Source: Lentihominibacter sp. (GTDB lineage Bacteria; Bacillota; Clostridia; Peptostreptococcales; Anaerovoracaceae). Taken from it: a DNA stretch of 41,294 nucleotides. Shown here piece after piece: positions 1-41,294 of this stretch. The translations under genes and the position numbers were made by a program. The notes beneath the pieces were generated by a model. It did not search any database. It saw nothing but the letters and a program-made list of their open reading frames with translations, and was not told the origin of the DNA. The stretch spans positions 1-41,294 of the forward strand of contig JBJESR010000172.1 in assembly GCA_051882895.1 (NCBI GenBank), in the 5' to 3' direction. Within the stretch, counting starts at the first letter, position 1. Every line of letters starts with the position of its first letter.

Positions 1-2
1 CC

Positions 3-461
3 GCAGATCAGGTTCATCAGTATATGGCTTTCTTCCGGTGTGAGAACTGTTTCAGGCTCAAGGAGAAAACGATACTCTTCATACTTTTCAGGAAGCGGCA
101 GTTTGTGCTTTTCATTAAACATTCTGTAATAAGTCAGCAGTCCCATGAGCTGTCTTTCGGAAATTTCTATTTTTGATGCGCCCAGCCCGCCGATAAGAGC
201 CTGTTCGACCATTTCAATTTCAGCCGGATCGCTGTCAAGGAGGCTTTTATATGTTTCAAGCCCCATTTCCTCACAATCAATGTAAAAGAACTGGTGAAAG
301 TCGGATAATTCATCACCGCAGGGGATTTTCCAGAAGGCATGAACAGCCAGAACCCCCATAAGACGTGTATCTGTCACATAGGCAGAAAGAAAAAATTTCG
401 GTCTTTTATCAATTGAAGCGGCAAGGCCGCCTTCTATAACAGTCAGTTTTGGTTTAGTCAA
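3..461 (-). CDS. Hypothetical protein, N-terminal part (runs off the left edge)
   Basis: Manual translation of the minus strand from TTG at 461, preceded by GAGGT: MTKPKLTVIEGGLAASIDKRPKFFLSAYVTDTRLMGVLAVHAFWK..., open to the window edge. Not in the ORF track. Confidence 0.7.
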   Translation of the reverse strand, partial: MTKPKLTVIEGGLAASIDKRPKFFLSAYVTDTRLMGVLAVHAFWKIPCGDELSDFHQFFYIDCEEMGLETYKSLLDSDPAEIEMVEQALIGGLGASKIEISERQLMGLLTYYRMFNEKHKLPLPEKYEEYRFLLEPETVLTPEESHILMNLIC

Positions 462-547
462 ATCACATACCTCTTTTTTTATACTACCTTGAGTATACCC
501 TATTTAAAAAAAAATACAAGAGGGCATAACTTTGTATTTTTCAGCTA

Positions 548-575
548 TTGACAGGGCGGTGAATTAAGATATAAT
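548..575 (+). promoter_or_regulatory. Sigma-A promoter for the S-box/metK operon
   Basis: TTGACA-N16-TATAAT just upstream of the riboswitch. Confidence 0.8.
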
Positions 576-597
576 AGAATAGTGAATTTAATAATAA

Positions 598-726
598 TCC
601 TTATTAAGAGCGGCGGAGGGAATAGGCCCTGTGAAGCCCGGCAACCTGCGTTGTTCTCTTTATACATCAGAGAGAACAGGTATAGGTGCTAAATCCTACA
701 GGATATTGTATTCTGAAAGATGAGGA
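598..726 (+). ncRNA. SAM-I (S-box) riboswitch
   Basis: CTTATTAAGAG-CGGCGGAGGGA..GGCCC..GAAGCCCGGCAACC...GGTGCTAAATCC...AAGATGAG follows the SAM-I consensus and lies upstream of metK. Confidence 0.95.
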
Positions 727-744
727 AAGATAACAGAAACTCGT

Positions 745-779
745 GCCTCTTTTGATTTCAGAAAGGGGCTTTAATTTTA
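745..779 (+). terminator. Riboswitch-controlled intrinsic terminator
   Basis: GCCTCTTTT/GAAAGGGGC hairpin followed by a T-rich tract. Confidence 0.75.
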
Positions 780-806
780 TGTAGTGTTATTAACGGAGGT
801 AAAAGA

Positions 807-1994
807 ATGAAACGATTATTCACATCAGAATCGGTGACTGAGGGTCATCCTGATAAAATATGTGACCAGATCTCAGATGCTATTGTTGATGCGATTCTTG
901 AGAAAGATCCTATGGGAAGAGTTGCAGCGGAAACCACTGCCAACACCGGTTATGCTATGGTCATGGGAGAGATAAGTACAGAATGCTATATTGACATACA
1001 GGAAATAGCCAGGAAAGTGATTTGTGACATAGGATATGACAGAAGCGAATATGGTTATGACGGGAATGTGTGTGCGATACTGACCGCAATAGATGAGCAG
1101 TCTCCGGATATTGCAATGGGTGTCGATAAAGCACTGGAATATAAAGACGGGGAGCTGCCTGATGAACTGGATCTCTCAGAAGAGACCGGTGCAGGAGATC
1201 AGGGAATGATGTTCGGGTTTGCATGCAATGAGACTCCGGAGCTTATGCCAATGCCTATCGCGCTGGCACACAAACTCGCCAGAAGACTTGCTCAGGTCAG
1301 AAAGGACGGTACTCTTTCCTATCTCAGACCTGACGGTAAAACTCAGGTTACAGTGGAATACGATGATGATAAAGTTACTAGAATTGATACTATCGTTATT
1401 TCAACACAGCATGATCCCGACGTTACTCTGGAGCAGATAAGAGAAGATCTGATGAATCATGTCATAAAACCTGTTGTTGATGCGGAGCTGCTTGATGATG
1501 AAACGAAATATTTTATTAATCCTACGGGAAGGTTCGTTATAGGAGGACCTCATGGCGATTCGGGTCTTACCGGCAGGAAGATAATTGTAGACACATACGG
1601 GGGCTATGCAAGACATGGAGGCGGAGCGTTCAGCGGCAAAGACCCTACGAAGGTAGACCGTTCAGCAGCGTATGCAGCAAGATATGTTGCCAAGAACCTG
1701 GTGGCTGCAGGGCTGGCAGATAAATGCGAGATACAGCTGGCATATGCGATAGGTGTTGCCAGACCGGTTTCGATTCTTGTCGATTCATTCGGAACAGGCA
1801 GGCTTGATGACGAAAAGCTTGCAGAAATCGTAGCGAAACATTTCGATCTGAGACCGGCATCCATAATAAGGCAGCTGGATCTGAGAAAGCCTATATACAG
1901 ACAGGTTGCTGCATACGGACATTTCGGCAGAACAGACATCGATCTGCCGTGGGAAAGAACGGATAAGGCTGAAGAACTGAGAAAGGAGATATAA
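807..1994 (+). CDS. metK: S-adenosylmethionine synthetase
   Basis: [19 protein letters not shown] and GGGAFSGKD motifs; GGAGG RBS. Confidence 0.99.
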
Positions 1995-1995
1995 T

Positions 1996-3312
1996 ATGGG
2001 ACTCAAGGTCGCTAAATTCGGTGGCTCATCGGTTGCCGACGCATTACAGATAAACAAGATAAAAAACATTATAGCTGATGATGAGGACATAAGATACGTT
2101 GTTGTTTCGGCACCTGGCAAAAGGTTCAGCGAAGACAGCAAGATCACGGATCTGCTGTATCTGTGTAAGACACATATCGAGCACAAGCTGCCGTATCAGC
2201 AGATATTTCAGGTTATATGTGACAGATTCATGGCGGTAAAAGTCAATCTTGGTGTAGATGTGGATCTTAATGCTGAATTTTCGGTTATCAGGGAAAATCT
2301 TGAAGCTGGTGCGTCAGCAGATTACATAGCAAGTCGTGGTGAATATCTTAATGCCAGACTTATTGCAGCCTTTCTGGGATTTGATTTCGTAGATGCTGCA
2401 TCGATGATCAGATTTGACGAAAAAGGTAAATTCATGGAGGATCTCACCAATACAACTATCAGGAAAGAACTTTCGAAGCATGAGAAAGCTGTGGTACCAG
2501 GTTTCTATGGAGCGAAAATAGACGGGAACGTGAAGACTTTCTCCAGAGGAGGTTCTGATATTACCGGTGCACTTATTGCCCGGGCAATGGAAGCTGATGT
2601 ATATGAAAACTGGACAGATGTATCGGGATTCCTCATGGCGGATCCGAGAATTGTCAAAGATCCTAAGCCGATAAGCAGTATATCTTATAAAGAACTGAGA
2701 GAGCTTTCATACATGGGAGCATCAGTGCTTCATGAAGATGCAATTTATCCTGCAAGAATAGCAAACATACCGATCAATATCAGAAATACCAATAAACCTG
2801 AAGATCCGGGAACGATGATAACAGCAGAACCTGCCAAGCTTGAAGACGGGCAGATAATAAGCGGAATAGCAGGAAGCAAGGGCTACACGGTAGTCAACGT
2901 ATATAAAACCGGACTGAGCAACGAGAAGGGGTTCCTCCGAAGAATGGCAGGCGTGCTGGAGGACAATGATATTACCATCGAACATATTCCCAGCGGCATA
3001 GATACAGTCTCCGCGGTGCTTTCGGATAAAGCTATCGACGGCCGTCTTGATGAAATTGTGGAGTCACTGCAGCAGATGCTGAAGCCTGACCATATAGACA
3101 CATCAGATAATATGGCTCTTATTGCAACTGTAGGTATGGGAATGTCTTCAAGACTTGGTGTATCTGCAACTCTCTTTACCGCTCTCGCACAGGCAGGCGT
3201 GAATGTCAGAATGATCGACCAGGGTTCAAGTGAAATGAACATTATCGTAGGAGTAGAAAACAAAGACTTCGAAACTGCTATCAAGGCGATATACAATGCC
3301 TTCGTGAAATAG
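1996..3312 (+). CDS. lysC: Aspartate kinase
   Basis: KFGGSS, VVSAPG, SRGGSD and WTDV motifs; C-terminal ACT domains. Confidence 0.93.
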   Translation: MGLKVAKFGGSSVADALQINKIKNIIADDEDIRYVVVSAPGKRFSEDSKITDLLYLCKTHIEHKLPYQQIFQVICDRFMAVKVNLGVDVDLNAEFSVIRENLEAGASADYIASRGEYLNARLIAAFLGFDFVDAASMIRFDEKGKFMEDLTNTTIRKELSKHEKAVVPGFYGAKIDGNVKTFSRGGSDITGALIARAMEADVYENWTDVSGFLMADPRIVKDPKPISSISYKELRELSYMGASVLHEDAIYPARIANIPINIRNTNKPEDPGTMITAEPAKLEDGQIISGIAGSKGYTVVNVYKTGLSNEKGFLRRMAGVLEDNDITIEHIPSGIDTVSAVLSDKAIDGRLDEIVESLQQMLKPDHIDTSDNMALIATVGMGMSSRLGVSATLFTALAQAGVNVRMIDQGSSEMNIIVGVENKDFETAIKAIYNAFVK

Positions 3313-3321
3313 GAGGAAAGC

Positions 3322-4281
3322 GTGTTTGTTAATGAGGTAATACTTATATGTTATGTAGCTGGACTGTTACTGGGGGTTTCCGGACTGACGGTGGCATTCC
3401 TCGCAGGCAGGAAGAAAAAAGATGCTCTGAATAATGCGTTCGTGCTGTTTTTCGCTGGAATGCTTGTGATATGCTGCTATGACATGATTATTTATTACTG
3501 TGACTATGTTATAGGTGTTCTGAGCAATCTGAAGGTGCTTAGAATAGGAAACTGCATAATTGCCGGGACAATGCTCCTCTGGGTTAATCTGCAGAGCCGT
3601 ATCGTGGAAAGAGAAGCGCTGAAGCTGCTGGATGGTCTGGTAAAGAAGTATCTCGTATTCTATATGGCGATGTGGATGCTGCTTACAGTGTTCCTCAGGA
3701 TAGAACATTTCTATACGCTGAAATGGCTTCTGCTGGCAACGGATGTGATACTTATTGTAGCCTTCATGGCATCCGCAGTTGCCCGTGTGATTTATGCCGC
3801 CGCCGCCGGCATGAAAATAGAACTGTATTATATGATACTGGTGACAGCAATGCTGCTGTGGAACTACATATCGTATTTCTGGGGAGAGACCTCTGTGTAC
3901 TGGGGGAACAGCAGGTTTATCAGAGAGCCTCTTGATCTGACGATTGTTTTCTGGCTTATTATTAATGCCGGTTCGCTGTTTTTTGCATATCATAAAACCT
4001 TTATCACTGTGCTTGACAGAGATGAGGAGGGGGTGTCGGACAGACGTACATTAAAGGATCGGATAAACGATGTGTGTGAACAGTATAAGCTTACTCCCAG
4101 GGAAAGAGAACTTATGGAGCTTATCTATGCAGGAATGAGCAACAAGGAGATTGCCGAAACTCTCTTTCTGTCAGAAAGCACGGTCAAGACACATATTTAT
4201 AATATTTTCAGAAAGCTGGAAGTTAAAAACAGAGTAGGTGTTATCTGCATTATAAATGGAGATACAGATAAAACAGAATAA
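3322..4281 (+). CDS. Membrane-anchored LuxR-family transcriptional regulator
   Basis: About 6-7 hydrophobic segments, then a LuxR HTH (LTPRERE...GMSNKEIAETLFLSESTVKTHIYNIFRKL); GGAGG then GTG start. Confidence 0.9.
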   Translation: MFVNEVILICYVAGLLLGVSGLTVAFLAGRKKKDALNNAFVLFFAGMLVICCYDMIIYYCDYVIGVLSNLKVLRIGNCIIAGTMLLWVNLQSRIVEREALKLLDGLVKKYLVFYMAMWMLLTVFLRIEHFYTLKWLLLATDVILIVAFMASAVARVIYAAAAGMKIELYYMILVTAMLLWNYISYFWGETSVYWGNSRFIREPLDLTIVFWLIINAGSLFFAYHKTFITVLDRDEEGVSDRRTLKDRINDVCEQYKLTPRERELMELIYAGMSNKEIAETLFLSESTVKTHIYNIFRKLEVKNRVGVICIINGDTDKTE

Positions 4282-4288
4282 TCATATG

Positions 4289-4324
4289 AAATGGCATCAG
4301 CTAAGCAGCCGATGCCATTTTTTT
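4289..4324. terminator. Probable terminator between convergent genes
   Basis: AAATGGCATC...GATGCCATTT stem followed by a T run; overlaps the last codons of the TM2 gene. Confidence 0.7.
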
Positions 4325-4615
4325 AATTTCTTCATAGTTTCTTTCCTGAGTAAATCGGATGCTGTACCCGATGTCAACCAGCCACCATACCCCGAATGTC
4401 AGAAGAAGCATAGCCAGCTTGCACAGAAATACTTTAACCCCTGACTGATACAGTCTGTCTATTGCCAGAATCCCCAGAACGATTGACAGAATCAGTGTGA
4501 TTTTCGGGTTTCTGAACCTGACCTTCTGAAGTAATCCTTCGTTCTGTTCAATAATAGCTCTGGCCTCCTCCTCGTGCTCTTTCCCTACGAGATAACTTAA
4601 ATTGCTTACATCCAT
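4301..4615 (-). CDS. TM2-domain small membrane protein
   Basis: LSIVLGILAIDRLY...LLTFGVWWLVD resembles the TM2 pattern; AGGAGG RBS on the minus strand. Confidence 0.8.
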   Translation of the reverse strand: MDVSNLSYLVGKEHEEEARAIIEQNEGLLQKVRFRNPKITLILSIVLGILAIDRLYQSGVKVFLCKLAMLLLTFGVWWLVDIGYSIRFTQERNYEEIKKMASAA

Positions 4616-4767
4616 GACAGTCTACCTCCTGAATCATATAAGTATATAATCTGCATTAATTGAGCTTATAAAAAGAATATCAGAAATAAGTGAGAGGGTA
4701 ACTAGACATAGAGTAGTAAATGCTTAACTATAAAAGTATTAAAAAAACAGACCGGGCTGAAATGGGG

Positions 4768-4849
4768 TAGTACCTGAGTGCTAGACGGGAAGGTACAGTG
4801 AAAATAGTACTTTTACCCGATTGTTAAGAATTTTGCGGATACATATTAT
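4768..4849 (+). promoter_or_regulatory. Putative nhaC promoter with upstream TAGTAC boxes
   Basis: TAGTAC-N4-GTGCTA near-palindrome (4768-4783), second TAGTAC at 4805, then TTGTTA-N17-TATTAT (4821-4849). Confidence 0.45.
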
Positions 4850-4907
4850 GTGAAGTGTATTTTATTGTTTCCTTTTATTTCACATTTTATGCAAGGAGGA
4901 ATTTATT

Positions 4908-6398
4908 ATGGGTAAGAAGATTCCTATGTGGCAGTGTCTTCTCGTAATGGTAGTGCTTCTGCTGCTGCTGTTCTGGGGTATTATGATCGACACTGATGCC
5001 GCAGAAGGTCATGTGGCTCTGATCCTGGCAGGAGCTTTCGCAGCTGTTATCGCATCGTTCAACGGATGGAAATGGCAGGTGATGGAACAGGGCATCCTGG
5101 CAGCAATAAACAGATCAATGCAGGCAATGCTGATACTCGCTGTCGTAGGTCTGATGCTGGCTTCCTGGCTTGTCGGCGGAGTTATACCTTCTATGATGTA
5201 TTATGGCATTAAAGTTATCGCACCTTCTATCTTCCTGTTTACAGCATGTCTTCTGTGCTGCATAGTTTCGCTGGCCACAGGTTCTTCCTGGTCAACAGCA
5301 GGTTCAATGGGTGTTGCCCTGATCGGTGTGGGTACAGCTCTTGGATTTCCTGTGTACATGACGGCAGGAGCTGTTGTATCAGGAGCATATTTCGGAGATA
5401 AAATGTCTCCTCTTTCGGATACGACCAATCTGGCACCTGCAGTTGCAGGTTCAAATCTGTTTGACCACATCAAGCATATGATCTGGACTACAGGCCCGTC
5501 GCTGTGCATTGCTCTTATCGTTTATCTTATCCTGGGATTCTTCGGAGATCATTCGGGCAATGCAGATACAGAAACAATTGATATAATACTGGGATTCATC
5601 AGTGACAGCTTTGATGTGGGAATACTGTATCTTATTCCTCCGGTGTTTGTAATCGTGGCTGTTGCCATGAAATTCCCGGCTCTTCCATCTCTTATAGGTG
5701 GAGTTGTTCTCGGAGTACCTTTTATGGCTATGCAGACATCACATACGGGTCTGACTTTAAAATCAGTGCCTTCTCTTCTGAATTATGGATTTGAAGCATC
5801 TGTTCCTGAAGATGCACCGGCAGTTCTGCAGGAGGTTGGAGGGCTCCTTTCCAATGGCGGAATGCAGGGAATGATGTGGACGATTTCTCTGATAATGTGT
5901 GCGATGGTATTCGGCGGTATAGTTGACTGCACCGGAATAATGGGAACAATATCCGGGGCTCTGCTGAAACTGGCAAGGGGAACCAGAGGAGGCCTTGTAA
6001 CAGTTACTATCTTTTCATGTATTATTGTCAATGCGCTCTGTTCAGACCAGTATCTTGCAATCATACTGCCTGGAAGAATGTATAAGGAAGCTTTTGAAGA
6101 CAGAAAGCTTAAGGCAAAAAATCTTTCAAGGTGTCTGGAGGATTCGGGTACTCTTACTTCAAACTTTATACCGTGGAACACCTGCGGAGCAACAATGAGC
6201 AGTTTCCTCAAGTGCCCTCAGTGGGGCGCAGGTGGATATGCACCGTTTGCAGTACTTAACTGGGTTAACCCTCTTGTATCAATCTTTTATGGATTTTCCG
6301 GAATATCAATGGAAGAGATGACGGATGAAGAGTATCAGAAAATACTTGAGGAAAGAAAAGCTGAGAAGGAAGCTGCAGAAAAAGCTATGGAAGCTTAA
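4908..6398 (+). CDS. nhaC: NhaC-family Na+/H+ antiporter or amino-acid transporter
   Basis: GSSWST, SGAYFGDKMSPLSDTTNLA, LEDSGT and PWN motifs; multiple TM helices. Confidence 0.9.
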   Translation: MGKKIPMWQCLLVMVVLLLLLFWGIMIDTDAAEGHVALILAGAFAAVIASFNGWKWQVMEQGILAAINRSMQAMLILAVVGLMLASWLVGGVIPSMMYYGIKVIAPSIFLFTACLLCCIVSLATGSSWSTAGSMGVALIGVGTALGFPVYMTAGAVVSGAYFGDKMSPLSDTTNLAPAVAGSNLFDHIKHMIWTTGPSLCIALIVYLILGFFGDHSGNADTETIDIILGFISDSFDVGILYLIPPVFVIVAVAMKFPALPSLIGGVVLGVPFMAMQTSHTGLTLKSVPSLLNYGFEASVPEDAPAVLQEVGGLLSNGGMQGMMWTISLIMCAMVFGGIVDCTGIMGTISGALLKLARGTRGGLVTVTIFSCIIVNALCSDQYLAIILPGRMYKEAFEDRKLKAKNLSRCLEDSGTLTSNFIPWNTCGATMSSFLKCPQWGAGGYAPFAVLNWVNPLVSIFYGFSGISMEEMTDEEYQKILEERKAEKEAAEKAMEA

Positions 6399-6423
6399 TC
6401 GCCTCCTTAACTGAATAAGTAAC

Positions 6424-6456
6424 CTCAAAAACCCGGTCACCACCCGGGTTTTTGAG
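6424..6456. terminator. Intrinsic terminator after nhaC
   Basis: Perfect 13-bp stem CTCAAAAACCCGG/CCGGGTTTTTGAG. Confidence 0.85.
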
Positions 6457-6585
6457 TGTATTTCAGAAATATGAATGATAATTCACATTCTATTTGTTAT
6501 AATTCGTATTTCATTTTGAAATCAAATCATGTATACTATTATATTAGATTATTAGGCTTTCAAACGCTTTACATGGACTGGAGGA

Positions 6586-7878
6586 ATGTTTTTTATGGGT
6601 AGCGGTATGACCGCCGACATTATTGCCATTATTATTCTGATAATCTGCTCTGCGTATTTTTCGGCGACAGAGACGGCATTTACATCAGCTAACAGGATAA
6701 AGCTCAAGAACATGGCCGGTGATGGAGATAAAAAAGCTGAACGAGTTCTTGTTCTGTCAGAAAAATACGATAAGCTGCTTACCACGATTCTGATAGGAAA
6801 CAATATCGTGAATATCGGGATGACTTCTATAGCTACCGTACTGTTTATAGAACTGTTCGGATCGTACGGTGCAACGGTGGCAACAGTGGTGATTACTGTA
6901 ATCGTACTGATATTCGGTGAAATAACACCAAAGAACATCGCAAAAGAAAAGCCGGAGGGGTTTGCCATGGCAGTGGCCCCTTTCATAAAAATTCTGATGA
7001 CGATTTTAACACCTGTTAACTTTATCTTCACAAAATGGAAACAATTAGTTGCTAAAATATTCAGGCTGGACACTGATAATACAATTACCGGTGATGAGAT
7101 ACTCACTATGGTTGAAGAAGCAGAAGAAGTCGGGGGAATTGATGAGACTCAGAGTGAACTGCTGCAGAATGCCATTGAATTCTATGATCTGAATGCAGAG
7201 GATGTCATGACGCCGCGTCCTGAAATGAAGGCAATTGACATTGAATGCCCGGAAGATGAAGTGGCTGAAATATTCAGGCAGACAGGACTTTCAAGGCTTC
7301 CGGTGTATGAAGAAGATATCGACAAGATAATCGGGGTGCTCAATCAGAAGGATTTTCATAACTATATAGCAGGTACCGGCAAGAGCATAAGTGATTATGT
7401 GGTTCCGGTAGTATTCGTGGGTACAGTTATGAAAATATCTGATCTCCTCAGGAAGATGCAGCATCTCAAAATACACATGGCTATAGTGATAGACGAATAC
7501 GGTGGTACAGAGGGTCTTGTGACCATGGAGGATATAATAGAAGAACTCGTAGGCGAGATATTTGATGAGCATGATGCTGTTATATCCAAGGACATAATGC
7601 CTCTGCAGAACGGGAGCTTCAGGGTCAAATGCAGTGCCAATATCAATAAAGTATTTGACTATTTTGAACTTGAGGAAGTCCCTGATGTTGTTACTGTCAA
7701 TGGATGGGTCGTAATGGAGCTGGACAAGCTTCCGCAGAGAAACGATAAATTTGAAACTGTAATTGAGAACAAAAAGCTGAAAGTCAGAGTTACCAAGGCC
7801 GACAGCAGAAAGGCGCTGGAAATAAATCTGGCGGTAGAAGAAATTGAAGAAGAGAATTCCAGGAAAGGGGAAAGATAA
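6586..7878 (+). CDS. HlyC/CorC (CNNM-CBS) family transporter
   Basis: FSATETAF, LIGNN, FGEITPK, SRLPVY and DEYGGTEGLVTMEDIIEELVGEI motifs. Confidence 0.92.
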   Translation: MFFMGSGMTADIIAIIILIICSAYFSATETAFTSANRIKLKNMAGDGDKKAERVLVLSEKYDKLLTTILIGNNIVNIGMTSIATVLFIELFGSYGATVATVVITVIVLIFGEITPKNIAKEKPEGFAMAVAPFIKILMTILTPVNFIFTKWKQLVAKIFRLDTDNTITGDEILTMVEEAEEVGGIDETQSELLQNAIEFYDLNAEDVMTPRPEMKAIDIECPEDEVAEIFRQTGLSRLPVYEEDIDKIIGVLNQKDFHNYIAGTGKSISDYVVPVVFVGTVMKISDLLRKMQHLKIHMAIVIDEYGGTEGLVTMEDIIEELVGEIFDEHDAVISKDIMPLQNGSFRVKCSANINKVFDYFELEEVPDVVTVNGWVVMELDKLPQRNDKFETVIENKKLKVRVTKADSRKALEINLAVEEIEEENSRKGER

Positions 7879-10635
7879 ATGGGTTTATTAGAAAAAATAT
7901 TCGGTGACCTTAATGAAAAAGAAGTAAAAAAAGTATCAAAAATTGCCGATAAGGTTATGGCATATGATGAGCAGATGCAGCAGCTTACAGATGAAGAACT
8001 GCGAGGCAAAACGGCAGAGTTCAAAGAGAGGATCAAAGAAGGTGAGACTCTTGACGATATACTGCCGGAAGCATTTGCCGTATGCAGAGAGGGTGCGTGG
8101 AGAAGCCTGGGCATGAAGCATTTCTATGTGCAGGTAATTGGAGGCATAGTGCTTCATCAGGGCAGAATCTCAGAAATGAAAACCGGTGAAGGTAAAACTC
8201 TCGTCGCTACACTTCCGGCATATCTCAATGCCCTCGAAGGTAAGGGTGTTCATATCGTTACAGTCAATGATTATCTGGCAAAGCGAGATATGGAATGGAT
8301 GGGCAAACTCTATACCTTCCTGGGACTTTCAGTTGGATGTGTAATTCATGGAATCAGTGAAGAAGAGAGGAGAGCTGCCTATCAGGCGGATATCACATAC
8401 GGAACCAATAATGAATACGGATTTGATTATCTCAGAGATAACATGGTAATCTACAAAGAAGATATGATGCAGAGAGAACTCAATTATGCCATCATAGACG
8501 AGGTTGACTCAATTCTTATAGATGAAGCCCGAACACCGCTCATTATTTCAGGCAGGGGTGATAAATCCACTGATATGTATAAGAAAGCAGACGGATTTGT
8601 CAGAACTCTGAGAGTGGAAGAAGATTTCACCATTGAGGAGAAAGATAAACAGATCGCCCTAACAGATGAAGGTGTTGCCAAGTGTGAACAGTATTTCGGA
8701 GTTGATAATTTTTCTGATCCCGAGAATATGGAGATAAACCATCACGTTCTGCAGGCTCTTAAGGCCAGAAACATGATGAAGCGTGATGTTGACTATATTA
8801 TTAAAGACGGTGAGGTTGTTATAGTTGACGAATTCACAGGAAGACTGATGTTCGGAAGACGTTACAGCGACGGACTGCATCAGGCTATCGAAGCCAAAGA
8901 GAATGTCCTTGTGCGCTCGGAATCCAAAACGCTGGCTACGATCACTTTACAGAATTACTTCAGAATGTATCAGAAGCTTGCCGGAATGACAGGTACAGCC
9001 AAGACTGAAGAGAGTGAATTCAGAGATATTTATAATATGGATGTTGTAGTAATACCTACAAATAAACCTGTTGTGAGAGACGACATGCAGGATGCGGTAT
9101 ATGCTACAGAAAAAGGAAAATACAAATCGATTGTGGATACGGTCGAAGAAGCCCATAAGACAGGACAGCCTGTTCTTGTCGGTACTGTATCCATTGAGAA
9201 ATCTGAGATAATTGCAAATGCATTGAGAAAACGGGGCATCAAAAACTTTAATGTGCTGAATGCCAAGCACCATGAGAAGGAGGCCCAGATAATCGCAGAG
9301 GCAGGCCGTCTCGGTGCAATTACTATCGCAACCAATATGGCCGGTAGAGGTACGGATATCATCCTGGGCGGAAATCCTGAATTTGAAGCCAAGAGGGAAA
9401 TGGCAGCGAATGGATATGACAGCGAGACTATAGCTTTCGCAACAAGCTTTGTGCAGAGCGATGATCCTGAGCTCAACAAGGCAAGAGAGGAATTCCAGAG
9501 ACTGCATTCGAAATACAAGGAAGAAAGAAAAGAAGAACAGGAAAAGGTACGTGAACTGGGAGGCCTCTGCATTGTAGGTACAGAAAGACATGAATCAAGA
9601 CGTATAGACAATCAGCTGCGAGGCCGTTCAGGAAGACAGGGAGATCCGGGAAGAACACAGTTCTGCATTTCCATGGAAGATGAACTTATGAGACTCTTCG
9701 GCGGCGAAAGAATGCAGAATATAGTCCAGAAGCTTGGTGTGGCAGAGGATGAAGCCATTGAAGCAGGAATGATAACGAAGCAGATAGAAAATGCCCAGAA
9801 AAAGGTCGAAGGCCGGAACTTCGGAATCAGAAAATATGTTCTCCAGTACGATAATGTAATGAACAAGCAGCGTGAGATAATTTACGGGGAACGAAAGAAA
9901 GTACTGTTCGGTGAAGACCTTAGAGAAGATCTGGTATCAATGACACATCAGCTGATAGATGAAGTTGTTGACCCTGTGGTTATCGCATCCAGATTTCCTG
10001 AAGAATGGGATTTTGAAACCATCAATAAAGGTCTGAGGAGGATAACTCCTAAATTCAGTGATATCTCTTTCACAGAAGACGAGATGCATGGACTGGATGA
10101 GGAAAAGCTCAAAGAAAAACTGTACGACGATTTCGAAAAGCTTTATCAGGACAAAGAAGAGGAAATCGGCATCGACAAGCTGCGTGAAGTTGAAAGAATG
10201 ATACTCATCAGAGTTGTAGACAACAAATGGATGGATCATATTGACGCTATGGACCAGCTCAAGAGCGGTATCGGTCTCAGAGGTCTCGGAGGACAGGATC
10301 CGGCGGCAGCATATGCACAGGAAGGCTTTGATATGTTTGAGCTGATGATAAACTCTATTAAAGAGGAATTCGTTAAATTCTGCTATAATGTCACCGTTGA
10401 AACAAGAACTGAGAGAAAGAACATCCTTGGAACAGGTGAGGGCAGGAAGGATGAATATCACGATGAAGATATACCTGGTGCAGGCGGTGGTGAAATGCCG
10501 CAGCAGACAGCAGTTCCTGAAAGAGAACGTAAACAGGAGCCTGTCAGAAGGGATGCCCCGAAAATAGGAAGAAATGATCCGTGCCCATGCGGCAGCGGCA
10601 AGAAATATAAGCATTGCTGCGGCAGAAATGCCTAA
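7879..10635 (+). CDS. secA: Preprotein translocase ATPase SecA
   Basis: [50 protein letters not shown] and C-terminal [13 protein letters not shown]. Confidence 0.99.
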
Positions 10636-10702
10636 GCAATATAGCCGGTCAGCTGCATATGGCAGTTACAGGTGAAGGATAAATAATAAAGGAAGTGAAG
10701 AA

Positions 10703-11803
10703 ATGATCCAGCTTGATCAGATCAGGATACAGATACCTGAGCTTAAGACATCGCTTCAGGAATCATCTGATGCCCTTGATCCATCAGGGATGAAGGCGAA
10801 ACTCGATAAACTGGAAGCACAGACTACAGAAGAAGGTTTCTGGAATGATCCGGAAAATGCGCAGAAGATTATGAAGGAGAAGAAGTCTCTGGAAGATAAA
10901 CTGACAGAACTCGATCGGTACAGAAGCACACTTGAGGATCTGGAGCTTATGATGGATATGGCAGAGGAAGGGGAGGACGATGCATTAGCCTCGGAAGCAG
11001 AGGAGACCTTTGTCAGGCTTGAGGGAGATCTGGAGCAGCTGCGTCTGAGAACGCTGCTTAACGGTAAATATGATAAAAACAATGCAATTATTTCGGTGCA
11101 TGCGGGATCCGGCGGAACAGATGCTCAGGACTGGGCGGAAATGCTTTTCAGGATGTACACGAGATGGTGCGAGAAAAAAGGCTACAAAGCCAGACTCATA
11201 GATATGCAGGATGACACTGAAGGCGGAATAAAGAGTGCTACTCTTCTTGTGGAGGGAGAGAATGCCTATGGATATCTTAAGAACGAGAAGGGTGTACACA
11301 GGATAGTAAGGATATCACCTTTTGATTCTTCAGGAAGAAGGCATACATCCTTCGCATCGCTTGATGTGATACCTGAAATAGATGAAGATATCAGTGTTGA
11401 GATAAATCCCGAGGATTTGAGGATAGATACTTATCGCTCAAGCGGGGCAGGCGGACAGCATGTAAATAAGACAGACTCGGCAATCAGGATTACTCATATT
11501 CCTACTAATATCGTAGTCACCTGCCAGAATGAGCGATCTCAGCATCAGAACCGTGAAACTGCCATGAAGCTGCTGATGTCAAAGCTGGTTGAACTGAAAG
11601 AGCAGGAACACAAAGAGAACCTGGATGAGCTTAAAGGCGACTATAGCCAGATAACATGGGGAAGTCAGATCAGATCGTATGTTTTTCATCCGTATACTAT
11701 GGTTAAAGATCACAGGACCGGTGCCGAGGTCGGCAATGTCAATGCAGTGATGGACGGAGATCTGGATTATTTCATAAATGAGAAACTGAAACAGAAGGAG
11801 TAA
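10703..11803 (+). CDS. prfB: Peptide chain release factor 2, encoded in one continuous frame
   Basis: SPF recognition motif, GGQ motif, position after secA. Confidence 0.98.
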   Translation: MIQLDQIRIQIPELKTSLQESSDALDPSGMKAKLDKLEAQTTEEGFWNDPENAQKIMKEKKSLEDKLTELDRYRSTLEDLELMMDMAEEGEDDALASEAEETFVRLEGDLEQLRLRTLLNGKYDKNNAIISVHAGSGGTDAQDWAEMLFRMYTRWCEKKGYKARLIDMQDDTEGGIKSATLLVEGENAYGYLKNEKGVHRIVRISPFDSSGRRHTSFASLDVIPEIDEDISVEINPEDLRIDTYRSSGAGGQHVNKTDSAIRITHIPTNIVVTCQNERSQHQNRETAMKLLMSKLVELKEQEHKENLDELKGDYSQITWGSQIRSYVFHPYTMVKDHRTGAEVGNVNAVMDGDLDYFINEKLKQKE

Positions 11804-11808
11804 ACCGG

Positions 11809-14067
11809 ATGAACATAACAGAAGTGCTTGCGAAAGAGTTTCAACTCAGAACATCACAGGTAGAACAGACGATTAATCTGATTGATGAGGGAAATACGAT
11901 ACCTTTTATAGCCAGATACAGAAAAGAGGCCACCGGGGGACTGAGTGACGTAGTGCTGAGGGATCTTGATGAAAGACTTACTTACCTCAGGAATCTCGAT
12001 GAAAGAAAAGAAGAAGTAATCAGGCTGATTGATGAACAGGGAAAGCTTACCGGAGAACTTGAAGCACAGATCAGGGAAGCTGAGGTTCTGCAGAGAGTTG
12101 AGGACCTTTATAAACCATATAAGAAAAAGAAAGCAACCAGAGCATCTAAAGCAAAAGAAAAAGGTCTTGAGCCGCTGGCTCAGATTATAGCTGCTCAGGA
12201 AATCGAGAGCGGTTCACCTGAAGAAACAGCATCAGATTTCGTATCTGCTGAAAAGGGTGTCGAAAATACGTCGGCTGCATTGCAGGGAGCCTGTGATATC
12301 ATAGCAGAAATGATTTCAGATGATCCGGAGCTTACTGCTGCAATAAGAGAGAAAACGCAGGAAACAGGAGTGATAAATACTGAAGCATCCGATCCCGAAG
12401 AAAAAACTGTTTATGAAATGTATTATGATCACAGTGAAGGGATAAGCAGAATTCCAAATCACAGAGTGCTGGCGATAAACAGAGGAGAGAAGGAGAAAAA
12501 GCTCAAAGTAAAAGTGCTGACAGACAGTGAGATGATGGAATCACTTATAGCTGACAGTGTGATAAAAAATGAAAAATCTGTTTTCACACCACTGCTGCAG
12601 GCCACGATAGCAGATGCGTACAAAAGACTTATGGCACCTTCTGCTGAACGTGAAATGAGAAATATGCTTACGGAGAGAGCCGAGGCGGAAGCTGTGAAGG
12701 TATTCGCCAGAAATACGGAGAAGCTGCTCATGGTGCCGCCGGTAAAAGGCGCACGGATTATAAGTATAGATCCAGGCTACAGGACAGGCTGCAAGGTTGC
12801 GGTGCTCAACGAGACCGGCAAACTGCTGGCCTATACTACTGTTTACCCGACAGAACCTAAAAATGATATTAAAGGAACTGAAGCTGTATTAAAGAAGCTT
12901 GCAGATAAATTCAGGATCAATACCATTGTTATCGGTAACGGGACTGCTTCAAGGGAAACAGAAGAAGTTGTTGCTGATTTCATCAGAAAGTCGGGACTGG
13001 ATATCAGTTATACAATAGTCAATGAAGCGGGAGCTTCGGTATATTCGGCATCAAAGCTTGCAACTGAAGAATATCCTGATCTGGATGTTACGGTAAGAGG
13101 TGCCATGTCACTGGGAAGAAGACTGCAGGATCCTCTGGCAGAGCTGGTAAAAATACCTATTAAAAGCATTGGCGTCGGACAGTATCAGCATGATATTAAT
13201 CAGGGTCTGCTGGAAAATGCACTGGATAACGTCGTAGAGGACTGTGTGAACAGGGTTGGTGTTGAACTGAATACAGCATCACCTTCACTGCTTGCTCATG
13301 TTGCAGGTATCAATATGGGAATAGCCAGAAATATTGTGGCTTACAGAGAAGAAAACGGTGTTTTCAAAGAGAGAAAAGAATTAAAGAAAGTATCCAAGCT
13401 GGGCGAGAAAACGTTTAATCAGTGTGCAGGATTTATCAGAATATCTGATGGAATAAATCCGCTGGACGGAACATCGGTGCATCCGGAATCCTACGGCGTT
13501 GCTGAAGCAATGTTCAGTAAACTCGGGATACAGGCTTCCGATCTGCAGCATGGTGGCATACCGGATATAGATGACAGGATATGGGAGGCATACGGGGAAG
13601 AAGAAAAACCGAAACAGCTTAAGACAAGAGCAAAAGGGCTGGCAGCACTGGCTGATCTGGCGAAGAAAGAAGAGAAGCCTGTACGTAACATGAAAAAGGC
13701 TGTGGCTAAAATGGCAGAAGAGCTGGAAGTGGGAGTACCTACCCTTACAGACATAATTGCAGAAATGAAAAAGCCGGGCAGAGATCCGCGTGAGGATGCC
13801 CCGCCTGTGGTGTTCAGAAATGATGTGAAATCATTTGAAGACCTTAAAATCGACATGGAACTTGAGGGGACTGTAAGAAATGTTGTTGATTTCGGAGCCT
13901 TTGTAGATATCGGTGTGAAAAACGATGGACTTGTACATATATCAGAGATGAGCAGCAGGTATATAAAACACCCGATGGATGTAGTGTCTGTGGGCGATAC
14001 AGTAAAGGTTAAAATAATAAAAATAGACTATGATAAGCAGAAAATAGGGCTTACCATGAAGTTGTAA
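11809..14067 (+). CDS. tex: Tex family RNA-binding transcription accessory protein
   Basis: GNTIPFIARYRKE, IDPGYRTGCK, NEAGASVYSAS, RRLQDPLAELVKI and a C-terminal S1 domain. Confidence 0.96.
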   Translation: MNITEVLAKEFQLRTSQVEQTINLIDEGNTIPFIARYRKEATGGLSDVVLRDLDERLTYLRNLDERKEEVIRLIDEQGKLTGELEAQIREAEVLQRVEDLYKPYKKKKATRASKAKEKGLEPLAQIIAAQEIESGSPEETASDFVSAEKGVENTSAALQGACDIIAEMISDDPELTAAIREKTQETGVINTEASDPEEKTVYEMYYDHSEGISRIPNHRVLAINRGEKEKKLKVKVLTDSEMMESLIADSVIKNEKSVFTPLLQATIADAYKRLMAPSAEREMRNMLTERAEAEAVKVFARNTEKLLMVPPVKGARIISIDPGYRTGCKVAVLNETGKLLAYTTVYPTEPKNDIKGTEAVLKKLADKFRINTIVIGNGTASRETEEVVADFIRKSGLDISYTIVNEAGASVYSASKLATEEYPDLDVTVRGAMSLGRRLQDPLAELVKIPIKSIGVGQYQHDINQGLLENALDNVVEDCVNRVGVELNTASPSLLAHVAGINMGIARNIVAYREENGVFKERKELKKVSKLGEKTFNQCAGFIRISDGINPLDGTSVHPESYGVAEAMFSKLGIQASDLQHGGIPDIDDRIWEAYGEEEKPKQLKTRAKGLAALADLAKKEEKPVRNMKKAVAKMAEELEVGVPTLTDIIAEMKKPGRDPREDAPPVVFRNDVKSFEDLKIDMELEGTVRNVVDFGAFVDIGVKNDGLVHISEMSSRYIKHPMDVVSVGDTVKVKIIKIDYDKQKIGLTMKL

Positions 14068-14108
14068 TAATGTTCTCCGTTGTATACAGTATTTATAAAA
14101 ATACACAC

Positions 14109-14137
14109 TTGTATTGAAAAAATATATATGTTAATAT
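14109..14137 (+). promoter_or_regulatory. Putative extended -10 promoter for the decarboxylase beta gene
   Basis: TTGTAT-N17-TAATAT with TG just upstream of -10. Confidence 0.5.
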
Positions 14138-14197
14138 TTTAGCGATGATGCGAAAGGTGCATCTCAATGTCATTTATAGAAAAGGAGAGACAAAACC

Positions 14198-15364
14198 ATG
14201 GGAGCCATAATAGATGCATTGGCAAACCTCTGGAGTGATACCGGAATTGCCAATTTTACCTATCAGAACGGAATCATGATCATAGTATCATTCGTTTTCC
14301 TGTATCTTGCGATCAAACATGGATTCGAGCCATTGCTGCTTGTACCGATTGCTTTCGGAATGCTGCTTTCAAACCTTCCTGTCACGGGTATGTTTATTGA
14401 AGAGATAGCTCACGAAGGCATCACCAATTCCAATCAGCTTACGGACGCCGGGCTGCTGACGATTTTCTACACGTTGAAGCCGGTTCTGCCTTCGCTGATA
14501 TTCCTTGGTGTCGGTGCTATGACTGACTTCGGTCCACTGATTGCAAATCCTAAATCCCTTGTAATGGGTGCTGCAGCACAGCTGGGAATATTCTTCGCGT
14601 TCTTTGCAGCCATCATTCTCGGGTTCAATGCACAGGAAGCTGCTTCCATCGGTATTATCGGAGGTGCTGACGGCCCTACGGCAATATATCTCACAGGCAA
14701 GCTGGCAGATCATCTGCTGGGTCCTATAGCGGTAGCTGCATATTCATACATGGCACTGGTGCCGGTAATCCAGCCGCCTATCATGAAGCTGCTGACAACA
14801 GAAAAAGAAAGAAAAATCAAAATGGAACAGCTGAGAGTGGTATCTCAGAGGGAGAAGATTCTGTTCCCTATCGCTGTTACAGTAGTAGTAGTATTGCTGC
14901 TTCCATCAGCTGCACCGCTGGTTGGAATGCTGATGCTGGGCAATCTGTTCAAGGAATGCGGCAGAACAGCAAGACTTTCGGATACAGCTTCAAATGCACT
15001 GATGAATATCCTGGTAATAATTCTGGGAACATGTGTAGGCGCTTCAGCTACAGGTTCGACATTTATTACAGCTTCAACTCTTAAGATTGTAGTACTCGGT
15101 ATATGTGCATTTGCAGTGGGTACTGCAGGCGGAGTGCTTATCGCCAAGCTGATGAATGTGCTTACAGGTGGTAAAATCAATCCTCTCATCGGTTCAGCAG
15201 GAGTTTCTGCCGTTCCGATGGCAGCCCGTGTATCACAGAAGGAAGGTCAGAAAGCCAATCCTTCGAATTTCCTGCTGATGCATGCCATGGGACCAAATGT
15301 GGCAGGTGTAATCGGCTCAGGAGTTGCGGCATCGGTAATGCTCTCCATGTTCGGAGGATTCTAA
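14198..15364 (+). CDS. Na+-translocating decarboxylase beta subunit (OadB/MmdB/GcdB family)
   Basis: FEPLLLVPIAFG, GAMTDFGP, IGIIGGADGPTAI, GVSAVPMAARV and MGPNVAGVIGS motifs. Confidence 0.95.
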   Translation: MGAIIDALANLWSDTGIANFTYQNGIMIIVSFVFLYLAIKHGFEPLLLVPIAFGMLLSNLPVTGMFIEEIAHEGITNSNQLTDAGLLTIFYTLKPVLPSLIFLGVGAMTDFGPLIANPKSLVMGAAAQLGIFFAFFAAIILGFNAQEAASIGIIGGADGPTAIYLTGKLADHLLGPIAVAAYSYMALVPVIQPPIMKLLTTEKERKIKMEQLRVVSQREKILFPIAVTVVVVLLLPSAAPLVGMLMLGNLFKECGRTARLSDTASNALMNILVIILGTCVGASATGSTFITASTLKIVVLGICAFAVGTAGGVLIAKLMNVLTGGKINPLIGSAGVSAVPMAARVSQKEGQKANPSNFLLMHAMGPNVAGVIGSGVAASVMLSMFGGF

Positions 15365-15411
15365 TTACATAACAATCGAAAATCTCTAAAATCATTTTTA
15401 TACACCGAGTC

Positions 15412-15445
15412 AGACCCGAGGTTCTCAGGAACCCCGGGTCTTTCT
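15412..15445 (+). terminator. Intrinsic terminator
   Basis: AGACCCGAGGTTC/GAACCCCGGGTCT stem followed by Ts. Confidence 0.8.
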
Positions 15446-15557
15446 CGTTTGTACACATCCGGTATGATGTGATATTATTAGAAGCGGACAAGGAAAATAT
15501 ACTCCCGGAAAAAGTCAATATGTGTATGGAAAATATATGAAATAACCTGCCGGTATA

Positions 15558-15586
15558 TTGACAATGCGGATATGCTATTATATAAT
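15558..15586 (+). promoter_or_regulatory. Consensus sigma-A promoter for the HAD/acyl-CoA synthetase pair
   Basis: TTGACA-N17-TATAAT. Confidence 0.8.
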
Positions 15587-15629
15587 GCAAAAATATGATA
15601 ACATAAAATGCTATCATATAATGCAAAAA
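15572..15629. repeat. 22-bp direct repeat, 2 copies, 21/22 identical
   Basis: ATGCTATTATATAATGCAAAAA (15572-15593) and ATGCTATCATATAATGCAAAAA (15608-15629). Confidence 0.85.
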
Positions 15630-15683
15630 ATTGATAATGGATCTGACAGAGTGTTCCGGGAAGAAAAATAGAAGGAGAAGTAC

Positions 15684-16382
15684 ATGAAAAAAAAGGATAC
15701 GATACTGTTTGACTTTGACGGAACAATCATGGATACCAATGATGTCATTCTTAAATCATGGCAGTACACTTTCAGGTCACTTGAAAACAGAGAAGCTGAT
15801 GAAGATGAATTGAAGAAGACTTTTGGAGAACCGCTGGATATTACAATCAGCAGGTTTTTCCCTGAGGTTCCTGTAGAGGAATCAATAGAAATATACAGGA
15901 GTTATCAGCGCGATCATTTCAGGGAACTGATAACGCTGTTTCCGGGAATGAAAGAGCTTCTGGCAGTTCTCAAAGAACATGGTTATAAAACAGGGCTTGT
16001 AACATCAAGACTGTATAATACCACTGTACAGGGGCTTGAAAAATACGGATTAAAAGAGTATTTTGATGAAATAGTGACTCCGGAAGATACGGACAGACAT
16101 AAACCTGATCCGGAGCCGGTACTGATTGCTCTTGAGAAACTTGGCTCGGAACCGGAGAATGCTGTCATGCTTGGGGACACGTTGTTTGATATCAAGTGTG
16201 CCAGAAATGCAGAAGTTGAATCGGTCCTGGTAGCATGGAGCTTTGCTCTGCAGGGAGAAACGAAGGAATCTCTGGGAGATGATGCACCGGATCATATCAT
16301 TGGAAGACCTGAAGAACTGCTGGAGATCCTGTCGCCAGAGGGAGGTCACGATGATGACAAAGGAAAAGGAATGGGTGTATGA
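15684..16382 (+). CDS. HAD-family phosphatase (PpaX/Gph-like)
   Basis: FDFDGT, VTS, KPDPE and GDTLFD HAD motifs. Confidence 0.9.
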   Translation: MKKKDTILFDFDGTIMDTNDVILKSWQYTFRSLENREADEDELKKTFGEPLDITISRFFPEVPVEESIEIYRSYQRDHFRELITLFPGMKELLAVLKEHGYKTGLVTSRLYNTTVQGLEKYGLKEYFDEIVTPEDTDRHKPDPEPVLIALEKLGSEPENAVMLGDTLFDIKCARNAEVESVLVAWSFALQGETKESLGDDAPDHIIGRPEELLEILSPEGGHDDDKGKGMGV

Positions 16383-17997
16383 ACATTATGTAGAGGTTCA
16401 GGAAGACAGCAAAGGAGCTTTAGAAGCAATTCAATTCAAGAATACAGAGAATTTTAATTTCGCCTATGATGTTGTGGACAGACTGGCAGATAAAAATCCC
16501 GAAAAGGTTGCCATGGTTCATATTGCCAAGAATAAGAGAAAGCGTGAGCTGACATTTGGAGATATGAGCAGTTATTCTTCAAAAATTGCAGCGTATTTTC
16601 AATCATTAGGAATAGGAAAAGGTGACAAGGTAATGCTGGTGCTCAAAAGGCATTATCATTTCTGGTTTGCCATTCTGGCACTTCACAAAATAGGGGCAGT
16701 TGTAATACCGACCACCAATCTGCTTAAACAGAGAGATTATGAGTATAGATTCAAAGCAGTCGATGTCAAAGCAATAGTATGTACAGCTGATGATGATGTG
16801 GCGTATCAGGTGGACCTGGCTGCTGAAAATATGGATAGAGAAATCATTAAAATAATTGTCAGGGGTAAAAGAAACGGATGGAATTCACTGAACAGAGCGG
16901 TATATGAATTTGACAGCAGCTTCACCCCTGAAGTGTATGCAGGAGGAGATGATCCTTCAATCATGTTTTTTACGTCGGGAACAACCGGGTACCCCAAGAT
17001 TGTGACTCACGATTTCAGATATCCTCTGGGACATTTTATTACTGCGAAATACTGGCATCAGGTGGATCCTGAGGGACTGCACTTCACTATTTCGGATACA
17101 GGCTGGGGGAAAGCACTCTGGGGTAAAATATATGGCAAGTGGCTCTGCGAAGCGGCGGTTTTTACATATGATATGGACAGCTTTGAAGCCGGAGAAATGC
17201 TGGAAATGATAGAAAGCCACAGAATTACCACATTCTGTGCACCTCCTACAGCATACAGAATGCTGATAAGAAAAGACTTTTCAAAATACGATCTCAGCAG
17301 CCTGAAGCATGCGACCACAGCAGGGGAAGCTCTGAATCCGGAAGTTTTCAATCTGTTCAGAGAAAAAACCGGTCTCCTTCTTCATGAAGCTTTCGGGCAG
17401 ACAGAGACAACCCTGACAATAGGCACCCTCAAGGGAGATGTTCCGAAACCAGGTTCGATGGGAAAAGCATCACCGGCATATGATATTGATATTGTTGACA
17501 GTAAAGGCAGACCGGTAAAACCAGGGGAAACAGGAGAAATAGTGGTTCGTACAGGGAAAGCAAGACCGGCAGGTCTGTTTATGGGGTACTATGGTAATGA
17601 TGAACTGACTGCGGAAGCATGGCATGACGGTTTGTATCATACGGGAGATCTTGCAACAAGAGATGAGGATGGCTACTTCTGGTATGTCGGTCGAAACGAT
17701 GATGTGATCAAGTCCGCCGGATACAGAATAGGACCCTTTGAGATAGAAAGTATTCTTATGGAGCTGCCTTATGTCCTTGAGTGCGGAGTCACGGCAGTTG
17801 AAGGCAGACTCAGGGGTAAAATGATCAAAGCCTGCATCGTGCTGGTAGATGGTACAGAGGGAACAGACGAACTGAAAAAAGAAATACAGAAATATGCCCG
17901 ACGTAAGATGGCATCATACAAATGCCCGAAAATAATTGAGTTCAGAGATGAACTGCCAAAGACCATCAGCGGTAAAATACAGCATAACAAGCTCTAG
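16351..17997 (+). CDS. AMP-forming short/medium-chain acyl-CoA synthetase
   Basis: FFTSGTTGYPK, SDTGWGK, FGQTET, YHTGD, GRNDDVIK and LPKTISGKI. Start moved to ATG 16351, which follows GGAGG. Confidence 0.9.
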   Translation: MMTKEKEWVYEHYVEVQEDSKGALEAIQFKNTENFNFAYDVVDRLADKNPEKVAMVHIAKNKRKRELTFGDMSSYSSKIAAYFQSLGIGKGDKVMLVLKRHYHFWFAILALHKIGAVVIPTTNLLKQRDYEYRFKAVDVKAIVCTADDDVAYQVDLAAENMDREIIKIIVRGKRNGWNSLNRAVYEFDSSFTPEVYAGGDDPSIMFFTSGTTGYPKIVTHDFRYPLGHFITAKYWHQVDPEGLHFTISDTGWGKALWGKIYGKWLCEAAVFTYDMDSFEAGEMLEMIESHRITTFCAPPTAYRMLIRKDFSKYDLSSLKHATTAGEALNPEVFNLFREKTGLLLHEAFGQTETTLTIGTLKGDVPKPGSMGKASPAYDIDIVDSKGRPVKPGETGEIVVRTGKARPAGLFMGYYGNDELTAEAWHDGLYHTGDLATRDEDGYFWYVGRNDDVIKSAGYRIGPFEIESILMELPYVLECGVTAVEGRLRGKMIKACIVLVDGTEGTDELKKEIQKYARRKMASYKCPKIIEFRDELPKTISGKIQHNKL

Positions 17998-18004
17998 AGA
18001 TTAT

Positions 18005-18036
18005 AAGCACTTCGTACATGCGGCGAAGTGCTTTGT
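18005..18036 (+). terminator. Probable terminator hairpin
   Basis: AAGCACTTCG/CGAAGTGCTT stem. Confidence 0.65.
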
Positions 18037-18066
18037 GATATTTACAAGAAGATTTAATAAATATTA

Positions 18067-18095
18067 TTGACTTTATGAAAATTAACGCGTATCAT
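18067..18095 (+). promoter_or_regulatory. fab operon promoter
   Basis: TTGACT-N17-TATCAT. Confidence 0.7.
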
Positions 18096-18101
18096 ATAGA
18101 A

Positions 18102-18139
18102 AAATACTTTGATAATCAAAGTATTTGATATACGAAATA
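18102..18139. promoter_or_regulatory. FabT-type operator: perfect palindrome plus adjacent degenerate copy
   Basis: AAATACTTTGAT-A-ATCAAAGTATTT (18102-18126) with a TTTGAnnnTCAAA core; TTTGATATACGAAA follows and overlaps it. Confidence 0.85.
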
Positions 18140-18156
18140 TTTTTGGAGGTAAAAAT

Positions 18157-19143
18157 TTGGGAATAAGAATCATAGGAGTAGGTAAGAACCTCCCCGAAAG
18201 AGTTGTGACAAACGATGAGATGTCGCAGTATATTGATACGGATAACGAGTGGATCATTGAACGGACAGGGATAGCTCAGAGGCATGTGGCTACAACAGAG
18301 AAATCCCTTGACATGGCGGCTGCAGCAGCTGAGGAGGCTCTGGAAGGTATTGATAAAGAATCGATTGATCTTGTTATCGTTGCTACTGTTACTCCTGATG
18401 ATATCACGCCGAGTATGGCAGCACAGGTGAAGAAGGCCGTTAAACTGCCTAACGCTGTAGCTTTTGATATAAATGCAGCATGCAGCGGTTTTGTATATGC
18501 CCTGTGGATAGCCGAATCACTGATGAAAGGAAGCGCAGCAGGAGGATCGGTGACCAACGGTATGAATAGGGCCCTTGTAATAGGAACAGAGAGGATGACG
18601 AGGATCACCAACTGGGTAGACAGAGGAACGTGCATTCTTTTTGGAGATGGCGCAGGTGCTGCAGTACTGGAAAATACTCCGGGTGAGAGAGGTATTATAA
18701 GCACATATATCAGGAACTATGATGATGAGAACGAAGTTATGAAATGCAAGGCGAATTATGTGAATCCACCGTTCTGGGAAGATGATCTGACTCCACGTCC
18801 GCTGAGCATGAGGGGCAGAGCTGTTTTTAAATTTGCTGTGAACGCAATTGAAGAGGTTACCACAGGTGCACTGGAAAAAGTCGGACTTACACTTGACGAT
18901 GTGGACTGGTTTGTTCCCCATCAGGCAAATGGCAGAATAATCCACGCAGCAGCCCAGAAACTGGGACAGCCGCTGGATAAGTTCCAGATAAGCATCAAAG
19001 AAAGCGCTAATGTGTCTTCAGCTACAGTTCCTATGGCACTTTATGATTTACAGAGTAGCGGAAAACTTAAAAAAGGTGATATAATAGCAGTAATGGGTTT
19101 TGGCGGCGGACTTTGCGCGGCGGGAGCCATAATTGAATGGTAA
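18157..19143 (+). CDS. fabH: Beta-ketoacyl-ACP synthase III
   Basis: AACSGF (Cys), PHQAN (His), ANVSSA (Asn) and FGDGAGA. Start moved to TTG 18157 after GGAGG. Confidence 0.95.
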   Translation: MGIRIIGVGKNLPERVVTNDEMSQYIDTDNEWIIERTGIAQRHVATTEKSLDMAAAAAEEALEGIDKESIDLVIVATVTPDDITPSMAAQVKKAVKLPNAVAFDINAACSGFVYALWIAESLMKGSAAGGSVTNGMNRALVIGTERMTRITNWVDRGTCILFGDGAGAAVLENTPGERGIISTYIRNYDDENEVMKCKANYVNPPFWEDDLTPRPLSMRGRAVFKFAVNAIEEVTTGALEKVGLTLDDVDWFVPHQANGRIIHAAAQKLGQPLDKFQISIKESANVSSATVPMALYDLQSSGKLKKGDIIAVMGFGGGLCAAGAIIEW

Positions 19144-19186
19144 ATGATAATTTTAGCTTTCCAGCTTATTAAGACAGGAGGGAAAT

Positions 19187-20140
19187 ATGGTAAACGTTTG
19201 TGAAATTTTAGGTACTGAATATCCGATTATCCAGGGTGCTATGGCCAGAATTGCCGAATGTAACCTGGCTGCGGCAGTAAGCAACGGCGGCGGACTCGGG
19301 ATTATCGCAGCAGGCGGTCAGTCTGCTGAATGGCTGAGGGAAGAGATAAAAAAGACACGAGAGATGACAGATAAACCTTTTGGTGTAAATATCATGCTGC
19401 TGGCTGATAATGTGGAAGAACTGATACAGGTGGTATGTGAGGAAAAGGTTCCTGTAGTGACCACCGGAGCAGGAAACCCGGGCAAATACATAGCCAGGAT
19501 GAAAGAATACGGCATCAAGGTGATTCCGGTTGTTGCCAATGTAGCTCTTGCTATGAGAGTTGCCAGAGCTGGAGCTGATGCTGTAGTAGCAGAAGGTACA
19601 GAAGCTGGCGGCCATATTGGAGAAACCACAACTATGGCGCTGGTTCCGCAGATGGCGGATGCTGTGGACATTCCTGTAATTGCTGCAGGAGGAATAGCTG
19701 ACGGCAGAGGAGTAGCTGCCGCATACATGCTGGGCGCCAGAGGTGTTCAGGTAGGAACCAGATTCCTTGTAGCAAACGAGTGCATAGTGGCACAGGGCTA
19801 TAAGGATGCTATAATCAAAGCTAAGGATTCCTCTACAGTAGCTACAGGAAGAAGCACGGGGCATCCTGTGAGAATAATAAAGAACAAACTGGCAAAGAAA
19901 ATCCTTACTCTGGAATCACAGAATGCACCTGAAGAGGAAATCAATCAGCTGTGCACAGGAACTCTGGCTGCGGCAGTAAGAGATGGAGATGCGGATAACG
20001 GTAATATAATGTCCGGACAGATAGCAGGACTTGTTAAAAAAGAACAGTCTGCAGCGGAAATTATTGAGGAAATGTTTAAGGAGGCGGAGAAAGTATATGA
20101 AGATAGGAATAGTATTTGCAGGGCAGGGCGCACAGTATAG
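19187..20140 (+). CDS. fabK: Enoyl-ACP reductase II
   Basis: PIIQGAMA, EAGGHIG with intact His, AAGGIADG and GTRF; fab context. Confidence 0.93.
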   Translation: MVNVCEILGTEYPIIQGAMARIAECNLAAAVSNGGGLGIIAAGGQSAEWLREEIKKTREMTDKPFGVNIMLLADNVEELIQVVCEEKVPVVTTGAGNPGKYIARMKEYGIKVIPVVANVALAMRVARAGADAVVAEGTEAGGHIGETTTMALVPQMADAVDIPVIAAGGIADGRGVAAAYMLGARGVQVGTRFLVANECIVAQGYKDAIIKAKDSSTVATGRSTGHPVRIIKNKLAKKILTLESQNAPEEEINQLCTGTLAAAVRDGDADNGNIMSGQIAGLVKKEQSAAEIIEEMFKEAEKVYEDRNSICRAGRTV

Positions 20141-21077
20141 CGGAATGGGCAAAGACCTTTATGACGCTTACCCTGAAGCTGCCGGCGTATTCGATATGGC
20201 CGGGCAGCAGATAAAGGACTGGTGCTTTGATGGAGATGAGGAAACACTTAAACAGACTCATGTGACACAGCCTACTATATATACTACAACAATGGCGGCA
20301 TATGAGGCCTTCATGGCGGAGCTGGATAAGCAGGACCTTGCGGACAAAATTGAAGTTACAGCTTTCGCGGGCTTCAGTCTGGGAGAATACTCAGCGCTGA
20401 CAGCAGCAGGAGCCATTGACGATATAGCCAAAGGCATAGACATTGTTACCAGAAGAGGAATGCTTATGCAGCAGGCAGGTCTTGATGAAGAAGGAAATGC
20501 CAGAGGCGGTATGGCAGCAGGTCTGGGAGAAAGAGACGCGATCCTTGAAGCTGTAGAGGAGGCCAGGGAAGACGGCATACTGGAAGGAGTGAATTTCAAT
20601 TCACCTAAACAGACAGTAGTTGCAGGTGACAAGGCTGCCCTTAAACGATTCAGACGTGCAGCTAAAGCCAGAGGCATCAAAGCAATACCACTGGGAGTAA
20701 GCACTGCTTTTCACAGCCCTATGATGGTGCCTGCAGCAGAGAAACTGAGAGATGTACTGGCCGCTGCAGACCTGAAGGCTCCGCAGAAAAAGGTATATGC
20801 TGATGTGACAGCAGATGATATGATGAAAGATTTTGACGGGAACGATGCAGGTGCATATCTGACGGACATGCTGGCAAAACAGGCAATGAGTCCGGTTTAC
20901 TGGGAAGAAATCATCAGAAAATTCGAAGCGGATGGCGTAGAGGCGATGATTGAAGTAGGACCGGGTAAAACCCTGACGGGGCTGACGAAGAAAACATGCC
21001 CTGAAATAGCTGCATATAATGTTGAAAACGTTGAAACCCTTATGGCAGCAGTCGATGCTCTCAGGGAAATGGTATAG
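20097..21077 (+). CDS. fabD: Malonyl-CoA:ACP transacylase
   Basis: FAGQGAQ, GFSLGEY, AFHS and EVGPGK. Start moved to ATG 20097, giving a 44-nt overlap with fabK. Confidence 0.95.
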   Translation: MKIGIVFAGQGAQYSGMGKDLYDAYPEAAGVFDMAGQQIKDWCFDGDEETLKQTHVTQPTIYTTTMAAYEAFMAELDKQDLADKIEVTAFAGFSLGEYSALTAAGAIDDIAKGIDIVTRRGMLMQQAGLDEEGNARGGMAAGLGERDAILEAVEEAREDGILEGVNFNSPKQTVVAGDKAALKRFRRAAKARGIKAIPLGVSTAFHSPMMVPAAEKLRDVLAAADLKAPQKKVYADVTADDMMKDFDGNDAGAYLTDMLAKQAMSPVYWEEIIRKFEADGVEAMIEVGPGKTLTGLTKKTCPEIAAYNVENVETLMAAVDALREMV

Positions 21078-21097
21078 AAATATGAAAGGAAAGAACT

Positions 21098-21838
21098 ATG
21101 CTAAAAGATAGAACAGCAGTAATAACAGGAGGTGTCAGAGGAATCGGCAAAGCCATTGCCAGAACTTTCTGCGATAATGGAGCCAATGTGATACTCTGTT
21201 ACAGAAGCAATGATGAAGAAGCAGAGAAAACCGCTGCAGAACTGTCTGCTCTGGGAACTGCAGTAAAATTGATCAAAGGTGATGTGGCGGATCCTGAGAC
21301 CGCAAAAAAGGTGGCAGCTGAAGCAAAAGCTGAATTCGGCCGTGTTGATATTCTGGTGAACAATGCAGGAATAACAAATGACAAGCTGATGATGAGAATG
21401 ACACCTGCAGACTTTACCAAAGTAATTGATGCCAACCTGAACGGAGCCTTTTACATGATGAAAGAAATCTCTGCACTTATGGTTAAACAGAGAAGCGGAG
21501 CCATAATCAATATGGCCTCAGTATCAGGGCTTAAAGGAAACCCTGCTCAGGTAAACTACAGTGCTTCAAAAGCAGGCATAGTGGGAATGACTCTTTCTGC
21601 GGCAAAGGAGCTGGGAAGACGCGGCATCAGAGTCAATGCCATAGCTCCCGGATTTGTAGAAACAGATATGACGTCTGTTCTTACAGAAGAACAGAAAAAA
21701 TCAGCAGCTCAGAATATTACTCTGGGCAGAATGGGACAGCCTGAAGATATTGCAAACGCTGCACTTTTCCTGGCATCGGATATGAGCTCATATATTACAG
21801 GACAGGTAATCGGTGTGGACGGCGGAATTATAATGTAA
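21098..21838 (+). CDS. fabG: 3-oxoacyl-ACP reductase
   Basis: TGGVRGIG, NNAG and YSASK SDR motifs. Confidence 0.96.
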   Translation: MLKDRTAVITGGVRGIGKAIARTFCDNGANVILCYRSNDEEAEKTAAELSALGTAVKLIKGDVADPETAKKVAAEAKAEFGRVDILVNNAGITNDKLMMRMTPADFTKVIDANLNGAFYMMKEISALMVKQRSGAIINMASVSGLKGNPAQVNYSASKAGIVGMTLSAAKELGRRGIRVNAIAPGFVETDMTSVLTEEQKKSAAQNITLGRMGQPEDIANAALFLASDMSSYITGQVIGVDGGIIM

Positions 21839-21864
21839 CGATGTTGCGTGAACGAGAGAGGTGA

Positions 21865-23103
21865 ATGGATATGGAAAAAAGAGTTGTGATAACAGGACTG
21901 GGAGTTGTATCCCCTGTAGGAAATAATGTTGATGAAATGTGGGATTCAATCCGAAACGGCAGACATGGTATTGCCCAGATTACTTCATTTGATCTTGAAG
22001 GACATAAGGTGACCATGGGTGCGGAAGTCAAGAATTACGATTACGGAGATAAAAAGGCTGCCAGAAGGCTTGACCTGGCAGATCAGTTTGCTCTGACAGC
22101 TGCCAGAGAAGCAATGGAGGACAGCGGCATATCAAGCGGAGAGAATGTTGACCCTGACCGATTCAGTGTATATGGCGGTACAGGAATAGGAGGCATGAGA
22201 ACTCTGGAAAGCGAAGTGACCAAATGCGTCAGAAAAGATAAGCTGGCAAGAGCATCCGCGCTTCTGATACCTATGGTTATGCCTAATGCTGTTTCAGGAA
22301 ATATCTCTATGGAATTCAATGCAAAGGGTGCCAGCATGGGAATAGTGTCGGCTTGCGCTACAGGAACACATTGCGTTGGAGAAGCCTTCAGAAATATCAA
22401 GCATGGTTACAGTGATGTTGTTCTGGCAGGCTCAACAGAATCTGTATTTTCACCTGTATGTTTCTCGGGATTTTCCAATATGACAGCTATGTCCACAAAG
22501 ACAGATCCCGACAGATGCTCAATCCCGTTTGACGTGGAAAGAGACGGATTTATTCTGGGTGAAGGTGCTGCTTTTCTGGTTCTCGAGGAGCTGGAACATG
22601 CACTGAACAGAGGCGCGAAGATTTATGGGGAGGTCATAGGCTATGGAGCAACTTCAGATGCATATCATATCACATCCCCGGCGCCGGACGGTGAGGGTGC
22701 AGCCAAGGCTATCAGACTTGCTATTCAGGAGGCCGGTATAACACCTGACGATATAGACTACATCAATGCACACGGTACAGGAACTCCTTATAATGATGCA
22801 TTTGAAACAATTGCAGTCAAGAAAGTCTTCGGAGAGAACACTAAAGTACCAATGAGTTCAACAAAGAGTATGACAGGACATCTTCTGGGAGCAGCAGGAA
22901 GCCTTGAGGCAGTTATCTGCACTAAGGCCATAAACGAAAGCTTTATTCCTCCGACTATCGGTCTTCAGAAACCTGATCCTGAGCTTGATCTGGACTATGT
23001 GCCTAACGTTGGACGTGATGCGGAGATAAAGTGTACGCTTTCCAATTCTCTGGGCTTCGGCGGTCACAATGCAACTCTTATTATCAGAAAATATGAAGAT
23101 TAA
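21865..23103 (+). CDS. fabF: Beta-ketoacyl-ACP synthase II
   Basis: SACATG, NAHGTGT, TKSMTGHLLGAAG and SNSLGFGGHN. Confidence 0.96.
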   Translation: MDMEKRVVITGLGVVSPVGNNVDEMWDSIRNGRHGIAQITSFDLEGHKVTMGAEVKNYDYGDKKAARRLDLADQFALTAAREAMEDSGISSGENVDPDRFSVYGGTGIGGMRTLESEVTKCVRKDKLARASALLIPMVMPNAVSGNISMEFNAKGASMGIVSACATGTHCVGEAFRNIKHGYSDVVLAGSTESVFSPVCFSGFSNMTAMSTKTDPDRCSIPFDVERDGFILGEGAAFLVLEELEHALNRGAKIYGEVIGYGATSDAYHITSPAPDGEGAAKAIRLAIQEAGITPDDIDYINAHGTGTPYNDAFETIAVKKVFGENTKVPMSSTKSMTGHLLGAAGSLEAVICTKAINESFIPPTIGLQKPDPELDLDYVPNVGRDAEIKCTLSNSLGFGGHNATLIIRKYED

Positions 23104-23123
23104 TTCGAAAGCAGGTAATACAA

Positions 23124-23549
23124 ATGTTAATGGATAAAGAACAGATCAAAGAAGTGATTCCTCACAGAGAGCCTTTTCTGCTTGTTGACGAAGTGCAGGA
23201 AATGGAAGTGGGTAAATCCATTGTCGCAACAAAGTATGTAAAAGAGGACGAGTACTATTTTCAGGGACATTTCCCGGGACAGCCTATTATGCCGGGAGTC
23301 CTGATCGTTGAATCCCTGGCACAGGCCGGTGCAGTCGCACTTCTTTCAATGCCTGAAAACAGGGGAAAACTTGCAGTATTCGGAGCAATCAAAAACGCCA
23401 GATTCAAGAAGCAGGTGACTCCGGGAGACGTGCTTACTCTCAGGGTGACTCTGGACAGGCTCAGAAAGAGTACAGGCACCGGCATCGCAGAGGCATATGT
23501 CGGAGACGAGCTGGCATGTAAATGCGAGATAATGTTTGCTTTCAGTTAG
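23124..23549 (+). CDS. fabZ: 3-hydroxyacyl-ACP dehydratase
   Basis: IPHREPFLLVD and FQGHFPGQPIMPGVLIVESLAQ. Confidence 0.96.
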   Translation: MLMDKEQIKEVIPHREPFLLVDEVQEMEVGKSIVATKYVKEDEYYFQGHFPGQPIMPGVLIVESLAQAGAVALLSMPENRGKLAVFGAIKNARFKKQVTPGDVLTLRVTLDRLRKSTGTGIAEAYVGDELACKCEIMFAFS

Positions 23550-23558
23550 GAGACAGAC

Positions 23559-25037
23559 GTGGATAAAGAAGTCAGAAAGATCAATGACATCCTGGTGAAT
23601 CTTTTTAATCTTGTGCTTAAGCTGGAAGAGGATGCGATCCGCAAAGACTCCTCACACAATAATGTATCCATTAAAGAAGTCCATACGCTGGTGGCAATCG
23701 GGACCGGACGTCCCAAGACAATGACTCACGTGGCAAATATACTGGGCATAAATGTGAGCACACTTACTATAGCCATCAACAGGCTGGTGAAAAAGGGATA
23801 TGTAAAAAGACTTCGCGATGAAAAGGACAGAAGAATCGTGAAGGTAGGACTGACTGAGGATGGCATTTCCGCAGTCAGGGCTCATGAAGAGTTTCATACA
23901 AGCATGATAAGTGAAGCTGTTGCGGGGATGCCCACTGATGAATTAAAACAGTTTGTATCGTCGATAGACAATATACAGCAGTTTCTCATGATGAGAAGTG
24001 CCACCTACCACAATGGGGCTGAATCGTTTTCTATGGCGCCGATTAAACTTGGAAATCATGAACTGCCTGTACCTCTGGTACAGGCAGGAATGAGCATGGG
24101 AATAGCAGCATCAGGGCTTGCTTCAGCCGTTGCCATCGAAGGCGGCCTCGGTCTTATAGGTGCTCTTGAAATAGGGCAGGGAAGACCGGGATACGAAGAA
24201 AACCGGCTTGAGACCAATCTGAAGACGGTAAAAGAAGAGGTGTCCAGAGCCATACAGCTGACAGAGGAAGCAGGAGGCAAAGGTCTTATCGGAATATCTA
24301 TCATGTGGAACAGACCTCATGTGGATAAATATATTGAGACAGCAGTGAAAGCCGGCGCACAGGTGATTGTCACTGGAGGCGCTATTCCGAAAGATCTGCC
24401 GAAATACTGCAATGACAGGAATGTAGCTCTTGTTCCTACGGTTTCATCTAAGCGTGCGGTGTCTGCTATAATGAGAACGTGGACTCAGAAATACAACAGA
24501 ACGCCGGATGCTTTCATTTTTCAGGGACCTCAGGCAGCAGGGCTGCTGGGATTCAGAATGGGGCAGCTTGACAGAGCACGGGAGGAGCAGTACAGAACAA
24601 TGGCTGCTGTCAGAGCGGAGCTTTCGAAGCTTGAGAACTGCCCGCTTATTTTCGGAGGAGGCATATACAGCCGTGAAGATGCTGTCAGAGCATATCAGTA
24701 TGGCGCTGATGGTTATCTTCTGGGAACGAGATTCGTGACAACCCGTGAGTGCGATGCACCGGAAGAATTCAGGAAGCTGTATTTGAACTGCAGTGAAAAT
24801 GATGTTACAATAATCAGGAGCCCTATGAAAACATCAGTGAGAGTACTCAATACACCATTTGCCGGCAGACTTGATAAAGAAGGTGCTGAAGATTATGACA
24901 TTGTTGAGGCGGCTGTCAGAGGAGTACAGGGTGATCTTGAGAACGGTCTGGTGTTCTGCAGCGAAACAGCAGGCAGAACTGACAGACTTGAGACAGTCAG
25001 AGATGTTTTCAGGGAGTTTACAACTCTGAAGAAATGA
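23559..25037 (+). CDS. Fusion of a MarR/FabT-like repressor and a degenerate nitronate-monooxygenase (FabK/FabX-like) domain
   Basis: aa 1-~146 is a MarR wHTH (EVHTL...STLTIAINRLVKKGYVKR...DRR). aa ~159-492 is an NMO-like barrel (PLVQAGM, GGLGLI, GGGI, GTRF, GLVFC). One uninterrupted frame. Confidence 0.85.
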   Translation: MDKEVRKINDILVNLFNLVLKLEEDAIRKDSSHNNVSIKEVHTLVAIGTGRPKTMTHVANILGINVSTLTIAINRLVKKGYVKRLRDEKDRRIVKVGLTEDGISAVRAHEEFHTSMISEAVAGMPTDELKQFVSSIDNIQQFLMMRSATYHNGAESFSMAPIKLGNHELPVPLVQAGMSMGIAASGLASAVAIEGGLGLIGALEIGQGRPGYEENRLETNLKTVKEEVSRAIQLTEEAGGKGLIGISIMWNRPHVDKYIETAVKAGAQVIVTGGAIPKDLPKYCNDRNVALVPTVSSKRAVSAIMRTWTQKYNRTPDAFIFQGPQAAGLLGFRMGQLDRAREEQYRTMAAVRAELSKLENCPLIFGGGIYSREDAVRAYQYGADGYLLGTRFVTTRECDAPEEFRKLYLNCSENDVTIIRSPMKTSVRVLNTPFAGRLDKEGAEDYDIVEAAVRGVQGDLENGLVFCSETAGRTDRLETVRDVFREFTTLKK

Positions 25038-25046
25038 GGATGACTG

Positions 25047-28000
25047 ATGCTCAACATCTACTACGGAAGTGAGACCGCAGATAAATTAAAATTCATATTT
25101 GAACATATTAAAGGCAGAACCTTGCTGCTTGTACCGGATCAGTTTTCCCTGCAGGCAGAGAAGGATGCCTTTTTTTATCTTGGAGAGAAGAGCCTGATGG
25201 ATCTGATTGTAGTTGATTTCTCATCTCTGGGAAACAAAGCAGTTACAGAGGCAGGAGGCAGGAAACCTGCAATGATAGATAAATATGGCAGGCATATTCT
25301 TCTGACAAGGATAATAGATGAAATCGAAGACGAGTTTAAGGTCTTCAGAGGTTTCAGCTGGAAAAACTCGTTTGCTGACATGATGAACAGCATGATTTCC
25401 GAAATGAAGAGATATGATATTACGCCTGAAGATATTGCTGAAGCAGAAGCCGGGCTTGATGAAGGAAGCTATCTTAAATACAAACTGCATGACATAGAAA
25501 AAATATTCACGTCATATCAGAAACGGATTGAAGGGAAATACCTTGATTCAGAAGACTATATTACATTTTACGGAGAAAAGATAACAGAATCGAGACTGGT
25601 TAATGGTGCCGAAGTCTGGATATATGGATTTGATACCTTTACACCTAAAAACCTTCAGGTGATAGAAAAACTTATTAGCACTGCTGACGCTGTGAATATA
25701 GTAATGACATACGAACCTTCAGGCAGCACTGAGAACCGTTTTTCGGATGCCCGTTTTCTGGCTGCCGAGGATGATGAGGATCTGTTCGGGCTTACAGGGT
25801 ATGTGATTTCAAAGCTTGTTCAGATTGCCGAAAACCTTGGTGAAAAGGTGAAGCTTCAGGCTATCGACGGAGAACTGAAAACAAGTGTATGGAACATGGC
25901 TGATGCAGAAGGTCCGGTTACCCTTGCTGCCGTATCTGACATATACGCAGAAGCAGAACGTGCCGCGGCATATATTATGGATCTTGTCCGGGATGAGGGA
26001 TTCCATTTCGGCGATATTGTCGTGGTGTGCAATGACTATGAACTCAGAGGCAATATTCTCAGGAGAACCTTCATAAGATGGGGAATTCCTGTATTCATGG
26101 ACAGGAAAAGGAAGGTTATGCATCATCCTGCTGTCGCTTTCCTTCTGGCTCTGATGGAAGTTGTTTCGGCAGGATACAAGGATGATGCTGTCATGAGACT
26201 GATAAAATCAGGTCTTATGGATATGACCGTGGATGAAGCCGAGCTTCTGGAAAACTATGTGCGACAGTTCCGTATCAGGGCATCGATGTGGAAAAAGGAC
26301 TTCACAAGGTGCGGCAGAAACTATACGACTGAAGATCTTAATGTGCTTAATGACCTGAGAAAAAGAGTGGTTTCAGTGATAGAGACCGCCAGACATGAAG
26401 TGGGATCAAGGAACAAGGCAGCAGATAAGATCAGAGGACTTTACAGGTTTTTAGATGAGGATTTTTTTATCAGGGATCGCCTTGATAAGATTATAGAAAA
26501 GCAGAACGGTGCCGGTCTTGCTGAAGGGGCCGCGGAGACGGCTCAGAGCTGGAATGTGATATGCAGTATTTTTGATCAGATTGTGGAAACCCTTGGCGAT
26601 GAAAGACTTTCCAATGAAGGTCTGCTTAAGCTTATGACTGCCGGTTTTGAGGAAATGGAGATCGGGCTTGTGCCGACTTCCTCTGACTGCGTGATCATCG
26701 GAACCCTTCAGAGGACAAGACTCAGCAGAATCAGAGCTCTGGTGGTAACGGGAGCGAACGAAGGCATTCTGCCTGTAGTGATGAAAGATGAGGGGCTTCT
26801 CAGCAGCAGAGAAAAGGCCGCGCTGGAGAGCATGGATCTTGAATTTTCAAAAAAGGACGACGTGGCAAGGCAGGAAGAAAAGCTTGCAATATACAGAATG
26901 CTGTCACTTCCGAAGGAAAAGCTGTATATGAGCTGCAGCAGGACAGATGAGAAAGGAGAAGAACTCAGACCGTCCCATGTGTTCACTTTGCTCAGGGAAT
27001 ATGAAAATTCTCATGGCAGAAGCAGAGTGCTGGGAGATCTGGGCAGCGGAGGAGAAGTAACCGAGCTGGCAGTTTCTGCAGCAGGAACGATATCGTATGT
27101 TGCAGAGGCACTTCGAGATAATTACTCTGATGGGTACATTGATGAAATGTGGCTGCCGGTGCTGAAGTGGTATCAGTGTAACGATGCTGTTCCCCTTGAA
27201 CGGGTGAGAGCCGGTGTGATGTTTGACAATCAGATGGATATGCTTGGCAGAGAATTTGCGGACAGGCTCTACTGTCCGGATAATGATACACTGGAAGTCA
27301 GTGCATCAAGGCTTGAAGAGTACAGCAGATGCCCCTTTGCCCATTTCGTAAAATACGGCCTCAGAGCAGAGGACCCGGCTACGTATGGCATGGGGGCAGG
27401 CGAGATTGGCGATGTATACCATGAATGTCTGATGCGGCTTTCACGAAAGCTTACGCAGGCTGCCGGGCAGGGCATCGCAGTAACAGCTCCGGATTCCCCA
27501 TGGATGACCATAACACGTCAGGAGTGCTGTGCACAGGTAAGGTATATACTGAATGAGGAAATGAAAGATTATAAAGAAGGGGTTATGACTGCAGGTCCGG
27601 AAGAAATATACCGTTCATCCAGGATTTCCGAAATATGTGAAAACATAGCCTGGATGATGATAGAACAGGTGCGAAAGGGCCATATCAGACAGATGAGATT
27701 CGAACAGCCTTTCGGCAGAGGATGCAAGCTTCCTCCCGTAAGGGTGGATGTAGGCGGCAGAGATGTTCTGATACGGGGGAAAATAGACAGGATGGATATC
27801 ATGGAAGCATCGGATGCTGTCAGAGTTGTAGATTATAAAACAGGTGCGGATTCAGTAAATATTGATTATATAAGGAGCGGTTACAAGCTGCAGCTTATGA
27901 TATATCTCAAAGCTGCAATGAAGGAACCGGCAGGTGTGTTTTATTTCAAAATAAGAGATGTTGATACAGATGCTGATGCCAGAAAGGTCGGAGAAGGTAA

Positions 28001-28391
28001 GGAAGCTTTCGCAGAACGTATGGCGGATGCATATAAACTTGAGGGAATCGTTGTGAATGATATGGATATGATAGAGGATATGGACAGTGAATTCAGCAGC
28101 TCATCACAGGTGATTCCGGTAAAGCTCAGCAGGAAGGACAATGCATATGCAGCTTCATCAGGAGGATATCTGTTTACTCCTGATGAGTTCAGTGAACTCT
28201 GTCATCAGGTGGATGAACAGGTAAAGCGCATATGCTGTGAAATCTGCGATGGCAGTATCGACATTGCACCTAAAATAGAAAAGGAAAAGGACATGGACGG
28301 CAGGCAGAGGACTTCGTGCAGATTCTGTGACTACAGGAGTGTATGCATGTTTGATACTACTTTTGCGGGATGCAGATATCACGATGCATGA
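25047..28391 (+). CDS. addB: AddB-like helicase/nuclease subunit (PD-(D/E)XK nuclease with Fe-S staple)
   Basis: VPDQFS, SASRLEEYSRCPF, RGKIDRMD, VDYKTG, LQLMIY and CRFCDYRSVC. Confidence 0.9.
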   Translation: MLNIYYGSETADKLKFIFEHIKGRTLLLVPDQFSLQAEKDAFFYLGEKSLMDLIVVDFSSLGNKAVTEAGGRKPAMIDKYGRHILLTRIIDEIEDEFKVFRGFSWKNSFADMMNSMISEMKRYDITPEDIAEAEAGLDEGSYLKYKLHDIEKIFTSYQKRIEGKYLDSEDYITFYGEKITESRLVNGAEVWIYGFDTFTPKNLQVIEKLISTADAVNIVMTYEPSGSTENRFSDARFLAAEDDEDLFGLTGYVISKLVQIAENLGEKVKLQAIDGELKTSVWNMADAEGPVTLAAVSDIYAEAERAAAYIMDLVRDEGFHFGDIVVVCNDYELRGNILRRTFIRWGIPVFMDRKRKVMHHPAVAFLLALMEVVSAGYKDDAVMRLIKSGLMDMTVDEAELLENYVRQFRIRASMWKKDFTRCGRNYTTEDLNVLNDLRKRVVSVIETARHEVGSRNKAADKIRGLYRFLDEDFFIRDRLDKIIEKQNGAGLAEGAAETAQSWNVICSIFDQIVETLGDERLSNEGLLKLMTAGFEEMEIGLVPTSSDCVIIGTLQRTRLSRIRALVVTGANEGILPVVMKDEGLLSSREKAALESMDLEFSKKDDVARQEEKLAIYRMLSLPKEKLYMSCSRTDEKGEELRPSHVFTLLREYENSHGRSRVLGDLGSGGEVTELAVSAAGTISYVAEALRDNYSDGYIDEMWLPVLKWYQCNDAVPLERVRAGVMFDNQMDMLGREFADRLYCPDNDTLEVSASRLEEYSRCPFAHFVKYGLRAEDPATYGMGAGEIGDVYHECLMRLSRKLTQAAGQGIAVTAPDSPWMTITRQECCAQVRYILNEEMKDYKEGVMTAGPEEIYRSSRISEICENIAWMMIEQVRKGHIRQMRFEQPFGRGCKLPPVRVDVGGRDVLIRGKIDRMDIMEASDAVRVVDYKTGADSVNIDYIRSGYKLQLMIYLKAAMKEPAGVFYFKIRDVDTDADARKVGEGKEAFAERMADAYKLEGIVVNDMDMIEDMDSEFSSSSQVIPVKLSRKDNAYAASSGGYLFTPDEFSELCHQVDEQVKRICCEICDGSIDIAPKIEKEKDMDGRQRTSCRFCDYRSVCMFDTTFAGCRYHDA

Positions 28392-28467
28392 TTATAATGC
28401 AAGGATGTTTACAGAGGCTGGCGAGGCGGTTCATGCAAAATTTCGAAAAAGACTGTGATTTGTATGC

Positions 28468-28496
28468 TTGACGCGGGATTTGATACATAGTAAAAT
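28468..28496 (+). promoter_or_regulatory. Promoter of the tRNA pair
   Basis: TTGACG-N17-TAAAAT, 11 nt before tRNA-Thr. Confidence 0.75.
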
Positions 28497-28507
28497 ACAT
28501 CTATCGA

Positions 28508-28583
28508 GCCACTGTAGCTCATCTGGCAGAGCAGCGCATTCGTAACGCGCAGGTGGCCGGTTCGATCCCGGCCAGTGGCTCCA
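28508..28583 (+). tRNA. tRNA-Thr(CGT)
   Basis: 76-nt cloverleaf GCCACTG/CAGTGGC, anticodon loop TT-CGT-AA, GGTTCGAT T-loop, encoded CCA. Confidence 0.96.
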
Positions 28584-28639
28584 TAGAATTTAATATGTGA
28601 TCAGAGCTCCAGCATTATTGCTGGGAAGCTCATCCTTAC

Positions 28640-28715
28640 GGGGGATTAGCGCAGCTGGGAGCGCGCATGACTGGCAGTCATGAGGTCACGGGTTCGAGCC
28701 CCGTATTCTCCACCA
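28640..28715 (+). tRNA. tRNA-Ala(GGC)
   Basis: 76-nt cloverleaf, CATGA-CT-GGC-AG-TCATG anticodon arm, G3:U70 Ala identity pair, encoded CCA. Confidence 0.96.
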
Positions 28716-28717
28716 GA

Positions 28718-28746
28718 AAAATGAGAGACCGCTGGTCTCTCATTTT
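28718..28746. terminator. Terminator after the tRNAs
   Basis: Perfect stem AAAATGAGAGACC/GGTCTCTCATTTT. Confidence 0.85.
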
Positions 28747-28775
28747 ACATAATGACGTGAAAGGCGGTACACAGG

Positions 28776-29315
28776 ATGATAATAATTTACAAGAGCAAGA
28801 CAGGCTTCACGAAAAAATACGCAGAGATGATTGCTGCAGAAACAGGAGCAGAAGTTCTGCCTGTTGAGAAAGCAGATATGAAAAGTCTGGCGACCCATGA
28901 TGTTGTCGTCTTTGGAGGAAGATGCTGCGGAGGAGTTGTGGACGGACTTGATGATTTCAGGAAACAGGCTGCAAAAAACGGTATCTGCAATCTGGTGATT
29001 TTCTGTACGGGAGCGACTCCTGCAGAGATGACAGATATGATAGAGGAGATGTGGGCAGGGAACCTTTCGGAGGAAGAACTGGGAAGAATTCCGCATTATT
29101 ATCTGGAAAGCGGCATATGCTACGAGAAAATGAATTTTGCTGACAAGATGATGATGAAGGCATTCCGTCATATGATGAAGAAAAAAACCGATAAGACCGA
29201 GTACGAGGAAGCACTGGCGAAAGCTATCGAGCAGTCTTATGACAATTCTTCCCCGGAAAATGCACGTCCCCTGATCGAAAAGCTGATGCAGTACCGGACA
29301 TCTGAAAACAGTTAA
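28776..29315 (+). CDS. Flavodoxin-like protein (HemG/Flavodoxin_5 type)
   Basis: IIYKSKTGFTKKYAEMIA FMN phosphate loop; DVVVFGG. Confidence 0.8.
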   Translation: MIIIYKSKTGFTKKYAEMIAAETGAEVLPVEKADMKSLATHDVVVFGGRCCGGVVDGLDDFRKQAAKNGICNLVIFCTGATPAEMTDMIEEMWAGNLSEEELGRIPHYYLESGICYEKMNFADKMMMKAFRHMMKKKTDKTEYEEALAKAIEQSYDNSSPENARPLIEKLMQYRTSENS

Positions 29316-29352
29316 TATATCAATTGAAATATCTGAAAGGAAGCAGCTGACA

Positions 29353-29610
29353 ATGCAGAAACTGTTCAGAATTGAAGGCAGCAGTATTATGGGAGATAAA
29401 GTGGAGGTCAGACTTCCCCTTGAAGCTGCCAGAAAAATAGTCAGAGTGACAGGGAAACTGCCTGTCCCTGAGAAGAATATTGGAAGGGCTGATATGAAGG
29501 AACTGATGGATGCCGTCGAGAAATGTCTTGAAAGCGATGTGGATGGTGATATGATCAGCATCAGAACAGCAGAAGGTATGAATCTGAGAATATATATCGA
29601 AGAACGCTGA
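29353..29610 (+). CDS. Small hypothetical protein
   Basis: 85 aa with an RBS-like AAAGGAAG; VRLPL...G..ISI...G..LRIYIE pattern. Confidence 0.6.
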   Translation: MQKLFRIEGSSIMGDKVEVRLPLEAARKIVRVTGKLPVPEKNIGRADMKELMDAVEKCLESDVDGDMISIRTAEGMNLRIYIEER

Positions 29611-29647
29611 CGGAACAGTCAGTGCCCTTTGGTGAACGGTACAAATT

Positions 29648-29911
29648 ATGAAAATAACTATAAAAACCTCAAAAGTGAATTTTTCGATGCCGGTTCCTCT
29701 GAGCATGGCAGGATTTGCTGTGAAGTCGGTACCGGAAGCTGTTTTTCGTGAGATGCGCAGGAAAGTGCCGGCCCCTTATGATCAGCTGGTGAACAGAGAA
29801 ACGGTAATGATGTATTTTAATGAATGCAGAGATGTTTTCGCAGCAAATAAGGGACTTGAAATTCTGCATGTAGAGGGACATGACGGAACTTATATATCTG
29901 TGATACTATGA
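29648..29911 (+). CDS. Small hypothetical protein with a pattern similar to the upstream ORF
   Basis: 87 aa; MPVPL...GLEILHVEGHDGTYISVIL. Confidence 0.6.
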   Translation: MKITIKTSKVNFSMPVPLSMAGFAVKSVPEAVFREMRRKVPAPYDQLVNRETVMMYFNECRDVFAANKGLEILHVEGHDGTYISVIL

Positions 29912-31032
29912 CAGGAGAGAAAATGCAGGCAGGTAAGGGAACTATATCAGGAGAAAAAATGATAAAGAAAAAGAAGTCGGTAAAACGGTTTGCAAAGGCG
30001 TGTGCAGCTGCTGCAGTAATAGGACTGATGCTGCTGACAGCTTCATGTACAGCAGAGGATGCAGCTGTGGGGAATGGTGATTCTGCCAGTGCTGCAGAGG
30101 ATAAACTGGCTGTATATTTTCTGGATGTCGGTCAGGCAGACTCTACACTTCTGGTTTCTCAGGGGGAAGCGGTTCTTGTAGATGCAGGTAATCGTGATGA
30201 TTCGGATTTTATAACAGGATATCTCGGTAAGCTGGGGATTGACAGACTCAAATATGTTATATTCACACACCCTCATGAAGATCATATAGGTTCAGGAGAA
30301 GCTGTTGTCGATAATTTTGAAATTGATAAGATATTCATGCTGGATGAATATGATGATGGTATTGAGGGACAGCTGAGCAGGACAATCGCAGAAGCGGGGA
30401 TAGATACAGAGGCTCCGGAACCGGGGGATACGGCAGAGTTTGGTGAATGCTCCATCAGATTTCTGGGACCGGTCAGGGACTATGATGATACAAATGATGA
30501 TTCAATCTGCCTCAAAGTGACCCATGGGAAAAACAGAATGCTTTTTACTGGTGACGCGGGAAGAATCCCGGAAAAAGATATGATTGAGGCAGGAGAAAAT
30601 CTTGAAGCAGATTTACTTCAGGCAGGGCATCACGGCAGCAGCACATCAAACAGTTATTATTTTCTCAGGGAATCGAACCCGGAATATGTTGTGATATCAT
30701 GTGGAACAGGCAATATGTACGGTCATCCCCATGAAGAGGCTCTGAGCAGATTCAGCGATCTGGGTGCGGAAGTGTTCAGAACTGATACTCAGGGCACGAT
30801 TATTGCGGAAAGTGATGGACGTGAACTGACATTTAACTGCGAAGGCAGCAAGGCATCAGGGACGCATACCAATGATTACGAGGAGGCTGCATATATAGGC
30901 AATCTGAATTCGAAAAAATTTCATGATCCGGATTGCAGCGGGCTTCCGGACGAGGATAACAGAGTTTATTTCAGGACAAGAGCAGCTGCTGTCGATGCAG
31001 GATATGAGCCATGCGGACGGTGCAGACCGTAA
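29908..31032 (+). CDS. ComEC-type MBL-fold hydrolase lipoprotein with C-terminal Ada-like metal-binding domain (start may be 29923 or 29959)
   Basis: LTASC lipobox, DVGQAD, THPHEDHIG, TGD, GHHGS, YGHP and FH..C...GYEPCGRCRP. Confidence 0.88.
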   Translation: MTGEKMQAGKGTISGEKMIKKKKSVKRFAKACAAAAVIGLMLLTASCTAEDAAVGNGDSASAAEDKLAVYFLDVGQADSTLLVSQGEAVLVDAGNRDDSDFITGYLGKLGIDRLKYVIFTHPHEDHIGSGEAVVDNFEIDKIFMLDEYDDGIEGQLSRTIAEAGIDTEAPEPGDTAEFGECSIRFLGPVRDYDDTNDDSICLKVTHGKNRMLFTGDAGRIPEKDMIEAGENLEADLLQAGHHGSSTSNSYYFLRESNPEYVVISCGTGNMYGHPHEEALSRFSDLGAEVFRTDTQGTIIAESDGRELTFNCEGSKASGTHTNDYEEAAYIGNLNSKKFHDPDCSGLPDEDNRVYFRTRAAAVDAGYEPCGRCRP

Positions 31033-31059
31033 CAGATAATTAATACAGAAGGATAGAAC

Positions 31060-32268
31060 ATGATCAGAAAAATAATATTTACAGTATTTATTTCATTTAT
31101 TGTATGCAGTGTTTCGGTTTCTGAATGTTATGGAGCAGCTGAAGATACCCACAGTATTTATCGTGATAATTCCTCACAGGTAATGCATTGCAGAAATTTC
31201 ATGGAATGCTTTTCTGAAACTTTAATGGGAAACAGTACTTCAGTCAGTGGTATAAATACAGAAATTGTCAGAAAAGCCGATTCGGATATCATAGATCAGG
31301 TGACTGTTGAACCGGCGTATGGCAGGAATCTCGAACTGCAGATGTATGAACAGGGCAGATGGGTTACAAAACAGAATGTAAAACTCGGTAATGGAAGAAA
31401 AGAAACAATTAATATGAAATATCCGGATGAATGGAAAAAAACTGAGTATACAAAATGGCGCATATATATTGCCGGAAGCCGGTATGGCCGGGAGTATTCG
31501 AGTATACCGGTGAGAATTACAGCCAGAAGATACTATCAGAACCCTCCGCAGTATATTCAGATCAGCAATAATATTGTAAAAAGAGATTCAGGCGGATATG
31601 ATCTGAGTTATGGATATATGGGACTTAAGGTTAAGGCTGTGAATAATTATTTTGGAATAGGGGACAGCCACTGGCCAAGATATGACGATGATACCGAACA
31701 GCATGTCAGAGAGTTCCAGAGAGAAAAGGGAATTGAACCTACAGGAAAAGTTGACAAGAAAACATGGCTGAGGATGGGGCTTTCGGAGGAAGACTGGTAT
31801 AATCTGGGGTCATATATGACTCCGGTGAAATCGGATCTGTCAAGTACAAGAGATCAGCTGGTGGAAATTATGATTTCGACAGCGATGAGCTACAGAAATG
31901 CTCCATATGTTGTCGGTGCATCAGGCGATACGTCGCAAGGTACAGACTGTTCGGGACTTGTGATGCAGGCACTTTATTCAGCAGGAGTCGATCCGTATCC
32001 GGTAAGTGTTGTAAGACACTCAAAACCAGGATATGAGTATGAGTCCAGAAATCTGTTTAAAAACAGCAGATTCAGGAAGATTCCGTATGAAGACAGAAAA
32101 AGGGGAGATATTATTTTCTTTGAATCAGATGAAGGCGTAATAATACATGTGGGGATTTATCTGGGAAATGATAAAATGGTTCATTCATGGCCGGACAAGG
32201 TGATGGTTTCCCCGGTTGCTACAGGAGAATGGGGCAATATCGCAGGTGTACGCAGGGTATTCAACTGA
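31060..32268 (+). CDS. Secreted NlpC/P60 peptidoglycan hydrolase with a PG-binding domain
   Basis: Signal peptide, VREFQ..GIEPTGKVD PG-binding motif, DCSGLV, GDIIFF and HVGIYLG. Confidence 0.9.
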   Translation: MIRKIIFTVFISFIVCSVSVSECYGAAEDTHSIYRDNSSQVMHCRNFMECFSETLMGNSTSVSGINTEIVRKADSDIIDQVTVEPAYGRNLELQMYEQGRWVTKQNVKLGNGRKETINMKYPDEWKKTEYTKWRIYIAGSRYGREYSSIPVRITARRYYQNPPQYIQISNNIVKRDSGGYDLSYGYMGLKVKAVNNYFGIGDSHWPRYDDDTEQHVREFQREKGIEPTGKVDKKTWLRMGLSEEDWYNLGSYMTPVKSDLSSTRDQLVEIMISTAMSYRNAPYVVGASGDTSQGTDCSGLVMQALYSAGVDPYPVSVVRHSKPGYEYESRNLFKNSRFRKIPYEDRKRGDIIFFESDEGVIIHVGIYLGNDKMVHSWPDKVMVSPVATGEWGNIAGVRRVFN

Positions 32269-32271
32269 TAA

Positions 32272-32300
32272 TTGCATAGAGAAAATATATATGTTAAGAT
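32272..32300 (+). promoter_or_regulatory. Putative promoter of the cysE-cysS operon
   Basis: TTGCAT-N17-TAAGAT with TG just upstream of -10. Confidence 0.55.
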
Positions 32301-32371
32301 AGAGAGTGGGTTAAACTGCCCGATTTTTGTCTTGTTATTAATGAGGCAGAAAAGAACAATACTATACAAAG

Positions 32372-33187
32372 GTGGACAAAATGGCTTTTTTTAAAGATGT
32401 CAGGGATGACATCAGAACGATACTTGATAAAGACCCTGCGGCCAGAAACGGCCTGGAAGTGCTGCTGTGCTATCCGGGAGTATGGGCACTGATATTTCAC
32501 AAACCGGCACACTGGCTTTACCGGCACAACCTCAAGCTTCTTGCCAGAATAATATCGCAGATCAGCAGGTGGTTTACAGGTATTGAGATACATCCGGGGG
32601 CTGTTATAGGCAAACGGTGTTTCATAGATCACGGTATGGCGGTAATAATCGGAGAAACTACGGAAATCGGTGATGATGTCACGATTTATCAGGGAGCCAC
32701 TCTTGGAGGTACCGGAAAAGATACCGGCAAGCGGCATCCTACTATCGGTGACAGAGTGGTGATCAGTTCAGGAGCCAGGGTTCTGGGACCGTTTAAGGTA
32801 GGTAATGATGTAAAAATCGGAGCAGGCGCAGTTGTTCTCAAGGAGGTCCCTGACGGGTGTACAGTGGTGGGAGTACCGGGCACGGTTGTAAGACGGAATG
32901 GTAAACCTACATCAGAGCTTGATCAGGTTGATATGCCTGATCCTATCGCAGTTGAACTGGAATGTCTCAGACGAAGGATCGTGGAGCTTGAAGAAATCAT
33001 CATGGAGAACTTCGGAAGAGAAACTGTCAAATCATGTGATGATGACTGCCAGTATGTCAATATACTCAGGGAAATGGAAGAAGGCGAACTGGGCAGGCTG
33101 TTTGCCGGAGAAACCGAAACAGCTGACTCAGAAGATACAACCGGAAGTACAGAGGATGGAATGGAGGAAAAACATGAAGATTTATAA
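32372..33187 (+). CDS. cysE: Serine O-acetyltransferase (start may be ATG 32381)
   Basis: DPAAR, TGIEIHPGA, FIDHG, TLGGTGK, RHPT and VGVPG hexapeptide repeats. Confidence 0.94.
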   Translation: MDKMAFFKDVRDDIRTILDKDPAARNGLEVLLCYPGVWALIFHKPAHWLYRHNLKLLARIISQISRWFTGIEIHPGAVIGKRCFIDHGMAVIIGETTEIGDDVTIYQGATLGGTGKDTGKRHPTIGDRVVISSGARVLGPFKVGNDVKIGAGAVVLKEVPDGCTVVGVPGTVVRRNGKPTSELDQVDMPDPIAVELECLRRRIVELEEIIMENFGRETVKSCDDDCQYVNILREMEEGELGRLFAGETETADSEDTTGSTEDGMEEKHEDL

Positions 33188-34571
33188 TACCCTTACAAGA
33201 AAAAAAGAAGAATTTGTTCCAATAGAAGAGGGTACCGCTAAAATATATGTATGTGGACCCACGGTATATAACTTTTTTCACATAGGCAATGCAAGGCCCT
33301 TTGTTGTATTTGATACACTGAGGAAATATCTGCAGTACAGAGGCTACAAAGTAAAATTCGTACAGAACTTCACTGATGTTGATGATAAAATCATCAACAG
33401 AGCCAGAGAGGAACATCTGACGGCAAAAGAAGTAAGCGAAAAATATATCGAAGAGTATTATAAGGATGCCGCAGCACTGAATGTGGCCAAAGCTGATGTT
33501 CATCCGAGAGTATCAGAACATATTCCTGAAATCATCGAGTTCGTTAAGACCCTTATCGATAAGGGATATGCATATGAAGTGAATGGTGATGTGTATTTTT
33601 CAACGAGAAAATTCAAGGATTACGGTAAGCTTTCAAAGCAGAACATAGAAGATCTTGAATCCGGAGCCAGGATTGCAGTGGGAGAAATAAAAGAAGATCC
33701 TCTCGACTTTGCTCTCTGGAAGGCTCAGAAGGAAGAGGACGAGATAGCGTGGGAATGCCCTTGGGGCAAGGGAAGACCAGGCTGGCATATCGAATGCTCC
33801 GCCATGTCAAAGAAACACCTTGGTGATACAATTGATATTCATGCAGGTGGCCAGGATCTTCAGTTCCCTCATCATGAAAATGAGATTGCACAGTCAGAAT
33901 GCTGCAACGGTGTACCTTTTGCAAATTACTGGATGCATAATGGGTACATCACTATAGATAATGAGAAAATGTCAAAATCAAAGGGTAATTTCTTCACAGT
34001 AAGAGATATACTCAAAGAGTATGATGGCGAAGTTATGAGATTTTTCCTGCTGTCGGGGCATTACAGAAACCCAATAAATTTCAGTGACTCTCTGATGGAA
34101 CAGGCAAAAGCAGGACTGGGCAGAATGAGAAATGCCAAGGATAACCTTAAACATCTCATTGCCAATGGTGAGGGAGAGCTCACCGATGCTGAGAAAGAAA
34201 CTCTTGCAGGATATGATAAATACAGACAGGAGTTCATCGCAGCGATGGACGATGATCTTAATACAGCTGATGCCATTTCGGCAATTTTTGAACTGATAAC
34301 TGCTATAAATACAGCTGTTAAAGATGGTGCAAGCAAAGAGTTTGCCGGAAAATCCCTCGAAGTGCTGATGGAACTTGCGACTGTAGTAGGCCTGCTCCAG
34401 CAGGAGGCTGATGAAACTGTCGATGATGATATTCAGGCGCTTGTTGACGAAAGACAGGAGGCAAGAAAAGCCAGGAACTTTGCAAGGGCAGATGAGATAA
34501 GAGATATGCTCAAGGCAAGAGGAATAACTCTCAAGGACACACCGCAGGGAGTTCAGATAATCAGAGAGTAA
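33174..34571 (+). CDS. cysS: Cysteinyl-tRNA synthetase
   Basis: YVCGPTVY, HIGN, GWHIECSAM and KMSKS. Start moved to ATG 33174 after GGAGG. Confidence 0.98.
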   Translation: MKIYNTLTRKKEEFVPIEEGTAKIYVCGPTVYNFFHIGNARPFVVFDTLRKYLQYRGYKVKFVQNFTDVDDKIINRAREEHLTAKEVSEKYIEEYYKDAAALNVAKADVHPRVSEHIPEIIEFVKTLIDKGYAYEVNGDVYFSTRKFKDYGKLSKQNIEDLESGARIAVGEIKEDPLDFALWKAQKEEDEIAWECPWGKGRPGWHIECSAMSKKHLGDTIDIHAGGQDLQFPHHENEIAQSECCNGVPFANYWMHNGYITIDNEKMSKSKGNFFTVRDILKEYDGEVMRFFLLSGHYRNPINFSDSLMEQAKAGLGRMRNAKDNLKHLIANGEGELTDAEKETLAGYDKYRQEFIAAMDDDLNTADAISAIFELITAINTAVKDGASKEFAGKSLEVLMELATVVGLLQQEADETVDDDIQALVDERQEARKARNFARADEIRDMLKARGITLKDTPQGVQIIRE

Positions 34572-34578
34572 AAGAATA

Positions 34579-34974
34579 ATGGAAAAGAAAGAACTCAGGC
34601 AGATAAATACAACTGCACTGGCTTATCTGGGCGATGCTGTGTATGAGCAGGCTGTCCGCGAGCACATTCTCAGAAATGGCACATACAATGCAAACAATCT
34701 TCACAAATCTGCTGTAAAATATGTCAGAGCTCAGGCACAGGCCAATGTGATAAAGTCGATTTACAGTGAACTGACTGAAGAAGAACAGAGCCTTGTGAAG
34801 AGAGCAAAGAACAGGAAATACACCAGCAGGTCGAGAAATGCAGATCCTGTGACCTATAAATGGGCAACAGCTTTTGAAGCTCTGGTGGGGTATCTGTATC
34901 TTGAAGAAAGCAGTACCAGTGGAGAGCGGCTGAGATGGGTGATCGATCAGGCGATTGAAATTACGGGTAAATGA
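34579..34974 (+). CDS. mrnC: Mini-ribonuclease III
   Basis: LAYLGDAVYE and ATAFEALVGYLYL; follows cysS. Confidence 0.93.
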   Translation: MEKKELRQINTTALAYLGDAVYEQAVREHILRNGTYNANNLHKSAVKYVRAQAQANVIKSIYSELTEEEQSLVKRAKNRKYTSRSRNADPVTYKWATAFEALVGYLYLEESSTSGERLRWVIDQAIEITGK

Positions 34975-34975
34975 T

Positions 34976-35206
34976 ATGTCAGAGAAACAGAAAAAAAAGA
35001 GAAAGGTCAGAAACAGGACAAAGGATTTCCTGTTCGACTATGTGAAAACCAACAACGAGTATACAGATGAGAACAGGCGAAGGCAGGAAGAAGAAGGTGT
35101 GAAGCCTCAGGGACTTAAAAATCTCAACACAACAGAGAAAACCTGTATCGTTGTAATTGTACTGGGTCTTATAGGCATAGTTTTGAAATATTTCGTTTTC
35201 GGATAA
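34976..35206 (+). CDS. Small protein with a C-terminal transmembrane helix
   Basis: 76 aa from ATG 34976: basic N-terminus and CIVVIVLGLIGIVLKYFVFG; fills the mrnC-thyA gap. Confidence 0.65.
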   Translation: MSEKQKKKRKVRNRTKDFLFDYVKTNNEYTDENRRRQEEEGVKPQGLKNLNTTEKTCIVVIVLGLIGIVLKYFVFG

Positions 35207-35224
35207 CAGGTATCAGGAGAAAAA

Positions 35225-36055
35225 ATGAGTAAAGCAGATAAATTATTTGTATCCATGTGTCAGGAAATACTGGATAACGGGTTTTCCAGTGAAGGACAGA
35301 AGGTCAGAGCCAGATGGGAAGACGGGACCCCTGCACACACCATCAAGACGTTTGGTGTAGTAAACAGATATGACCTTCAGGATGAGTTTCCGGCTCTCAC
35401 TCTGAGACCGACAGCAATCAGATCTGCTGTCGATGAGATGTTGTGGATATGGCAGAAAAAATCAAATAATATCAGGGATCTCAACAGTCATATATGGGAT
35501 GAGTGGGCTGATGAAAACGGTTCTATCGGCAAGGCATACGGATATCAGCTGGGAGTCAGATACAAGTTCCCCCATGGCGAAATGGATCAGGTTGATAACG
35601 TGATATGGCAGCTGAAAAACACTCCGTATTCCAGAAGAATAATGACCAATATATATAATTTCGGTGATCTTATGGAAATGGGGCTTGAACCCTGTGCTTA
35701 CAGTATGACCTTCAATGTGACAGGGGACAGACTTAATGCGATCCTGAATCAGAGATCGCAGGATATTCTGGCTGCAAACAACTGGAACGTGGTTCAGTAT
35801 GCGGTACTGGTTCATATGCTTGCACAGGTGACAGGCTTCAAGCCGGGGCAGCTGGTGCATGTGATTTCAGATGCGCACATATATGACAGGCATGTGGATA
35901 TAATAAAAGAACTGATTTCAAGACCGCAGTACCCTGCGCCTAAGTTCAGCCTGAATCCGGATATCACAGATTTCTACGACTTTACAGTTGATGATATCAG
36001 AATAGATGATTATCAGAAGAATCCGCAGATAAAGAATATACCGATAGCGATATAA
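35225..36055 (+). CDS. thyA: Thymidylate synthase (ThyA type)
   Basis: IWDEW, AYGYQ, SRR, LEPC, QRSQD and DAHIY..H motifs. Confidence 0.96.
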   Translation: MSKADKLFVSMCQEILDNGFSSEGQKVRARWEDGTPAHTIKTFGVVNRYDLQDEFPALTLRPTAIRSAVDEMLWIWQKKSNNIRDLNSHIWDEWADENGSIGKAYGYQLGVRYKFPHGEMDQVDNVIWQLKNTPYSRRIMTNIYNFGDLMEMGLEPCAYSMTFNVTGDRLNAILNQRSQDILAANNWNVVQYAVLVHMLAQVTGFKPGQLVHVISDAHIYDRHVDIIKELISRPQYPAPKFSLNPDITDFYDFTVDDIRIDDYQKNPQIKNIPIAI

Positions 36056-36073
36056 CAATAAGTTTGAGAGTAA

Positions 36074-36104
36074 CAAAGTGCTTTGCATTATGCAGGGCAC
36101 TTTG
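36074..36104. other. Intergenic stem-loop between thyA and folA
   Basis: CAAAGTGCTTTGCA/TGCAGGGCACTTTG 14-bp stem including G-U pairs, with no U tract. Confidence 0.6.
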
Positions 36105-36120
36105 CATAAAGAGGAGAAAA

Positions 36121-36624
36121 ATGAACGCGATAGTTGTAGTTGACAGAAACTGGGCAATCGGCAGAGATGGAGGACTTCTGGTACATCTGCCGGGAGACCT
36201 TAAATATTTCAGAGAAAAGACTCTTGGCAAGGTGAATGTTGTAGGCAGGAAGACGCTGCAGTCATTTCCCGGAGGTAAACCGTTACCGGGAAGAACCAAT
36301 GTGGTTCTCACCAGAGATGTGAACTTTGAAGCGCAGGACTGTGTGATACTCCACAGCAGAGAAGAAGTGCTGGAGTATGCGGGGAATTATCCGGAAGAGG
36401 ATGTTTTCATATCCGGCGGTGCTGAGATTTACAGACAGTTTCTTGATGATTGTGATACGTTCTATGTGACAAAGATAGATGCGGAATTTGAAGCTGACAG
36501 ATATTTTCCGGATCTGGATGAAATGGGACTGGAAGTGATCTGGAGCAGTGAGGTTCAGGAAGAGAAGGGAATCCGTTATCAGTTTTTGAAATACAGCAGA
36601 ACAGGAGAATCATGTCTGAAGTAA
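36121..36624 (+). CDS. folA: Dihydrofolate reductase
   Basis: AIG, LPGDLKYFREKT, GRKT, PLPGRTNVVLT and GGAEIY. Start ATG 36121 after GAGGAG. Confidence 0.95.
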   Translation: MNAIVVVDRNWAIGRDGGLLVHLPGDLKYFREKTLGKVNVVGRKTLQSFPGGKPLPGRTNVVLTRDVNFEAQDCVILHSREEVLEYAGNYPEEDVFISGGAEIYRQFLDDCDTFYVTKIDAEFEADRYFPDLDEMGLEVIWSSEVQEEKGIRYQFLKYSRTGESCLK

Positions 36625-37349
36625 TAATAGGAAGAAATGCGGTGCTTGAAGCACTGAAAGGCGGCAGGGAAATCGAGAAGATAACCATTGCAAAGGGCGC
36701 GGAAGGCTCGGTAAAACAGATTGCTGCCAAAGCAAAGGATAAGAAAATACCCGTGTATTACAGTGACAAGTCACGGATGGATAAGGCTGCATCCGGGGGA
36801 ACCCATCAGGGGGTTATCGCAGTTGTCTCGGATTATGAATACTGCAGTGTGGACGATATACTGGCACTGGCTGAGGAACGTGGTGAGAAACCTTTTGTAA
36901 TTATTCTGGATGGTCTTGAAGACCCGCATAATCTCGGTGCAATTATGCGTACTGCTGAATGTGCAGGAGTGCATGGTATAATAATTCCCAAGAGACGCTC
37001 GGTAACCGTCAATGAGACTGTAGCCAAGACGTCTGCAGGCGCATCGGAATATATGCTGTGTGCCAGAGTTACCAATATAGGCAGAGAGATAGACAAGCTG
37101 AAAGAAAAAGGCTTATGGATCGGAGCTGTTGATATGGGCGATACTTTGTACTATGATCAGGATCTGACGGGGGCAACAGGTCTGGTGATAGGAGGAGAAG
37201 GTTCAGGGGTAAGCAGACTTGTCAGAGAAAAATGCGATTTTGTGGTATCTATTCCCATGAAAGGCAGAATCACTTCGTTAAATGCCTCAAATGCTGCATC
37301 TATAATGATGTACGAGGTGGTAAGACAGAGGATAAATGGATGGAAATAA
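36612..37349 (+). CDS. rlmB: 23S rRNA Gm2251 methyltransferase
   Basis: GRNAVLEAL, HQGV, DPHNLGAIMRTA, GGEGSG and SLNASNA SPOUT motifs. Confidence 0.95.
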   Translation: MSEVIIGRNAVLEALKGGREIEKITIAKGAEGSVKQIAAKAKDKKIPVYYSDKSRMDKAASGGTHQGVIAVVSDYEYCSVDDILALAEERGEKPFVIILDGLEDPHNLGAIMRTAECAGVHGIIIPKRRSVTVNETVAKTSAGASEYMLCARVTNIGREIDKLKEKGLWIGAVDMGDTLYYDQDLTGATGLVIGGEGSGVSRLVREKCDFVVSIPMKGRITSLNASNAASIMMYEVVRQRINGWK

Positions 37350-37954
37350 GAGAACTTCAGCTTCTGCCGGATGATCAGCTTGCGGCACTGGCTCAGGGGG
37401 GCGATCTTGATGCTGAGGAAGCGCTTCTTAAAAAGTATAAGGATGCAGTCAGAATAAAGGCGAATATGTATTATATGGCGGGTGCAGATGAGGATGATGT
37501 AATGCAGGAAGGCATGATAGGTCTGATGAAGGCGATCAGACAGTATTCGCCTGAAAGAGAAGCTTCTTTCGGAACCTTTGCAGGGATCTGTATAACAAGG
37601 CAGATTATAAGTGCGATAAGAAGTGCAGACAGAGATAAGCATAAGGCTCTCAACACTTCAGTTTCATTAAGTAAACCGCTGGAAACAGACAATGACGAGG
37701 TGACTCTGGCTGATACACTGAGTTCAGACTCAGTAGAATCCCCGGAGGAAATGCTGATATTTAAGGATATTGTGTATTATATACTTCATAATGGGGATAA
37801 CATCTTCAGCGAATTCGAGATGAACGTGCTCAGCGAATTTATCAAAGGTAATGACTATGATAAGATAGCGGATAAGCTTGGTAAAAACGTGAAATCTGTT
37901 GATAACGCTATGCAGAGGACCAGAAAGAAAATTCTGGGATATTTGTTCAAATAA
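37340..37954 (+). CDS. sigH: RNA polymerase sigma factor SigH
   Basis: QEGMIGLMKAI, CITRQIISAI, KHKALN and KSVDNAMQR; follows rlmB. Start moved to ATG 37340. Confidence 0.92.
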   Translation: MEIRELQLLPDDQLAALAQGGDLDAEEALLKKYKDAVRIKANMYYMAGADEDDVMQEGMIGLMKAIRQYSPEREASFGTFAGICITRQIISAIRSADRDKHKALNTSVSLSKPLETDNDEVTLADTLSSDSVESPEEMLIFKDIVYYILHNGDNIFSEFEMNVLSEFIKGNDYDKIADKLGKNVKSVDNAMQRTRKKILGYLFK

Positions 37955-38009
37955 CAAAACTGAAAAATGTTTTAATGATAACGATATGTGATATTGTAAA
38001 AACATTTTA

Positions 38010-38038
38010 TTGAAATAAAGCTGATATTGGTGTATGAT
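38010..38038 (+). promoter_or_regulatory. Promoter of the riboswitch leader
   Basis: TTGAAA-N17-TATGAT. Confidence 0.7.
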
Positions 38039-38057
38039 TTATTATATAAATTGAATA

Positions 38058-38200
38058 TCAGTGCTTTTTCGAGCTGGAAAACCTAACGATGCTGCTGGTA
38101 TACGGTTGATTGAATTGTAAGTTTATTACAGGCATCTATGGTTGACAGACGACAGGGTGTGTCGGGAAACCGGCATGCCTCCCGTATTTGGAAAGAAATC
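38058..38200 (+). ncRNA. Molybdenum-cofactor (Moco/Wco) RNA motif riboswitch
   Basis: CGAGC..ACCTAA..TACGGT, then the CAGGGTGTGTCGG-GAAA-CCGGCATGCCT hairpin and GCCTCCCGTATTTGGAAAG (38177-38195). This matches the 3' end of the E. coli moaA leader as I recall it. Boundaries approximate. Confidence 0.85.
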
Positions 38201-38237
38201 GCGACTTTATTTTGAAGATGACTGTATTATAGAATTT

Positions 38238-38273
38238 AAGGTCGGTTTCCTTGGGAAATCGGCTTTTGTTTTT
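38238..38273 (+). terminator. Riboswitch expression-platform terminator
   Basis: AAGGTCGGTTTCC/GGAAATCGGCTT stem plus T tract; an alternative pairing with 38195-38208 is possible. Confidence 0.8.
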
Positions 38274-38408
38274 ATTATGTAGGAAATATCGTTTCGATAT
38301 TTCCGGAATATCAACAAAGTACACTTCTCCGATAGAATCGGCGAAGCCGACTTTGTTCTTATGGTCAGTTTTTGTTGAAACAGTACATACGGGTTGAAAA
38401 TGCAATTG

Positions 38409-38450
38409 ACACTGCAGCAGCAATCTGAGACTGTTGCAGTGTTTTTTTTT
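38409..38450 (+). terminator. Second leader terminator directly before the RBS
   Basis: ACACTGCAGCAG/CTGTTGCAGTGT stem followed by a T run to 38450, then AGGAGG. Confidence 0.75.
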
Positions 38451-38462
38451 CAGGAGGTTAAA

Positions 38463-40217
38463 ATGAATGCGGTTAAGCGAAATTGGATATGTGCAGTTTC
38501 TTTGATAATGTTGATGTTTACTATGTATTTATGCTGCAGCAGAGATACGGATGCATATGCGTCAGAAGAGGCTGTTCTGTCTGTATATCAGAGCAGTGAT
38601 CTGACAACTCCGGTAAGAACATTTGACTTGAATGAGCTTAAGGAGATTGCGGCACAAGAAGGTGGGAAAAAATATAATTACTCAGGTTATAACACATTCC
38701 CGTCCTTCAAAGAATGCATAAATGTAGAGGGGCCAACGTTAATCGGAATAATAAATGCATCAGGATTGAACTTGAATTCAGGTGAAACGGTAAAGATTTC
38801 GGATAAAAGCGGGTATTCGACAACATTGATTGCCGAGGAGCTCTCAGAGGACCGGTATTATTTCCCCAAGGGAAAAAATGGAACAGAAAATGGGAATGCA
38901 GCACCAGAGGAGTCTTATGAAGGAGCAGTCAAAGTTCCGGCAATAATTGACATAAGTGACGTCGGGCTGGAAGATAATGGTGTGCTGCGATTCGGTCAGG
39001 TTGCACCTAATGAACAGAATTTCCCGGGATTTGTTAAATATGTTCTTAACGATGGGAAAATAATAGTAGGTGGTAATGCGGAAAAATGCGAGTCGGTACA
39101 GAATATTACAGATAGCAACGGCAATCCGCTGGCAGATAATACAAGTGTTATCAAAGGCACCGAGCTTCATATCGAAGAACCGGAGAAGAATGTGAAGATT
39201 TATTATACATTAGATGGCAGTGAGCCTACTGATGGATCTCAGATATACAATTATTCTGAATATGTAGATATTAAATATCCGAAGCTGGATACTGCCGGTA
39301 GTATTATTTTAAAGGTAAAAACCGTAAAATACGGTAAGTACGATAGTGAAACAAGCACATTTATATATAATGTGGTATCAGAGGCAACACCTGTACCTGA
39401 AGAATTTAAAGCTGCAAGAGCAGGGTACAGCAGCATTAAGCTTACATGGAAAGCAGCTGGCAATATCGATTCATATAATATATACAGGAAAAGCAGCGGA
39501 GAAGCAGAATTTAAAAAAGTGGCAGAAATGGAGGCAGGAAGCACTTCGTATACTGATAAGGACCTGAAAACCGGCACGACGTACAGTTATAGGATCACTG
39601 CAGTGGCTTCAGGTCTGGAAAGTGATTTTTCAGCGACAGCCAGTGCTACACCGACAACAGCAGTACCCGGCTCATTCAAGGCTGCAAGAGCAGGATACAG
39701 CAGTATAAAACTTACATGGGATCCTGTAAGCGGTGCCAGCGGATACCGGATCTATCAGTATGATTCAAAAACCAGGACTTATAAACACAGGGAATATGTT
39801 ACCGGAGGAAAGTCAGAATCAACTGTTATCACAGGACTGAAAACCGGCACAAAATATTATTTTAAAATAAGATCATACAGGACTGTGGACGGAGAAAGGA
39901 AATACAGTGGCCTGTCATCCAGCCGATATGCTGTTACGTCACTTTCCACACCATCGATAAAGAAACTGACACCGGGAACAAAAAAAGTTACAGTAAGCTG
40001 GAATAAGATCAGCGGAGCACACGGATATAAGCTTTACAGGGCAACAAGCAGATCGGGCTCATACAAACTTGTGAAAACAACAAGTTCAACGTCATTTACA
40101 GACAGATCACTTAAAAAAGGCAAAAAATATTATTATAAGTTAAAAGCTTACCGAAAGGTTGACGGTAAATTAAAATACAGCAGCTATTCAGCTGTAAAGT
40201 ATACAACAGCAAAGTAA
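38463..40217 (+). CDS. Secreted/surface protein: sulfite-oxidase-like (Moco-binding-like) domain, chitobiase-like Ig domain and three FN3 repeats
   Basis: Signal peptide ending AYA; TFDLNELK..YNYSGYN..GPTL..GY..LRFGQ..FVKYV; IYYTLDGSEP; FN3 W..Y..L.Y patterns. Start ATG 38463 after AGGAGG. Confidence 0.75.
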   Translation: MNAVKRNWICAVSLIMLMFTMYLCCSRDTDAYASEEAVLSVYQSSDLTTPVRTFDLNELKEIAAQEGGKKYNYSGYNTFPSFKECINVEGPTLIGIINASGLNLNSGETVKISDKSGYSTTLIAEELSEDRYYFPKGKNGTENGNAAPEESYEGAVKVPAIIDISDVGLEDNGVLRFGQVAPNEQNFPGFVKYVLNDGKIIVGGNAEKCESVQNITDSNGNPLADNTSVIKGTELHIEEPEKNVKIYYTLDGSEPTDGSQIYNYSEYVDIKYPKLDTAGSIILKVKTVKYGKYDSETSTFIYNVVSEATPVPEEFKAARAGYSSIKLTWKAAGNIDSYNIYRKSSGEAEFKKVAEMEAGSTSYTDKDLKTGTTYSYRITAVASGLESDFSATASATPTTAVPGSFKAARAGYSSIKLTWDPVSGASGYRIYQYDSKTRTYKHREYVTGGKSESTVITGLKTGTKYYFKIRSYRTVDGERKYSGLSSSRYAVTSLSTPSIKKLTPGTKKVTVSWNKISGAHGYKLYRATSRSGSYKLVKTTSSTSFTDRSLKKGKKYYYKLKAYRKVDGKLKYSSYSAVKYTTAK

Positions 40218-41294
40218 AGTTAATGAAGAAAAGAAGTTAAGAAGGAGAGGTAAAGATGAGAACTAAACAGAACTTCAGGAAATCATTATTACATTGTTTT
40301 CTCGTGTTTCTGGCAGTGGCTGTCACTGTTACTATGACACCTGTGAACATGGACAGAGCATACGCTGAAACAGGAGAGCAGGAGACAGTATTGACTGTAA
40401 ATGATACAGGCTATACTAAAGAACAGGTGCTCCAGATGGAGAGTGTGGTAAAGAGCTATACATACACATCAAAGCAAGAAGAAAAAACAGATTATGTTAA
40501 GGGTGTGCTGCTGGAAGAACTTTTAAAGGATTTTGATAAAAGTCTTACAGTAGAATTCGGCAATGTGGACGGTTACACAATATCAAGACAGAATATGACT
40601 CTTCAGTCTCTGATTGACGGACAGGCTATCCTGGCTTACCAGTGCGGAACCGATGAATCGTCACTTGATGATGTCTATGATACATCAAAGGATTATCCTG
40701 ATAAATCCGGCTGCCTGAGACTCTATACTAATGACAATCAGAAGCCTGATAAGATGATAAACAGCATCAAGGTAACTGAATCAGGCAGCACGGATCCGGG
40801 AGAAGAACCAACAGCAGATCTTGTTATTAATGGCGATGCTGCAGCCGTTGAAAAAAGCTATACAATTGAAGAGTTAAAAGCTGATAGCGCTTTAGATAAG
40901 AAGCAGAACATCAAGTATTCCTGGACAAACAGAACAGGAACTAATGGTGAATCTGAAGTTACAGGTGTAACTGTAAAGAGCCTTATTGAAGCCATCGGAC
41001 TTAAAACTAATTATGCAGAGATTACTATTGTACCATCAGATGAAGAGAATTCGAGAACTTTTAATATCAGTGATATGTATGCTGCTGATATAGACAATAA
41101 TTATCCACTATTAGCATGGAAGGTTGATGGTGAAAAGAATGGCCTTACGCTGATAATCGGCAAGAAAACTCAAGATGATCAGAATAAGAGCAGCTGGATC
41201 AAAAACATTAAGAAAATAGAAATCAATATCAAAGACGGTAAATTAGCTGCACCTGCATCATTCAAAGCGGCACGAGCAGGATACAGCAGCATTA
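39405..41294 (+). repeat. FN3 module start shared within and between the two surface proteins
   Basis: FKAARAGYSSI(KLTW) is encoded at 39405, 39675 and 41261 (the last copy is cut by the window edge). Confidence 0.85.
40256..41294 (+). CDS. Secreted/surface protein with two tandem sulfite-oxidase-like domains and FN3 (runs off the right edge)
   Basis: Manual translation MRTKQNFRKSLLHCFLVFLAVAV...AYA. Domain 1: GVLLEELL..DGY..ILAY..LRL. Domain 2: LVING..YTIEELK..TGVTVKSLI..LLAWKVDG..WIKNIKKIEI. AAGGAGAGG RBS. Not in the ORF track. Confidence 0.8.
   Translation, partial: MRTKQNFRKSLLHCFLVFLAVAVTVTMTPVNMDRAYAETGEQETVLTVNDTGYTKEQVLQMESVVKSYTYTSKQEEKTDYVKGVLLEELLKDFDKSLTVEFGNVDGYTISRQNMTLQSLIDGQAILAYQCGTDESSLDDVYDTSKDYPDKSGCLRLYTNDNQKPDKMINSIKVTESGSTDPGEEPTADLVINGDAAAVEKSYTIEELKADSALDKKQNIKYSWTNRTGTNGESEVTGVTVKSLIEAIGLKTNYAEITIVPSDEENSRTFNISDMYAADIDNNYPLLAWKVDGEKNGLTLIIGKKTQDDQNKSSWIKNIKKIEINIKDGKLAAPASFKAARAGYSSI

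What the first reader, a model, noticed from the sequence alone, without database searches (positions are those of the whole stretch)
23559..25037. FabT-like repressor fused to an apparently inactive FabX/FabK-family barrel
Seen: one ORF joins a MarR domain to an NMO-family barrel, with no convincing RBS before the barrel (ATG 24033). The family motif EGxxAGGH, intact in the neighbouring fabK as EAGGH, reads QGPQAAGLLG (24522-24551), so the catalytic His is replaced by Leu. The CxxCxxxC...YC Fe-S segment that I recall from FabX/UfaA-like proteins is missing, and YDI stands where YCI would be. Known: FabT is a stand-alone MarR that uses acyl-ACP as corepressor. Inference: a former FabX-like enzyme has been retained as a built-in sensor for acyl-ACP, acyl-CoA or flavin, giving a new one-component architecture for fatty-acid regulation.
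Basis: partly seen in the sequence, partly recalled or inferred. Interest (0 to 1): 0.82.

Follow-up and report, generated by a model that had tools for sequence, protein, structure and literature searches.

The report
Repressor fused to dead fatty-acid enzyme
One gene joins a fatty-acid-synthesis repressor to an enzyme barrel that has lost its catalytic residues yet stays strongly conserved and likely serves as a built-in sensor of carrier-bound fatty acids, and living relatives preserve the stages from separate genes to intact fusion to dead enzyme.

Summary
Confirmed. ORF 23559-25037 joins a FabT-like MarR domain to a barrel whose closest solved relative is H. pylori FabX; His182 reads Leu and the four-Cys [4Fe-4S] segment is deleted. 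It is no artefact: all 120 listed homologs are full-length fusions, and 36 of 201 family genomes carry it at the end of the fab operon. New: the fusion arose once, next to unfused adjacent fabT, fabX genes. Basal members keep His and all four Cys; His was then lost at least three times. The His-less barrel is under purifying selection (dN/dS 0.05-0.07 in close pairs, like the MarR). It keeps the basic ACP-docking helix while flavin-ring contacts drift. A FabT-type palindrome lies just after the operon's predicted promoter, the only strong site in the genome. Best reading (0.55): an autoregulated FabT repressor whose dead FabX barrel likely binds acyl-ACP. Ligand binding and allostery are inferred, not shown. 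Rivals: structural role, residual isomerase, flavin sensing. Not found in four literature searches. It is a new variant of enzyme-derived one-component regulators (FapR, BzdR), with living intermediates.

The parts
23559..25037 (+). fabT-fabX fusion gene, 492 aa, last fab gene of the cluster
23559..23987 (+). FabT-like MarR winged-helix domain (residues 1-143)
   Evidence: NF050133 125.8 bits, cut-off 200; best PDB hit 6jbx, E 4.5e-25
23988..24026 (+). variable linker (about residues 144-156), low model confidence at 150-154
24027..25034 (+). FabX-derived TIM barrel without catalytic residues (residues 157-492)
   Evidence: best PDB sequence hit FabX, E 1e-42; model vs 7e1q Z 43.0, rmsd 2.7, 330 aligned
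24444..24506 (+). helix matching the ACP-docking alpha7 of FabX: R299 = K152, R306 = K159, K311 = R164
   Evidence: alignment, residue roles from PMC8626469, conservation
24522..24551 (+). degenerate active-site loop QGPQAAGLLG (E175Q, G180A, H182L in FabX numbering)
24894..24902 (+). YDI in place of YCI, just after the deleted [4Fe-4S] cysteine loop
18067..18095 (+). predicted sigma-70 promoter of the fab operon (TTGACT-17-TATCAT)
   Evidence: consensus match only
18104..18124 (.). FabT-type operator palindrome
   Evidence: only site scoring above 16 bits in the 2.13 Mb genome (34.2; next 15.2); conserved in relatives
18120..18139 (+). weaker second operator-like half-copy, 16 bp downstream
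   Evidence: a tally across relatives could not be run
18157..19143 (+). fabH
19187..20140 (+). fabK, intact His motif
   Evidence: TIGR03151 461.4 bits, over cut-off
20097..21077 (+). fabD
21098..21838 (+). fabG
21865..23103 (+). fabF
23124..23549 (+). fabZ

Best explanation
The gene encodes a FabT-type MarR domain fused to a FabX barrel that has lost its catalytic His and iron-sulfur cysteines but is still conserved; the protein likely represses its own fab operon at the palindrome by the promoter, and the barrel likely acts as a built-in acyl-ACP binding module that would tune repression. Shown by sequence: the fusion, its single origin, stepwise loss of the catalytic residues, purifying selection, retention of the ACP-docking helix, and the operator. 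Inferred: a MarR dimer binds the operator; the single ACP docks on the barrel's basic helix as in FabX; the acyl chain enters the old tunnel. In FabX the cluster plugs the far end of that tunnel, so its deletion would make room for longer chains, the kind that co-repress FabT. Binding would then raise DNA affinity through the linker or by holding acyl-ACP next to the MarR.
For: Fusion conserved: 120 of 120 listed homologs; 36 of 201 family genomes, at the same place after fabZ. In the genus, all 27 genomes with the operon-type fabK (81% or more identical) match the fusion, and none of the 39 with a distant fabK does. Of 30 genus genomes with a match, 25 are whole, 4 are cut by contig ends, 1 is frameshifted, and none ends cleanly after the MarR; a stop codon would remove a useless C-terminal barrel. 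dN/dS of the His-less barrel: 0.06, 0.05, 0.07 in the three unsaturated pairs, MarR 0.09, 0.07, 0.06; 0.078 vs 0.072 over 16 genomes. FabX K152, K159, R164 equivalents are basic in 100, 95, 98% of 93 window-type proteins and 100% of the other His-less groups, against 99, 79, 57% in 76 stand-alone FabX; R164A abolishes acyl-ACP binding in FabX (PMC8626469). H182F and H182Q, and most Cys mutants, abolish FabX activity. His is replaced by Leu, Met, Ile, Tyr, Gln, Thr, Phe, Pro or Arg, with no common substitute. Operator within 2 mismatches upstream of the first fab gene in 43 of 53 fusion loci, 0 of 5 loci of the other fab cluster; it resembles the pneumococcal FabT box (PMC8406281).
Against: No binding or regulation is measured. 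Stand-alone FabT already responds to acyl-ACP (PMC9083066), so a second site is not needed. Not all ACP contacts are kept: R160 is Thr/Ser/Ala, I156 is Ala, G127 is Ala in the window. Only 3 basic sites carry the ACP argument, and 7 of 25 other basic sites are kept as well. Purifying selection shows a function, not which one. G237 keeps the fusion with no fab operon beside it, no fabK match and no operator match. Both domains evolve about twice as fast as fabD in this clade.
Confidence: 0.55

Rival explanations
1. The barrel is kept for structure only: after long fusion the MarR depends on it for folding, dimer stability or cooperative binding at tandem sites, while acyl-ACP is sensed by the MarR as in ordinary FabT.
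For: 73 barrel positions are at least 97% fixed in the window-type clade, many of them core Gly, Pro and hydrophobic residues. Both domains speed up together. A second operator-like copy 16 bp on is seen in the window and several close relatives. G237 keeps the barrel without the operon.
Against: Surface basic residues of the ACP helix are kept in every His-less lineage and more strictly than in stand-alone FabX. The linker is the least conserved part (32% identity), which fits a tether better than a packed interface. Tandem sites also occur with unfused FabT (L052, L149).
Confidence: 0.22
2. The barrel is still an enzyme: a cofactor-free trans-2 to cis-3 enoyl-ACP isomerase working on FabZ's product (as FabM does), or a new acyl-ACP reaction.
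For: PMC8626469 argues that isomerisation depends on tunnel shape and that dehydrogenation only supplies trans-2-decenoyl-ACP. FabZ is in the operon. 16 of 16 His-less family genomes have no second FabX-like match, and this genome has no desaturase match. The ACP helix is kept.
Against: In the window's clade both His182 and Glu175 are gone (Leu, Gln), leaving no obvious acid or base (allylic isomerisation needs one: established chemistry, recalled). The tunnel end formed by the cluster is deleted. The residue replacing His varies freely.
Confidence: 0.12
3. The barrel keeps FMN and reports flavin or redox state to the MarR.
For: The phosphate-binding GG (367-368) and GTR (389-391) are kept. 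FabX H182F keeps about 80% of its FMN, and most natural replacements are hydrophobic. Groups that lost only His keep N99, E175 and Q240.
Against: In the window's clade G22, G25, N99, E175, G180 and Q240 are changed to A, S, S, Q, A, L. In FabX, loss of the cluster led to loss of FMN.
Confidence: 0.08
4. The fusion is a recent read-through or assembly artefact and the barrel is a decaying pseudogene part.
For: One frameshifted copy (G255), a few short alleles in small clusters, and a 16-residue deletion in the orphan G237 copy.
Against:: family-wide, one origin, dN/dS below 0.1, independent contigs across the junction.
Confidence: 0.01

Closest known systems
FabT of Streptococcus pneumoniae and Enterococcus faecalis (PDB 6jbx; NF050133)
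   Same: MarR domain homology, encoded in the fab operon, same type of palindrome, expected autoregulation (PMC13046290).
   Different: Known FabT is a stand-alone protein of about 150 aa and the first gene of the operon; here it is the last fab gene and carries a 336-aa barrel. One ACP and no FakB/DegV match in this genome.
FabX of Helicobacter pylori (PDB 7e1q, 7e1r, 7e1s)
   Same: Closest sequence and fold; ACP-docking helix kept; intact fusions match all four Cys and His182.
   Different: His182, Glu175, the four Cys and several FMN contacts are missing in the window; fused to a DNA-binding domain.
FapR (Bacillus, Staphylococcus)
   Same: One-component repressor of fatty-acid genes whose effector domain is a non-enzymatic enzyme fold binding a phosphopantetheine thioester (PMC5052256).
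   Different: Hot-dog fold, malonyl-CoA/ACP as inducer; here MarR plus flavoenzyme TIM barrel, probably a co-repressor. No homology.
BzdR (Azoarcus)
   Same: [quoted passage not shown]
   Different: XRE domain plus shikimate-kinase fold; its intermediates had to be built as chimeras, whereas here unfused, intact-fused and dead-fused forms all exist in genomes.

Membership tests
FabT | MarR domain closest to FabT | tested here: met
   best NCBIfam and PDB hits are FabT
FabT | score above the NF050133 equivalog cut-off | tested here: not met
   125.8 bits against 200
FabT | stand-alone single-domain MarR, first gene of the operon | tested here: not met
   fused, last fab gene
FabT | FabT-type palindrome at the fab promoter | tested here: met
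FabT | acyl-ACP raises operator affinity | not testable with these tools
   needs EMSA
FabT | FabT's own acyl-ACP contact residues kept | not tested
   the FabT structure paper was not found in the library
FabX | NMO-family TIM barrel closest to FabX | tested here: met
   tree
FabX | catalytic His182 | tested here: not met
   Leu329
FabX | four Cys binding [4Fe-4S] | tested here: not met
   loop deleted, C320 = Asp447
FabX | FMN-binding residues | tested here: inconclusive
   phosphate site kept, six ring-side contacts changed
FabX | basic alpha7 helix for ACP | tested here: met
   K152, K159, R164 equivalents basic; R160 and I156 not kept
FabX | acyl-ACP dehydrogenase/isomerase activity | not testable with these tools
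   needs assay
FabK | TIGR03151 cut-off and catalytic His | tested here: not met
   84.3 bits against 453.1; no His
FapR | hot-dog effector domain | tested here: not met
   the domain is an NMO-type TIM barrel
BzdR | XRE domain plus shikimate-kinase-like domain | tested here: not met
   MarR plus NMO barrel

The most novel reading that the evidence does not exclude
An undescribed family of one-component fatty-acid regulators caught in the act of turning an enzyme into a sensor. Basal members are bifunctional repressor-enzymes in which an active [4Fe-4S]/FMN FabX reports its own acyl-ACP load or redox state to FabT. Derived members, at least three times independently, dropped catalysis, and the window's lineage deleted the cluster, opening the tunnel into a receptor for long-chain acyl-ACP that allosterically sets repression.
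Probability: 0.4. Interest if true: 0.85.

Novelty: new variant of a known kind. Interest (0 to 1): 0.66.

Why it matters
Enzyme-to-regulator conversion is usually inferred from end products (FapR, HutC, BzdR) or rebuilt with chimeras. Here the unfused pair, the intact fusion, His-less forms that keep the cysteines and fully stripped forms all exist in one bacterial family, so each step can be expressed and compared. It also predicts a mode of fatty-acid control not seen in the known FabT systems, and suggests that many animal-gut members of the family gave up FabX-type unsaturated fatty acid synthesis while keeping the protein.

Tried and rejected
Complex prediction of the barrel (157-492) with the genome's ACP and FMN gave no verdict (score 0.06, mark 0.32); it is not used for or against binding. 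The protein Atlas held neither the window protein nor P0062. Look-ups of earlier findings returned nothing. The first palindrome pattern had the wrong spacing and missed the operator; redone. Four rows (N99, L101, T130, N131) were mapped to the wrong columns; corrected, whose values are used. Motif labels are wrong for some loci because of the regular expression; states were taken from the alignment. Codon-model runs did not finish for the two smaller groups. dS is saturated for most pairs, so three close pairs carry the dN/dS claim. RNA-run contigs cover the gene but cannot show strand, level or a single transcript, and no silent control stretch was laid, so expression is not claimed. The script machine was lost, so the tandem-site tally, a DNA-level internal-RBS tally and a MarR-only tree were not run. 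Jerga and Rock 2009 was not held; Neisseria UfaA was not compared. Rejected: FabK paralog; internal start at 24033; degeneration permitted by a spare fabX (the three family genomes with both a fusion and a second copy, G102, G034, G146, all keep His in the fusion); a wider regulon in this genome (one strong site; genome 82% complete).

Full report
OBSERVATION. Window 23559-25037 is one 492-aa frame at the end of fabH-fabK-fabD-fabG-fabF-fabZ. Residues 1-143 are a MarR domain closest to FabT (NF050133 125.8 bits, below its cut-off of 200; PDB 6jbx E 4.5e-25). Residues 157-492 are an NMO-family barrel closest to H. pylori FabX (E 1e-42, against 2e-14 for the best FabK). The predicted model (mean pLDDT 85.4) matches FabX 7e1q at Z 43.0, rmsd 2.7, 330 aligned; FabK structures score 35.3-36.7. 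QGPQAAGLLG (24522-24551) aligns to FabX E175-G184, so His182 is Leu329. The cysteine loop is deleted and YCI reads YDI. In FabX, H182F and H182Q abolish activity, and all Cys mutants except C304 destroy the cluster, lose FMN and lose activity (PMC8626469, text parts 2 and 3 of 9).

NOT AN ARTEFACT. All 120 listed homologs (of 607 found) are full-length MarR plus NMO proteins at 44-97% identity. Contigs of other runs cross the junction. 36 of 201 family genomes carry the fusion, nearly all directly after fabZ. In a sample of the order, the 150 listed matches (151 found) include fusions only in the window's family; the 11 other families show stand-alone FabX. Named carriers are Anaerovoracaceae: Anaerovorax, Sinanaerobacter, Aminipila and Lentihominibacter faecis; the last falls in the window's clade. 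The 50%-identity library holds 11 full-length fusion clusters among its best 150 hits.

HISTORY. Barrel trees put all fusions on one side of one branch: 170 of 170 rows at support 1.0 (FastTree; two extra rows are contig-cut fusions) and 41 of 41 at 98/98 (IQ-TREE on 64 chosen rows). The nearest outside group is three family genomes with unfused, adjacent fabZ, fabT, fabX and intact motifs (G057, G022, G114). Of the 170 rows (some are near-duplicates), 34 keep EGPxAGGH plus four Cys and sit at the base, 5 keep His in an altered loop, and 131 lack His. His was lost at least three times: (i) P0102 (Tyr, Cys kept), sister at 95/87 to the large clade that then deleted the Cys loop and includes the window type; (ii) L112 (Gln, Cys kept); (iii) L140, L141, L144 (Phe, Ile, Leu; Cys kept). 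So the order is adjacency, fusion, loss of His, loss of cluster, erosion of flavin contacts. The direction rests on rooting by distant stand-alone FabX; no formal one-clade test was run. That intact fusions are active enzymes is inferred from motifs only. None of 16 His-less family genomes has a second FabX-like match, although stand-alone FabX scores far above the threshold with that query.

SELECTION. In the three unsaturated pairs the His-less barrel has dN/dS 0.06, 0.05 and 0.07; the MarR 0.09, 0.07 and 0.06; the fab enzymes 0.00-0.06. Codon models on 16 window-type genomes give 0.078 for the barrel and 0.072 for the MarR (starting values 0.13 and 0.11), against 0.058 and 0.066 in 14 intact-type genomes. 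Both domains change about twice as fast as fabD in the window type (mean dN 0.29 against 0.15) but not in the intact type (0.23-0.25 against 0.27). In the genus, 30 of 77 genomes match: 25 whole, 4 cut by contig ends, 1 frameshifted, none ending cleanly after the MarR. All 27 genomes with the operon-type fabK have the fusion; none of the 39 with a distant fabK has it. A search for shorter forms gave mostly fragments in small clusters and stand-alone FabT of other taxa.

WHAT THE BARREL KEEPS. FabX docks ACP on helix alpha7 (K152, I156, K159, R160, R164), and R164A abolishes binding. The equivalents R299, R306 and K311 are basic in 100, 95 and 98% of 93 window-type rows, and in 100% of the 24, 8 and 9 rows of the other derived groups; stand-alone FabX gives 99, 79 and 57% of 76. 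Of 28 barrel positions that are basic in most intact fusions, 10 stay basic in at least 95% of the window type: all 3 ACP sites and 7 of 25 others (about 0.04 by a hand count, indicative only, since kin are not independent). New basic residues appear nearby (298 in 92%, 278 in 60%). Against: R160 is not basic even in intact fusions, and I156 is Ala. S149, G184 and F339 of the tunnel are kept. The flavin phosphate site is kept, while G22, G25, N99, E175, G180 and Q240 are changed. In FabX the cluster blocks the tunnel end and clashes with a C10 chain, so its deletion would leave room for longer chains (inference).

OPERATOR. A perfect 21-bp palindrome at 18104-18124 lies 8 bp after a TTGACT-17-TATCAT promoter match. 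A matrix built from 29 relatives' sites, without the window's own, scores it 34.2 bits; the next site in the 2.13 Mb genome scores 15.2, and 0.7 Mb of shuffled sequence gave none above 12. 43 of 53 fusion loci have a site within 2 mismatches upstream of their first fab gene; 6 of the 10 misses (L139-L144) share a shifted variant; 0 of 5 loci of the genus's other fab cluster have one (some loci are near-identical). The box resembles the pneumococcal FabT palindrome quoted in PMC8406281 (passages). The genome has one ACP match, PlsX, and no FakB/DegV or desaturase match (82% complete); DegV matches in 8 of 77 genus genomes. The co-repressor would therefore come mostly from the pathway's own ACP (inference).

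MECHANISM. Most likely (0.55) a FabT-type repressor of its own operon whose dead FabX barrel binds acyl-ACP and tunes DNA binding. Shown: architecture, history, selection, residue pattern, operator. Inferred: DNA binding, ligand, coupling. Rivals: structural role only (0.22); residual isomerase, which PMC8626469's tunnel-shape argument allows (passages) but loss of both His and Glu argues against (0.12); flavin or redox sensing (0.08); artefact (0.01). One observation fits none well: G237 (97% complete) keeps the fusion, with a 16-residue deletion, where other genes have replaced the operon, with no fabK match and no operator match; an assembly gap lies in that stretch.

COMPARISON AND NOVELTY. 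It works like FabT but fails FabT membership on architecture and cut-off; it descends from FabX but fails on His and Cys. FapR (PMC5052256, passages) and BzdR (PMC3602430, abstract and introduction) are analogous enzyme-derived regulators with other folds. MarR proteins normally hold DNA and ligand sites in one domain (PMC5487221, passages); known FabT is the first gene of its operon (PMC13046290, part 1 of 3) and responds to acyl-ACP (PMC9083066, passages). FabX homologs in anaerobes are noted in PMC8626469 and PMC11091888 (passages). Four searches listed 6, 5, 1 and 4 papers; none describes the fusion by title or abstract start, and most of these were seen only as listings. The library lacks most subscription journals. 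Databases label the protein automatically as nitronate monooxygenase or MarR. Verdict: real, apparently undescribed, a new variant of the enzyme-derived one-component regulator, unusual in having its intermediates alive. Interest 0.66.

Noticed in passing
window 18157-19143; loci L007, L013, L015, L028, L117, L118, L121, L122, L126, L130, L132, L135, L138-L144, L190, L200, L202: fabH is missing from the operon in many loci with His-less or altered fusions but present in the intact-fusion loci that reach that far. Related strains carry a 336-nt in-frame deletion in fabH, skipping 18325-18660. Chain initiation may be decaying in these lineages. fabH was not searched elsewhere in those genomes.
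   Followed up: partly
L139-L144 (G084, G148, G036, G081, G178, G009): A clade with a remodelled active-site loop (KSGH, KSGL, KCGF) and all four Cys has a shifted operator (TTTTAT..TAAAA type), suggesting operator and MarR changed together.
   Followed up: no
L185-L189; 39 genus genomes without the fusion have a different fab cluster (divergent acp, fabK about 55% identical, fabD, fabG, fabF, fabZ) with no FabT box found upstream of fabK; five loci were read.
   Followed up: partly
L184 (G237:C39): Orphan fusion gene: an integrase-like ORF and an ORF resembling an Rpn-type nuclease (both labels recalled, not scanned) stand where the fab operon should be.
   Followed up: partly
window 25047-28391: addB starts 9 nt after the fusion's stop with no terminator match between them, and this adjacency is common in relatives; no addA follows it in the window.
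   Followed up: no
window 16243-17997: Acyl-CoA synthetase closest to MbcS (below cut-off) just upstream of the fab promoter; it could supply primers. Present near the operon in some relatives.
   Followed up: no
P0359: A 503-aa FabZ-FabX fusion with intact His and Cys motifs from an unnamed source.
   Followed up: no
G000:C285:1615-2835 and G000:C32:15271-15495: A second fabF-like gene (46% identical). The single ACP lies away from the operon, upstream of an ORF resembling the redox regulator Rex (label recalled).
   Followed up: no

What the first reader, a model, noticed from the sequence alone, without database searches (positions are those of the whole stretch)
38010..41294. Moco riboswitch controlling secreted, Cys-less sulfite-oxidase-fold surface proteins: possible Mo/W-cofactor scavenging system
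Seen: a promoter, a Moco-class RNA motif and terminators precede two signal-peptide proteins. Together these carry three domains with the MsrP/YedY-like pattern (LxIxG..YTIEEL..TGVxxxxL..DGY..LLAW/Y.xDG..LxL..WIKxIxxI) joined to FN3 stalks. The pattern is clearest in the second domain of 40256 and weakest in 38463. Where the Mo-ligating Cys should fall, the segments read YSWTN, YTYTS and YSGYN. Known: Moco RNAs typically precede Moco biosynthesis, molybdate transport or molybdoenzyme genes. Inference: these are non-catalytic surface receptors for pterin cofactor or metal-pterin, expressed when cofactor is scarce, analogous to B12 or heme capture proteins. I know of no characterised system like this.
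Basis: partly seen in the sequence, partly recalled or inferred. Interest (0 to 1): 0.9.

Follow-up and report, generated by a model that had tools for sequence, protein, structure and literature searches.

The report
Bacterial tungsten/molybdenum cofactor scavenging operon
An RNA switch of the molybdenum/tungsten-cofactor class sits in front of a run of genes for predicted surface proteins, which carry cysteine-free domains predicted to have the cofactor-binding fold, and for a vitamin-B12-type importer, and this set likely lets bacteria take up the ready-made cofactor, which is generally thought to be made only inside the cell that uses it.

Summary
Observation confirmed. Rfam RF01055 matches 38055-38214 (46.1 bits; P3-less, tungsten-type), followed by a terminator with a conserved antiterminator (OFF-switch layout). 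All three domains belong to one family; the two I modelled match sulfite-oxidase/PruR folds (Z 11-16); none has the Mo-ligating Cys. The window shows only the start of a nine-gene operon: ORF B continues past a scaffold gap; a ~2150-aa nine-domain protein, a BtuCDF-type importer, ExbB/DUF2149 and two more domain proteins follow. Relatives use this importer or an ECF module, sometimes fused to the domain. The domain occurs in 36 of 77 family genomes with AOR/XDH enzymes, 2 of 74 without; 8 of 11 with enzymes but no moaC/moeA have it. Best reading: import of intact Mo/W-pyranopterin (0.65); binding and transport are untested. Corrections: this genome keeps moaA/moaC/moeA, so it is not an auxotroph, and a characterised Cys-less pterin binder exists (PruR; a sensor, said not to fit Moco). 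Ten literature searches found no prokaryotic Moco importer. This scan noted the same system before on other DNA (eight unchecked notes).

The parts
38010..38038 (+). sigma-70-type promoter candidate
   Evidence: 10/12 match; -35 hexamer kept and -10-like hexamer at the same place in L010
38055..38214 (+). Moco/Wco riboswitch aptamer (RF01055), P3-less type, with a 43-nt P2 extension
   Evidence: 46.1 bits, gathering 36, E 5.1e-8
38195..38209 (+). 3' strand of the aptamer that can pair with the 5' arm of the terminator (predicted antiterminator)
   Evidence: duplex -11.8 kcal/mol, 37 of 2000 shuffles as good; both strands conserved in L010
38238..38276 (+). intrinsic terminator of the expression platform (13-pair stem plus T run)
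38276..38360 (.). dispersed ~85-bp palindromic repeat inserted in the leader; not part of the switch
   Evidence: copies on C158, C107, C208, C114, C258, C60, C173 and others; absent from L010
38408..38450 (+). second terminator-like hairpin (-19.5 kcal/mol, 9 T) just before the ribosome-binding site; unique in the genome, absent from L010; role unexplained
38463..40217 (+). ORF A, 584 aa: signal peptide, one Cys-less sulfite-oxidase-fold domain, Fn3-associated domain, basic FN3 tail (pI about 10)
38574..39071 (+). domain A (YSGYN subtype; G at the Cys position)
40256..41294 (+). ORF B, first 346 of about 516 aa: signal peptide, two Cys-less domains, FN3 tail continuing past the scaffold gap
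40388..40777 (+). domain B1 (keeps DGY; lacks the C-terminal Trp); not modelled
40817..41227 (+). domain B2 (Trp at the Cys position as in PruR; keeps W-x-K; DGY Tyr lost here but kept in two orthologues)

Best explanation
The two genes open a nine-gene operon behind a tungsten/molybdenum-cofactor-class riboswitch, and this operon likely captures intact metal-pyranopterin cofactor at the cell surface and likely imports it. Inferred steps: when cofactor is scarce the aptamer's 3' strand pairs with the terminator arm and the operon is read through. Exported proteins A, B, the ~2150-aa protein and two further proteins display 14 cysteine-free sulfite-oxidase-fold domains on FN3/Ig stalks, a sortase-like tail or a lipid anchor. 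Domains with an intact pocket hold the pterin ring and phosphate without ligating the metal, so the labile cofactor stays protein-bound but can be released. It is passed to the BtuF-like binding protein and BtuCD-like permease/ATPase (an ECF module in many relatives). An invariant flavinylation-type motif in the giant protein, with apbE in or near several clusters, suggests a redox step that keeps the dithiolene-pterin reduced. In this genome, which can make its own cofactor, the system would be a salvage route; in some relatives it would be the only source. Shown: riboswitch match, switch layout, family membership, loss of Cys, operon content, co-occurrence. Predicted: fold. Inferred: surface location, ligand, hand-off, direction of transport.
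For: Riboswitch and OFF layout. Fold. Operon: contig ends overlap C172 to C203 (12 nt) to C10 (8 nt); a 2147-aa protein matches both halves of the giant gene at 96-98%; relative L010 has riboswitch, A, a B-like gene, permease, ATPase, binding protein, D, ExbB and E on one contig. Importer families: FecCD 279 bits, Peripla_BP_2 98 bits, best NCBIfam BtuC. In 12 of 20 regions fetched from 19 other-family Bacillota genomes an RF01055 hit lies upstream of or inside the cluster on its strand; rough background about 1 hit per 3 Mb (104 hits in 150 genomes, hand count). ECF S component (PF09819) fused to the domain in G006 and, by BLAST label, in 3 of the 20 regions. Minimal modules riboswitch-SBP-permease-ATPase-domain lipoprotein beside AOR in G051 and G120, and riboswitch-S component-domain in G101. 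Domain in 36 of 77 AOR/XDH genomes against 2 of 74 others. G008, G097, G006, G255 and G476 (95-98% complete; G255 in 2 contigs) have AOR and/or XDH and large clusters, with no moaA, moaC, moeA or mogA found. Of 185 domains outside the MsrP type, 162 keep D/N and 121 Y/F at PruR's N102/Y104 positions, and 2 have a Cys within four residues after the Tyr.
Against: No binding, transport or expression data. This genome is a prototroph, as are 23 of the 27 phylum genomes tested for moaC. Enrichment in apparent auxotrophs is not significant: 8 of 11 against 21 of 46 prototrophs, p = 0.18, and kin are not independent. G014, G049 and G091 have enzymes, no moaC/moeA and no domain; G005 and G021 have the domain and no AOR, XDH or PF00384 enzyme. 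PruR's pocket is described as too short for Moco (PMC11194511, section 12); I could not measure the pocket in my models. Only 68 of 185 domains keep all three pterin-contact positions, and none of the three window domains does. Seven of the 20 phylum regions and several family clusters (G006, G145, G123, G062, G137, G099) show no RF01055. The same riboswitch class also leads tup, moa, AOR and XDH genes, so it marks Mo/W metabolism, not uptake as such. Free Moco is unstable outside proteins (PMC9026282, passages), so the environmental source is unclear. Apparent gene absences rest on draft genomes.
Confidence: 0.65

Rival explanations
1. The system salvages a metal-free pterin (cPMP, MPT, an oxidised breakdown product or a simple pterin such as PruR binds), which the cell then completes or uses elsewhere.
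For: Closest Cys-less structural relative binds small non-Moco pterins (PMC11194511). Metallophosphoesterases lie in many clusters, some fused to the ECF T component. Most carriers keep biosynthesis genes.
Against: Five high-completeness carriers lack mogA and moeA as well as moaA and moaC, so a metal-free precursor could not be finished by the known route. The domain tracks Mo/W enzymes, 36 of 77 against 2 of 74.
Confidence: 0.12
2. The proteins form an extracellular redox apparatus or a cofactor-holding scaffold: they bind a cofactor that needs no protein ligand (W-bis-MPT as in AOR; recalled) and take electrons from flavinylated partners, or they deliver cofactor to exported enzymes; the importer carries a product.
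For: D-x-ITGAT-type motif in 120 of 120 giant homologues; FMN_bind-domain fusions, apbE and NapH-like genes in clusters; high conservation of the giant protein (46-68% identity in most hits); the riboswitch class also leads enzyme genes.
Against: Minimal modules hold only a transporter and one small domain; fusion to an ECF S component; OFF-switch layout means expression when cofactor is scarce; presence in genomes that cannot make the cofactor.
Confidence: 0.1
3. The system imports tungsten or molybdenum itself as a chelate (metallophore-like), not the cofactor.
For: FecCD/Peripla_BP_2 importers carry metal chelates; tup operons share the riboswitch; no TupA-like protein was found with one query in four of five apparent auxotrophs.
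Against: This genome has modA and several carriers have tupABC next door; metal alone is useless to genomes without pterin synthesis; conserved positions are those of pterin binding.
Confidence: 0.07
4. The domains are pterin sensors, like PruR, that signal through a membrane partner (here perhaps ExbB/DUF2149), or degenerate adhesin repeats.
For: PruR precedent (PMC11194511); degenerate pockets in many copies; FN3, S-layer and Ig stalks.
Against: No DcpA-like cyclase or kinase among the operon genes annotated; transporter linkage and fusions; metabolite-repressed layout.
Confidence: 0.06

Closest known systems
PruR periplasmic pterin-binding proteins of Agrobacterium, Vibrio, Klebsiella (PDB 7kos, 7kou, 7kom, 7kp2, 7rkb; PMC11194511)
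   Same: Exported, stand-alone sulfite-oxidase fold, Mo-ligating Cys replaced (Trp in PruR and in domain B2), N/D-x-Y motif and C-terminal Trp kept in many family members.
   Different: PruR is a single ~170-aa proteobacterial domain paired with DcpA-type c-di-GMP or kinase regulators and binds non-Moco pterins. Here the domains are in Bacillota, in tandem arrays of up to about ten, on wall anchors, behind a Moco/Wco riboswitch and linked or fused to importers; identity 8-22%.
Sulfite oxidase family enzymes (SorA, SoxC, MsrP/YedY; PF00174)
   Same: Core Moco-binding fold (Z up to 15.8, rmsd 2.4 over 130 residues); many members keep W/F-x-K at the C-terminal strand.
   Different: No catalytic Cys, short hairpin, no dimerisation domain, no MsrQ or cytochrome partner seen. 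True MsrP-type genes with C-x-E-G-W occur separately in 5 of 151 family genomes.
Riboswitch-controlled B12 uptake (BtuCDF, ECF BtuM/CbrT-type, surface B12-binding proteins) and Gram-positive Isd heme capture (recalled)
   Same: Cofactor-repressed operon of surface capture proteins plus a type II ABC importer or group I ECF module; best NCBIfam matches BtuC and IsdE/BtuF, all below cut-off.
   Different: Different riboswitch, different capture fold, and a predicted cargo (Mo/W-pyranopterin) for which my searches found no prokaryotic transporter.
Moco/Tuco riboswitch regulon (Regulski et al. 2008, PMC2408646)
   Same: P3-less RNA in a genome with AOR; the paper lists two P3-less RNAs of Syntrophomonas wolfei ahead of 'putative sulphite oxidase' genes as exceptions.
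   Different: The paper read those genes as enzymes. They may be members of this Cys-less family (not checked), which would explain the exception.
Dietary Moco uptake by Caenorhabditis elegans (PMC9026282 passages; PMC7849362 listing only)
   Same: Precedent that protein-bound Moco can be acquired from outside.
   Different: Animal; mechanism unknown; no homology claimed.

Membership tests
Moco/Wco riboswitch (RF01055) | Covariance-model score above gathering threshold | tested here: met
   46.1 bits against 36
Moco/Wco riboswitch (RF01055) | P3-less subtype in a genome with tungsten-type enzymes | tested here: met
   P3 deleted and in 9 of 9 further RF01055 alignments shown; AOR in genome
Moco/Wco riboswitch (RF01055) | Expression platform (terminator/antiterminator) | tested here: met
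   predicted by folding, conserved in L010
Moco/Wco riboswitch (RF01055) | Ligand-dependent repression | not testable with these tools
   needs a reporter or in-line probing
Sulfite oxidase family enzymes | Oxidored_molyb core fold | tested here: met
   for A and B2; profile evidence for B1
Sulfite oxidase family enzymes | Mo-ligating cysteine | tested here: not met
   four MsrP-type controls show the Cys in the same alignment
PruR pterin-binding proteins | Cys-less sulfite-oxidase fold with export signal | tested here: met
PruR pterin-binding proteins | N102/Y104/W160 pterin contacts and PW motif | tested here: inconclusive
   each window domain lacks one contact; 68 of 185 family domains keep all three; positions assigned by profile alignment, not by superposed coordinates
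PruR pterin-binding proteins | Small single-domain protein in an operon with a DcpA-type regulator | tested here: not met
   multi-domain proteins followed by an ABC importer, ExbB and DUF2149
PruR pterin-binding proteins | Pterin binding | not testable with these tools
   needs a binding assay
Type II (BtuCDF/FecCD) ABC importer operon | FecCD permease, ATPase and Peripla_BP_2 binding protein in one operon with the surface proteins | tested here: met
   linkage in this assembly rests on short contig-end overlaps plus synteny in L010
B12 or heme importers (BtuC, BtuF, IsdE equivalogs) | NCBIfam cut-off and matching regulation | tested here: not met
   BtuC 213 against 334, IsdE 50 against 299; leader is RF01055, not cobalamin
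ApbE-flavinylated extracytosolic proteins | [S/T]GA[S/T] motif in an exported protein, apbE in the genome | tested here: met
   motif in the giant downstream protein, 120 of 120 homologues; apbE on C187; motif definition from PMC11334425 passages; actual modification untested

The most novel reading that the evidence does not exclude
Many anaerobic Bacillota scavenge the intact tungsten/molybdenum cofactor from their surroundings with arrays of repurposed sulfite-oxidase domains, a flavin-based redox step and dedicated ABC or ECF importers, and some have become true cofactor auxotrophs. Moco/Wco would then be a shared, vitamin-like good in gut and digester communities.
Probability: 0.55. Interest if true: 0.92.

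Novelty: new variant of a known kind. Interest (0 to 1): 0.8.

Why it matters
A review passage states that Moco must be made by the cell that uses it, with C. elegans the only known exception and its route not understood (PMC9026282). A defined bacterial importer, with minimal four-gene versions and genomes that appear to depend on it, makes cofactor cross-feeding directly testable. It could explain why some anaerobes grow only in co-culture, would re-annotate many 'molybdopterin-dependent oxidoreductase' and S-layer genes as binding proteins, and could supply small Moco-stabilising domains of use in enzyme maturation work and in research on Moco deficiency.

Tried and rejected
Single-sequence PDB search with B2 found nothing; profiles were needed. 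The A-subtype profile gave no significant natural PDB match. The one genome-contig scan with full ORF A returned mostly FN3 matches; only L010 and L035 were useful. ESM Atlas gave leads under 0.9 only. The 1.84-billion representative search and the complex prediction (binding protein with lipoprotein E) never ran, so family breadth outside Bacillota and the hand-off remain open. PF12849 hits in this genome look like phosphate-binding proteins, not TupA. PF00994 hits in five apparent auxotrophs are CinA, not MogA. Four genomes whose only hit was a true MsrP-type gene (G017, G054, G089, G096) were dropped before the 38-genome count; an earlier count with profile A1 missed small members and wrongly kept G096, and is superseded. 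DMSO-reductase-family enzymes were screened in only 5 genomes, so 'without enzymes' means without AOR or XDH. A crude terminator scan over 24 relatives' leaders had no control and is not used. A frameshift in ORF B was rejected: it is a scaffold gap. Literature searches found no prokaryotic Moco importer; the library lacks most subscription papers, and supplements of PMC2408646, PMC3766115 and PMC8238504, which list regulated or clustered genes, were not read.
Full report
1. Observation. The leader is real. Rfam RF01055 matches 38055-38214 at 46.1 bits (gathering 36) with the P3 stem deleted, the subtype that Regulski et al. link to tungsten cofactor (PMC2408646, section 11 and passages read). 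A 13-pair terminator follows at 38238-38266. Folding the nascent leader pairs the aptamer's 3' strand (38195-38209) with the terminator's 5' arm (-11.8 kcal/mol; 37 of 2000 shuffles as good), and both strands are conserved in relative L010 while the sequence between them diverges. This is the layout of an OFF switch; ligand response is inferred. Two further hairpins are a dispersed repeat; a fourth, with 9 T just before the ribosome-binding site, is unique and unexplained.

2. The domains. Pfam alone is weak (PF00174 17 bits for ORF B, none for A). A profile of 13 copies from this genome hit PDB 7kom (E 1.6e-9) and SorA; a 140-row profile hit SorA at 9e-18, four PruR entries, and YedY. AlphaFold models of B2 (pLDDT 93.6) and A (89.1) match SorA Z 15.8 and PruR Z 14.9, and PruR Z 11.2 and SoxC Z 10.7, next unrelated fold 5.5. 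Leave-out profiles place A, B1 and B2 in the family at 32, 57 and 62 bits, shuffles at most 8. Among 189 collected domains, 4 have the MsrP C-x-E-G-W motif; the one whose surroundings I annotated lies about 15 kb from the cluster in its genome. Of the other 185, 2 have a Cys within four residues after the Tyr. PruR holds its pterin between Y104 and W160 with N102, and its pocket is described as too short for Moco (PMC11194511, part 2, passages and section 12 read). By profile alignment 162, 121 and 80 of 185 domains keep these three positions, 68 keep all, and 97 keep K/R two residues after the Trp position; that this Lys contacts the cofactor phosphate in sulfite oxidases is recalled, not checked. 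The window's own three domains each lack one position.

3. The operon. The window ends at a 100-N gap whose flanks repeat, so ORF B continues into FN3 domains (516-aa homologue at 97%). A third gene runs off contig C172, whose end overlaps C203 by 12 nt; C203 overlaps C10 by 8 nt. A 2147-aa database protein matches the two halves at 97.6% and 96.2%: nine domains, a propeller and a sortase-like tail (read by eye). C10 carries a FecCD permease, ATPase, Peripla_BP_2 protein, a domain-plus-Ig protein, ExbB/MotA, DUF2149 and a domain lipoprotein. L010, a single 170-kb contig, has the same order from sigH through the riboswitch to tuf, without the giant gene. The genome has three more RF01055 hits, ahead of other surface proteins, binding proteins and FecCD permeases, as well as AOR, four XDH-family matches, moaA, moaC, mogA, moeA, modA and apbE. 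It is therefore not an auxotroph. Named relatives of the giant protein include Mogibacterium, Syntrophomonas and Proteiniborus; I infer an anaerobic clostridial host.

4. Relatives. In 151 family genomes the 140-row profile hit 42; four whose only hit is a true MsrP-type gene were removed, leaving 38. They are 36 of 77 genomes with AOR or XDH and 2 of 74 without (kin not independent; DMSO-reductase family not screened family-wide). Eleven genomes have enzymes but neither moaC nor moeA; 8 have the domain, against 21 of 46 prototrophs (p 0.18). In the phylum sample 65 of 401 genomes matched the A-subtype profile; of the 27 strongest, 23 have moaC. I fetched 20 regions from 19 of those genomes: 13 hold RF01055, in 12 upstream of or inside the cluster on its strand. 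G008, G097, G006, G255 and G476 (95-98% complete) have AOR and/or XDH and large clusters, yet no moaA, moaC, moeA or mogA was found. The transporter is either FecCD-type or an ECF module with a PF09819 S component, fused to the domain in G006 and by BLAST label in three phylum regions. G051 and G120 have a minimal riboswitch-SBP-permease-ATPase-lipoprotein module beside AOR; G101 has riboswitch-S component-domain. Against: three apparent auxotrophs have no domain, two carriers have no Mo/W enzyme found, and a riboswitch-less subtype, often beside a Crp-type regulator, exists.

5. Accessory features. The giant protein has a D-x-ITGAT-type motif in 120 of 120 homologues, matching the ApbE flavinylation motif (PMC11334425, passages). 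apbE lies inside riboswitch-led clusters in G406 and G347, and FMN_bind-domain fusions and NapH-like genes occur in others. Metallophosphoesterases are frequent, sometimes fused to the ECF T component. I read these as redox protection and trimming of the cargo; this is inference.

6. Mechanism. Most likely (0.65): cofactor scarcity turns the operon on; Cys-less domains capture metal-pyranopterin without ligating the metal and pass it to the importer. Loss of mogA and moeA in some carriers is the main reason to prefer metal-loaded cofactor over a precursor. Rivals: metal-free pterin salvage (0.12), redox scaffold or cofactor delivery outside the cell (0.10), metal-chelate uptake (0.07), sensing or adhesion (0.06).

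7. Relation to what is known. It works like riboswitch-controlled B12 or heme scavenging (recalled), but is not a member of those families. The domains share PruR's fold and loss of Cys but fail its operon definition; a 2026 review of PruR has no mention of Gram-positive members or riboswitches in a term search (PMC13259868, passages). PMC3766115, PMC9481103 and PMC8238504 (passages) show no such system. PMC9026282 (passages) names C. elegans as the only known Moco importer. Ten searches found no prokaryotic case; the library is incomplete and supplements were not read. Eight unchecked notes of this scan describe the same kind of system on other genomes, including archaea; I had reached this reading before seeing them and do not count them as evidence.

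8. Verdict. Real feature; new variant of a known kind (surface capture plus importer) with a predicted cargo not described for prokaryotes. Interest 0.8.

Noticed in passing
window 38276-38360: Dispersed ~85-bp palindromic repeat, about a dozen further copies in the genome, MITE/REP-like.
   Followed up: partly
window 38408-38450: Strong unique hairpin plus 9 T directly before ORF A's ribosome-binding site; its 5' arm can pair with the P2 extension of the aptamer (-15.7 kcal/mol, no control). Absent in L010.
   Followed up: partly
window 598-726: SAM riboswitch ahead of metK and an aspartokinase gene; ordinary.
   Followed up: no
window 23559-25037: MarR-type regulator fused to a nitronate-monooxygenase/FabK-like domain at the end of the fatty-acid synthesis cluster.
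   Followed up: no
L008:2364-2520 and 1389-2261 (G000 C166): RF01055 ahead of a TiaS/methanogenesis-marker-11-like gene and a FecCD permease; a second RF01055 leads two large surface proteins without the sulfite-oxidase-like domain; a MoeA-methyltransferase fusion lies between.
   Followed up: partly
L009:4420-12231 (G000 C86): RF01055 ahead of a lipoprotein with no Pfam match, a 1490-aa surface protein and a FecCD permease, divergent from AOR and an XDH-family gene: a possible second cofactor-related importer.
   Followed up: partly
L148:2361-3056 (G097): A true Cys-containing MsrP-type exported enzyme in a genome where no Moco biosynthesis genes were found.
   Followed up: partly
L007:833-1782 (G000 C10): ExbB/MotA-like plus DUF2149 pair inside a monoderm operon; recurs in many clusters; role unknown.
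   Followed up: partly
L155:8236-10443 (G021): Four-domain protein beside a Crp-like gene in a 99%-complete genome with no Mo/W enzyme or biosynthesis gene found: possible remnant.
   Followed up: partly
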